Shown here piece by piece: positions 1 through 64,000 of a stretch of DNA of 64,000 bases. Source of the stretch: Squalus acanthias (lineage: Eukaryota); the NCBI GenBank assembly GCA_030390025.1, contig CM059432.1, forward strand, positions 88,352,001-88,416,000. The letters are read 5' to 3'. Below the pieces are notes generated by a model, which worked only from the letters and a program-made list of their open reading frames with translations, made no database searches and was not told where the DNA came from. The translations under genes were made by a program, and so were the position numbers. Every line of letters begins with the position of its first letter. The stretch's first letter is position 1.

Positions 1-819
1 AGTATCATTTAAATGAGCTGATCGCAGAATTTCTGATGGAGTCAACTTCCTGCCACACTTCGACTGACAGAGCGACGCCCCAAGAATGTCCAGCCTTCTG
101 TATTTAACCAGTATTTTGCTGGCAGGTTGTAAAAATCTATGAAAAAAGGAATGTTTTATCCTTGTGGTAAAAAGCATTTTCTTTGAGGATTTTGGGTTCT
201 CTGTTTGTTATCTTGGGTGTGCCATAATATCTTACCTACATATATCAGAGCAAATGGAAACACTCAAGAGTGAAGAGAGTGCGATTTCTCCAAATGTGTA
301 GCATTTAACACAGAAGGCGAAAATATCTAGTGCAAAAATGGTGGGAAAAAATCCTCAAAAACCCAACAATCTCTCTTTTCCCATAAAGTTGGTCATCATC
401 ACTAAATTGCAGTGATATAAACAGTATTCCAGACTAAAACAAGGATGTAGTTACCGTTGGGATCATGTAACAGCAATAAAAGTTCCCTGCAAGGTTTACC
501 CGCACCACTCTGACAAACACTTCAGGTGACATAAGGAATGGGCGGAGCTTGAGTAAAGGTAAGAACGGTTTCTGTTTTCCTCACGGAAATCAATATTACT
601 CGGTTTCTACATGTTACGAAAAGCGTTGACTGAAATGTAAAATGTTACAATAGAGACAACAAAACCCTTAAGACCCGTGTACAGGTTGCGTGTGGTACAT
701 TAGGTATTCGGGAAGAGATCGTTCCTGCTTTTTTTTTACCTATACAAAGTATAAGGAAAATCCTTCCCCCCGCCCCCATCCCCCAAAAGTTAATAAAAAA
801 TAAATAAATCAAGAAGGTA

Positions 820-1330
820 ACGTAGGGGACGACTGCGAGTGAGACGAGAAGGGCCAGTTCGGCACAAGGTAAAGTGGCGTGGAGCCGAGCAAGTGGCTTT
901 GACGTTAGTTACTGTTTAACATCTCCACCCACTTGGAGTTTATTCAAAGATCGATGCAGTGACAGGTTGGCCGGGGCCCGGCGCCTGGGACCGAGCCGCT
1001 CTCAGCAGCAGATGGGAAGGGCGCACCTTGCTGGCTCGGAGCTGACACTCGGGCGCTCTCTGCCCCTCCCGCCTGCCCTCACTCACTCTCTGAGCCCGCT
1101 CTGAGCCGCCTGCCCGCCCCCGCGGCCCACAGCAATGGCAACAAGCAGGAGAAACGCGGCTTAAAAGAGTAAAGGTAAGAATCGGCGGCTTTTTTCTTCT
1201 TCCTTCTCTCCCTGGCGCCGTGTGATCTGAAGTATATAAACAGCGGCCAGTACACGTGATGTGAGCGCCCCTCTCGCCCGCAGCAACCTCTTGTACTTAG
1301 ACCTCGACTTCTCTCTTTTTGCCCTCCGCT
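820..1330 (+). promoter_or_regulatory. CpG-rich promoter / 5' end of an unidentified host gene
   Basis: Dense CpG and GC content against an AT-rich background. GC boxes (CCCGCCCC at ~769 and ~1113), TGACGT at 900, CACGTG at 1253. No TE signature. Confidence 0.7.
1000..1174 (+). other. Candidate non-coding first exon (start approximate) ending at splice donor AAG|GTAAGA; contains uORF MATSRRNAA* (1135-1164)
   Basis: Strong donor at 1175 at the 3' edge of the CpG island, followed by T-rich intron-like sequence. No downstream coding exon recognised in the window. Confidence 0.55.
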
Positions 1331-3723
1331 ATTATTTCTGCATCTTTGTAGCGTTTGGGAGTTTGAGAAAGTGATGGGGGAGGAGCTTTTTAAAAAGATT
1401 TTTTTAAATTCTTTCCTTTACATGTCCACGTCACTCCTTGGTAACCTGTTGATAATTTTTTTGAAGAATCATTTTCAGCTAGCTATGTGTATGGGGAGTT
1501 TTATTTGTGAGCGAGGTGCTGGTGGAGCCCATCGTGTTGGTCGAACGGACTAGATTCATTGCACGGGTTGTGAGCAAACATGACCCGAGGCTGTCAGTTG
1601 AAATGAAATGCCATTAATACCAGGCAGGGAGCTGTAATTTCGTTACTAGGGTACAGTCATTTGTGTTTTGACTTCAGAATGTATTTAAGAATTATTTTGC
1701 GTATTGTTTTTTTTTTAATTAGGCGTTTTTCAGATTTAATGTAACTTTGTAAAAATCAAACTGTTCTCAGCCTTATTTATCCCTGGTTAAAAATGCGATA
1801 TGGTTTCTTAAAAATTAAATTGAATCTATATACACTGTAGGTAATACAGAAACAAGTTTTAAGAAGAAACTGAGTATCGTGCAGTCATTTATAGCGGGGC
1901 AAACCCATATTTACTCGCCGAGTTCAAACATTTATGTAAATAATAGAGCCAAATTTCCGTTGTCTCAGTTTCTGGCTGTTAACAGTTGTATGTGCCAGGA
2001 GACCTCGGTCATTGACTCCCACCTGGCTCTGAAGTAACCGAAAGCATATATTTACTCAATGTGGTGTCAAGATTTTAATTCTGATGAACTACTACAACCA
2101 TTTAAGACGCAGAATGCCTTATGTTAGTTGAACGCAAAGGTGATTTAATTTAAACTAGGGTTCTGAAATACATGACGATATAAAAGGAAAGTTTAATTGC
2201 GGGTATGTTCAAATGGAATATGTTAGACCAGATGAAAACGAGTAACTGAAAGAGGACTTTTGCACTTTCAGCTATATACCTTTTTACTACTTGCTTTATT
2301 ATTCAGAACTGGACTGTGTGCAGTTACATGGTGAACAGCATAGCAGATGAAACATAGTAGAAGTTACGATTCATCTGAATGTATTTGTAAACACATCGCA
2401 CGTACTGTAGTATTGATTTTTTCGGTAAATGCGGAAGATCTATTCAGTATATATGTTGCAGATTTATTGTGCTTATGCAAACGAAGATTTCAAAATATGT
2501 ACCAAATTTTAAACAATGGCTGAGATAAAACTAATAACTGGCTGCTGGGTTATTGCAAAGGTTTTATAGATGTGTTCTTCAAGTACTTGCTGTAGATTAT
2601 GTCAAATCATTGGTGATTGTTATTTGCTATTATATAACCTTTCTAGAAATTATTTTTATTTGAGAAACAAAATTCTGGTGAATGTTAAATAATAAAAAGT
2701 TCTGGTCAAATTAGCACACTCTTCATTCCATATTTTTCACACTCTATAGGAATAAAGAGTAGTTTGGTAGGTTCTGGAAATGCACACGGCAATATAGATG
2801 CTGTCATGACGTTACAGGCAGGTGCTTTCACACATGGCCCCCTACCCTTGCTTTGTATAAAGCTCCAGGATCTATGCCAGTGTCCAAGTTCATTTCCCCC
2901 CAGCTAAATGTTTATGCTTCTTGTATTAGTCCTCGCATAGCCAAATGTTTGGATGATGTCCGCAGCCTTTCAGTGGGAGTAAGTTAGATTAGTCAGACAT
3001 GTGGAATATTCTGTCATTGGCCCACCCAGGATTTTGTGTTTCTACAGATTTCCTAGGAGACTGTGTTAGCACCGGATGATGAAGCTCTGGAAAATATTCT
3101 AATCTGTCTTTTTCAAGACAATCATACAATGGCTGTACTTTGTATGGTAACATGAGTGACCATATGCTCCCTAGACAGCCAAATAGAAATCACATAAAGC
3201 AGGCAAAAACAAAGAAGACCATTAGCATAGACTGGATTAAGGCACAAATTTTGGATTTTACACTCAGCAGAAACAGTGTGACTGTGCTTATATTGGTACA
3301 ACTTTTGGCACTGACTCAGCAATATATCACCTATATCAAAAAGAAACTAAACATTTCCATTTTTGGGTCACATGTTAGCACCAACATCAGTCAAAGAGCG
3401 AAAATTTCGACTGCCCCCGAAAATGGGCGCGGGATCGCGATGCGCGATTAACCCACACCCATTCAAAGTAATGCAGGCAGCAAACAAACTTCGTGCTGCC
3501 TGCTAATTATAATGATTGTGGCATGCAGCCCAGCACTGAATGCACTGCTGAGTGGCTGCATGCCTCACCAGCGGGCCCAAGTTCATGTGACACTAGCCCC
3601 ACTTAAAGCTAACCTGCACTACTTAAAGGTAGCCTGCACCTCTTAAAGGGGAGATGCATCCTGGCTGCAGCAGGTGATTCAACTGGCTGGGGAACAGAGT
3701 GTAAGCAGGAACAACACAGAGTA

Positions 3724-5600
3724 ATGGCGCAATAGGGCAGAAAGCGGGCTCCAAGATTCTCTGATGCAGCACTGGTGGCCTTGGTGTAGGAGGTGGACAG
3801 GAAGAGAGAGGTCCTCTATCCACAGGGGGCCAGGAGGCCCTCCAGACAAACTCTGAAAAGGCAATGGGAGCAGATAGCCATCGCGGTAAATGCCAGCAGT
3901 GTAGCCCCGAGGACCTGGATGCAGTGCCGCAAGAAGTTTAATGACCTCACACGAGTGGTCAAGGTCAGTGAATTCATCCTCAACTGCCATATTGTTACAA
4001 CTGCACCACGAGGCTCAGACACTGCTCAATTCACTCCCCTACCAACAATCATTGTCAATCACGACTCATACCTCACATTCATTGCTTCACCTCACCCTCA
4101 CACACTTACCACTGCTGCAAGCCTCACATCCACATCTCACAGCTCGCACACACTCCCAGCTATTCAATCATGACAGGCACATGACCCAAACACATTGCAC
4201 CACACTCACTGACACACTTCACTCTCTCTTGCAGGATAATAAGGTGGCTCATAACCGGAGGCAACAGGACACTAACCGCAGTGAGACAGGTGCGCCTGCA
4301 TGATCTAACCCCTGTGGAGGAGACGGTGTTAGAAATAATTGGAGCAGCCATTGCTGAGCCCGTGGCCAGCGGCGGTACTGAAACAATCAGTATCCTCATA
4401 CCTAATCCTCCTTCTCACATCCTACTTCCCCCTCATTCCGCAATCTCTTCTGATTTACAAGCTGCAGATGGTGTAAGCGTGCACCTCTTGCTTTCCCCCC
4501 TCCCCTCACTGCAACACCACCCTTGTGCCTTTCTCCTTTCAGATAGCCAAGAACTGCAACCTGGCTGGGCAGTGGTGGAGGAGCAGAAAGTGCAAGAGGA
4601 AGAAGGAAGTGATGCTGAAGACGCATTGTCACTCGGTTTCGCACTCGCAGTCACCAGCTCAGATACTGACACTCCGAGTACTTTAGAGGATAGGTTAGAC
4701 ACGGGATCTCCACGCGGTGAGTTACTGGGCACGAGTGGCCTGCAGCCAGGGCAGGAAGAAAGGGTAGTGCAGGTACGAGCTCCCCGGAGGGCGAGGTCGC
4801 ACATGAGATCTGCTGCACTGGACTCAGATGAGGATTTTGATGGGGCAGCCTACAAAAGAAGGCTGATGGGTATGCGCAATGAAATGCTTGGTACTTTGGC
4901 AGGCCGGCCAGAAAGACTGAATGCAAGGTCAAGGAACATGGAGGGGTCTGGCACCAATCTTGCACAGGGTCTTGCGCAGAGCTTGGAGCCCATCCTGTCC
5001 AGCATGGAAGTGATGGGCAATTCCATTAGCGCACTTGCGGCCACAACCATGATGCAGCATCTGATGGCCGATGTCTCAGCTTCCAGTGCAGCACAAGCAG
5101 AAGGCACCCAATGTCTGGGTGCTGCAGTGGAAGCTCAGACTTCTGTCATGCAAGCTCAGACTGCATCCTCGCAAGCTCAGACTGCTGCCATCATGGCTGC
5201 GGTTACCAGTGTTGAAAGGGTGTCATAGCAATGGATTACTAGGATTGCTAAGGTGCTACCCTGTGGTATTGGCTGTGGCACCATGGAGCATAAGCCTACT
5301 GTTCTCTCTCAGGATGACAGTATTCGTGCTTTCACCACTGCCAATCTGCCAGTGCCCTTGCTTTTGCCTGTTAGCCAGCCAGCCCGGACTACTGCCACCC
5401 ATGCCGAGGTGGTACAGTCTGAAGCTGGGCCTTCTAGGCCCAGAGCTACTCGAGGTCGTCCTCCGAGGCCATCTGCAGTCTCCCCCACTGAAAGTCAGCA
5501 GGCTTCCACCAGCCATGCTACAGCCACTAGGGTAGCACTGCGTAGGGGCACTAGGACAGGTAAAGCCACAGGCACAAAGGAAATGTATGAGGGTGATTAG
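3724..5600 (+). pseudogene. Harbinger Myb/SANT-like DNA-binding gene, 3 exons, disrupted
   Basis: Exon 1 3724-3963 reads MAQ*GRKRAPRFSDAALVALV*EVDRKREVLYP...WEQIA...RTWMQCRKKFNDLTRVVK with two TAG stops. Donor GTCAGT at 3964, acceptor TTGCAG ending 4234, second acceptor TTTCAG ending 4542. Frameshifts downstream. Confidence 0.85.
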
Positions 5601-5768
5601 TTGACTTTGGTATGTAATATTGGATTGATTGATTTATAAAGTTGGTTTGGAATGTTTGTTTTGTGATGGCTTTTATTTCAGCATTGTGGCCAAGATAACG
5701 TTGTGATGGCCAGTAACAGAGGGAAGGTAAGGTGTGGAACTGTTGGTGAATGGAGAATTGGGTTGTCT

Positions 5769-6879
5769 TCACTGGTACCGCAGTTGGATCAGTTGATCAT
5801 GGACAGCCCAGTCAGGAAGGAGCTGTGTTGGTTGCCTCCTCCCTTCCTCTTCCTCTTCCTCCTTCTCAGCTCTTTGCCGTATACCTGGTGGCAAGGACTG
5901 TGCCCTCATGATGGCGAGGTTGTGCAGCATTCAGCAGACCACAGTGAATCTTGAGACGTGCTCAGGTGAGTACTGCAGGGCTCCTCCACAGCGGTCCAGG
6001 CAGTGGAAGCATTGTCTAAGCACCCCAAAGGTCTGCTCAATCACATTCTGGGTGGCAGCATGATGCCTACGGGTGCTTGGTTTGTGCACTGTCATGAGCC
6101 AGGTGGTTAGTGGATAGCCCTTGTCACGCAGTAGCCACCCTCTGGTTAGGTGTGGGGGCTCAAATGCGGATGGTGCAAGTGGATTGCCGCAGAATGAAGG
6201 CATCATGATTGCTGTCAGGATACCGAGCGTTGACTTGTATGATGCGCTGAGTATGGTCACATACCAGCTGACATTGAGGGAGTGGAATTCCTTCCGGTTG
6301 GGGTACATCTCCGAATTGAGATGCGGCGCCTGCAAAGCAACATGTGTGCAGTCAATAGCACCCTGCTCCATGGGGAAGCCTGTTTTCTTGGCAAAGCCAT
6401 GTGCTCACTCCGCCTGCTTCTCTCTGGCAAGAGAGAATGAAATGTACTCACCTCTCTTTGCATACAGAGCCTCAGTGATCTTCCTTATGCAACAGTGCAT
6501 GGCAAACTGGGAGATGGTGGAAATATCGCCTGCTCCAGCCTGGAAGGAGCCCGACGCATAAAAATTCATGGTCACGCTCACTTTCACAGCCACTGGCAAT
6601 GCCATCCTTGCCTTGCTCTGAGGATACAGGTCTGCAACAGTCGGCAGATTTCAGTGAGCACCTCCTTCGTGAAGCGGAGACATTGCATACACTGTTCCTC
6701 ACTGAGGTTGAGGTAGAAGAATTGCTCCTTGAAGACCCTGGGTGGATATGGCCTTCTGCTGAGAGCCCTTCTCCCCCTCCTCCTCCTCCCTCTTCAAGCA
6801 GTTTGTCCTGCTCTGTATCACCTCTGCTCATTTTCCTGTTAAGCTGCAGGCCAATGGGGATACAAACTACTGCACCCAT
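5769..6879 (-). pseudogene. Harbinger DDE transposase (HARBI1-family nuclease), frameshifted
   Basis: Motifs ALPVAVKV..NFYASGSFQ, GAIDCTHVAL, NRKEFHSLNV, LLRDKGYP and VIEQTFGVL are spread over several frames. Starts MGAVV at 6879 and ends DQLIQLRYQ*. Confidence 0.9.
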
Positions 6880-7059
6880 GTCTGGGAGCATCTGGTCTGA
6901 GCAGAAGCCTTGAAGTAACCTGCCACACCACTCCCTGGATATGTAAGCAACTTCAATCAGATAACAAACCACCAAACGCTTCTACAAATGGTCCAGGCAG
7001 CGGAAGTATTGTCTAAGCACCCCAGTTGTCTGCTTGATCACATTGTGGGGTATGGTAGC

Positions 7060-7487
7060 TTACGTTACTGGACTAGTAATCAACAGGCCTGCATCAGGAG
7101 TGTGCGCACGCCTCGGACACCATTTTGGACCCGAATCCACACACGTAGTGCCTAAAAACTGGGCACTACTGAGCCGATTGCGAGAAATAGAGACGTCCAA
7201 TGATGCTTGCTAACACTAACAGTCATTTCTCTTGCGTGAATGTGACACTGCAACTTGCCAAAGGAATAAAAACCCATCTGGTTCACTAATGCCATTTATG
7301 GAAGGAAATCTGCCATCTTTACCCGGTCTGGCCTATATGTGACTCCAGATCCACAGCAATGTGGTTGACTCTTAACTGCCCTCTGAATTGGTAGCTCACC
7401 ACCACCTTCTCAAGGGCAATTAGGGATGGGCAATAGATGCTGGCCTTGCCAGCGATGCCCACGTCCCATGAATAAATTAAAAAAAAA
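7060..7487 (+). mobile_element. tRNA-derived SINE (family B), interrupted by a 177-bp local duplication, inserted in the Harbinger
   Basis: Head GTTACTGGACTAGTAATC, body AAAAACCCATCTGGTTCACTAATG, tail GGGATGGGCAATAGATGCTGGCCTTGCCAGCG plus poly-A. Matches the copy at 29504-29955. Confidence 0.8.
7086..7262 (+). repeat. Direct duplicate of 7760-7936
   Basis: GGCCTGC.TCAGGAGTGTGCGCACGCCTCGGACACC...ACTGCAACTTGCCAAA is present at both sites with few mismatches. Confidence 0.92.
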
Positions 7488-9119
7488 CTCACCAGTAGAA
7501 ATCAATCAGTAACTAACCTGAAAGCAGTTGATGCTCCGTTTAAATAGCACTGATTGTGGGGTCACTCCTGCTGCAGAACACATGTTCAGCTGTGCGTGTT
7601 TAAGAGTGCTCAATTCTGGAGCATTGAGGCCAAAAATGGCTGTGCTGGCATCAAATCAGTGTTGCACGCTGATTGATGTCATGATGTGCGTACTCTGCAT
7701 ACTTCCGGCACACGCTCCCAGTGCCCCGCTAATGTCCTCCCCAAAATGACATCCGGTGTGGCCTGCGTCAGGAGTGTGCGCACGCCTCGGACACCATTTT
7801 GGACCCGAATCTGCACACGTAGTGCCAAAAAACTGGGCACTACGGAGCCGATTGCCAGAAATAGAGAAGTCCAATCATGCTTGCTGACACTAACAGTCAT
7901 TTCTCTTGCGTGAATGTGAAACTGCAACTTGCCAAATTTGCTTCGGATTAACAGAATTAAGGAATGACTGTGCCATGATTGCCACATTATTCACAACAGG
8001 GTAGATAAGCACAGTAAGTCTGGGAAATCTAGGTATGAACATAATGGTGCCAATGAAACACCAACATCACATGGTGCAAAAGACTTGAGTCATCAGTGGG
8101 GATTCACCAGTGTTGGATGAAGCTGAAAGTCCTTTTACACCCCTTACAGGAATTCATTGATGAATATTGAAAGAATTTTGGTACTGATTTGCACTGATAT
8201 ATTGTCAGCGATGACTACTAAATACAATGTAAATCAATGACAGATTACACTTGTTCCTTCCATGGTGGCAACTATCAGTCTAGTAATATGGGACTCCTGT
8301 CAAACAGGAACCCTTAACTTAGAAGTCCTGGTTCAAATGTAGCTAAAGCAACACTAGTGCTGGTGTACAGTACCTTTCAGACTGTTCTTCCTCTGGGATA
8401 GTGCCCTTTTTAAGGGCTCTCAAATCATAATCAAAGGACAGTATTTCCAAAGGAGCCTTGCTTTGTTTTCCTAGACCTGCTCTATGGGATTGATAACAAT
8501 TGGCTACTTTTACGGGTATGCTACCCAGCTGCAATATTTTCTTTGGGCGCCAATCCCTTCAAGATATCCACAGACTGCAGGAGAGGTAACCCAAACCTAC
8601 CAAATGAATGCTCGGCCCATGAATTTAAAAAAAAGATCTAATCAGGATTTGCTTACCTAAGGGCTGCACTGCTCCAAGCAGTTGCTAAAACAGATCTGTT
8701 TTCTTCTGAAAACCATTGCTTACCTTGATTGAAGACCAAATGTAGGCAGCCATTCTGCCACAGGAAACAGTAGCCCATGTCTTACAAACAGCAGTGAGAT
8801 GCATGGATTTCAGTGTTGCTCTGAAGACTGGCATAGCTGCATTTAATGGTTCTACCAAATGAGCTGTAGCCAGAATGATTATAAATACTCCTGAATGAGA
8901 AAAGTGTTTTTGGAGGAGAGGTAGACTGAAATGAGCTATAAATGCTATTATAGGGATGACTATGAAAAGCAGAATCACTTTTAAGACCCCTCCCTCACTC
9001 CGCTGACAGGCTACACTAAAGCCCTAGCTCAGCTGTAAATTTTTCATAGCAATGCCTGGAGTTCTTGGGTATCATACCCTAGTATGTCTCCTTGGCATAG
9101 AATCATCCAATATTATATT

Positions 9120-9864
9120 GGCCCAGAAATTCATCTCGCTCTGTTCCCGCGGGGGTAAGGCTTCCCCGCGATCTCTCACCTCGCTTGTGCTTTTTCAGAT
9201 CCAGCTCGCACGAACTTGATGTTCCAGACATCAGCTGGACAGTGCTTGCGTATCCCAGCGGCGTAGTGAATTCGTGCGAGCTGTGGGATCACATGACTCA
9301 GTTAGAGCCAATGGCAGCACACCATCTTCCATTCATAAGTTTCACATACGTGCTGTGAAATCTATGAATCTTACACCCCCCCCAAAATAACAGCTAAACC
9401 TCAATTAATTTTTTTTAAAAAACCATCACATTAATAAAATAAGTATAGTTAAATAAATTAACCATTTTAAATAAAAAATTAAATTTTTGAAAAAATTTAA
9501 AATCTTTTAAAAAGTTATAAAAATAAACTTACCTGTCTTTAAAGTCTCTAAAAAAGATATACCTGTTAAAAAAAATTCAAAAAAATACTTAATTCACTAC
9601 TTACCTTGTTAAAAGTGGGTCTTACTCCTCCTTTTTCCATTTCCAAAATCTTCCGTACTTACCTGCGCGTCCAAAGCATGAAGTGCACAGCGTGCGCGCA
9701 GCCTGTAGCGCGCACGCGATGCACTGAGGAACCGCCCCCTTTTCAAAAGAGCAATTGCCGGTTTTCAGCGCATGCGCAGTGCATGCAGAAAACCGGCAAT
9801 TGGAGAGAGAATACGCGAGAGTACGCAGTGCGTACTCTCGCGCACCGGGATGAACTTTCGGCCC
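9120..9864. mobile_element. Non-autonomous TIR element (MITE family B, probably Harbinger)
   Basis: Ends GGCCCAGAAATTCATC / GATGAACTTTCGGCCC, flanked by ATT...ATT (3-bp TSD). AT-rich core and internal palindromes. Homologous to 24775-25539. Confidence 0.8.
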
Positions 9865-10966
9865 ATTATATATCAGAATCGCTGGGTGCATCATAACATT
9901 CTATTCAAATTGTGCGTGTAGGTGATGCTGTAATCATGTTACATGACAGCCTACCCTGTAATTAAATGTGCAATGGAGAGTACTATAAGATGTTGGATGC
10001 TGTAAACTTTTAAAAAAATCCGGACCTTGCTGTTTGTTTAAAAATTGGGACCTTCACTTTTTTCCCAAACCCCTCCCTCCCCCACTGAGGCCTGTAGTAC
10101 TGGCACTAGGGCACTTTTCCAACCCCTACTCCCTCCCCCTTCCTCCACTGAGGTACTTTCCCTTCCTCTCCTGAGCTATTTTTCCAACCCACCCAATGAG
10201 ATACCTCTCCGACCCCCACTTCCCTATTTACTACCCCCCATCTACTTACCCTGCCCCTCCTCCGCCTCCCTTCCTACTTACCTCCCCACTGGGGGTGGGT
10301 GGGGATTACACTTCTGCCTGCCATTCCTGCCTGCTGACCCTACCTGGCTACAACCCCAACCCAATTCCTGGGTTGCGACTCATTAAAAATGCAGGGCAGG
10401 CTTCGGATGGTGTCACAGCCACAGAGATGGAGCTAGGCACTGCAAGGGAACAAAGTGAGATGCTGCTGCTTCAGTTCAATTGCTGCAACACCCGAATGAA
10501 GGTGAGGCAGCGTTATAAGCTTTGGAAGCGTCCTGAAGATTTTTTGAAACTCAAGAAAAAGCCTAGAATGAGTCACACCAGGACCAGGTATAGGGGCAGG
10601 TTAGAGGGAGTGATGGCCACTACTAGGCTCTCTCCTCCAGCAGAGACATCAGCAAGCTTCACGCTGCTGCCCTATTATGTACCCTTCTTCTGATGGTAGC
10701 TGGGACTGGTGGTACTTCAGCCAGGAGGCAGGGAAATTTGCAGGTTTCCCTGTCCCCACCTCCTGCCTGTCATTTAATTGTGGCAGGGTGGTTAAGAGTT
10801 AGGCAGCTAAGTTTCTTCCTGGGGAGAGGGAAATGAGGAAAATTGCCAGTGGCGGTTTCAGGGGTTGGTATCCAGCGGCAGGCTTCCCTGCCCCATTTCC
10901 TCTTTGTCACCTGATATACTGCCTGATTTCAAGAAGAATAGCAGGGGACTATCCAGGCCTCTGTCT

Positions 10967-13900
10967 TATAGGCCCCCAAACAGTAGTTGTAATGTAGGGC
11001 AAAGTATAAATCAGGAAATTAGAGGCGCATGTAACAAGGGTAATACAGTAATCATGGGGGACTTTAATCTACATATTGACTGGGCAAACCAAATTTGCAG
11101 TAATAGTGTGGAGGACAAGTTCATGAAATGTATACAAGATGGTTTTCTAGATCAGTATGTTGAGGAACCAACTAGGGAACAGGCTATTTTAGATCTAGTA
11201 TCGTGCAATGAGAAAGGGTTAATTAATAACCTTGTAGTAAAGGGGCCTTTAGGGAAGAGTGACCATAATATGATAGAATTTTATATTGAGTTTGAAAGTG
11301 ATTTAGTTAAGTCCGAAACTAAAGTCTTAAATCTAAACAAAGCAAACTACGTTGGTATGAGGGGCGAGTTGGCTAAGGTAGATTGAGAAACTACATTAAA
11401 AGGTATGATGGTAGAGAAGCAATGGTTAGCATTTAAAGAATTAATACATAATTTACAACAAATATACATTCCTTTTGAGGCACAAAAACCCCACAGGAAA
11501 AGTGGTCCAACCGTGGCTAACAAGAAAAGTTAAAGATAATATTAGATCAAAGGAAGAGGCTTATAATGTTGCCAGAAAGAGTAGTAAGCCTGAGGATTGG
11601 GAGGATTTCAGAATTCAGCAAAGGAGGACCAAGATATTGATAAGGAAAGAAAAAAAATGAGTGTAAATTAGCAAGAGACATAAAAACAGATTGTAAACGT
11701 TTCTATAGGTATGTAAATAGAAATAAATTATTGAAAGTAAAGTTAGAGGCAGAGGCAGGAGAAATTATAATGGGCAATAAGGAAATGGCAGAGACATTAA
11801 ACAAATACTTTGGGGGCGATTTTCCCACTGGAGACGAGATGGAGGCGGGTTTCAGTTTGGGTGGGTTTGAAATCCGCCTCCACTGATAGGTTTCAAAATT
11901 TTGCGATTTTCCCATGATTGTCCACTTGATTTCAGAGGTGTGGGGTGCCCTTGCTCAATTAGTGTTTTGGGACTGAAACTCGCCTCTGACAGCACTTTTC
12001 TAGTCTGATTTTATGACTTCTTGCTCCCTTGGCTCATTCCACAGCATTTCTGCGTCTCCTGCACCACCTCCAACATCTTTTGAGAAACCACTATGTCCAA
12101 TTCCAAGGCAAGGGCCTTCCCGAGGCTCTCAGATGAGGCGCTGCAATGTTGTTTGAGGGGGTGACAGCTAGCATGGAGGTGCTCTTCCATTCATCTCGGA
12201 GGAAGGGGCCTGCCAAAGAAACCAAGGCTGTGTGGGTACAGCTGGCAAGGGATATAACCTCCAGATCTGTGTGCAGATAGGGAGACTGTTTCTGTGTATT
12301 GATGAAATGCCATCCCTGTTGGAAAGTATTAAAATGATTTGAAGCCAAAATGTTGGCGTTATGCCATCTGTTCTTTTGCCTTAGTCAGCTCCACATTGTG
12401 GGCACCGCCACACTTGCGTTGTCAGGTTGGTGGCCTGAGTGAAAGGAGGCCAGAAAGTCATGTCCATTATCAATGATGTCCTAGGATGGAGCCAAGGACA
12501 TGTGCCAACTTGGGCAACCTATGCAAATCTGGCCATGATAAGTTCATCCCTTGCATCCCGGGCAGCCATGTGCTCGCGTGCTGCCGCTGCCACTGGTCAA
12601 TACACTGGCGCTCTGACCTCCTGCTCCTCCAGATCCACCTCCTCCTCCTCCTCCTCCTCCTCCTCTGAGGTCGATGCAGAAAGAAAACGAATGGTTCCCA
12701 TGCTGCTTGTAGATGCCTCCTTTGGGGAAGCGCTCATTGCAAGCGGGGAGAGGGTCTTCCAAGGAGGTCCCACAGTTGATGGAGTCAAGCTGCAGCACCT
12801 CCGACTTCGGAAGGCCTTCTAAAAGTGCTCAGAGACCTTTTAAAGCCAAGGTCTGGCACCTGCAAGTAATCCTTGCTGCAATAAACGATGTCTTGTTAGA
12901 CCTGCAGCTGTGAGGAGGCCACCCACGAGCCAACCCGCCAGGTTTACCTGGCATGGTTCAGGAGGTGCGTGAAGCATGCCGAAATGCTGGGAAATTCACG
13001 AGGGCCTCTCAAAATAGGCTTAGAGAGACCCTTAACAGGTATTTAAGGAAGTTAATTAGCACAATGGCCAGCTGGAGGTGGGAGCGTTTCCCGACCTCCA
13101 AAACTGGCACCGGCAAAATCCCACGGAGGCGGATTGGAGGCGTGTTCCAAACCCAACCTCTTTGAATCTAATTTTCCTGCCTTTCCCGACTCCAAACCCG
13201 CCTCCTCCGACATCAGAAAATCGCCCCCTTTGTATCTATCTTCACGATAGAAGACACAAAAAACATTCCGGGAATAATGGGGAACCAAGGGTCTAGAGAG
13301 AATGAGGAACTTAAAGAAATCAGTATAAGTAAAGACATAGTACTGGAGAAATTAATGGGACTAAGTGGCGACAAATCCCCTGGACCTGACGACCTGCATC
13401 TAGGTTTTTAAAAGCGGTAGCTGCAGAGATAGTGGAGGCACTGGTATTAATCATCCAGAATTTCCTAGACTCTAGAACAGTCCCCAAGGATTGGAAGGTA
13501 GCAAATATAATCCCACTATTTAATAAAGGAGGAAGAGAAAAAATGGGGAACTATAGACCAGTTAACCTGACATCAGTAGTAGGTAAAATGCTAGAATCTA
13601 TTATTAGGGATGTGGTAACAGGGCTCTTAGAAAATTGTAATATGAGTAGGCAGAGTCAGCATGGTTTTATGAAAGAGAAATCATGTTTGACAAATCTGTT
13701 AGAGTTTTTTGAAGATGTAACTAGTAGGATGGATAAGGGGGAACCAGTGTATTTGGATTTTCAAAAAGCATTTGATAAGGTGCCACACAAGAGGTTATTA
13801 CACAAAATTAGCACTCATGGGATTGGGGGCAATATAGTAGCATGGATTGAGGATTGATTAATGGACAGAAAACAGAGAGTAGGAATAAACAGGACTTTTT

Positions 13901-14904
13901 TGGGTTGGCAGGCTGTAACTGGTGGGGTACCACAAGGATCAGTGCTTGGGCCTCAGCTATTTACAATCTATATTAATGACTTAGATGAGGGGACCGAGTG
14001 TAAAGTATCCAAGTTTGCTGATGATACAAAGTTAGGTGGGAAAGTAAGCTGTGAGGAGGACGCAAAGAGGCTGCAGAGAGATATAGACAGGTTGACTGAG
14101 TGGGTGAGAACATGGCAAATGGAATACAATGTGGGGAAGTGTGAAGTTATCCACTTTGGTAGGAAAAACAAAAAAGCAGAATATTTTTTGAATGGTGAGA
14201 GATTGGGAAATGTTTGCATTCAGAGGGACCTGGGTATCCTTGTACATGAATCACAGAAAGTTAACATGCAGGTTCAGCAAGCAATTAGGAAAACAAATGG
14301 CATGTTAGCTTTTGTTACAAAGGGATTAGAGTATAAGAGTAAGGTAGTCTTACTACAATTATACAGGGCATTGGTGAGGCCATACCTGGAGTAATGTGTA
14401 CAGTTCTGGTCACCTTACCTAAGGAAAGACATATTAGGTTCACCAGACTGGTTCCTGGGATGAGGGGATTGCCCTATGAGGAGAGATTGAGTAGACTAGG
14501 CCTATATTCCCTAGAGTTTAGAAGAGTGAGAGGTGATCCAATTGAAACATATAAAATTCTTAAGGGGCTTGACAGGGTTAATGGTGAGAAAATGTTTCCC
14601 CTGGCTGGGGAATTTAAACACGGGGTCACAGTTTCAGAATAAGGGGTCAGCCATTTAGGACTGAGATGAGGAGACATTTCTTCACTCAAAGGGTTGTGAA
14701 TCTTTGGATTTCTTTACCCCAGAAAGCTGTGGAGGTTCAGTCGTTGAGTATACTCAAGACAGAGGTTAATACATTTTTGGAAATTAAGGGATAGTGTGGG
14801 AAGGTGGAGTTGAAGTAGCAGATCAGCCATGATCTTATTGAATGGCGGAGCAGCCTTGAAGGGCCGAATGGCCTACTCCTGCTCTTAGTTCTTATATTCT
14901 TATG
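10967..14904 (+). mobile_element. CR1 LINE (HER1-like), 5'-truncated ORF2, interrupted by a Harbinger at 11812-13228
   Basis: APE motifs YRPPN, MGDFN, SDHNMI. RT motifs [37 protein letters not shown]. 3' tail GGGCCGAATGGCCTACTCCTGCTC plus (TTCTTAT) repeats. Confidence 0.95.
11812..13228. mobile_element. Internally deleted Harbinger inserted in CR1
   Basis: Perfect 13-bp TIR GGGGGCGATTTTC and TSD TTT. Removing it restores CR1 NKYFVSIFT. Myb remnant on + at ~12093-12270; acidic transposase-like N-terminus on - near 12600-12700. Confidence 0.9.
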
Positions 14905-15803
14905 AATATGGCTTTTTCTAGCTGCGATTCTACTGGATGAGCAGGAAAGTGAATATTTGGAGTGCAGATAGTGGAAGTTTACTTTATTTTTGCTCTTGTG
15001 ATTTTCTGTGTATACTGTCATCGTAACCCATCAGTTCTGTAACGTGTACCCAGTTGCTGTTCGTATCAATTAATTGCAGATAATTGTAATGGAAGCGGCA
15101 ATACTAATAATAAACACCAGGGAGTGAGTCATGGGGATATTCCTTCTGAGTTTGCATGATGCCGTTAAGTGGACTGGATTTGATCTGGGTTTGGCCTCAG
15201 CTCACACTTATGGAGTGAAAATCTCATCTTCCCAGAATACTTGGGAGGTGTTAACTTAGTCCTAAGGTAGACAGGATAAAATTGTACGCACTCAGGATTA
15301 CCAAAACTGTAACTTTTTCACAAGTTCATTAAGTCCATTGTAAATTGAAAATATGTTCATTGACATGAAATGTCTCAGAAGGAGAAAATGTGGAATGTGC
15401 AGAAAGAAGAACAAAGATAATTTAGGTAAACAACAAAATATGGAAATAAGGAAGAAACTGAAAAACAAAGCTGTTGAATGTATAAAATAGACAGCTATTC
15501 CAGGCTCCATAAAGAGAAGTAAAAAGGACAAAATAAAACTTGGAGAATGAGTACAAAAAACTATCATGGAAATGATTTGTGTTTAAATTTATAACAATGA
15601 GATGGTGTTGGGAAGTTTCTGAAATTTTGACTCGTTATACAGCATCTTTGCCATTGGCACAACATGATCTGTTGCACTATACCAATGCAAGAAACCTAAT
15701 ATAATGCTGACAGTTTCACTGATTGCCATTGCCTGAAAAAGGTGCTTTCACAATGTGAGTGCTGAGCATTGGCTTCACTATACTGTCAGCCATTGTTTAA
15801 GAG

Positions 15804-16197
15804 AAAGAACTCACATTTATATATCAGCACATCATGTCCTTAGCATGTCCCAGTGAATTACTTTGAAGTGCAATCACTGTTTTGTGGTCAAATATGGCAG
15901 CAATTTGTGCACAGTATGGTCTCACAAACAGCAAATATATGAATGACCAGACAGTCTGTTTCTTGTGGTGTTGGCTGAGGGAGGGAATGTTGACCAAGAT
16001 TCCTTCACCATTGGATCTTCCAAATCCATCTAACCAGGCAGACGGGGCCTTGGTTTAATGTCTTATCCAGAAAATGGCATCTCAGTACTGCACTCAACAT
16101 CAGCCTAGATAGATTATGTGCTCAAGTCAGTAGTGGTACTTAAACCCACAACTTTCTAACTAGCAGTGAAAATGCTACCGACTGCACCAAACTGACA
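15804..16197 (-). mobile_element. Deu-domain SINE (SacSINE1-like), degraded
   Basis: Reverse complement similar to 19851-20300 (CACAAACAGCAA, CAGTACTGCACT, GTGCTCAAGTC, CCCACAACTTTCT). Confidence 0.75.
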
Positions 16198-16462
16198 AGA
16201 ATCTTAAAATAATTCAGGCAGCCTTTAAATTTCAAATGGAAATGAGCTGATTATTCATTAGCTCTTTTCCTTCAGTCAAAATGTTACCAGAAATTAGAAG
16301 CGTTTTGCTTGGTGAATTTTAACTGTTCCTGAATCAGCACAAAGTATAAATTGTCATGCACTAGGTTCAACAGTTAATTTACTATATCTACAAGGTATTA
16401 AGCTGGGATCTCCATCTGAACATTGAACCAATTAGCACTTACATTGTGAATATTAAAACTTT

Positions 16463-17502
16463 GGGGGTGATTTTCGATGGCTCCTTCAGATGCTAAAGAG
16501 CCTCCAAGGTGGCCAAGATGGGGTCTTGAGCTGAAAAGCCGGTTTAGCCCATGTTTAGCGCAAGGCACCATCTTGGTAAAGGAGTTGAAACTTGTGCAAG
16601 AATGGCCGCCCGGAGGATTGTTAAGGGACTGATTGCCACTTAAATTGCCTGCTAGCGCTCATTAAGAAGACTGCACAGTACTTTGGTGAATAGCGCATGA
16701 TCTAACACCCTCTCCTAACAGCGACCAGCTGATTGGGAGTAAACAAGTCATTGCAGAGGATTTCAAGCGCTACTTAAAGGCATACTCACCTTTCACTGTT
16801 CACGTGCTGCTGGAAGTTTGAAGAGGAATTTTGAAACATATCGGGAGACTTTCTGGGACACTTTTTCAAGTCTTCACCAACACTTTATCAACATTTATTC
16901 TGGAAATTCTCTGAGGACTTCACCTAAAAAGAGTGAGTGCTGTGCTACTCGACCTTATTGGACACCTTATAGGAGTCACCAGGAGAAATGGGAGTGCTTG
17001 GTCATGGGCATCTTGCTTGGGGTCCCCCTTGGTCTGAACGAGGAATGGGAGGAGGACATGAGAGCCAGGCAGAGCAGCACCAGCTGCTGCAGGAGAGAGG
17101 GACAGGAGGGCGAGGTGGACTCCCTTTTCCCTGTGGGTACAGGAAGTCCCTCCTCCTCTGGATATCCTCCACCAGGACCTGCAGTGCCATGTCCGAGAAC
17201 CTGTGCGCCCTCTCACTCGGTTCCTGAACCATAAAACCTGCCACTGTGTGTCAGCCAGCGCACTCCACACCTTCAGTGGAAGTGGGGGCGTGGAGCCCAC
17301 ATATACTGCTCCACGAAAATTGTGTCTAATCAACGCTTGAGTGCTAAACCAGCTCTTTTAGCACCTCCAGGCAAGTTTAAATTATGATAATCAACAATTA
17401 GGACCAAAATTGCGTGCTAAAACCAGACTTTCAAACAGGCATGTCTTATTAGCACAGCACTCATATAGTGCCTGTTTTCACCCTTTCACCAAAATAACCC
17501 CC
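16463..17502. mobile_element. Internally deleted Harbinger
   Basis: Imperfect TIR GGGGGTGATTTT / AAAATAACCCCC. Myb remnant on - (ERAHRFSDMALQVLVEDIQRRRDFLYPQG, 17100-17244) abuts a transposase-like N-terminus on +. Confidence 0.8.
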
Positions 17503-17574
17503 TTACAGTTCCCTTACTTCAGTAAATATCAATGATTCATATAAACTTTAGTATGAAATTTCTAGACATTACTT

Positions 17575-18280
17575 CAACAAGCAGTGGGTACTGGTTAGAG
17601 GAATAATGTTGAAGTGGGGGGGGGAGACATACTGAGTGGGATCCCCCAGGGCTTTGTGTTAGGCTCGCTGCTGTTTCTAATTTGCATTCGCAACTTGGAT
17701 TCAGAAACTCGATGCAAATTGGTCAAATTTATAGACAATGACAAAGAGGGACAGTGGAATCGAAGGAGGAAACCCAGAAATCTAGGAATCTTAGTAGCCT
17801 TGACCAATTTGTTCTCATCACTGAGAAGCACGGCAGAAATTCAAAATCTGAAAGTAGCGAAGAGCCACGAGGGTGATCCCTAGTGTCAGGGTCTCCGTTA
17901 TGAGGAAAGGTTGGAAAGACGTGAACTTTTCAGCCTGGCAATGACGCTTCTGAGATGCGATCTTATAGAGATTTATAAGATAATAAATGGTGTGGAAAAG
18001 GTTAATCCGGAATACTACTTTAAATTAAACTGTGGGAGTAGGACAAAGGGGATACAAGTTTGAATTTATAAAAGGCAACTTTATGATTGATATCAGGAGG
18101 GATTTCCTGCAGAGAGTGATCAACACTTTAATAGATTTCTAGGCAGAGTAGTGGAGGCAAAAACCCTGTTAGTTTAAAAAAAACTAGATGCAGCAATGGG
18201 AGGAATGCAGGGGTTGTTTTGGATGGATGAACTAAGATTGGCCGAATGAATTTCTTCATCCATAAGTATCTTTGATCTTG
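17575..18280 (+). mobile_element. Old CR1-like LINE 3' fragment
   Basis: SGIPQGFVLGSLLFLICI (RT), YEERL-like codons, degraded GGCCGAATG tail. Confidence 0.7.
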
Positions 18281-18566
18281 TAAATCAGTATCTGACAATA
18301 TATATGTATTAAGCAACTGATTTGCGGTAAACTGCACTAGCAGTAGATTGCAAAATGGGGCATGTTAGCAGAGGCTAAGCACAGTTGAACAGAATGCCAT
18401 TTTAAATGTTTGAAATAATTTGGTTTATTTCCTTTCTTCAATCGTGAATTTCAAAGAACCCTAATGAACGTTAAAAATAAGAGCACTATTTCAGTTACGC
18501 ATAGCATAAATGTGAAGCAGTGTAAACTGCCGTCTGCTTTGTCCTGTTACAGTTTTTGTGTTTTTA

Positions 18567-19352
18567 TGTTAGATACTCGCTCGGATTCAGTAACCCCGGT
18601 CATTCCCAAACGCGAACCTCGTATCGTATATGATCTGGGGTGCACCACTTTCTGCCCAAACAATAACGTGACCCAGGGATTGTAATCGAGAACCCTGACT
18701 CTGTACACCAACTACTGAGATATCACATGTGCAGCCATGTGAATTCTCCTCTCTTTACTGTATTTTAATGAGACGGGGCACAGCTTCAGACCATCAGCTG
18801 GTTTATTTACATAAAATACATGAATGAACAGTGTATAGTTTTCACAGTGAGTACAATCAACTTCCCTTCACTTCTCAGTTATGGAAAACAATAAAGACAC
18901 CCCTTACTATCTTTAAACAGCGAGTCACCTTCTCGAGCTAAGCTTTCGAAGCTCAGCTGGTTCAGGCTTTTAAAACACAACTTCTCGCTGCTGCAAAAAC
19001 AAGGACCATTTTGTGTCTCGGAGAGAGAAGGGGGAGAGAGAGAGAGAGGGAGTTTCTGCTTCCCCTTAAATCAATGAGATGGGGTTTTGACCTCCTGAGC
19101 TTTCAGTCATAGTTACTATCCTTTGCGATGTGAGCAGGTGGTTCCCTCGTGTCTGTGCAGCTCAGCCCCCTTTCCTGTGCAAATGCAATGGAATGACACC
19201 TGGGTCTCGGGTATCTCACAATAGCCCAAAATATTTGAGATTATACACAACAATCCTCCCTTTGGCTAACTAATATTTCAAATTTCCATTTCGAGCCTAA
19301 AATGAACTTTCAGTTCACTAACTTATTGTTGAGAAAAATGCTAAATCTAATA
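18567..19352. mobile_element. Possible solo LTR
   Basis: Begins TGTTAGAT and ends ATCTAATA (inverted, one mismatch). Retains more CpG than its flanks. AATAAA on both strands. No clean TSD. Confidence 0.3.
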
Positions 19353-19618
19353 TTACAAAAATATTATGTAAAAAAAATCCAGCTCTGGTAACCCAGGCAA
19401 AATTCAAATTGCCAGATTATGATTGTTTTTTCACCCTAGCTTGAGGAGAGCACTTTGGAGTTTACTAGTGAAAGTTATGATCCATAGCCAGTATTTTTGT
19501 CTTTTTAAGTCAATTAACACAGTATTTGCAGTTAGTTTTCTGCTGTGGACACAATCCTGGAAAAAGTTTAAATTATTTTAGCTCATCTGGAACTCTGCAC
19601 TATTTGGCTAAATTAGCC

Positions 19619-19646
19619 GTGTGTGTGTGTGTGTGTGTGTGTGTGT
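19619..19646. repeat. (GT)14 microsatellite
   Basis: Read directly. Confidence 0.97.
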
Positions 19647-19850
19647 TCCACTCTTCCTTAACTTCCTAATAGATCGAAGGGATACACATCTATCCTACAT
19701 CCTACATCAAACAAGATCTAGTAACTGGGTGAGATATTCAAGTTCCATCAAACTCGGTAGGTTCATGAATCCAAAGGCATTAATGCAAGCAATTAATGTA
19801 TAGATATGAATTCTATTAACTAGCTGGTAGTTAAATTTGATACAATTAGA

Positions 19851-20300
19851 TGTCAGCCTTGGCTCAGTTGGTAGCTCTCTCACCTCTTAAGTCAGAAGGT
19901 TGTGGGCTCAAGCCCTACTCCAGAGACTTGAGCACATTATCCAGGCTGACACTTCTGTGCAGTACTGAAGGAGTGCTGTACTGTTGAAGTTGCAGTCTTT
20001 CGGATGAAGCGTTAAACCCATCCTCTGTCTGCCCTCTGCGGTGGACATAAAAGATCCCATGATACTATTTGAAGAGGAGCAGAAGAGTTCTCCTGATGCC
20101 CTGGCCAATATTTATCCCTCAACCAACATCACTTAAACAAAACAGTTTATCTGGTCAAGCATCTCATTGCTGTTTGTGGGATCTAGCTGTGCACAAAGTG
20201 GCTCAGTGTTTGCTACATTACAACAGTGACTACAGTGACAAAAAGCACTTTGGGACAATCTGAGTTTGTGAAAGGAGCTATATAAATGCAAGTCCTTTTG
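19851..20300 (+). mobile_element. Full-length Deu-domain SINE (SacSINE1/AmnSINE1-related)
   Basis: tRNA-like head TGGCTCAGTTGGTAG...GGCTCAAGCCC. Deu core GTGGACATAAAAGATCCCATG...CTGGCCAATATTTATCCCTCAACC. Tail GCTATATAAATGCAAGT shared with L2. Confidence 0.88.
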
Positions 20301-20479
20301 TTTACAACATTTCCAATAGGAACTTTGTAGCAGAGTTGTGGTGGCTGCTACATTGTAACCCCAACCCATAATCTTGGGCAATTATCTATTCATGAAACTA
20401 TATGTATATTATATTATGAAATAAATGTGATGCATGAATATTAAGCATGAACAGGAATAGAACACTTGCAGGGCTTTTT

Positions 20480-21815
20480 CTTTCTCCAGTTTTCCTTCAG
20501 ATTTTCTCCCTTTTCTTGCTGTTCTGAAAGCTGCACTTATACGGGAATATGGTCCCATGACTAGTGGCAACCATTTGATATCTCATTCTTCATGTGTAAG
20601 TCCTGGGAGTGAATATTGGTGGACTGCTTGTTTGTAGGCGGGACACCATAGGGAAACCAATCTTTTCCTTACTCTGGGCTGAATTTTAATGGGGAAGGCG
20701 GATTGGGGGCAGGGGGTGTTGGGGGGCTCTGAGGCGGTAGGGAAACCCGGGAGAATGTGTTTCCCATAGGCCCTACCGAATTTAACGGCAGGGCCTGATT
20801 TGAATGGGAAGCCTCTGTTTCCCACCCGCAGCCAGCCAGATTGGGAGGATGGCTGGCACTCGGTGGGTAGGCCTGCGGCACTAGGCCGCACAGAGGAGGG
20901 AGGGAGGGATCACAGGGAGAGAGGGAGCCGGGGTCGGCCGGAGGAACGGGGGTGGGGGGAGGTTGGGGTGGGGGTCCGATAAAAGATCGTGGGCTGGGAG
21001 GAGCAGGGGAGGGTGGTCAATGAAATATCGCAGGCCAGAGGAGCACGGGGCGGGGGCCAACAAGATCGTGATCACGGGCCGGCCGGAGGAGCGGGGTGTT
21101 GGGGGTGTCTGAAGGGATTGGGGGCTGGGAGCAGCGCGAGGGGGAGGCCTTGTGGGGGGGATGCCACATGGGGGGAATTAGAGGCCTGGGGGGGAAATTG
21201 GATGCCTGCGGGGGGGTGATCGGAGGCCTCGTGGATCGCGAAGGGTTGGGTTAAGCAGGGATCCTTGATTCAGGAGGTAAGTGTAAAGGCACTTACCTCC
21301 TGGATCCAGCAGTCCTCACCTTGCTTTAGCTGGCCGGTTTCACGAGGCATGCAAAACCCGACCAGCTAAAGTTAAATAAGAAATGCAAGTTAAAGCAGAG
21401 GCTTCCAGCCTCATTATAATATTTAAATAGACAGCCCGCCTCCTGGCAAGCGGATTGGCTGCCCGCCCCACGTCCCACCTCCATTAAAACCAGAAGTGGG
21501 TGAGTTGGAGGCGGCTTCAGGTTGGGATTCAGATTTTTAACACTTTAACTACCCTCTCGCCCCCAACCCACCCATTTTTTTAGGTTAATATTTTCCCCTC
21601 TGTGTCTATACACATGCATTTCCAATCATTGGATTGCAGGTAGTAGCAGGAATGCTGGATATTTTATTTCTTCCCCTTTTATTAGCACAGGGAAATTCAG
21701 GCCAGTTGTAACACCTATTCTACCCATAGAAATCAGCTAACACCACACAGAGCAAAGGTCACACTGATCTGCATGGATAAGTGTCTTGTCATGTGGTACA
21801 TTTACCCAGAGCAGT
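20480..21815 (-). mobile_element. Old SINE-like repeat (family C), split by the MITE at 20676-21598
   Basis: Flanks on both sides of the MITE resemble the reverse complement of 47645-48065 and 52975-53325. Confidence 0.5.
20676..21598. mobile_element. Non-autonomous TIR element (MITE family C, probably Harbinger)
   Basis: Ends GGGCTGAATTTTAA / TTAATATTTTCCCC, TSD TCT, G-rich core. Related to 24267-24748, 40338-40985 and 59338-59790. Confidence 0.8.
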
Positions 21816-23414
21816 AACCGGTTTAAATAGCTGATTAGGTTTTTGTCATTGTAGAAAAAAACAGACTTTAAATTCTGTTACTATATAATTGTATGTAGAA
21901 AGTAATGTAATAATCACATCAAGATGGTTAAATGACAACATAAATGGTCTATGGCTGTTACTTGAATCCTGAAATGAGATCAAATTGTGAACTTCATTCT
22001 AGTTGATTGATTCAACTGAGTCCTTTACTTGTCTTCATCATGCTGATATGTAATCTTATCCATTCGGAATCAGTTATGATATAATTCCTGCAAATTTCTC
22101 ATGAGCTAATTGTCAGTTGACTGTTGGGGAAATAATTTAGCCTGTGCATATTCTAAAAATATTGCATTACTTCAAAACATGGACAGCCTTGAATTGGTTA
22201 ATAGTTGCATTGTTTGTGTGAAACTCTTTTCAAATTAAAGATACATTTATAGGGACAATCTGGAGAAGTATGGACTCAAATAAAGATATAGGCTCATAAT
22301 TTGCTGCAATGTCGATATTGTGACAAATCCCATAAGTTAGACTGTGGTGCTCCCCTCAAGTGGTAAATTTTTGCCAAAATTTGCTGGACAACTGATTAGG
22401 ATATGCCACAGCGAGCATAGCAGCGAATCAGAAGCAGCGCAACCAATAGCCAATGTAGTGATCTCGCCGCTAATGGCACGATTTATCTTAACTCAATAGC
22501 AATGCTTCAAAAAATGTATTTTCTTTCCAAAACATGATACAAGATGAGACTAAAGTACATCAAGTAAGGCAATTTGTTCATCGAGCTGGTTTTAAAATGC
22601 CCTGGCATGTTCTGCAATAGAGTAGAGCACCTAATATTAAGGAGTTGGTGGTCTATGACTTTAAGTGAAAGCTATCACTTGGTTGGCGGCTCACTGGGCT
22701 GTCAAAAGCTACTGAACTCTTCCACCTCTATAGCATCAACCACTGTTTATCCACCTTTTATTCACCTTTTACCTAGTTAACTGTCATCGAAGTCCTGTGT
22801 TTGATTAGCAGATGCACGAGCTGAAAATATCAGAAAATGAGAGATATAGTCTGGAAACATCTTTTTAAGAAGCTTGTCCGAGATGGTGAGGGGATTTCCA
22901 TTTCCTGTTGGCACAATGCACAGTGCCTTGTGGGAAGGGATAAAACAACACACTTGAAATTTGATTTACTTATTATAATGTAATTTATTGAGGGGGAAGA
23001 AGTTAAACTGTTCAGAATGTGTAATCTCTTATACAAATACAAATGTAATAATACAATAATAGCAAACCAACATGGCTGAAAAGGTGAAAAACTAATTTCA
23101 AAAATGTTGCCCACATTATTACTTGCTCTATTATCAAGACTCATCTGAAATTGGTTGAGAAACTGGATTTTGACACTTGATTAGTTAGACTTAAATTCAA
23201 CAGATCTTTTCAGTTAAACAGAAGCCACAAAGGGATTTTTTGGAATTTTGCAGATAAAGGCTATTTAAGGATGAATTGCAGAGCTGTGATTGACAACAGA
23301 AAGGTGTTAAGGGGAGGTCCAGATGCCATATTTTTGGCTGCTTACTATACAGGTTTTGCTAGAAAGAAATCGAATTTACTGATGATTGAAAGGACCATAT
23401 AGTTAAAAGACTAG

Positions 23415-24266
23415 GGAGGAGAAATTCGGTAGTGCCCCGTTTGGGGCGCAATTATTGGCCGGGCGCAGAGTTTAGTGCCTGGTGCTAATTATCGCCTCCG
23501 ACTGCAAACTTGGCTTCTATCGCCCCTGGAGGTGATTGGAGTGCTAAATCAGGCGCTACACACCTCTCTTAAGGCGCTAACGCCGAGGATCGAGGTGCTA
23601 CCTCAGAGCGCTGGCGAAGCTCATGTGATGTCAGTCAGCAATCGAACACAGACACACTGGCGCCGGCCAGTTCTTAAAGGGGAGGGTCGATCTTGCTCTC
23701 CATCCACAGCCTGCTCATTGCAGCCTTGAATCTCGGCCTGGAGAGACCTGTACATCAATTCTGCTGGAAAGAACAATGGAGAGGCCCAGGGAAAGAGCTC
23801 AGAGTGCAGCCCACATAGTCTCTTCTAAATCGATGCAAGGAAGATCAAATCAAAATGAACCTGCAAAGTGCTGCCCAGTACCCAAACTCCTTCACACAGC
23901 ATTGAATCTCTCCAGAAGTCTCTCTCTCTCTCTCTCAGAATGCGTGGTGCAAAAATGTCGGCGACAAAAAAAGGCAGGAAGTGGCCGCCTTTAAATAGCC
24001 CTCCCCCAGTCCCTTCCCGACTGCAAAACGTTCCCCTCAACCTGTCGTTGCAAGCGGCAGGCGGAAAGGCATGGGGTGCCACTCAATATCCGATTCGAGG
24101 CGCTACTGGGGCGTTGCATGCTCGACTGACGTCATGATCTGCGGGTGCAGGAGATTGTGGTGGTAGTGTTTAGCGCCGCCGCAAAATGTCTGGTCAATTT
24201 TGCGAGCGGCGCAAACATCGCCGCGCCCGGGCGCTAGTTGCTTTGTGCCCCATTAGTGCCCTCTTA
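23415..24266 (+). mobile_element. Harbinger MITE family A, right end lost
   Basis: Colinear with 34297-35183 and 44884-45772. Left end GGAGGAGAAATTCGGT. Confidence 0.9.
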
Positions 24267-24748
24267 GTGCAATTGGGAGCCTGATTTAAATTTAAGGCTG
24301 GCCGGCCGAGTGTCCCAGGGCTCGGGAAATCCGACAGCTAAATGGAGACGGGAGCTGCTGGACCAAGCAGGTAAGTGCATTTTATAGCATTGCTTGTGGA
24401 CTAGGAGGAGCAGGGTTGCTTCCCCTGGCCCCTCAGGCAAACCTGCTGCCGATCATGGTTTCTCCAGCTGGCGGTAATCGGCTGACTCCCCCCCACCCCC
24501 ACCATGCCCTGATCTTTCCCAGTTGCCAGGGACCATCCCCAACTGCGGCCTCCTGCCGCTGGCTTTCCCACCCGGCAGCACCAGCCTGTCAATCTGGCCG
24601 GCTGACGGGCAGGAAATGGAATTAAAAAATGATAATGAGGGCCTGCTGTTAAATTCGGCAAGACCTCCGCATTCTCGGGATTTCCTGGTTTCCCCCCTGC
24701 AACTGCGCTCCCCTGCTCCCTCCCTGCTTCCCCGTAAATATTGGGGCC
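24267..24748. mobile_element. MITE family C, partial, fused to the preceding family A copy
   Basis: Contains GTTAAATTCGG and the GTAAGTGC...GGAGGAGCAGG motifs shared with the 20676 and 40338 copies. Ends TAAATATTGGGGCC. Confidence 0.7.
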
Positions 24749-24774
24749 TTGGTATCTGTATTCATTTAGATAAT

Positions 24775-25539
24775 GGGCCAGAAATTCAGCTTTCCGGCTT
24801 CCTGCGGGTGCAAGCATCGTGCGCGTACTTGCCTACCGTGCCTGCCGTTGTGCTTTGGGCCCACGAGGACTTCGGGTCCTGGGCCTCCTGCAGCTGCTGG
24901 CGTGCAGTGCTTGTGTATCCCAGGGGCGCAGTTAGTTCGAAGCGTCCCCTGGGATCACGTGGGCCATGGAGAGCCAATCCTAGCAGGGCATTTTCATTCA
25001 TAGATTTGACAGGAAGACCTGTCAAATCTATGAATAGAGATCGGCCCCAAAACTACACTTAAACTTCAAATACATTTTTTTAAAAAACATCACATTTTTA
25101 AAATAACTATAAGTTAAATAAATTAACTACTTTAAACAAAAATTTAATTTTTTGAAAAAGTTAATTATACTTTGTAACGGTGCTAAAAATAAACTTACCT
25201 TTCTTTAAAGTATCTAAAAAAGATAAAACTGTTGAAAATTTTTTAAAATTGTAATTAATCAACCACTTACCTTGTTAAAAACAGGCCTTGCGCCTCCTTT
25301 TTAAATGTGCAGCTTCTCATACTTACCTTCCCGGAGAAACCTGAAAAAAAAATCGAAGTTCGCTGCGTGTGCGCAGCCTCTCCCACGCACGTGTTCGACT
25401 TCTGAACCCCTCCCTTCAGGGGAACAGAAGTTCCGGTTTCCCGCGCATGCGCAGTGCATGCAGGAAACCGGCACTTCAGATGGCCTTACGGGTGAGTACA
25501 CAGCGCGTACTCACCCGACAACAGCCGAATTTCTGGCCC
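24775..25539. mobile_element. MITE family B
   Basis: Perfect 13-bp TIR GGGCCAGAAATTC, flanks AAT/ATT. Colinear with 9120-9864. Confidence 0.85.
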
Positions 25540-26305
25540 ATTACATGTGTTTATGTGTTGCTTTCCTGAAATTGGATGCAAATCACCAAGATGAAAATTA
25601 ATGATCTGATTTTTTTTAAGCACTATAATGAAAACTAGTATTTATTTGTGCAGACTTTTAATTTCAGGTATCTCCGTCTACACATTGAGTTGTGTAACAA
25701 ATGGCTATTGTTTCTTTAAAAGCAGGGTTTTAAGTGGCTGCTAGTATAAAAATAACTATGTGATCAGGGTTTATCTAGAATTCTCGGAGTCAGGAGACAT
25801 GAATATAACTCACAAAGCATCAGGCTACTTGCCAAGTCAACAGCTTTGTATTGATTAAGACAAAGATCCGGATTGCTTAGATCATTTCCCAATAATGTTC
25901 ATTACATGCTAATTTGGGTCAATAGGCAAGAGTTTGTGTGTGGCCTGTGCCAGGCACCGCAATGACTCCCAAAGCCTGGGAAATAAAACAACCTGCTTCC
26001 ACAAATACAAGTCCATAAATCACACTGCTGCCAGGTCTCCAGCGCCATTATTTTTCAGTCTAAGTGGCAGCGGTGTGAAGAATTGCTTAAATGCAATAAA
26101 ATCACAATCGCCATTGAGTTTGAAGGGGGCGGAACTATGTTAACCACCTCCTATCTGATTTCAGTAAGCGTTAAAGGCGGAGCGTTCCAGGAATTGATGG
26201 CATAGCATAAGCAATGGCCTAAGTCACTCACTGTAGAACTTCTGCGCCGGAATACTAGCTTACATTCTAGAGGCGCCATTACTATAATGCAAGTTTCCAG
26301 CAACT

Positions 26306-27322
26306 AAAAGAAAGACTTGCATTTATATAGCGCCTTCTCCAACCATAGGAGATCCCAAAGTGTTTTACAGCCAATGACGTACATTTTTCTTAATGTGTAG
26401 TCACTGTTGCAATGTAGGAAACACGGCAGCCAATTTGCGCACAGCAAGCTCCCACAAACGTACAGATACTCTGTTTTATAGTGATGTTGATTGAATGATA
26501 AATATTGACCAAGACACTGGGGATAACTCCCCATCTCTTCTTCAGAATAGTGCCATGGGATCTTTTACGTCCACCTGAGAGCGCAGATGGAGCCTCGGTT
26601 TAACGTTTCATCTGAAAGACTGCTCTGCCAACAGTACAGCACTCCCTCAGTACTGCACTAGAGTGTCAGTCTAGATTTTTGTGCTCAAGTCCCTGGAGTG
26701 GGACTTGAACCCACAACCTTCTGACTCAGAGGTGAGAGTTTTTTAAAATTTGTTTTTATGGGATGTGGGCGTCGCTGGCAAGGCCAGCATTTATTGCCCA
26801 TCCCTAATTGCCCTTGAGAAGGTGGTAGTGAGCCGCCTTCTTGAACTGCTGCAGTCCATGTGGTGAAGGTACTCCCACAGTGCTGTTAGGTAGGGAGTTC
26901 CAGGATTTTGATCCAGCGATGATGAAGCATCGACAATATACTTCTAAGTCAGGATGATGTGTGACTTGGAGGGGAACTTGGAGGTGGTGGTATTACCATG
27001 CATCTGCTGCCCTTGTCCTTCTAGTTGGAAGAGGTTGCGGGTTTGGGAGGTGCTGTCGAAGAAGCCTTGGTGAGTTGCTGCAGTGCATCTTGTAGATGGT
27101 ACACACTGCAGCCACGTTACGCCGGTGGTGGAGGGAGTGGATGTTTAAGGTGTTAGAGGGGGTGCCAATCAAGCACGCTGCTTTGTCCTGGATGGTGTCG
27201 AGCTTCTTGAGTGTTGTTGGAGCTGCACTCATCCAGGCAAGTGGAGAGTATTCCATCACACTCCTGACTTGTGCCTTGTAGATGGTGGAAAGGCTTTGCT
27301 ACCAACTGAACCACGCTGACAC
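26306..27322 (-). mobile_element. Deu-domain SINE whose head is interrupted by a LINE fragment (26740-27297)
   Basis: SINE body 26306-26739. The rest of the head, GCTACCAACTGAACCACGCTGACAC, resumes at 27298. Confidence 0.88.
26740..27297 (-). mobile_element. 3' fragment of a CR1-group LINE (Crack/Daphne-like; clade not certain)
   Basis: ORF2 C-terminus MEYSPLAW...KLDTIQDKAACLI...HSLHHRRNVAAVCTIYKMHC. Tail shared with SINE family B. A-rich end. Confidence 0.8.
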
Positions 27323-27897
27323 CTGACTGAAATCCTTGGCCATAATTAAATAGTATACAATTTAAAAAGCAAGGAGTGTATAAATACACAAACAGTGTTT
27401 GAGAATACATTGGTAGAGTTGGGGCTGGTTATAACTTTGTCAAATTAAGAGTAGTCGCATTAGTTCGAACTACTTCAAGCCCAACTTGAATTCAAAGGTA
27501 ATTAAATTGAGTTTTCATTGTATGCAGTTTTTTAATCACATTAGTGTTTCAAATGCTGAACACTTATCTGGATATGATAACATACAATGTAAATGAAACA
27601 GATGCAAATTAGTGAAACTGTTGCACAAAATCCATCAATACATCCAGTGTGTGACTCAAACATAACACTTTTCACAGTATTACTAGAAAGGTTTGATGAC
27701 TAACATTTATTAACAATTTCAACAGTTTTATTTAATTAAAAAAGTTAATTTAAAAATTATAGGTGAGACTTATTCTGCGTCATAAATGATAAAGAAGTTT
27801 AATCTTAAATTTCACTATATATATTATATTCATAACAATATAAAATAATACTATGTAATACTTCTTTAGAACAAAATTTCTTCCCCTGGAATTTCCA

Positions 27898-28127
27898 TAT
27901 TGTGTCCTGGCCAATATTTATCCCTCAACCAACGTGACCAAGGAAAACAGATTATCTGGTCATTTATCTATTGCTGTTTGTGAGACCTTGCTCTGAGCAA
28001 ATTGGCCGCCATGTTCCCCTACATTACAACAGCTACTATATTTCAAAAATAGTATTTCATGGGTTATAAAGTATTTTGGGGCGTCCTGGGGCCATGACAG
28101 GCGCTATATAAATGCAAGTTCTTCTTC
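27898..28127 (+). mobile_element. Deu-domain SINE, 3' half
   Basis: TGTCCTGGCCAATATTTATCCCTCAACC...GGCGCTATATAAATGCAAGT. Confidence 0.85.
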
Positions 28128-28326
28128 AAAGTTACGGTGAGATATCCCTCTGGAAATTGCCCCCACCTCCAATTATTCTGCCTGTGCATCAACATGCTGT
28201 TATATATATGGAATATTTGATTTGTTTCCCACATTATTTAAAATTTTAATATTCAATGCAGGAGTGGAAACAAAACTCAAATAAATGTAGGGAAAGTCAA
28301 TGCAAGGAAGGGCATGCAGTCACAGG

Positions 28327-28663
28327 AAGAAAGAAGGAAGAAAAAACTTGCAGTTATATAGCACCTTTCACAACCACAGGATGTCCCAAAATGTTTCACA
28401 ACCAATGAAGTACTTCTGAAGTTTAGTCACTGTTGTAATGTAGGAAACACGGCAGCCAATTTGCACACAGCAAGGTTCCACAAACAGCAATGAGATAAAT
28501 GAGAAGATAATCTGTTTTGCTTAGTGATGGTGGTTGAGGGATAAATATTGGCCAGGACTAACCAGGAAGAACTCCTACTTTTCTTTGAATAGTGCCATGG
28601 GATCTTTTACATACACCTGAGAGGGCTGACAGGGCCTCTGTTTAATGTCTCATTCGAAAGACA
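28327..28663 (-). mobile_element. Deu-domain SINE, 5'-truncated
   Basis: GGTTGAGGGATAAATATTGGCCAGGAC...GTGCCATGGGATCTTTTAC. Confidence 0.85.
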
Positions 28664-28739
28664 GGGAAACAGGAGCTGGGTCCACTCTTGCCTATCTCTA
28701 TATAGAAATTTTCTAATGGCTGAATTTGATACTTAATGT

Positions 28740-29300
28740 TTCAAATCTGCTGTCATCACCCCTCCCCTCAAAGAAACACTCTTAACCCCTCAGTCCTTGC
28801 AAACTGCCATTCAATTTCCAACCTCCCTTTCTTCTCCAAAGTCCTTGAACATGTTGTCACCTCCCAAATCCATGCCCATCTTTCCCGCAACTCCATGTTT
28901 GAATCCATGTTTGAATCCCTCCAATCAGGTTTTTGCCCCTGCCACAGCACGAAAACGGCCTTTATCAAAATCACAAATAACATCCTATGTGACTGTGACC
29001 ATCGGTAAACTATCCCTCCTCGTCCTTCTTGACCTGTCTGCATCCTTTGACACGGTTGACCACACCATCCTCCGCCAACGCGTCTCCTCTGTCATCCAGC
29101 TGGGTGGGACTGCACTCGCCTGGTTCTATTCCTATCTAGCCAGTCGTAGCCAGAGAATCACCTGCAATGGCTTCTCTTTCTGCTCCCGCACAGTTACCTC
29201 TGGAGTCCCCCAAGGATCTATCCTTAGCCCCCTCCTATTTCTCATCCACATGCTGCTCCTCGGTGACATTATCCGAAAACACAATGTCAGGTTCCACATG
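28740..29300 (+). mobile_element. L2 LINE RT region, left part
   Basis: ISNLPFFSKVLE, LQSGF...HSTKTAFIKITN, LLDLSASFDTVDH, SGVPQGSILSPLLF. Ends ...RFHM. Confidence 0.92.
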
Positions 29301-29397
29301 AACCTAAGAATTAGGAGCAGGAGTAGGCCATACGGCCCCTCGAGCCTGCTCCACCATTCAATAAGATCATAGCTGATCTTAGACCTCAACTCCACTT

Positions 29398-29423
29398 CCC
29401 CCCCCCCCCCCCCCCCCCCCCCC
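29398..29423. repeat. Poly-C run (26 nt) inside the CR1 3' UTR
   Basis: Read directly. Confidence 0.9.
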
Positions 29424-29503
29424 GATCTCCATATCCCTTGATTCCAAACATCTATCTATCTCAGCCCTGAACATACTCAGCGATTCAGCATCCACAGTCT
29501 GGG

Positions 29504-29955
29504 TTTTTTTTTTCATTCATGGGATGCGGGCATCGCTGTCAAGACTGGCATTTACTGCCCATCCCTAATTACCCTTGAGAAGGAGGTGGTGAGCCGCCTT
29601 CTTGAACTGCTGCTGTTTTTCCTAGTGGCTTTGATACAACTGAGTGGCTTGTTAGGCCATTTCAGGGAGCAGTTAAGAGTCAACCACATTGCTATGGGTC
29701 TGGAGTCTGATCGAGTAAGGGTAGCAGATTTCCTTCCCTAAAGGACATTAGTGAACCGGATGGGTTTTTATGACAATCTGGTAGTTTCATGGTCACCATT
29801 ACTGACACCAGCTTTTTATGCTCCAGATTTTTATTTAATTAACTGAATTCAAATTCCACAGCTGCCATGGTGGGATTTGAACTCATGTCTCCGGATCATT
29901 AGTCCAGGCCTCTAGGATTACTACTCCAGTAACATAACCACTCTGCTACCGTTCC
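29504..29955 (-). mobile_element. tRNA-derived SINE (family B), full length, nested in CR1
   Basis: On -: GGTAGCAGAGTGGTTATG (A-box-like), GAGTTCAAATCCC (B-box), and a tail that matches the LINE at 26740 over ~95 bp, then poly-A. Confidence 0.87.
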
Positions 29956-32373
29956 AAATTTGGAGAATTCCAAAGGTTCACAACCCTCTGAGTGAAGAAA
30001 TTCCTCCTCATCTCAGTCTTAACTGGCCGACCCCTTATCCTGAGACTATGCCCCCTAGTTCTAGACTCACCAGCTAGGGGAAACAACCTCTCGGCATCTA
30101 CCCTGTCAGTCCCCCTCAGATCACCTCTCATTCTTCTAAACTGCAGAGAATATAGGCCCAATCTACTCGATCACTCCTCACAGGACAACCCTCTCATCCC
30201 AGGAATCAATCTAGTGAACCTTTGTTGCACAGCCTCTAAGGCAAGTATATCCTTCCTTAGATAAAGAGACCAAAACTGTGCACAGTACTCCATGTGTGGT
30301 CTTACCAAGGCTCTGTACAATTGTAGCAAGATTTCCTTAATGTTGTATTCCAGCCCCCTTGCAATAAAGGCCAACATGCCATTTGCCTTCCTAATTGCTT
30401 GCTGTACCTGCATGCTAACTCTCTGTTTCCTGTATGAGGACACCTAAGTCTCTCTGAATACCAACATTTAATAGTTTCTCACCATTTAAAAAATATTCTG
30501 TATTTCTATTCTTTCTACTACATTATACTCCATCTGCCACCTCATTGCCTACTCACTTAACCTGTCTATATCCCTTTTCAGGCTCTTTGTTTCCTCCTCA
30601 CAGCTTTCTTTCCCACCAAGCTTTGTATCGTCAGCAAACCTAGATACATTGCATTCAGTCCCTTCATCTAAGTCATTAATATAAATTGTAAATAGCTGAG
30701 GCCCAAGCACTGATCCTTGCGGCACCCCACTAGTTACAGCCTGCCAATCTGAAAATGACCCTTTTATCCCTATTCTCTGTTTTCTGTTTGTTAACCAATT
30801 CTCTATCCATGCTAATATATTACCCCCAATCCCATGAGCCCTTATCTTGCATAGCAACCTTTTATGTGGCACCTTATCAAATGCTTTTTGGAAATCCAAA
30901 TATTCTACATCCACTGGTACCTCTTTATCTACCCTGCTAGTTACATCCTCAAAAACGCTAATAAATTTGTCAAACACCTTTTCCCTTTCCTAAAACCATG
31001 TTGACTCTGCATAATCATATTGGATTTTCTAAGTGCTCTGTTAGTACTTCCTTAATAATGGATTCCAGCATTTTTCCCGACAACAGATGTCAAGCTAACT
31101 GGCCTGTAGTTCCCTGTTTTCTCTCTCCCTCCTTTGTTGAATAGCGGAGTTACATTTGCTACCTTCCAATCTGCTAGGACTGTTCTAGAATCTCGGTAAT
31201 TTTGGAAGATCACAACCAATGCATCCACTATCTCTACAGCCACCTCTTTTAGAACCCTAGGATGTAGGCTATCAGGTCCAGGGGAATTTGTCGACTTTTG
31301 GTCCCATTAGTTTCTCAAGTACTTTTTCTCTACTGATCTTAATTACTTTAAGTTCTTCACTCTCATTAGCCCCTTGGTTCCCCACTATTTCTGGTATGCT
31401 TTTTGTGTCTTCTACTATGAAGACAGATACAAAATATTTTTTTAAGTCTCTGCCAATTCCTTGTTCCCCAATATAATTTCCCCTGTCTCAGCCTCTAAGG
31501 GACCAATGCTTACTTTTGCTACTCTCTTCCTCTTTACATACTTGTAGAAGTTCTTACAATCTATTTTTATATTTACTCTCATTCTATTTTCTCCCTTTTT
31601 ATCAATTTTTGGTCACACTTTGCTGGTTTCTAAAGCTCTCCAAATCCTCAGGCTTACTAGTATTCTTTGTAACATTATAAGCTTCTTCTTTTAATCTAAT
31701 ACTATCCTTAACTTCTTTAGTTCACCATGGATGGATCACCTTTCCCGTGAAGTTTTTATTTCTCAATGGAATGTATATTCATTGAGAATTTTGGAATATT
31801 TCTTTAAATGTTTGTCGCTGCTTATCTACCGTAATACCTTCTAATCTAATTTCCCAATCTACCTTAGCCAACACGCCCTTCATACCTCTGTAATTGGTTT
31901 TATTTAAGTTTAAGACTCTGGTTTCGGACGTAGAATTTCACATTGATTTTGAGAGTGAAATACTTATCATATTATGATCACTCTTCCCCAGAGGATGCTT
32001 TACTATGAGATTACTAATTAACCCTATCTCATTACACAATACAAGATCTAAACTAGCCTGTTCCCTGGTTGGTTCCACGATGTATTGTTCTAGGCAACTG
32101 TCTTGAATGCATTCCATGAACTCGTCCTCCAGACTACCTTTGCCAATTTGATTTGCCCAATCTATATGAAGATTAAAGTCCCCCACAATTATTGCATTGC
32201 CTTTGTTACAATCTCGCATTATTTCTTGATTAAAACTCTGTCCAACGGTATAGCTACTGTTAGGGGGCCTATAAACTATTCCCACCAATGTTTTATGCCC
32301 CATGTTGTTTATTATTTCCACCCATACTGATTCTACTTCCTGATCTTCCAAGCCAGGATCCTTTCTCACTACT

Positions 32374-32906
32374 ACAAAAGCAAAATACTGCGGATGCTGG
32401 AAATCTGAAATAAAAACAGAGAATGCTGGAAATACTCAGCAGGTCAGGCAGCCTCTGTGGAGAGAGAAACAGAGTTAATGTTTCAGGTTGATGACCCTGC
32501 ATCAGAACTGGAAAAAGTTGGAGATGGAACAGGTTTTTAAGCAAGTGTAGGGGCAGGGAAAGGGGGGAGGGGAGGAAAGAACAAAATGGAAGGTCTGTGA
32601 TAGGATGGAAGGCAGGAGAAATTAAGAGACAAAAGAGATGATGGTGCAAGGCAAAAGGAGATGGTAATGGGACAAGTTAAGAAACAAAAGATGACTCTAG
32701 ATGAAGTGTAAATGGCAATGGCAGAATCATCAACAGCTGCCATGTGAGAGAGAGGGGGGAAAAAAATGAAAGAAAAGATAGGGGCAGAGGTTATGGTCTG
32801 AAATTGTTGAACTCGATGTTGAGTCCAGAAGGCTGTAAAGTGCCTAATCGAAAGATGAGGTGCTGTTCCTCGAGCTTACGTTGAGTATTTCCAGTATTTT
32901 CTGTTT
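32374..32906 (-). mobile_element. Penelope-like element 3' fragment with short inverted terminal piece, nested in CR1
   Basis: On -: QRKLEEQHLIFRLGTLQPSGLNIEF (GIY-YIG C-terminus), then the pLTR. Inverted pLTR piece at 32883-32906. 15-bp TSD TCCTTTCTCACTACT at 32359-32373 and 32907-32921. Confidence 0.9.
32473..32510 (-). ncRNA. Minimal hammerhead ribozyme motif (core mutated) in the Penelope pLTR
   Basis: On -: CAGTT-CTGATGC-AGGGTCATCAACCT-GAAAC-ATTAACT. CUGAUGA-like box, AGG/CCT stem II, GAAA box, AGTT/AACT stem I. Confidence 0.65.
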
Positions 32907-34296
32907 TCCTTTCTCACTACTGTGCTTATGTCATCCTTTATTATCAGGGCTACTCCCCCTCCTTTTCCATTCTGCCTGTCTTTTTGAAACGTCAAGTACC
33001 CTGGAATATTTACTTCTCAACCTTGGTCACCTTGCAACCACGTCTCTATAATGGCGATTAGATCAAACCCATTTATCTCTATTTGTGCCATTAATTTATC
33101 TAGCTTGTTACGAATGCTTCGTGCATTCAGATAAAGAGCCTTTAATTTTAACTTTTTACCATTATTCCCTGCTTTCACCTTATTCGCTGATGTACTATTA
33201 CCATTAAACTCTCTGTCCCTTCCTGTCACACTCTGCTTATCTTTACCCAGTTAGCTACACTGCTCCTTTGCCTTGACTGTTCCCTTTAGATTTCTAAATT
33301 TCCCCATAGCTGAACCCTCCCCCCTTTTTAGTTTAAAGCCCTATCTACAGCCCTAGTTATTTGATTCACCAGACACTGGTCCCAGCCTGGTTTAAGTGGA
33401 GCCCATCCCAATGGAACACCTCCCACTTTCCCCAGTACTGGTGCCAGTGCCCCATGAATCAAAATCCCTTCCTCCCACACCACTCTTTGAGCCACGCATT
33501 TATCTCTCTGATATGCATGTCCCTATGCCAATTTGCACGTGGCTCATGTCATAATCCAGAGATTATTACCTTTGAGGTTTTGCGTTTTAATTCGGACCCG
33601 AGCTCCTCAAACTCTTAGGTAGAACTAGGAATGATGTTCTGCTATGTCGTTGGTTCCTACGAGGACCACGACAACTGGATCCTTCCCCTCCCACTCCAAA
33701 TTCTTCTCCAGCACAAGGAGATATCCTTCACCCTGGCACCGGGCAGGCAACACAGCCTTTGGAACTCCTGGTTGTGGCTGCAGAGAACAGTATCTATTCC
33801 CCTGACTGTACTGTCCCCTATCAATACAACATTCCTTTTCACTCCCCCTCCCCCACTTGAATGGCCTCCTGTGCCGTAGTCAGTTTGCTCATCCACTCTG
33901 CAGACTTTGCCCTCATTCACACAGGCAGCAAGAACCTCATACCTGTTTGATAAGGGCAAAGGCCGACACTCCTCCAGCACTGCACCTAGGGTATCCTCAC
34001 CTGCCTGTGTCGCAGTCACACCCTTCTGTCCCTGACTATTAACCAGACCTGTTCCACTACCTAACCTAAGTGGTGTGACTCTCCCCCCTCCCTGATGGCC
34101 CGCAATGTTTGCACCTCGGACTCCAGCTCAACAACTCTGAGCTGAAGTTCCTCGAGATGCAGACACTTACTGCAGATGTGATCATCCGGGATCGCGATGC
34201 TCTCCACAAACCCCCACATGCTGCAGTTGCGGTACACCACCTGCACTGCCATCCCTATATAACCTTGTTTTATTTATTCAATTAATTAAAGTTTAT

Positions 34297-35183
34297 GGGG
34301 GAAAAATTCAGTCGCGCCCCATTTGGGGCGCAAATATCGTCCGCGCGCAAAAATTAGCGCCTGGCGCTAATTATCGCCACTGACTGGAAACTTCACTTTT
34401 ATCGACCCCTGAGGTGATTGGAGCGCTAAATCAGGCGCTTCACACCTGTCTTAAGGCGCAAAGGCCGAGGAGCGAGGCGCTAACTCAGAGCGCTGGCGAA
34501 GCTCATGTGATGTTAGTCAGCAATGGAACACACACTCAATGGCACCGGCCAGTTCTTAAAGGGGATGGTTGATCTTGCTTTCCATCCACATCCTGCTCAT
34601 TGCAGCCTTGAATCCCGGCCTGGAGAGACCTGCACATCAAATCTGCTGGAAAGAACAATGGAGAGTACCAGGGAAAGAGCTTAGAGTGCAGCCTCAACAG
34701 TCTCTTCTAAATCGATACAAGGAATGGCAAATCAAAATGAACCTGCAAAGTGCTGCTCAGTACCCAAAACTCCTTCACACAACGTTGAATCTCTCCAGAT
34801 GTCTCTCTCTCTCTGAATGCGTAGTTCAAAAATGGCACCAACAATAAAAGGCAGGAAGTGGTCACCTTTAAATAGCGCTCCCCCAGTCCCTTCATGACTG
34901 CAGAACGCTCCCCTCAACCTGTCGTTGCTAGCGTCAGGCGATAAGGCAGGGGGCGCCACTCAATAGCCGCTCCGGGGCGATACCGGGGCGTTGCACACTC
35001 GACTGACGTCACGATCTGCCGGCGCAGGAGATCGTGGCGGTAGTGTTTAGCGCCGCCGCAAAATGTCTAGTTAATTTCGCGAGCGGCGCAAACATCGCTG
35101 TGCCCGGGCGCTAGTTGCTTTGCGCCCCATTAGCGCCCTCTTAAGGCGCTAACGGGAGACGCAACCAACTGAATTTTTCCCCC
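34297..35183 (+). mobile_element. Harbinger MITE family A, complete
   Basis: Perfect 16-bp TIR GGGGGAAAAATTCAGT, TSD TAT. Inserted in the CR1 5' UTR. Confidence 0.95.
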
Positions 35184-35417
35184 TATGTATTTAATTAACT
35201 TAGCTTATAATTTAGTTGTTTAACTAATTCCTTGATCTAGTTTAAATTATAGGTAGATGAAATTAAATATTTACCTGTAACACAAAGCACTACAAGTATT
35301 GGAGGCAAAATCCAGCACCTCCTTTACCCTCTGCTCCGAATTTCCACTCTCTTCAAATTCCCAACTTTAACATTCTGTTTTGAAGCACTCCGTTTGAGAT
35401 CACTATGTGCAGACCAC

Positions 35418-36355
35418 CATGTATGCTGACGACTTTACCATCACCTCTCTCGACCCCTCCACTGTCTCTAAATTGTCAGACTGCTTGTCTGACTTCCAGT
35501 ACTGGATGAGCAGAAATTTCTTCCAACCAAATATTGGGAAGACTGAAACAATTGTCTTTGGTCCCCACCACAAACTCTGTTCCCTAGCCACCGATTCCAT
35601 CCCTTTCCCTGGCAACAGTCTGACGCTGAACCACACTGTTCGCAACCTTGGTGTCTTTATGACCCCAAGATGAGCTTCCGACCACATATATGCTCCATCA
35701 CCAAGTCCGCCTATTTCCACTTCCATAACATCGCCCGACTCCGCCCCTACCTCAGCTCATCTGCTGCTGAAACCCTCATCCATGCATTTGTTACCTCTAG
35801 GCTTGACTATTCAAATGCTCTCCTGGACGGCCTCCCATCTTCCACCATACATAAACTTGAGCTCATCCAAAACTCTGATGCTCGTATCCCGTTCATCCAT
35901 CACCCCTGTGCTCGCTGACCTATATTGACTCCTGGTACAGCAATACCTCGATTTTAAAGTTCTCATCCTTGTTTTCAAATCCCCCCATGGCCTCGCCCCT
36001 CCCTATCTCTGTAACCTCCTCCAGCCCTACAACCCTCCGAGATCTCGGCGCTCCTCTAATTCGGCCCTATTTTGCATCTCCTATTTTAATTGCTCCACCA
36101 TTGGCGGCCGTGCCTTCAGCTGCCTAGGCCCTAAGCTCTGGAATTTCCTCCCTAAACCTCCCCACCTTTCTACCTCTCCTCCTTTAAAACGCTCCTTAAA
36201 ACCTACCTCTTTGACGAGCTTTTGGTCATCTGTCCTAAAATCTTCTTATGTGGCTCAGTGTCAACTTTTGTTTGATAAAACTCCTGTGAAGTGCCTTGGG
36301 ACATTTTATTATGTTAAAGATGCTATATAAATGCAAGTTATTGTTGTTGTTGTTG
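35418..36355 (+). mobile_element. L2 LINE, right part to 3' end
   Basis: Resumes MYADD. NIGKTETIVF, AYFHFHNIARLRPYL, LIHAFVTSRLDYSNALL. Tail GCTATATAAATGCAAG(TTG)n. Confidence 0.93.
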
Positions 36356-36996
36356 GGTAGTTGTGAAAAATGCACAAACATTCTTGAACCATGAAATATA
36401 GAGTCCATCAGGAACAGTGGAGCACCCCGTGGGCACATCATTGCACTGATTTCATACGAACATAGGAATTGCTAGATGAAAAAAGACCATGGTCCATCTA
36501 GTTGGTCATAGAGTTGTTGACTAATACGTCTACAAAAAGACGTTTTGGAATTTTGGAAGATCACAACCAATACGTCCACTATCTCTGCAGACCCAGAAAT
36601 GAGACTAGGAAAATCAAAGTGGTGGAGTGCTTTGGGAACTACAGGTTCAAAGTTAGCTTTTTCCTCTCAAGCGTGCTACACTTGCCACATGTCATGTTTC
36701 AATTTACTCATATACTGTATCCCAAAATGTAAATTTCTGAAATAAATCTATCTATTTTGCATTTCTGAGTGTTGAAGCAGCTTTGCATCCTGAAAATGAT
36801 TGCCTTTCAACACTAACAGCGGTGTGGATGGCAAAACTGGCACAAATATACAGCCAATTCAGATAAAAAGGATAAAAAACCTCGAGGAACAATTGAGACT
36901 CCACAGCTTCATTGTCCCCTTTCTGGGCCTCCAAGGTTGAGTGTCATGCCAGGACCATAAATCACACCATTGACAGGGTCCTTACGATATGACTTT

Positions 36997-37687
36997 GGGG
37001 TAAAAATTGGGTAGCGCCCCCTTTGGCCAATTTTAGCTAATTTTAGCGCCCCGAAAATGTTAGCGCCGCCGCGGCCGATTTTCCCAGGTAGCGCCCCGAG
37101 AGGGAGGAGGGCCGCTACTGGAAGCGCCCCGTGTCCCTCTTGGGGCGCTGCGAGGCCAATACCGTGGTGCTACGTGCCGCAGCACGGGCACATCGCGCCG
37201 CAGTACTGCAGGCCTTCCTCCCCTTATTCAAGGGGAGGGGCCTGGCTTAGTGCGTCCTGGCGCCCAGCTGGGCCACCAGGGATCGGGAGTGCTGGCAAAC
37301 GGCACTCGAGAGGAGTGCTGAGCTCATGGAGAGCAGCCGGCACCCTGCGGAGGGGCTTCATGGGGGCCGGGGACAGCAATGGGGGCAGGTGCTGGCAGGT
37401 GGCCAGCAACAAAAATGGCCGCCCGCCACCGCCCCTTTAACTAGTGCCGCCCCGGCCGCTGGTAGGCACTGTCCGGCGGTAAGTCGGGGGGTGCCACCCA
37501 ATATTACAGCTAGGGCGCGAGCGGGGTGCTGCACACGGCGATGACGTCATCGTTGGCGGCGCAGCACCGCGCGGTGCTAACGGTTAGCGCCGCCGCTAAC
37601 CTCCCACTGAATTTCGCGGGAAGCGTGCCCAGGCGCTAGTTGATTTGCGCCCCGTTAGGAGGCGCAAATCAACCGAATTTAGCCCCC
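36997..37687. mobile_element. Harbinger MITE related to family A
   Basis: Ends GGGGTAAAAATTGGGT / ACCGAATTTAGCCCCC. Many TAGCGCC/GGCGCTA motifs. Flanks TTT/TTA. Confidence 0.8.
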
Positions 37688-38082
37688 TTAATGTCTTAAT
37701 GTATCAGCCCTAAATGGCTGCAGCGAGATAAATTCGCATTAATATCCTAAATCCAGAAATTTCATGATACGCAATGGGGAGCCTCATGGCAAGAAGGTAA
37801 TTTTTTCGGCTTCGTATCTCTTTATCATCGCAAATTGCTGGATGTCTTACGAATGAATAATGGTGAGTGCCGTTAATGCGTCAGTATTTCTCCAGCAATT
37901 TCTGGAGAAATTTCCGTTAGCTTTTTATGTTACAGGATCCTTCCGGGGACATTAGTCAAATCAGCCAGTCTGCTGTGCACACATGCCATCTGCTGCAGGA
38001 TGATCTGCAGAGTATGGGGGAGAATTCCCGTGGGACTCTCTTGCTCTCCTGACCATAACTAAGCAAGCCATAGACACCCATT

Positions 38083-39800
38083 GGGGGAATTTTATCCCCT
38101 TCCCCACCCCACGATGGACAGGAGAGGGAGAGGGTGGGGGAGGGGGATAAATTGGCAAAAATCTAAAACCGGAACTCAACCCGCCGCAAACGAGTCTACT
38201 TCCCGTTTGGGTGCATGCGAGTAACCCCTCTGGAGAGGCGGGTTAGTGATGTTAATATTTAAATCAGGGTGAATTAATGAGATTTTTGCCGCAATTTGAA
38301 TTTAATGCCTCCTGCACGGTTAACTCTGCATTAAAACGGAGGCGAGATTGAGCGGCACTTCATGGGGCTAGTTAAAGGTCAGGAGTCCTGAGAGTAATAG
38401 AGGCTCAGTGTTCACAGCTGTTTTCTCAGTTCCCTCTGGGAAACGGTTTGGTGACAGTACTTGGTGTGAGAGACTTATTTGTACAGTTTGGAGGTCTTCA
38501 CACACACAACATCAGGATGGGTGGCACCATGGCAGCTTTAGATTGGACTTCGGACGAGGAAGACAGTCAGCAGCAACAAGGCCGTGGTGTGGAGGGAGCT
38601 GCAGGTGAACAACAGAACGGGGAGCAACAGAGAGGAGACCAATAGAGCGGGGAGCAACAGAGAGGAGACCAACAGAGAGGTCGAGTTCACAAGAGGCACT
38701 ACCCCACCTAATGGTGTACAGACAGAGGCTTCCTTGACCTCAGAAGAACAGCACTTTTGGAGGCTGAGGTTGTCACGTCAGGTGGTTGCAGCCATCTGCA
38801 GCCTCCTAGTAGAAGAGCAGCTCCCTGCTGAACCTGGTGGCCACGCATTACCAGTGGCTGTGAAAGTCACCACTGCCCTCAACTTTTTTGCCTCTAATTC
38901 ATTCCAGGGCGCTACCGGAGACATCTCGAGGGTTGGCTGCACACAAATGCAAAAGACAGATGACTGAGTGATTGATTGCCAGGGCTGAGAGTTGTCTAAA
39001 CTTCCCTGTGATGTCGATAGCCAGAATGAGCAGGCACTCGGATTTGCATCTCTGGCTGGCTTCCCACAGGCACAGGGTGCTATCAATTGCACAAATGTGG
39101 TAATCCGAGCACCTCCAGATCAACCAGGAATATTCGTCAATTGCAAGGGATTTAATTTCATCAATGTTCTGTTGGTGTACAACTACAAGAAAAGGTTCAC
39201 GCAGGTCTGCGCTAGGTTCCCTGGGAGCTGCCATTATGTTTCTATACTGCGGCAGTCCAGCATCCCTGACCTGTGTGTACCTGGAACCACCCTTAAGGGG
39301 TGACAAACGATACCTCCTTCAAACCTCTGAGGAACCCCACCAATGAACCCCAAGAGCGGTACAATGACAGCCATATGACAACCAGATGTGTCATCGAGCA
39401 AGCAAGATGCACTTCAGGTGCCTGGACAGGTTTGGAGGCGCCCTTCAGTACTCGCCAGCGAAGGTCTCTAGGATAATTGTTGTGTGCTGCGTTCTGCACA
39501 ACAAAGTGCAGCAGTGAGGACTAAAGGTGGAGGAGGATTAAGCCACTCAGCACTTATCATCTGATGAGATTCCAACGGAGAGGAGGACGAGGAAGGGGGG
39601 AAGATGAAGATGGGGCAGCCAACGCCAGACCAGCCATTCACAATACTGCGCAGGATGGCAGAGATTCCCTAATAGCTCAAAGGTTCAGTTATTCACTCAT
39701 ACTGGACCAAAGTAACTATCACATCACCGGCACCTCCACCACCCCAGTGACACAAAGCAGTCCTGTAACCAGCCAGGAATCCATTGCACATGCACCAATT
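38083..39800 (+). mobile_element. Harbinger left end plus decayed transposase (about 38517-39695)
   Basis: End GGGGGAATTTTA. Motifs RLRLSRQVVAAICSLL, ALPVAVKVTTALNFFASNSFQ, GAINCTNVVI, NCKGFNFINV, ARFPGSCH, GDKRY, DGRDSLIAQRFS, with stops and frameshifts. 30-bp tandem duplication at 38610-38669. Confidence 0.87.
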
Positions 39801-39975
39801 GGTCCTGGTCAATTCATGTCTTCACATTCATCAACAAGCGACTGTAAAAGTGAGATAGTAATGGGAATGTAAAAATGTTGCTACTTAGCATAATTAAGAT
39901 GATCATATTTCACCTGGTGTTGAAATCAAGTCAACATGAATGAGCCTTGTATGAGATGCGGAGCGGAGATAATTA

Positions 39976-40305
39976 GGGGGAAACATTGGCTTGCGCCCCC
40001 TTGGGGCGCTAACTTCGCCGGGGCACTACTTTTAGTGCCCCGAAAAAGTTAGCACCCCCGCACCTGAAATTGAATGGTAGTGCCCCAAGCAGGAGGCGGG
40101 GCGCTACTGGAAGCGCTCGCCGATGACGTCATCGCCGGAGGCGCAGCACCGCAGGGTGCTACCGGCTACCACCGTCGCCGCTAACCTCCCGCTGAATTTC
40201 GCGGGAGGCATTAGTGGTGCCACGCCCGGGTGCTAGGTGCTTTGTGCCCGTTAGTGCCCCCTCGGGGTGCTAATAGGAGGCGCAAAGCAACCCAATTTTT
40301 CCCCC
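39976..40305. mobile_element. Short (330 bp) Harbinger MITE
   Basis: TIR GGGGGAAACATTGG / CCAATTTTTCCCCC, TSD TTA. Deletion derivative resembling 36997-37687. Confidence 0.88.
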
Positions 40306-40337
40306 TTAATGCTGTCACCATGCAGCAGTGAAGTCTA

Positions 40338-40985
40338 GGGGGAATTTTAACATGGGTGAGTGCGTGGGAATGGGTAATGGGAATGGGAAAAAGCTCCGAG
40401 CGTGTCGGGAAGCCGGCTCCAACCCATCGACTTCCAGGTTTTACGGAGGTGGGGCATGGGGTGGCAGCCAACCCACTCCCAGGAGGCGGGTTGGCATTTA
40501 AAATATTTTAATGAGGCTGGCAGCCTCTAATTTGACCGGCTTTGCAGGTTTTACAGTGGTTGGTCGGGTTTCCCAGGCCTCGTGGAAACCTGACAGCTGA
40601 AGCAAGGCGAGGACAGCTTCGGGGAGAAAGTAAGTGCCTTCACAACACTGTTTGTGGGCCAGGAGGAGCAGGAGTGCTACCCCTGGACCCCCAAGCTCCC
40701 TCCCATCAGATTGCCCCCCCCCCCCCACCAGACAAAGGCCCCAGGATCGGGGATCGGACCCCCTCGGGATCGGACAACCCCCAGGGCTTGGGGATCGGAC
40801 CTACCTGGTCCTGCGGCCTGCTCCGGAGTGCTCCCCGCCCGATTGGATGTCAGTCAGGCTGGGCCATAAGACGCATGCTATGGTGTTAAAACTCCACAGC
40901 ATGTGGGGAAACCTGGACTTCCGGTTTTCTCATCTGAAACTCCGCCCCCACCTACCTAACCCACCCCAGTAAATATCCAGGCCCC
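40338..40985. mobile_element. MITE family C
   Basis: Begins GGGGGAATTTTAAC. Shares GTAAGTGCC...GGAGGAGCAGGAGTGCT with the 24267 copy. Internal GGATCGG repeats. Confidence 0.72.
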
Positions 40986-41300
40986 AGTCTCTCCATCTCC
41001 GATGGTCAGGGTTGCTGATAAACCGCTTATCTCCATGGCCTCCTCTGCAGATGTCAACTGCACAATCTGTGGCAGACCACCTACGGTCCTCTCCCTCTCC
41101 CTTGTATTTTTGGGCTCTCTTCTCCTGCAAGGGGCAACGACAGGTCTATGAGTGTCTGTAAGACATTGATGGATGCACTGCATTCGGTGAGGGTGACTAT
41201 CAGGCAGATGCATCGCGAGTACCACTGGCATCCATTTGAAGACGTGTCATTGTGGGAATTGTCATGGTGTGGAAGCTTTTGGTGCAGAGTCATGTGATAT
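40986..41300 (-). pseudogene. Harbinger Myb-like gene fragment (intron plus exon 2)
   Basis: Acceptor CCCCTTGCAG|GAGAAG at 41125, then RERERTVGGLPQIVQLTSAEEAMEISG, similar in pattern to exon 2 at 4235. Confidence 0.65.
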
Positions 41301-43108
41301 CCCTGCAACAGCTGCAGCCACATCTGATGATGTAGTGGCTGCCAATCCCTGCCCGCTGTCTGGCATTTCCTCCTTCCCTTGAGAGGCCTGGCTGGAGTAA
41401 GAAGTTATGACACCTCCTTGAGAGGAGGTCACCTCCTTAGACCCTTCTTCTGCTGTGCCCTTGGTGCTAGGCTTTCTAATGGTTGCCTGCAATCTGCATG
41501 AGTGCATGTCTTAGGATTTCTCTGATGTAGGTGAAGCCTGTTGTCACAACTCTTCCCACATGATCAGCCAGTGTATGAAATCCAACAGGTACAGCCTCTT
41601 GCAACTGCGTACCCACCATTTCAGTAGTGTCAGTCACAGCCTTCATGAGAAAACTCAGTTTTGTTTTTGCTCACTCAGTGATCTAGGGCATTTCTGCAGA
41701 AGACTGTGAAGATGGCTGTCTTTTCATGGTCCTCTGCATCTCCACAAATCCCTCCTGCAGAGTGATGTCAGAGGCCCTTTACTGCACATCTGACAGCTGT
41801 TGAAGACAACTCAAGGTGAAGCCTAAGGAGTTTGCAAATGCTTTTTTGCTCCTGCGTGAATTCTCATTGAAGATAAGTAGGTACTAATTGCTTGCCCGTT
41901 GTTGGAAAACAGCATGGGTTTGTAATCTCATCAGATCTTTCAGCTTCCTCTCCTACCACGTCTTTTTCTTGTTTCTTGTCACTTGTGTTTTGTGCTTCAC
42001 CCGGTATCCCATTGTCAAACTCAACAAATGATGGCTTTGGAATGCTATGATCTGGGCTGGAACTTGGGCAGGTAGAGTGCTTGTTGCGATATGTGGTGAA
42101 GTGCTTGTAGTTAAGCCTACACTTCCTCTAGCCTCTTCATCTCAGTCAAAACCTACGAGAAAAGAAAAGGAAAGCCTTTTGCAATTTATCATCCAGACAA
42201 TGGTTTCCAAGAAAAGTAAGTTCGGAGAACTTTACAGCATCATGCAGCATATTAAGAACTGTAGGCTGCACTGCCAGGATTGATAAATGGACTGCCAATG
42301 TGAAGGATCATTGGTAAAGGAGGATAATTGTTGGGTGGCCACACAATGACTCCAAACTAATCCTCATGAATGCCCTCAATTCTTTCTGACCATCGGAGTA
42401 AAAGTAGTAATTAATGCTGGTCTTCTCCAGTCCTAGCTTTCTTATGAGGATTGTAGGCAGCCCTGGCCTGTAGTCAGAATGAAGCTGTTAGCAATTGGTA
42501 ACGCAATCAAAACTACACCCTGAGTCCTGAGCACTTCTTTCGCTTGCCTTGACTATTCTCATGGGATCATATAGGGGGTGAAACTGGCCCACTCCAGAAG
42601 CACAAAACGGGCTGATAGTGAATCGGCAGTCTATTTTACACCACATCCAATTTTCTTTCCCATTAACTTCAATCGGGCATGGGGTAAAATGGGCTGCCAA
42701 TTCATTATCAGTGAATGGAGTTGATCAGTTTCACCCCCATAGTATTTTCCAGACACAACTCTTGAGGTTGATCTGTCAGGAGATCTGTGCATGAAACTAT
42801 TGTCTCCACACTGGCAATGTCACATCAGCTTCCATGGAATGAAGGTGTTCTGCAAAAAGGGCATGATACTGTGCATTGTGTTGGCAGGTAGTTTCCCTGA
42901 GCATGCAGCTAATTGAACAGCACCTCAATGAGGCAATGTCTTGTATGAAAAAGCAGCGGAAATGGTAAAAATTGGTGGCTGCATTGCCTTGGCACTACTT
43001 CTGACGCCACTGAACAACTTTTCCATCTGTTCCCAGGACTTGGGCCGCGAGCTTGTGCAAGAAAACTTCCAAAGCATCATTGCTGAAAGCTGGGGTTTCA
43101 TCCATCAT
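41300..43108 (-). pseudogene. Highly diverged Harbinger Myb-like gene remnant, 3-exon layout
   Basis: On -: MDETPAFSNDALEVFL..., ..SWEQM.., ..RQCSHQF across frames. Acceptors CCCTTTTTGCAG (~42851) and CTTTTCTCGTAG (~42151). Confidence 0.5.
42574..42738. mobile_element. 165-bp foldback MITE
   Basis: Perfect 13-bp TIR GGGGGTGAAACTG, TSD ATA. Second internal inverted pair TGATAGTGAATCGGCAGTCTATTTTAC / GTAAAATGGGCTGCCAATTCATTATCA. Confidence 0.88.
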
Positions 43109-43583
43109 GATCATTGCGCAAATCTCCTAAATGTCCCTTGCACCTCCATCTTCACCCAACTACAGCATTGCACTTCTCCCCATAAAGGGTGAACAGCCTG
43201 AGCAGCTGGGTGGCCCAATTTTGTACCTGGCAGCCAAACATCTTCCAGGCTTGTCTGCCTGTATATTGTCCAGGCACAAGTAGCCGTTCAATTTAGGGGA
43301 AGGCTCTGAATTGCACAATTGGCGAGGCCAGCCCTCCACACTGCTTGTAGGATTTGCAAGTCAAGGCTGCTATGCGCTCCTGCAGGTGAGCCCATGCCAA
43401 GATCACAAATTCATACATTACTGCTCATTACTTTTAATTAAGAAGCTTCTAAATCTTTTAATGTGAAAGATGAGCTTAGTTATTTCTTGTCTGATGAACT
43501 TTCAAATCTCATTCGTTGGATGAACAAGACACATTTTTAATTGTTTCTAAAGTATTCCGATTCCTCGCCTCAAAAGCCAATAC

Positions 43584-43995
43584 CTAGCTAAGGCCAGAAA
43601 TGCCCCGAGACAGGTGGTAGAGAAGGAACAGGGCCGGAGGCTGCATTGGGCCCAGGAAGAGTTGGGTAGGGGTGCCAAGAGCCAATTCAATGGTGGAGGT
43701 TTTGAGAAGAATTGGAGTTGGGGCAAGAGAGATTAGCAGTGATGCTAATGTGGCCGAGAAAAGAGTGTTTGCTGGCTGAAAAAATGGAGCTGTGGAAGAC
43801 AGGGGGCAAAATGGAGTCAGGCCCAAAAGATTTGTCAGTTTTACTGGGACTGGTGTGGACAAAAAAATTTGGCAGTCGGAAAGTGGCTACAGTAGCCGAG
43901 GAGAGGAAAGAAGGGCGACCGGCTGCATGGTGACAAGAAATGGCTGGGAGCAACGTGATAAAAGATGAAGGAGTGAGGGTTCCAGGAGTTGCTAT
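43584..43995 (-). mobile_element. Old L2-like fragment
   Basis: On -: ALGTPTQLFLGPM resembles the L2 LDPIPT.LL..FL.P segment. Purine-rich + strand. Confidence 0.45.
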
Positions 43996-44444
43996 GAAAG
44001 AAAGAAAGACTTTCACGACCACCGGACATCCAAAAGCGCTTTACAGCCAATGAAGTACATTTTGAAGTGTAGTCACTGCTGTAATGTAGGAAACGTGGCA
44101 GACAATTTGCACAAAGCAAACTCCCACAAACAGTAATATGATAATAATCAGGTAATCTATTTTTAGCAATGTTGATTGAGGGATAAATATTGACCAGGAC
44201 ACCAGGAATAATCCCCCTGCTCTTCTTCAAAATAGTGCCACGGGATCTTTTACGTTCACCTGAGAACCAGGGCCTTGGTTTAACATCTCATCCGAGAGAC
44301 GGCACCTCCGACAGTGCAGCACTCCCTCAGTACTGCACTGGAGTGTCAGCCTGGATTTTTGTGCTTAAGTCTCTGGACTGGGACTTGAACCCACAACCTT
44401 CTGACTCAGAAGTGAGTGTGCTACCAACTGTGTCATGGCTGACA
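43996..44444 (-). mobile_element. Deu-domain SINE, full length
   Basis: Reverse complement of the 19851 family from head (CTACCAACTG..ATGGCTGACA) to (GAAA)n tail. Confidence 0.88.
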
Positions 44445-44883
44445 GTGGAAACAGGAGGAAAGATTTAAGGTGGAGGTAACAAGAGTTGTCACTTCAAGGT
44501 GGGGGGTGGTCATAAAGAGCTGGGGTCAGGCTGAAAGACAATGGCAAAGGAATGGGACTGGTTGCTGATGAAGCCAAAGAGCAAGGGAGCTGGAAGATGG
44601 GAATGGGGAAGTGCCTCAGCACCACCAGTGGTAGAATTGTGATAAGTAAGTGTTTACAGTGGGATTCCCATTTTAAATATTTTCATTGGCAGTTTCAATT
44701 ATAATTAGTGACATAAAAGCTTTACCACAGAGCATCACCAAAAATCACAAGTACGAGAAGTTCGTAGAAGCTGCATACAAGGAGTCAAAACCAAGTGTAA
44801 TCTTAAATTGAAGTGATGTTAGAGGGCAGGGATAATTGAACCAGGGTGTGCAGGCATAATTTAGTCTCCATTTTAAAGTCATA

Positions 44884-45772
44884 GGGGGAAAAATTCAGTC
44901 GCGCCCCGTTTGGGGCGCAAATATCGGCCGGGCGCAAAGATTAGCGCCTGGCGCTAATTATCGCCACCGACTGCAAACTTGACTTTTATCGCCCCTGGAG
45001 GTGATTGCAGCGCTAAATCAGGCGCTTCACACCTGTCTTAAGGCGCAAAGGCCGAGGAGCGAGGCGCTACCTCAGAGCGCTGGCGAAGCTCATGTAATGT
45101 CAGTCAGCAATGGAACACACACACAATGGCACGGGCCAGTTCTTAAAGGGGATGGTTAATCTTGCTTTCCATCCACATCCTGCTCATTGCAGCCTTGAAT
45201 CTCGGCCTGGAGAGACCTGCACATCAAATCTGCTGGAAAGAACAATGGAGAGTACCAGGCCAAGAGCTCAGAGTGCAGCCCCCACAGTCTCTGCTAAATC
45301 GATACAAGGAATGGCAAATCAAAATGAACCTGCAAAGTGCTGCTCAGTACCCAAAACTCCTTCACACAATGTTGAATCTCTCCAGAAATCTCTACCTCTC
45401 TCAGAATGCGTAGTTCAAAAATGGCACCAACAATAACAGGCAGGGAGCGGTCACCTTTAAATAGCGCTCCCCCTTTCCCTTCATGACTGCAGAACGCTCC
45501 CCTCAACCTGTCGTTGCTAGCGTCAGGCGGTAAGGCAGGGGGCGCCACTCAATATCCGCTCCGGGGCGATACCAGGGCGTTGCGCACTCGAGTGACGTCA
45601 CGATCTGCCGGCGCAGGAGATCGTGGCGGTAGTGTTTAGCGCCGCCGCAAAATGTCTAGTTAATTTCGCGAGCGGCGCAAACTTCACCGCGCCCGGGCGC
45701 TAGCTGCTTTGCGCCCCATTAGCGCCCTCTTAAGGCGCTAACGGGAGGCGCAACCAACTGAATTTTTCCCCC
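44884..45772 (+). mobile_element. Harbinger MITE family A, complete
   Basis: Perfect 16-bp TIR GGGGGAAAAATTCAGT, TSD ATA. Highly similar to 34297-35183. Confidence 0.95.
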
Positions 45773-46073
45773 ATACATTCTGTCCTAATTTTATATAATA
45801 CTTTGACTTTATATTGTTATATTTATAGTTAAATAGAAAAATTGAAAACAGAGCAGTTAAGTTCATTGAAGCATTGGAGCTTCTCTGCAGTACAGGCTGA
45901 GGAGCTGGAAGATGTAAAATCAAAATGCTACAGCAACACCAACCACTGGCAGGAGGCTGTAATTACAGTGTGACATGTTTATGTAAGCAGTTTGCATTAT
46001 AAATTTGGACATAGGAATTTATAATGGCAAAAGTTGACACAACTCTGTGATAAAACTTGACAACAGAAAGTAA

Positions 46074-46767
46074 GAGCCCGGATTTTACGGGGCCTCTGAC
46101 AGCGTACGCAGTCGTAAGTGCCCTGCAAGTTCCGGGTTTCCGCAGGCGCAAAAACCCGGAACTTGCAATCTATCAAGTTTCAGCTTGACAGGTCCTCCGC
46201 TTCCGCAGGAATGGACATTCGCTGGCGCAGAGTTGGACTATTTGCTCAACTACTGCCCAGCGAATGCCCACGAAACTCTTACGCCGCCTTTTACCAGTGT
46301 AAGGGTTTAAATAAATATTTAAATAATTTTTGTTAAATCATTTAAATATTTAAAAACCTTTAAAATTAGTTTAGGTTATTTTTGGCCCCTTTATAAAAAT
46401 GTTTAAATTTATTTTTCAAAAATTAAATTTTTGTTTTAAATGTTTAATTAAATTGTATTTTAATTAATTTTAAACATGTGGTGATTTATTTTTATTTAGG
46501 TTGTGCGAAAGTGTGTTTTTTATGTCATTTCTATTATGCTTATGGGGATTCCGTACGTAAATGGTTGGTTGGGTCGGCCCACGTGCTCCCAGGGACGCTT
46601 GCGAACCGCATGCAGCCCCTGGGATACGTGGGCCTTTACGCAGGCCTACGCCTGCAGGCCCAGGACTGCAAGAGTCCGAAGATATGGAGGCACCAGGTAG
46701 GTGCGTACTTTTCTTGCGGAACAGAGGCATTCGCCTGCGGGAAGCCTCCGACCGCAATTTCAGGTCC
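46074..46767. mobile_element. MITE related to family B, opposite orientation
   Basis: Degenerate TIRs, AT-rich core, hairpin TGCAAGTTCCGGGTTT/AAACCCGGAACTTGCA at 46124-46167. Confidence 0.7.
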
Positions 46768-47644
46768 AATGTTTTGTGGACAGGAGGTGCGGGCAGATGC
46801 ATGATTTCAATATATTAACAGATGGATCATGGTGAACCTGTACTGTATACAGTAAATACACTATAGGGGATCATGTTTAGTGTAAAATAAAACATAAATG
46901 AAGAAAATATTTCTTCCATCATGATGCTGAGACCCCGGGTTTCAGTTTTCAATGTGTAACTGAAGTCTGGTCTGGTACAAGAACCGCTTACACCCAATAC
47001 AAATCCAGTCGGTGTTTGTGCATTTAGTTCTGTGCTTGTTGGCAGGAAAATTGGGCCCAATCTCTTGTCAGTGTGTCATATACTGTTGATCCAGAGTGGG
47101 TGGATTGTTAAAACCTGTAATAGTAAATGATTACGTTTATTGCTTTATAGGAGTTTTATTGCCTTGTTTACCACCATCATCTTTCTGGCTTTTTTTTAGC
47201 TGCAAATGTCTTTTTTTTAATAAACTTATTTGTTTTGACTTCAGCTTTTCAGACTGTGGTATTTTGATCAATACTGCACCTGATATACCAGCTTTGGAGA
47301 TCATGTAGTATTGATTACAGGGTGAAGTTCTTATTTTTCTGTTTCAGTAGTTTTGTGAGCCATATAAAACATGATCTTAAATGGGCTGTGTAATCGCAAA
47401 TTACTGATGTAATTTGGGCACTGCCCAAAACATTGGTAATATGAAATATTGGAATAGTGCCATATGCACGCTATGATCCTGATTTACACTGGTAAAGATT
47501 AATCAGGATTGTTTGATTTTATTTGCTAGTTTGCATGCAAAGTGAAGCAAAATCAATACTAGAGGCAGCTTATTATTGTATTTTCAGGAAACTACATGGA
47601 ACAGCAGAATTTTAATCGCTTATACCACACCATTTGTTGCATTT

Positions 47645-48065
47645 ATCCATGGTCCACTGGGTAAATGCACCAAATGGTGTGGCAGTAAACCATAAAGATC
47701 AGGAAGCTTCTAGGTTTGATCCTGAGTCTCTGTTGAAACAGCTGATCTCATGTGAGGCAGCAATAAGGATACTCCAGTTGGCCTCAGTGTCCCTGCGAAT
47801 AGAGACAGAATCAGCTGTCGTTCCACTTCCGATTGTTTTCCAGTGCTGGAATAATGCATTTGTGTAGACAGCAGGTGAGATGGCCCTGGGCTTGGTTATG
47901 ATGCCCCCTTTAATGCTCATTGGTGAAGTAACCTACTGCCACTCACTGAGTAGCCTCAGACCTGAAGAATAAGTACTTGGGTGTGGTATCAGAGGGCTGC
48001 CAATGGGCATGAAAGTATACTTCTGCATGAGTCAGTGCCTTCAAGAAAGGAGGAGAGAAAATTGA
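47645..48065 (+). mobile_element. Old SINE-like repeat (family C)
   Basis: GGGTAAATGCACC head, GGTTTGATCCTG B-box-like, ends GGAGGAGAGAAAATTG. Similar to 52975-53325. Confidence 0.5.
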
Positions 48066-48624
48066 TAAAAACACAGGCGTAGCTTGAGGAGAAAGGCCAG
48101 AAAATGAAGTACTGAATTTTGCTGAGGAAAGCCGAATTTAAACTTCTGCTTCAAAGAACAATGTTTGGAATCTAAACCTGCAGGTCAAATTCAGATTTGC
48201 TTGGCACCTCTAGCACTATTCACTATCACCTTTGTGGAGCACATACAGAGCACTATCGCAAGGTGTTTGAGACTCGTCACTGCTTCTCCAAAGTTGCAAC
48301 TGATTCTTGTCTCCACAAAGTTCCAGAAGCCTATTAAAGTTGCAACATCCAGCAATTCAAATGTGCCAGGCAGGGTAATAATTGGATGACTAATTAACAA
48401 TTAGTAATCTACCAGCTCAAACCAGAATAGATCCTACAATGAGGCATATTTGATTGATATACAGTGATTCCATATTATTTCTTCTAGTCTCTTCTACTAA
48501 TAATGTTTCTTTTATACCACTTCTGCGTCTTTAAGGTGCAATATCCTGGCATGATGTGTGTGATAACATTGTGACACTGGAGGAATCCAGAACTGCGGCA
48601 TAAATACTAAAACTTGGAAAATAA

Positions 48625-49089
48625 ACAACAACTTGTATTTATATAGCGCCTTTAACCTAGTAAATCGTCCCAAGGCGCTTCACAGGAGTATTATAAGACA
48701 AAAAATTTGACAGCGAGCCACATAAGGAGAAATTAGGGCAGGTGACCTAAAGCTTGGTCAAAGAGGTAGGTTTTAAGGAGCGTCTTAAAGGAGGAGAGAG
48801 AGGTAGCAAGGCGGAGAATTTAGGCAGAGAATTCCAGAGCTTTGAGCCTAGGCAACAGAAGACATGGCCACCAATGGTTGAGCGATTATAATCAGGGATG
48901 GTCAAGAGGGCAGAATTAGAGGAGCGCAGATATCTCGGGGGGGGGGGGGGGGGGGGGGGTTGCGGTTGTGGGGCTGAAGGAGATTACCGAGATAGGGAGG
49001 GGCGAGGCCATGGAGGGATTTGAAAACAAGGATGAGAATTTTGAAATCGAGGCGTTGCTTAACCGGGAGCCAATGTAGGTCAGAGAGCT
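48625..49089 (-). mobile_element. L2 LINE 3' end, with internal poly-G at 48937-48959
   Basis: AACAACAACTTGTATTTATATAGCGCC... is the reverse complement of 35915-36355. Confidence 0.9.
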
Positions 49090-49378
49090 ATTTCTTTTCA
49101 CAGTGAGTCATCATCCTGTGAAACCGATTACCAAAGCACGATGAGTGTGGATTCACTCTAACTCTTTACAATGGAATTGAGTGAATTGGACATTTCCATT
49201 ATAGAGCTTGTAGTTAGCTGGGATTACGAGGAGTCATGGGACATCACAGTCTCCTGGAGCTTCACTTGAGTATTTTAGGGAGATGGAGATTCATTTCCCA
49301 GAGTTTTTCTGAATTGAGCACAGTTTTTTTCTCTTGTTCTTTTTGCCTCTCCCAGGGCAAAAATAAAATAAAGACTAA

Positions 49379-49748
49379 GGGGGAAAAATTCGGTTGCTTT
49401 GCGTCTCCCGTTAGCGCCCTAGAGGGCGCTAACGTGGGGCGCAAAGCAACTAGCGCCTGGGCGCAGCGATGTTAGCACCGCTCGCAAAATTGACCAGACA
49501 TTTTGCGGCGGCACTAAACACTACCACCACGATCTCCTGTGCCGGCAGATCGTGACGTCAGTCGAGCGTGCAACGCCCCGGTAGCGCCCTGGACCGGATA
49601 TTGAGTGGCGCCCCCTGCCTTATTGCCTGCCGCTAGCAACGACAGGTTGAGGGGAACGTTTTGCAGTCGGGAAGGGACTGGGGGAGCGCTATTTAAAGGC
49701 GACTGCTTCCTGCCTTTTTTTGTTGCCGACATTTTTGCACGACACATT

Positions 49749-49785
<37 letters not shown>

Positions 49786-50287
49786 CTGGAGAGGTTCAAC
49801 TCTGTGTGAAGGAGTTTTGGATACTGAGCAGCACTTTGCAGGTTCATTTTGATTTGACCTTCCTTGCATCGATTTAGAAGAGACTGTGGGGGCTGCACTC
49901 TGAGCTCTTTCCCTGGGCCTCTCCATTGTTCTTTCCAGCAGAATTGATGTACAGGTCTCTCCAGGCTGAGATTCAAGGCTGCAATGAGCAGGGTGTGGAT
50001 GGAGAGCAAGATCGACCCTCCCCTTTAAGAACTGGCCGGCACCAGTGTGTCTGTGTTCCATTGCTGACTGACATCACATGAGCTTCGCCAGCGCTCTGAG
50101 GTAGCGCCTCACTCCTCGGCATTAGCGCCTTAAGAGAGGTGTGTAGCACCTGATTTAGCGCTCCAATCACCTCCAGGGGCGATAGAAGCCAAGTTTGCAG
50201 TCGGAGGCGATAATTAGCGCTAGGTGCTAAACTTTGCGCCCAGCCGATAATTGCGCCCCAAACGGGGTGATACCGAATTTCTCCCCC
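49379..50287 (-). mobile_element. Harbinger MITE family A, complete, inverted
   Basis: TIR GGGGGAAAAATTCGGT / ACCGAATTTCTCCCCC, TSD TAA, internal (GA)n expansion. Confidence 0.95.
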
Positions 50288-50290
50288 TAA

Positions 50291-51545
50291 AAAATGGGAG
50301 CGGTCGTTATGATCTGAAATTATTGAACTCAGTGTTGAGCCCGGAAACTGTAAAGTGTCTAATCGAATGATGAGGTGCTGTTCCTCGAGTTTGCCTTGAG
50401 CTTCATTGGAACAGTGTAAGAGGACGGAGGACAGAGAGGTCAGAGTGGGAGTGGGATGTAGAATTAAAATGGCAAGCTCAGGGTCACGCTGGCGGACTGA
50501 ATGAAGGTGTTCATCAAAGTAATCACCCAATCTGCATTTGGTTTCCCCAGTGTAGAGGATACCGCTCCGTGAACAGTGTATACTAAATTGATGAAGTACA
50601 AATAAATCGCTGTTTCACCTGAAAGGAGTATTTGGGGCACTGGAAGGGAGGAAGTAAAAGGGCAGGTGTTGCATCTCCTGCGCGTGCATGGGAAGGTGCC
50701 GTTGGAAGAAGGATGTTCTTGCCATGGAAGGAGTTCAGCGAAGATTCACAAGGCTGATACCTGGGATGGCAGGAATGACATATGAGGAGAGATTGGGTCG
50801 ATTGGGCTTATACTCGCTAGAGTATAGAAGAATGAGAGGGGATCTGATCGAAACATATAAAATTCTGACAGGTCAGGACAAACTAGATGCAGGAAGAATG
50901 TTCCCGATGGTCGAAGAGTCCAGAACCAGGGGTCATAATCTAAGGATAAGGGGTAAGCCATTTAGGACAGAAATGAGGAAGAATTTCTTCACCCAGAGAG
51001 TGGTGAACCTGTGGAATTCTCTACCACAGAAGGTAGTTGAGGCCAAGTCATTAAATATATTCAAGAATGAGTTAGATATATTTCTTAAAGCTAAAGGTAT
51101 CAAGGGATATGGGGAAAAGGCAGGTACAGGGTACTGAGTTTGGATGATCAGCCATAATCTCATCGAATGGCGGAGCAGGCTCGAGGGGCCGAATGGCCTA
51201 CTCCTGCTCCTATCTTCTATGTTTCTATGGTGTTAGGGTTGGTGGATGAGTGGCCCAGGGTGTCGCGGAAGGAACAGTCCCTTCGGAATGCTGAAAGGGG
51301 AGGGGAAGGGAACATGTGTTTGGTGGCGGCATCGCGCTAGAGGTGGTGGAAATGGCGGAGGATGATCCGTTGAATGTGGAAGGTGAGGACAAGGGGAACC
51401 CTATTGTGGTTTTGGGAGGGAGGGGAAGGGGTGAAGTCAAAAGTGCGGGAAATGAGACGGACACAGTTGAGGGCCCTGTCAACCACCATTGACGAGAATT
51501 CTCGGTTGAGGAAAAAGGAAGACATATTGGAAGCACTGGTGTTGA
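50291..51545 (-). mobile_element. Penelope-like element fragment (GIY-YIG region), split by CR1
   Basis: On -: RVPLVLTFH, GILYTGETKCRLGDYFDEHL, KLEEQHLIIRL. Confidence 0.85.
50705..51229 (+). mobile_element. CR1 LINE 3' end
   Basis: VQRRFTRLIPGM..YEERL..LYSLEYRRMRGDLIETYKIL...NFFTQRVVNLWNSLP, with CR1 tail. Confidence 0.93.
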
Positions 51546-52040
51546 TTTTGAGTTTTGGATGACCGACCGATGGAACGTGCTGGCATTTTGCCTTCGCTCC
51601 AAGCAAAGAAGCAGCAGTGATTTTGAGCCACGGCATCATTAACATCGGGCCGGTGAGCTGCAAGGCGTCAAACGGTATCCTGATGCAGTTCGCCAGATTG
51701 AGGCCTACCACTATCGGGGCCCAGATTATTTTTGCATTTCTCCTCCTTCTGGCCCCACAAAAATGTTATCAAAACTTATCTTCGCTAGGCCTCTTCTCCT
51801 CTATTGCCTCTGGAAATGATTGGAGTGGAGCATGCACAATGCACATTGCATGCTCCGATTTCCAACATATTGAAATGGGGTTACTGCCTAAATCAGGGAG
51901 GCATTTTGGGTCCCCAGCGGTGAACCCCTTTCAAAATGGCATTGGTTGCATCATGTGCATTAATGGGGTGGTAAGGCTAGCACCCCATTTTGAGGCCGTT
52001 GCCACCGTTAACGTGAGGCATTACAAGTTAAATCGACCCC
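51540..52040. mobile_element. Degraded Harbinger-like MITE
   Basis: Right end TTAAATCGACCCC. Contains the GGCCCCACAAAA motif also seen at 59630. Confidence 0.4.
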
Positions 52041-52118
52041 TTTGTTTCCTGTCTATCAATCAACCTTCTATACCTACTACAACATTTCCTCTTATATCAT
52101 ACACCAGAATTTTCTAAC

Positions 52119-52440
52119 AAGCCTCTTGTGAGACATCTTAATGAATACCTTCTGAATATCCATATGCACTGCATCGAATGCTTTCCCTTTACCTATCCAA
52201 TTGATCACTTCAAAACTTCTATTAAATTTGTCAAACACGCCTTGCCTCTCGCAAATCCATGCAGATGTCATAATTTAAAAGGAAATTAGATAAATATTAG
52301 AAAAGAATGAATATGAAGGGATATGGGAAAAAGGCATGGAAATAGGATTTGAGTAGATAACTGCAGTTGAAGAGCTAGCACTGGCACAATTACAAGGGGC
52401 CAAATGGTCTCCTTTTGTGCTGTAATTTCTATGATTTCAG
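52119..52440. mobile_element. Old CR1 pieces (RT fragment on -, 3' tail on +)
   Basis: AAATTTGTCAAACAC...AAATCCATG resembles 30960-31000. Tail GGGCCAAATGGTCTCCTTTTGTGCTGTAATTTCTATGA. Confidence 0.55.
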
Positions 52441-52974
52441 ACTCTCTGTTCACTCTCTCGTCAGTGAATCACTCTCAGCATTACGATGTATTTTTTCTCT
52501 ACCCAGCACTCATCCTCCACTTATATGTTTAACTTAGGAAAATGTCAACCATAGTTAATAAGAAACTAGAGTATATAGACAAACCTCACTCATTCTCCCA
52601 CCCACCATCCATAGACGAGAAGGCAGGAAGGCAGTATTCTTCTAAGCCACTGTCAATGTCTGATTTGGTTGCTAGGATGTGTGGAAGTATGGGACATTAC
52701 AATTCACTCTCTACTTTCCCCCTTCTTCTTCTTCTAAGGAAGTGGCTGGATTCTGCTCAGTGTCTCCCCAGAGCAGTGCAGCCACACTTGGAAACTCTGT
52801 GATCTGAGAAAATCATACCTGTGACCCCTCATAGCTGCAGCTTCTGCTGTTGATGCTGCAGGATCCCCACTGCACTGCCACCATTACAATATCCCCTATT
52901 TCTGCACTATAGTATTTGTGGAAGACACATAACTAATTTGAAAGTACATTCATAAAATGTGTGCAGAGAGTTCC

Positions 52975-53325
52975 TCCATGGCCCTCAGTGCATTTATCTA
53001 TTCAGCATGGAGTTTCATAGCTGAGCTACAAGAACCAACCATATCCCAAGTAGGAGTGCTACAATTGACATCTGTCCCCCAGGTTGTTGAGTGGAAAAAT
53101 AAGCTAGGATTCCCATTCCTGATTGTAATCCAGTGCCCCCTAATAGGAAGTTGCATTTATCCATTCTGCATGGGTGGGGTTTGGTGTTGCCCACAGTTGA
53201 ATAGCCTGTCAACATTCACCCATACATTAGGAATAGTCATTCTGGGGAGATATCATACGACTCCTATGGAACTGTACCCCAACAAGTAATCAATGTTAAT
53301 CAGGAGGGGAGGGAAGAAATTTGGC
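52975..53325 (+). mobile_element. Old SINE-like repeat (family C)
   Basis: TTCCTGATTGTAATCCAGTG and GGAGGGGAGGGAAGAAATTTG match the 47645 copy. Confidence 0.45.
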
Positions 53326-55984
53326 AATTCAGCAACAAAAAAAAAATTTAAAGTGAAGATGCATGTAAATTTAAATAAGTAGCTGTAAAGTAGAGAATTT
53401 GATTTTGAAACGTGCATTATATTTCACAATTAAAAGTAGCTGATGTAAGTGCCTAAGATTATTATGGATATAATTAGCGTGATTATCCTGCTGGAGCAAT
53501 GTTACTGCAATAATGTGAGTGTCTTTTTTTTTGAAAACTCAGTATTTTGTAAAATGTAACTAATGCAATGAGTTTTATCAAAAACTAAATGTATGTTGGG
53601 GTTTAAATAGTTTGAGAACTAAAGGGATGAGAAGTTGAGGTGTTCCATATGATGCTTTCAAAACATTATGCGGCTGAGCTTAATTGTGGGAATAATTCAG
53701 TGGTTATAGTGATAGTGATTACACTACGCAGATGGATACTCATTTATTTTGGACATAAGGCAATGTTTTAGTCCTTTAAGGGTTACAACGGAAGTTACTG
53801 CTTGTGTGAAGTAAATGACAGAACTTTATAGCATTGCGTGAACAAAACAGCAACACATGGGGTGGAGACTTCCCAGCACAAAATAGATAAGTTATCAGTG
53901 TTTGCTAAAAAACCTTATTGCTTTCAGGGCAATAACGATAACTTATATATCCCAGAATCAGCATGCATGCACAGCCACTCAAGGTTACAGCCTCTTAGCT
54001 GCTAAGATAGCTGTTATAGTTCGGGCTTTCTCCCACCACTCACAGTCCGAAGGTCATTTCCAGAAGCAGACCAAGTCTCCTATGAACCAAAAGCTCCACC
54101 TTTCTGTGTGCTGTGAGTGGGATGGCATGCTATGGGACTAACTATTACCATTCAAATATGATGTATTGTACCAGAGATTACATAGGATGCCCACTCCATT
54201 CTCCTGTCTACTCAAGAAGATGCTATATACCACACTGTCAGACCATTATATTCAGGTTAAAACCAATGAGGGATACTTTTATGGAATCGCTCTCCCGGTG
54301 TGGAGCCTCACCCATTGGAAGCATGCTGTCAGAAGACTACCCATATAGGGAGATTTATTTACAAAGTAATTACACAGAAGCCGCAAGACAGCAAGTTACT
54401 TATGATACAATAAGCTAGAGAATAATAAAGATGAATAAATAATAAATCTGTCCATGAGAGATTGAAGTAGCATTTCTAAAGTGTATTTTTTACATAGTTC
54501 ATTACATGAACAGGCTTTTGGATGAAAGTTGTAGACCTTCATGATTAGATAATGTATGGAATGGTTAAAGTGAAATTTGTGAGCAGCAGCATGGGAGATT
54601 CACGAGGAATGATTTATATGCACTGTTCAGACTACTTTTTTATCATGTGCAATAGATGATACTTTTCCTCTACATATTGATAAACTTTAATTGTTTCTAA
54701 GGGAAAGCGTTGAACATTGGAAAATTATATAACTAAATCTGCTGCAAAGATACATATGGGTTACACTTCTACTAAAATGATAAACAAAATCTAACGTAAA
54801 AGAATTACACAGGTTTAATCTGACTCCTACACAAGTCATTCCCATCTCTCATCAAATCTCAAGAGTGAGGAGAACTAGACAACTCTTCATTGGGTTTGCT
54901 CACTAAAGAAACATGTCGTCACTTCAGTTCCTTGGAACCAGTCTGTGAAGGTGGCTGGTGGAGCCCAGTAAACGTTTCGATCTTACCACACCTTTCTGAG
55001 CTTATGTTTAAACAAAGTGTTCACTGCTTGTTAGCAACAACATTGGAATTTCAAAATGCAAAGGGTTATTGGCAGAGATGGTGTATGCGCCAGGTATCAC
55101 CAGGTACGAAGGTCTCAGCAATTAAGAAACATAACTAAATAAACAAGTTTGAATACGAGAATTTTATTGCAGTACACTTACTGCGATTTTAGCATTGCAT
55201 TTGTCCCAGTAATACAGTAATAACTGATTGTATTGGGATTAGTTTTCAAAAGATAGAACATATCCAAATGATTTTATTTAGGAACTTACCAAGTATTTCA
55301 TAATTTAAGAAAGAAGTGACTATTATTTTTACATGTTCATGTAATAGCACTAGAGGCAGTCAATAGTAATCTGTTTTTCTTCCTATCTGTGCTGGTAAAG
55401 ATGTATTTGAAATAGTCAGGCTTGGCATTTTCTCTCATTATCAATTATTAACAGTATTTAGTTATTGCCACTTGCCTGTAGCGGGAGGCTCCAACGCTGC
55501 CAAAAATCCATCAGTTAAAATGGAGGAGGGCGTGAACGGGTTGGGAACGCAACGGGAAGCACCCAACCACCATTTTAACCATGTGTATGCCCTGTTCCCA
55601 CTGGTATATTTCAGGAGAATTAAAAAATTTTGGCCAGAGCCTCTGCCATCTCCTCTCTGACTGCCTTCAACAGCCTAGGGTGCATGATATCAGGACCTGG
55701 TGACTATGTCATCCTGAATTACATTGCATAGAATTACATAGAATGTACAGCACAGAAAAAGGCCATTCAGCTCAACTGGTCCATGCTGGGTTTTTAGCTC
55801 ATTTGTTTTCAGATCCAATTCCTTTTCTACAGTTAACTGTACAGTCACATCCTTCTCTATTACACCTACATTCTTACTTCCACCATCATTTATAAAAACT
55901 GATGTAAAATATTTATTTAATATATTTCCATCATACCTTCATCCTCCACAATTAGATCTCCCTTTTTATCCCTGAGTAGTTTCT

Positions 55985-56510
55985 AATATCTTTAACATCG
56001 CAAAACACCTCAAGGTGGTTCACAGTTGGGGCCCAAGTAGAAGGAGAATTAGACGTGGTGACCAAAAGCACAGTTGAAGAGATTAATTTTAAGGAAGCAA
56101 GACAAAGTTTTAGGGAGAAAGTGTGGGGACAAGAGCAGAGGGTGTGGTAGACTAAAGTTCGAAGAAAGGAGTGCGGGCAGGGCTGAAAAAAGTTGCAATG
56201 GTAGGAAAGGGTGAGGGATTTGAAGATAAGGATGTGCAGAGACAATGGAGATCTGCAAGGATTGGGGTAATGGGTAAACTGGATTTTGATCAGAGCTGAT
56301 ACAGGCAGCAGAGTTCTGGAAAAGTTTGAGTTTATATACAGTGGATCTTGGGACCAATGATTAAAGGCGAGTGTAGAAGTGAGAAAGGCGTGGTTTATTG
56401 TTTCAGAGGCAGTGGAGATGAGGTAGGGGTGGAGACAAATAATGTTTTGGAGGTGGAAATGGCCCACTTTGGATGGACTGGATATGGGGTTTGATGCTCA
56501 GCTCAGTTGA
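55985..56510 (-). mobile_element. Old L2 LINE 3' fragment
   Basis: HFHLQNIICLHPYLISTASETINHAFLTS and KLKLFQNSAA, homologous to 35700-35880. Confidence 0.8.
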
Positions 56511-56805
56511 GCAGGTTGTATACCGTCATGTGCGCAACCTTAAGTACTTTGGGGGAAAAACATAACGGGATGAAATTATTTTGCAGATATAAATTTTAAA
56601 CTAACAACATGTATTGAAATGTGTTCTCTCTGAATGGTATTTAATGCCCTATTTTTACTAGATTATTTTCTACCTCTGGGTCCAATGTTTTAATGGTATC
56701 AACATTTTGGACTCTTTGCACAGCGATCTCGAGAAAATTTTACAAGACTTTTTTTCTCAAGTGCTCTATTCTAGTATTTTCAGATTCAGTGCAGGGGGAT
56801 CACTG

Positions 56806-57295
56806 ACATATAAGATATAAGAAATAAGAGCAGGAGTAGGCCATTTGGCCCTTCGAGCCTACTCTGCCATTCAATAAGATCATGGCTGATCTTCCATCTC
56901 AACTCCACTTTCCCGCCCTATCCCCATATCTCTTGATTCCCTTAGTATCCAAAAATCTAGCGATCTCTGTCTTGAATGTACTCAACGACTGAGCATCCAC
57001 AGCCCTTTGGGGTAGAGAATTCCAAAGATTCACCACCCTCTGAGTGAAGAAATTCCTCTTCATCTCAGTCCTAAATGGCCATCCCCTTATTCTGAGACTG
57101 TGACTCCTAGTTCTAGACCCCCCAGCTAGGGAAAACAGCCTCTCAACATCTACCCTGTCAATCCCCTTAAGAATTTTATATGTTTCAATGAGAGCACCTC
57201 TTATTTTTCTAAACTCTAGGGAATATAGGCCTAGTCTACTCAATCTCTCCTCATAGGACAATCCCCCCATCCCAGGAATCAGTCTGGTGAACCTT
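56806..57295 (-). mobile_element. CR1 LINE 3' end
   Basis: GLSYEERLSRLGLYSLEF...RNFFTQRVVNLWNSLP, with tail. Confidence 0.93.
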
Positions 57296-57570
57296 TGGCG
57301 CTAATTTAATTCTGGAGGCGGGTCAGCTGGTTTCCGGGTTCCGCTCCCGTCCCCAGCTGCCTCCGCTCTGCAGACATGATTTTCCCTTGATTGGCTTTGT
57401 TAAGCCCGCCCTGTGGGCTTACCGGTCAATTAACAGGAAGCGGGTCTTGACAGATCGCAAGTACCGGGTTTTTGCACATGCGCAGGGCATGCAGAAACCT
57501 GGGACTTGCGGGGCCTTTTACAAGGCTTACGACAACGTACGCCGTCATTGGCCCCGCAAAGTCTGGGTCA
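57296..57570. mobile_element. Composite Harbinger-like remnant
   Basis: 57350-57450 resembles 61270-61375. 57445-57570 is the reverse complement of the 46074-46175 end. Confidence 0.65.
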
Positions 57571-59337
57571 TTAGCTTATTAGAAACCACCATTAGATACA
57601 AAATGTGTCTCAAGGGATGCTTGTACTGGCTTCTTCTTCTACCATTGGCTGACAATTCCTCATCCAATGTTTTAATGATTAAAGAGGCAACCAGATAAGT
57701 TTAGATGTGACTTCTGGTGCAAGATTAATGATGGGATCCTATGATTGTGGGAAAAAAACATATTTTGAATATTATTTTTTTGTTTGGGGAGGGAGAATAG
57801 CCAGAACAACCATTTATCATTTTCATGGCAATGCTTTCACTTCCAGGTGAAGGGGTGATGTATTTCAGCACAATTTATGTTATTACCATAGGTGCTTATA
57901 CACAAAGATTCTTTCTGACAAAAATGATGCCCCTTCAAATGTGTGGAATAACCTGGTGCTTTAGCTATGAACAGTAGGTCTATAAAACTAAAAGTGGAAC
58001 AGGACAGATTTTCATTGCAGGATAAAACTTAAATTTGTGATAAAATAATGATGAAAGTGTGCGTGCATATCTGTATGTTGGAGGAGAAAATGGATAGCAA
58101 TGGATGGATGGGTTTGCCTGAAGCACCCCAAACAATTAAAAAGGCTAAATAATATTTTTCTAACAAAGATTCTTATTTTGAAATAACTAAATGTTGACAG
58201 AAATATTGAAATGTATGACTCTTCAGCAGTAAATGTTCATATTGCAGTAAAGTCATGATTAATTTAGGTAGTTTATATAAAGCCTTATTGAGACTGGGTT
58301 TTAATAAATAGAACAAAAATATTTGAAAATGCCACTGCAGAAACATTTGATTTTGTACTTTCTCTTCCTGAAGCGTCTTATTAGAAAGTGTTTGTAGCAA
58401 TATTAGTTATTGCTCACTAAATTAATTTACTGTGCACTTTTGGTTTTGGATAAAGGTGAGGAAAAGGTTGTGAGATATCTTGGGAACATGTGATGGTTTG
58501 CATTCTGATGGCTTTCGTTGTTCCATTTAGTAATCCCACTTTCCACATCAGTGGAATTCCCATGCTGGCAGTGAAGATATTTAACATTTTGCCTCCTGTT
58601 AAAATAATTGATAATTGATTTTAAATGTTAGGAGTTAGTGAGGGGAAAAGTAAAGGATCAGAGCCTCAGAGCTATGTTAATTTAAGCAGTTTAGAAGCGC
58701 TAGAACCGTATCAACCTTCACCATAGTTGCATGAATGAAAAACCATGAGGCAGCTAGTGAGGTATGCACCATCTATTGTTTCACTTCATGCTTCGTAAAA
58801 AGAAACTTGGAGCTTTTTCAATATGTATGTTGGAGCTTGATCTGTGTAGACTTTTTTTTTATGTAATAGGCATTGGTACTTGTTAGAGACAACTAAGTGG
58901 TGAACATCTTATCTGTACTGGTTTTAGTAACAACATAGTAACTTGAGTTTTCTTCGAATTATGCATGTAGCTTTATGTAAACCGCATCATATTGAATGCA
59001 ATATAACTGGTGCTCTACTAGTATTGAATAAATCTAATTCATAACAGATTACCTTTGTCGATCTGCACATTTTTTTCTGGTAAAATATATATTATAGCTC
59101 ATATGTGCCAACCATCAGCTTGTCAAGATGACAGGCAGCATTTTACAAGAAAAATCAGCTATTTTTTTATTGGTTGACACTGATAACCTGCAATCCCAAT
59201 CAGATTGCTTGACTGGTGAGCCAGAAGGCTGCTAGAAACAACCAATCAGACATTATGTTCTCCTACTGTTAGATATGCACAACGTTAAGGCAGAAATGTT
59301 TTCAGATGAGGTGATGGTTTCTGAGAGTTGCATTTAC

Positions 59338-59790
59338 GGGGTGAATTTTAACTCGGAGCAGGTTTCCAGTGGGAAACGGCGCCAGTGAGTTAATTTCCCA
59401 CCTGCCAGAGGCAGTAGGAAGCTACGGTCTACTTCTGTCTTGAATAAGCAGGAAAAGGGCACAATGTGGCTGCAGGCAGGGGAAGTTCAAGCGGCCCTTG
59501 GCTTCCAGGTGGGTGGTAGGGAGGGGGATTTGGAGGGGTCTCACCAGAGGGAGAGGGGTGGGGGGATGTCAGGGCAGCAGATGCTGCGACTTTCCTTGTG
59601 GGCTCTGTGGTGTACTCCTGCTCCTCTGGGCCCCACAAAAGAAATGTTCTGACTTACCTGGGGGACCTCTTTGTCATTCCCACCAACTCCCGACTGGCTT
59701 CAGCCTGACAGAAAGTTCCCGCTGAGGCTCAGGTTAAAATGCCTTTAGGTTCCTATTGACGTATTAGGATCCGGTTTGCATAAATTAATG
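59338..59790. mobile_element. MITE family C, truncated
   Basis: GGGGTGAATTTTAAC start; ACTCCTGCTCCTCTGGGCCCCACAAA...ACTTACCTG. Confidence 0.6.
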
Positions 59791-59864
59791 ACTTAAATCA
59801 GTAACAACTTTGTTAAATTAGCAGACAGAAGAATGTAATACGAGCCTGTTAGGAATTATCTAGA

Positions 59865-59965
59865 TTCATATTGAAAATATTGGAAATGCACAGCAGGTTG
59901 AACAGCATCTAAAAGATGGAAAAAACGGGTTAATTTTTGGATGTGAGCCTTCATTGAAGCTCCAT
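59865..59965 (-). mobile_element. Degraded Penelope pLTR remnant
   Basis: GAAAATATTGGAAATGCACAGCAGGT..CAGCATCT resembles 32418-32460. Confidence 0.5.
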
Positions 59966-61210
59966 TCTACAGTTTTACTTCAATGATATTGGCTCACTGT
60001 TATCCTTCCTGAAGCTACTTAGAAATAAAAATTGATGAATTAAAATAGGTCAATTAGCATCCCTTGATTCATGTAATTCTGCACCTGCCTCTGGGCTATC
60101 AAAGGGTTTGGGACAGGGACAGATGTGATTGTGAGCCAGTTTTATTTTGTGCATGAAGAATACACTGCTGCTTCAGTTTATTGTAGGTATGTAATGGCCC
60201 AGATTTTGCTGTGGCATGGCATCTAATGGCATCTACTGTTAGTTAGACTTGCCCTTCCACATTTAGGCTGCGATTTTGCTGGTGCTCAGTGGACCCGATT
60301 GGTGGCGGGTCAGCTGTGAAATTTAAAATTATTGACAGCGGGTCAGAAACCCGCTGTCAAAACGCGCACACCTACATTTCCTGATCTCGGGTCTGCCAGC
60401 GCTGAGCAGACCTGACAGGCAGCGGCAGGGGACCGAATTCAAATCATTAGTGGCTTGTTTACAGCCACTTAAGCAATGCTTTTTTCCCGGCTTTTTAACT
60501 TTCACAGGTCTCCCACCGGTTTCCTGCTGTGCCTAGACCTCGTCTGTGAAGCTGAGGCGGGAGGTCAGTGGCCATTGAATCAGCTGATGAGTTGACAGCT
60601 TCAAATGTCAACTCAAAGCTCCCAGCTGATTGAGAAATGTTCCCTTAACTACTAGCTTCTCTAAACTGCATTTTCACTACAGATTCAAGATACTGCAATT
60701 CTTTACACAAGTCTCCATCCAGTCTGACCTCATTACCTCTCTCACCATTGACAGATCGCTTCTGTCATCTCTACTTCACTTGCCATCTATTCCATAAGCA
60801 TCAGTGCACTTTATACTCTCACCTTGGTCCACAGAATCTGACAAAGATCAACCCAGCACCAGCATCACCAGGCCCAACAACCACACCTACCTTCTCCACA
60901 GTCAATTGATGCTGCACAGGACACAGGGCATCAGCACCCAACCACATTGCTGCCCAGGATGCCAGGGATGGCCTCACCATAGCCAGATTTACTTCACTTG
61001 ACATTGCACACTCTGGCTGCCACATAATGTGCCAAGTTGGCACCACCCCACACCAACAACATATAGCATCCCTATAATGTCCATGCCATTCCTTTCACAC
61101 TCATCAGCATTGCAGGCGGTACCGTTATGTCTCCCCATTCACTGCAACTCACTAAGCCACTTCCAAAGGTGCACACAAATCTGTCCAAGAACATAACATG
61201 TTAAAAATTT

Positions 61211-63812
61211 GGGTCGCAATTTCGCCAACCGAGGTGGGTCCGGGGCGGTCGGTGTCGCGGTCCCAGCCCGCTGCCTACTGCAGCTCGCACTCTCCAAGTG
61301 ATTTTACATTGATTGGGCTTGTTAAACCCGCCCTGCGAGGTTCCCGGACAATTAAAAGGAAGCGGGTTTGATGACATCATTTGATGACGCACCATTAGCT
61401 GGTTTCCTTAAAGGAGCCATGTCCAAATTGATTTTGACTTCTGTTGTCAGTGTTCTGCAGCATTGAGGTGCTGCAAACACTGACAAGCACTGCACAAAGG
61501 CTGCACCCAGGCTCTCCCATGACTCCCTCCATATGCTTATGGAGGGAGTCACAGCATGCAGGAAGTTTCCCTTCCCTTCCCATGGGCGGAAGAGACCTCC
61601 CCAGGAGATCAACACAGCCTGGTTGCCCAAGCAGGGATGTCATCAGGAGGACTAGGCTGCAGTGGTGCAAACCTTTCAATGATCCCAGTAGATCACGAAA
61701 CATTACTGCCAAGCCACACTCAACCTCATCCTGCTGTGCCACTCATCACATCCCCATCACTCTGCCTTCCCTATCCTACTCCTGCACATCCTTACTCACA
61801 CCAACGTACCTTGCACCTCCACCCATCCCTCTCTATCTACATAAGAACATAAGAAGTAGGAGCACGAATAGGCCATTTGGCCCTTCGAGCCTGCTCCGCC
61901 ATGGCTGATCTTCTACCTCATCTCCACTTTCCTGCACTATCCCCATATCCCTTGATTCCCTTAATATTCAAAAATCTATCGATCTCTGTCTTGAATATAC
62001 TTCACGACTGAGCCTCCACAGCCCTCTGGGGTAGAGAATTCCAAGGATTCACCACCCTCTGAGTGAAGAAATTTCTCCTCATCTCAGTCCTAAATGGCCG
62101 ACCCCTTATTCTGAGACTGTGACCCCTGGTTCTAGACTCCCCAGCCAGGGAAACATCCTCCCTGCATCCACCCTGTCAAGCCCTGTAAGAATTTTGTATG
62201 TTTCAATGAGATCACCTCTCATTCTTCTAAACTCTGGAGAATATAGGTCTAGTCTACTCAATCTTTCCTCATAGGATAATCCCCCCATCCCAGGAATCAG
62301 TCTGGTGAACCTTCGTTGCACTCCCTCTATGGCAAGTATATCCCTCCTTAGGTAAGGAGACGAAAACTGTACATCATTTTCCAGGTGTTGTCTCACCAGG
62401 GCCCTATATAATTGCAGTAAGACGTCTTTGCTCTTTTACTCAAATCCTCTTGTAATAAAGGCCAACATACCATTTGCTTTCCTCATTGCTTGCTGTACCT
62501 GCCTGTTAACATTCAGTGATTTGTGTACAAGGACACCCAGGTCCCTCTGAACACCAACATTTCCCAATCTCTTACCATTTAAAAAATATTCTGCTTTTCT
62601 ATTTTTCATACAAAAGTGAATAACTTCATATTTCTCCACATTATATTCCATTTGCCATGTTCTTACCCATTCACTTAGCCTGTATATATCCCTATATCCC
62701 ATGATCTACATTATCGCTTCCCCATTTCACTAGCCACCCCTCACACTCACCCTCATCCTACTGCAAGCATATCAACTAACAACACACAAGGGTAGGCACT
62801 TGGGTGGTTTAGCCAATGTGAAGTTTCTGGTAATGTGCTGTCAAACATTGAAACCTTTATTTTCAGCACTTTGCGTTCTTGGACAGATTTGTGTGCATCT
62901 TTGGAAGTGGCTTAGTGAGTTGTAGTGAATGGTGAGACATAACGTTCCCCCACGCAAGGGTGATGAGTGTGAAAGGAATGGCTTGGGCATTGTAAGAATG
63001 CTTTATGGTGTTGGTGTGGGGTGGTGCCAACCTGGCGCATCATTTGGCATCCAGGGTGTACAGTGTCAAGTGAAGTAAATGTGGCCATGGTGAGGCCATC
63101 CCTGGTGTCCCATGCAGCAATGTGGTTGGGTGCTGATGCCCTGTGTCCTGTGCAGCATCAGTCGATTGCAGAGAAGGCTGGTGTTGTTGTTGCTGCTGGT
63201 GTGCCTGGTGCTGCTGGTGTTGGGGCTGATCTTGGTGGGATTCTAATTCCAAGGTGAGATATTTTCAAGGGCAACGATGCTGATGGAATAGATGGCAGGT
63301 GAGGTTGAGATGACAGAAGCGATCTGTCAATGGTGAGAGAGGTTGTTCCAATGAGGTGGCACTGGATAGAGAGTTTGCTCCAAACACTTGCAAGCTGCAG
63401 AAAGCTCAATCTGTCTTCCAAATGTAGTAACCAACAGTTTCTGAGCTTTGAAAGTGAACAGCTGTAACATGGGATCTTTCATACAACTTTGGCAGCTGTT
63501 AGGTCATGAGATAATTCAATGCTGAACCCACTCACAACATGCTGAGCTGACGTGTAACCCGTGGGAGAGCACGTAAAATTGAAATGTAGGCTTAAAATAA
63601 CAGTTAATTGGATGTTAACAACCCATTTAATGATGTGAATTGCCTCCCCCGCCGCTTGGTGTCGGGTCTGTTCAGCGCCGACAGACCCGACACCTGGTAG
63701 ACTCGCGTGAAGGCGTGTTGACAGCGGGTTCCCTACCTGCTGTCAATCTTTGCTATTTTGACAGTGGACCCGCCTCCGAACCCGCCCTCTGAGTGCTGGC
63801 AAAATTCAGCCC
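61211..63812. mobile_element. Harbinger deletion derivative (inner copy, opposite orientation)
   Basis: Ends GGGTCGCAATTTCGCCA / TGGCAAAATTCAGCCC. Myb remnant on + at ~61490-61700 (AAPRLSHDSLHMLMEGV...RRTRLQWCKPFND). Confidence 0.82.
61843..62703 (-). mobile_element. CR1 LINE 3' fragment nested in the inner Harbinger
   Basis: WQMEYNVEKYEVIHF, VQRRFTRLIPGM. TSD ATCTACAT at 61835-61842 and 62704-62711. Confidence 0.93.
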
Positions 63813-64000
63813 AAAGATTTCAATGTTTGACAGCACATTAACTTCACATGAACATTGGCTAAAACAACCAAGTGCCTATCCTTGTGTGTTGTTAGTTGGT
63901 ATGATTTGACTAGGATGAGGGTGAGTGTGAGTGGTGGCTAGTGAGATGGGGAGGTGATAATGTAGATAGAGAGGGATGGGTGGAGGTGCAAAGTAAGTTG

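Follow-up and report, generated by a model that had tools for sequence, protein, structure and literature searches.

PIF/Harbinger transposons are defined by DDE_Tnp_4, a Myb-like gene and a 3-bp TSD (PMC13668399, PMC2836001). In zebrafish, Harbinger3_DR and Harbinger3N_DR combine short TIRs and a 3-bp TSD with Myb-like and DDE_Tnp_4 genes in the same genome (PMC9710019, PMC2836001, PMC3016246, PMC13668399), and the Myb-like protein of Harbinger3_DR is reported to recognize a 9-bp subterminal motif (PMC9710019). In another vertebrate, Xenopus tropicalis, the non-coding MITEs Harbinger-N12A_XT and Kolobok-N2_XT contain palindromic repeats in their interior as well as TIRs, and the available description includes no covariation or phasing analysis (PMC12676858). 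By that account, a vertebrate Harbinger MITE with internal palindromes has already been published. For mPing, a Tourist MITE, internal sequences beyond the TIRs tune mobility; the mPing paper contains none of the terms 'hairpin', 'palindrom' or 'secondary structure' and suggests nucleosome effects (PMC9921582). The Lemi1 proteins bind the subterminal repeats of Emigrant cooperatively (PMC1636448). Template switching is described as a source of one-step compensatory changes in RNA-gene stems without a G.U intermediate, the reported cases being rRNA and microRNA genes and not DNA-transposon ends (PMC8794818).

The locus described here lies in a 64,000-nt stretch of Squalus acanthias DNA, referred to below as the window, in which four short elements, A to D, are non-autonomous PIF/Harbinger (Tourist-like) elements (Table 1). 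With Harbinger3_DR they share short TIRs, a 3-bp TSD (exact in A only), a genome that also contains Myb-like and DDE_Tnp_4 sequences, and a short repeated subterminal motif as a likely Myb-like site, which in A-D is predicted from sequence. Unlike Harbinger3_DR as far as the available text describes it, A-D appear to hold these sites in inverted arms of 15-18 bp, which show covariation from family to family and stay in helical phase with the element end. The Xenopus elements are likened to A-D by description only, and Emigrant, unlike A-D, is pogo-like. The preliminary description of this locus had argued that TIR-only models of MITEs are insufficient, a view that was already published for mPing (PMC9921582) and Emigrant (PMC1636448). 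As for cross-family covarying or helically phased MITE palindromes, no description was found among titles, in a search with poor coverage of subscription papers and Repbase Reports.

Elements A-D measure 274-765 bp, and each carries TIRs of 12 bp. The 3-bp TSD is exact in A (one of four), and B, C and D each have a single mismatch in it; of the six other window elements with the same TIR type, five have an exact 3-bp TSD. A 2-bp TSD was considered and rejected, as it suits B alone whereas 3 bp suits A and five further elements. Frames overlapping B and D have no Pfam match, and neither A nor C has a frame of 120 aa. The MITE-like Harbinger identity proposed earlier is supported by the TIRs, the short length, the non-coding character and the occurrence in many contigs, with the reservations that the left end of D is doubtful and that the exact TSD is confined to A. 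Their portrayal as four diverged copies is correct with respect to a homologous module but not with respect to a single family. A and B are 30% divergent over 740 aligned columns, with 130 transversions against 91 transitions among the background substitutions; C is farther away than this, and D has only its right-terminal ~120 bp in common. Those 120 bp are related to C, while positions 57377-57450 of D are related to an element starting at 61211. In composition, CpG observed/expected reaches 0.82-1.14 in A-D versus 0.43 across the window.

Two side observations concern the makeup of these elements. D resembles a mosaic, with part of its left half matching 61299-61371 in the element starting at 61211 and its right end matching C, and its first position (57296) directly follows a LINE fragment that stops at 57295. 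In A, B and C an AT-rich core with ~10-nt periodicity lies between two G+C-rich ends and may constitute intrinsically bent DNA; the self-similarity of the core peaks at lags of 9 and 20 (z of 3.2 and 5.3, over three related sequences).

Table 1. Features of the window discussed in the text; positions count from the first letter of the window.
Feature	Position	Strand	Remarks
Myb/SANT-like remnant of decayed autonomous Harbinger	3790..4173	+	Myb_DNA-bind_5, PF13873, E=1.6e-08
DDE_Tnp_4 transposase remnant, same decayed element	5931..6404	-	PF13359, E=1.4e-12; convergent with Myb gene
Element A, non-autonomous Harbinger-type	9120..9864	+	745 bp; TIRs match at 8/12 bp; TSD ATT/ATT
Element B	24775..25539	+	765 bp; TIRs match at 12/12 bp; flanks AAT/ATT
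Element C	46075..46767	-	693 bp; opposite orientation to A; TIRs 7/12; flanks AAG/AAT
Element D	57296..57569	+	274 bp; TIR 5/12; flanks CTT/ATT; left boundary uncertain
AT-rich core of A	9390..9600		~10-nt periodicity; common to A, B, C
AT-rich core of B	25060..25280		as in A
AT-rich core of C	46288..46490		as in A
Focal module of A	9752..9802		perfect 15-bp arms (9752-9766, 9788-9802); 62 bp from element end
Inner part of A module	9767..9787		GCATGC hexamers 9770-9775 and 9781-9786; NRF1-like 10-mer 9768-9777; 20/21 nt same in B
Focal module of B	25427..25477		14/15 arm pairs; 62 bp from element end
Focal module of C	46124..46167		perfect 16-bp arms; inner part lacks 11 nt; ~50 bp from element end
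Focal module of D	57456..57510		two uncorrected arm mismatches; ~60 bp from element end
Second right-end palindrome of A	9814..9842		GCGTAC twice, inverted; GTAC at 44 and 33 bp from end; 2 compensated pairs vs B
Third palindrome of A	9682..9725		18-bp arms; 0 compensated pairs vs B; 6 single changes
Left-internal palindrome of A	9331..9369		1 compensated pair vs B
GTAC palindrome of B	25489..25517
Left-internal palindrome of B	24996..25035		perfect, 18 bp
GCGTACGC palindrome of C	46102..46109		GTAC 33 bp from C end

In each element the focal module sits 50-62 bp inside one element end. The four arm pairs reported earlier were all found and are homologous. The claim that the arms keep pairing is exact for A and C but not for B, which has one mismatch (T.C), or for D, already described as imperfect, which has two (A.G and G.T). 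As an arm-gap-arm pattern the module is matched exactly three times in the window, and 100 shuffles give no match at all; D escapes the pattern because of a CpG-type change. Across the eight combinations of strand and copy, the fold z-scores range from -3.7 to -9.5. The segment between the arms had been regarded as a spacer, but it is not an unpaired loop: in A, B and D the GCATGC-type hexamers, placed 11 nt apart, pair with each other and close a loop of 5 nt. Between A and B, identity is 95% in the module centre as opposed to 46% and 27% in the flanking linkers.

The covariation of the arms was approached in two ways. When the four copies are aligned, pairing holds in 92.6% of 68 cells, and six of 17 pairs are altered on both sides, a level reached in 4 of 500 shuffles (mean 2.5), with slid controls at 0-1. 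This test compares four related sequences against a structure derived from those same sequences, and its covariation, taken alone, is suggestive only. The second test called hairpins in one copy alone and then read them in the other. Among 69 Watson-Crick pairs called in A and read in B, 49 are the same, six are compensated, 13 are changed on one side and one is doubly changed without pairing, while about one compensated pair is expected if the same 27 substitutions are placed at random (P 8e-5 to 1.6e-4). In the reverse direction, six of 52 pairs called in B are compensated (P at most 3e-5). With six compensated pairs against about one by chance (P ~1e-4), the covariation is real.

Its origin is a separate matter. 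Five of the six A-B compensated pairs are transversions, which leaves them no path through G.U. In the preliminary description, compensatory change was taken to indicate selection on structure or symmetry; for structure this step is not supported, since one-step template switching makes the same pattern in RNA genes (PMC8794818), so that compensation by itself does not show selection on structure. The predominance of transversions, as in the A-B background, fits copying better than two-step compensation. Compensated pairs are also seen outside A-D and without the GCGCATGCGC core, in two further families: one has A:T versus C:G at 49397/49446, and the other a C:G versus T:A change between 60389 and 63658. 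More generally, the case would caution against inferring RNA structure from compensatory change in a repeat, and high-copy families with dated subfamilies could offer an unusually rich natural record of template-switch mutation.

Public sequencing runs, all 24 of them available as assembled contigs in which contig depth gives no copy number, help to place these changes in time. In run X1, 4,341 contigs align on 286 bp of A, and the module has the highest summed depth. Run X20 comes from another organism; at 80% likeness its contigs cover 12 of 29 bins, confined to the module (9740-9809) and 9600-9649. At the loose ends, which occur to either side of the module, several runs show arm ends resembling those of B, and X20 shows arm ends resembling those of C. 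The compensated arm types are therefore multi-contig states, in another organism too, and the covariation is older than individual insertions, in agreement with the earlier view. One loose end of run X10, tentatively an RNA run, reads GAAGTGCCGG where copy B has a T at its third G, so the B mismatch looks like an uncorrected private change. Arm correction after insertion was rejected as the whole explanation: given the mismatches retained by B and D and the multi-contig arm types, the symmetry would have arisen in founder lineages, and separate repair of the copies once inserted would not be its source. Counting against founder-lineage symmetry, 9789 A>G is present at 28-64% in four of four runs and its partner, 9765 T>C, is unlisted at the 8% threshold, an imbalance that is either a real asymmetry or an under-listing of clustered differences. 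Further B-type letters (9767, 9816 and 9818) are likewise unlisted though B-like loose ends occur, and for this reason the variant table cannot test symmetry.

A second regularity concerns spacing. A GTAC lies 33 bp from the element end in all four elements. Listed for A, B, C and D in turn, the right arm lies 75, 75, 64 and 75 from the end, the CCGG of the left arm 107, 107, 85 and 106, and the GCATGC-type hexamers 95/84, 95/84, 73 and 94/83. Six independent indels of at least 4 nt in the well-aligned parts measure 10 (8-10 by parameters), 11, 21-23, 11, 11 and 10 nt, and turn-sized indels such as these would keep the motifs in helical phase with the element end. Among 12 control alignments of LINE/SINE-like repeats, which are not independent of each other, gaps of 10-12 or 20-23 nt account for 5 of 23, or for 10 of 23 if 9-nt gaps are counted; in other Harbinger-type families, 5 of 11 gaps outside a microsatellite are turn-sized. 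The A-C and B-C gaps of the left and middle parts vary between 6 and 29 nt depending on parameters, and slippage between repeat units of 10-11 nt yields identical indel sizes. The most enriched 6-mer of A-D is GCGTAC, at ~50-fold; it occurs in all four elements, and in B and C it lies close to each of the two ends. Over the whole window its enrichment is marginal, with 11 matches and 5 of 100 shuffles as high. The motif of the Harbinger3_DR Myb-like protein is reportedly a GCGTAC-containing palindrome.

Taken as sequence evidence, these observations favor an array of double-stranded protein sites in helical phase, which a Myb-like partner would probably bind and whose symmetry would stem from template-switch copying in founder lineages; the probability of this reading is put at roughly 0.55. 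The module would act as double-stranded DNA in the subterminal part of the element, as one unit in an array of short, inverted, helically phased candidate sites extending from the TIR to ~110 bp inward. The most likely candidate binder would be the Myb-like partner, loading the transposase on the ends. Selection for mobilization may hold the invariant letters (AA, CCGG, TT, GCATGC and GTAC) and the rotational phase to the end, whereas at positions that tolerate substitution, template switching in founder lineages could transfer a change from one arm to its partner in a single step, and the now symmetric element could then be amplified as a new subfamily. Gap repair after excision would supply the arm copying. 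Among the cruciform, RNA hairpin and dimeric protein site that had been offered as explanations, a dimeric or multimeric protein site thus appears best supported, by the turn-sized indels and phased motifs; the cruciform is less favored and the RNA hairpin unlikely. If correct, a phased array of this kind would provide a testable design rule for vertebrate Harbinger ends, in the form of symmetric modules in helical phase with the TIR, and it bears on the strong amplification of some non-autonomous elements.

The window contains a Myb gene of its own, in a decayed two-gene Harbinger whose left TIR is similar to that of A-D. No BLAST similarity was found between this element and A-D, so it serves as context and not as a direct parent, a point that counts against the proposed reading. 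The decayed element spans 3395-7940, with hairpins near its left end (3473-3503 and 3520-3564) and a single GCGTAC at 7688; a 177-bp direct duplication (7086-7262 and 7760-7936) obscures its right end.

The distribution of the compensated pairs is a further point counted against the array of protein sites, since it could mean selection on pairing. All six A-B compensations fall in three hairpins, which have three single changes besides, and none falls in the three other hairpins; three of the six are in two hairpins without the GCGCATGCGC core. Selection might then act on the pairing itself, with a cruciform, or a single-stranded DNA hairpin in excision or gap repair, aiding mobilization or copy-number gain. 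We consider this tentative and rather unlikely. Whole elements do fold with z of about -9, C retains its perfect 16-bp arms despite the loss of 11 nt between them, and the two arms show one variant only at a level of at least 8% in the run contigs. Yet pairing gives no reason for turn-sized indels, and two-step compensation should favor transitions via G.T, not the transversions found in five of six cases. In another family, moreover, two of six aligned copies share a broken outer arm with TIRs and TSDs intact, and a G+C-rich centre of 21 nt is a poor cruciform nucleator. In its strongest form, the proposal is that animal Harbinger MITEs need folded DNA in addition to binding sites. The fold, either cruciform or a hairpin of single-stranded DNA, would be kept in helical register with the TIR, with pairing selected while the letters drift across families and species; this too is rather unlikely. 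Were pairing itself necessary, a structural step would be added to a still poorly characterized transposition mechanism, and under the folded-DNA reading a cut-and-paste element would evolve like a structured nucleic acid.

Two further explanations are improbable. By the first, the palindromes are a neutral by-product, inverted duplications kept symmetric by template switching, and the sequence and symmetry of the module are dispensable. Hairpins are indeed common in many TIR elements of the window: A, B, C and D have 5, 4, 3 and 2, against shuffle means of 0.03-0.1, and 29 hairpins occur in 13,786 bp of TIR elements versus 10 in the remaining 50,214 bp. The template-switch mechanism is documented (PMC8794818), and the mosaic appearance of D would agree with such an origin. 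A dispensable module, however, would not be expected to form the most conserved internal segment, with its near-identical centre between diverged linkers, to be almost the sole part covered in another organism, or to have its position held in phase.

By the second, the module would serve a host factor. The core GCGCATGCGC corresponds to the NRF1 consensus. Binding of NRF1 there, together with ETS-type sites in B-like arms, might maintain an open or unmethylated end or drive inward transcription, in the direction of three minus-strand motifs of A and B that resemble splice donors. Exact copies of the core, a palindromic 10-mer, occur in A and B only (two of four); D has one mismatch, and C, after its 11-nt loss, is degenerate with two, so that the statement that every spacer carries the core or a variant fits A, B and D better than C. 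The exact or one-mismatch core in three elements, the raised CpG observed/expected and the three ACTTAC motifs inward of the module in A and B are compatible with a host factor; C, on the other hand, has no donor trio, and the arms of A have no ETS-like match. Covarying hairpins elsewhere lack the core altogether, and this, with the degenerate core of C, reduces the NRF1 role advanced in the preliminary description to a resemblance. A host factor also leaves the arm covariation and the phasing unexplained, which makes the idea doubtful at best. The one NRF1 mention found in PMC12676858 is a title in its reference list. The motif ACTTAC(C), as a minus-strand splice-donor consensus, is found at 9527, 9599 and 9657 in A and at 25193, 25265 and 25321 in B, the first two being 72 nt apart in each.

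An RNA hairpin under selection, as a small-RNA precursor or structured transcript, is very improbable: although the stems are stable (at least 20 bp, with a 4-5-nt loop) and C and D gain G.U pairs in the orientation of A, compensation runs by transversion (5/6), the unpaired cells among 171 stem pairs (4 G.T, 2 A.C and 3 other, which are small numbers) have no clear strand bias, the whole window has neither an Rfam match at gathering score nor an ARAGORN/tRNA match, and cut-and-paste elements have no RNA intermediate.

Searches beyond the window for the hairpin gave no matches in a scan of viral contigs; 56 metagenome loci were set aside as chance matches, with no matching right arm in their flanks and no BLAST similarity to the window at E 1e-5. 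Within the window, several other repeats contain inverted structures. A second TIR family of ~900 bp is found at 23415-24266, 34297-35183, 44884-45772, 49379-50287 and 36997-37687, with four copies 87-94% identical; it has a terminal hairpin of its own that is compensated in the relative at 37 kb and broken in the copies at 35 and 45 kb. The TIR element at 20676-21598 (TSD TCT) has two adjacent hairpins at 21267-21371, one with a splice-donor-like motif in its arm and the other loosely like the focal module. Inverted copies of a ~950-bp TIR element (60266-61208 and 62859-63812) flank a LINE fragment and a partial element, and a SINE-like repeat forms a large fold-back at 27904-28558. Finally, the window has 13 G+C-rich runs of alternating purine and pyrimidine, at least 10 nt long, which are candidates for Z-DNA; seven of them are located in A and B (9690-9778, 24818-24828 and 25364-25453), and two further runs lie in the decayed autonomous Harbinger.
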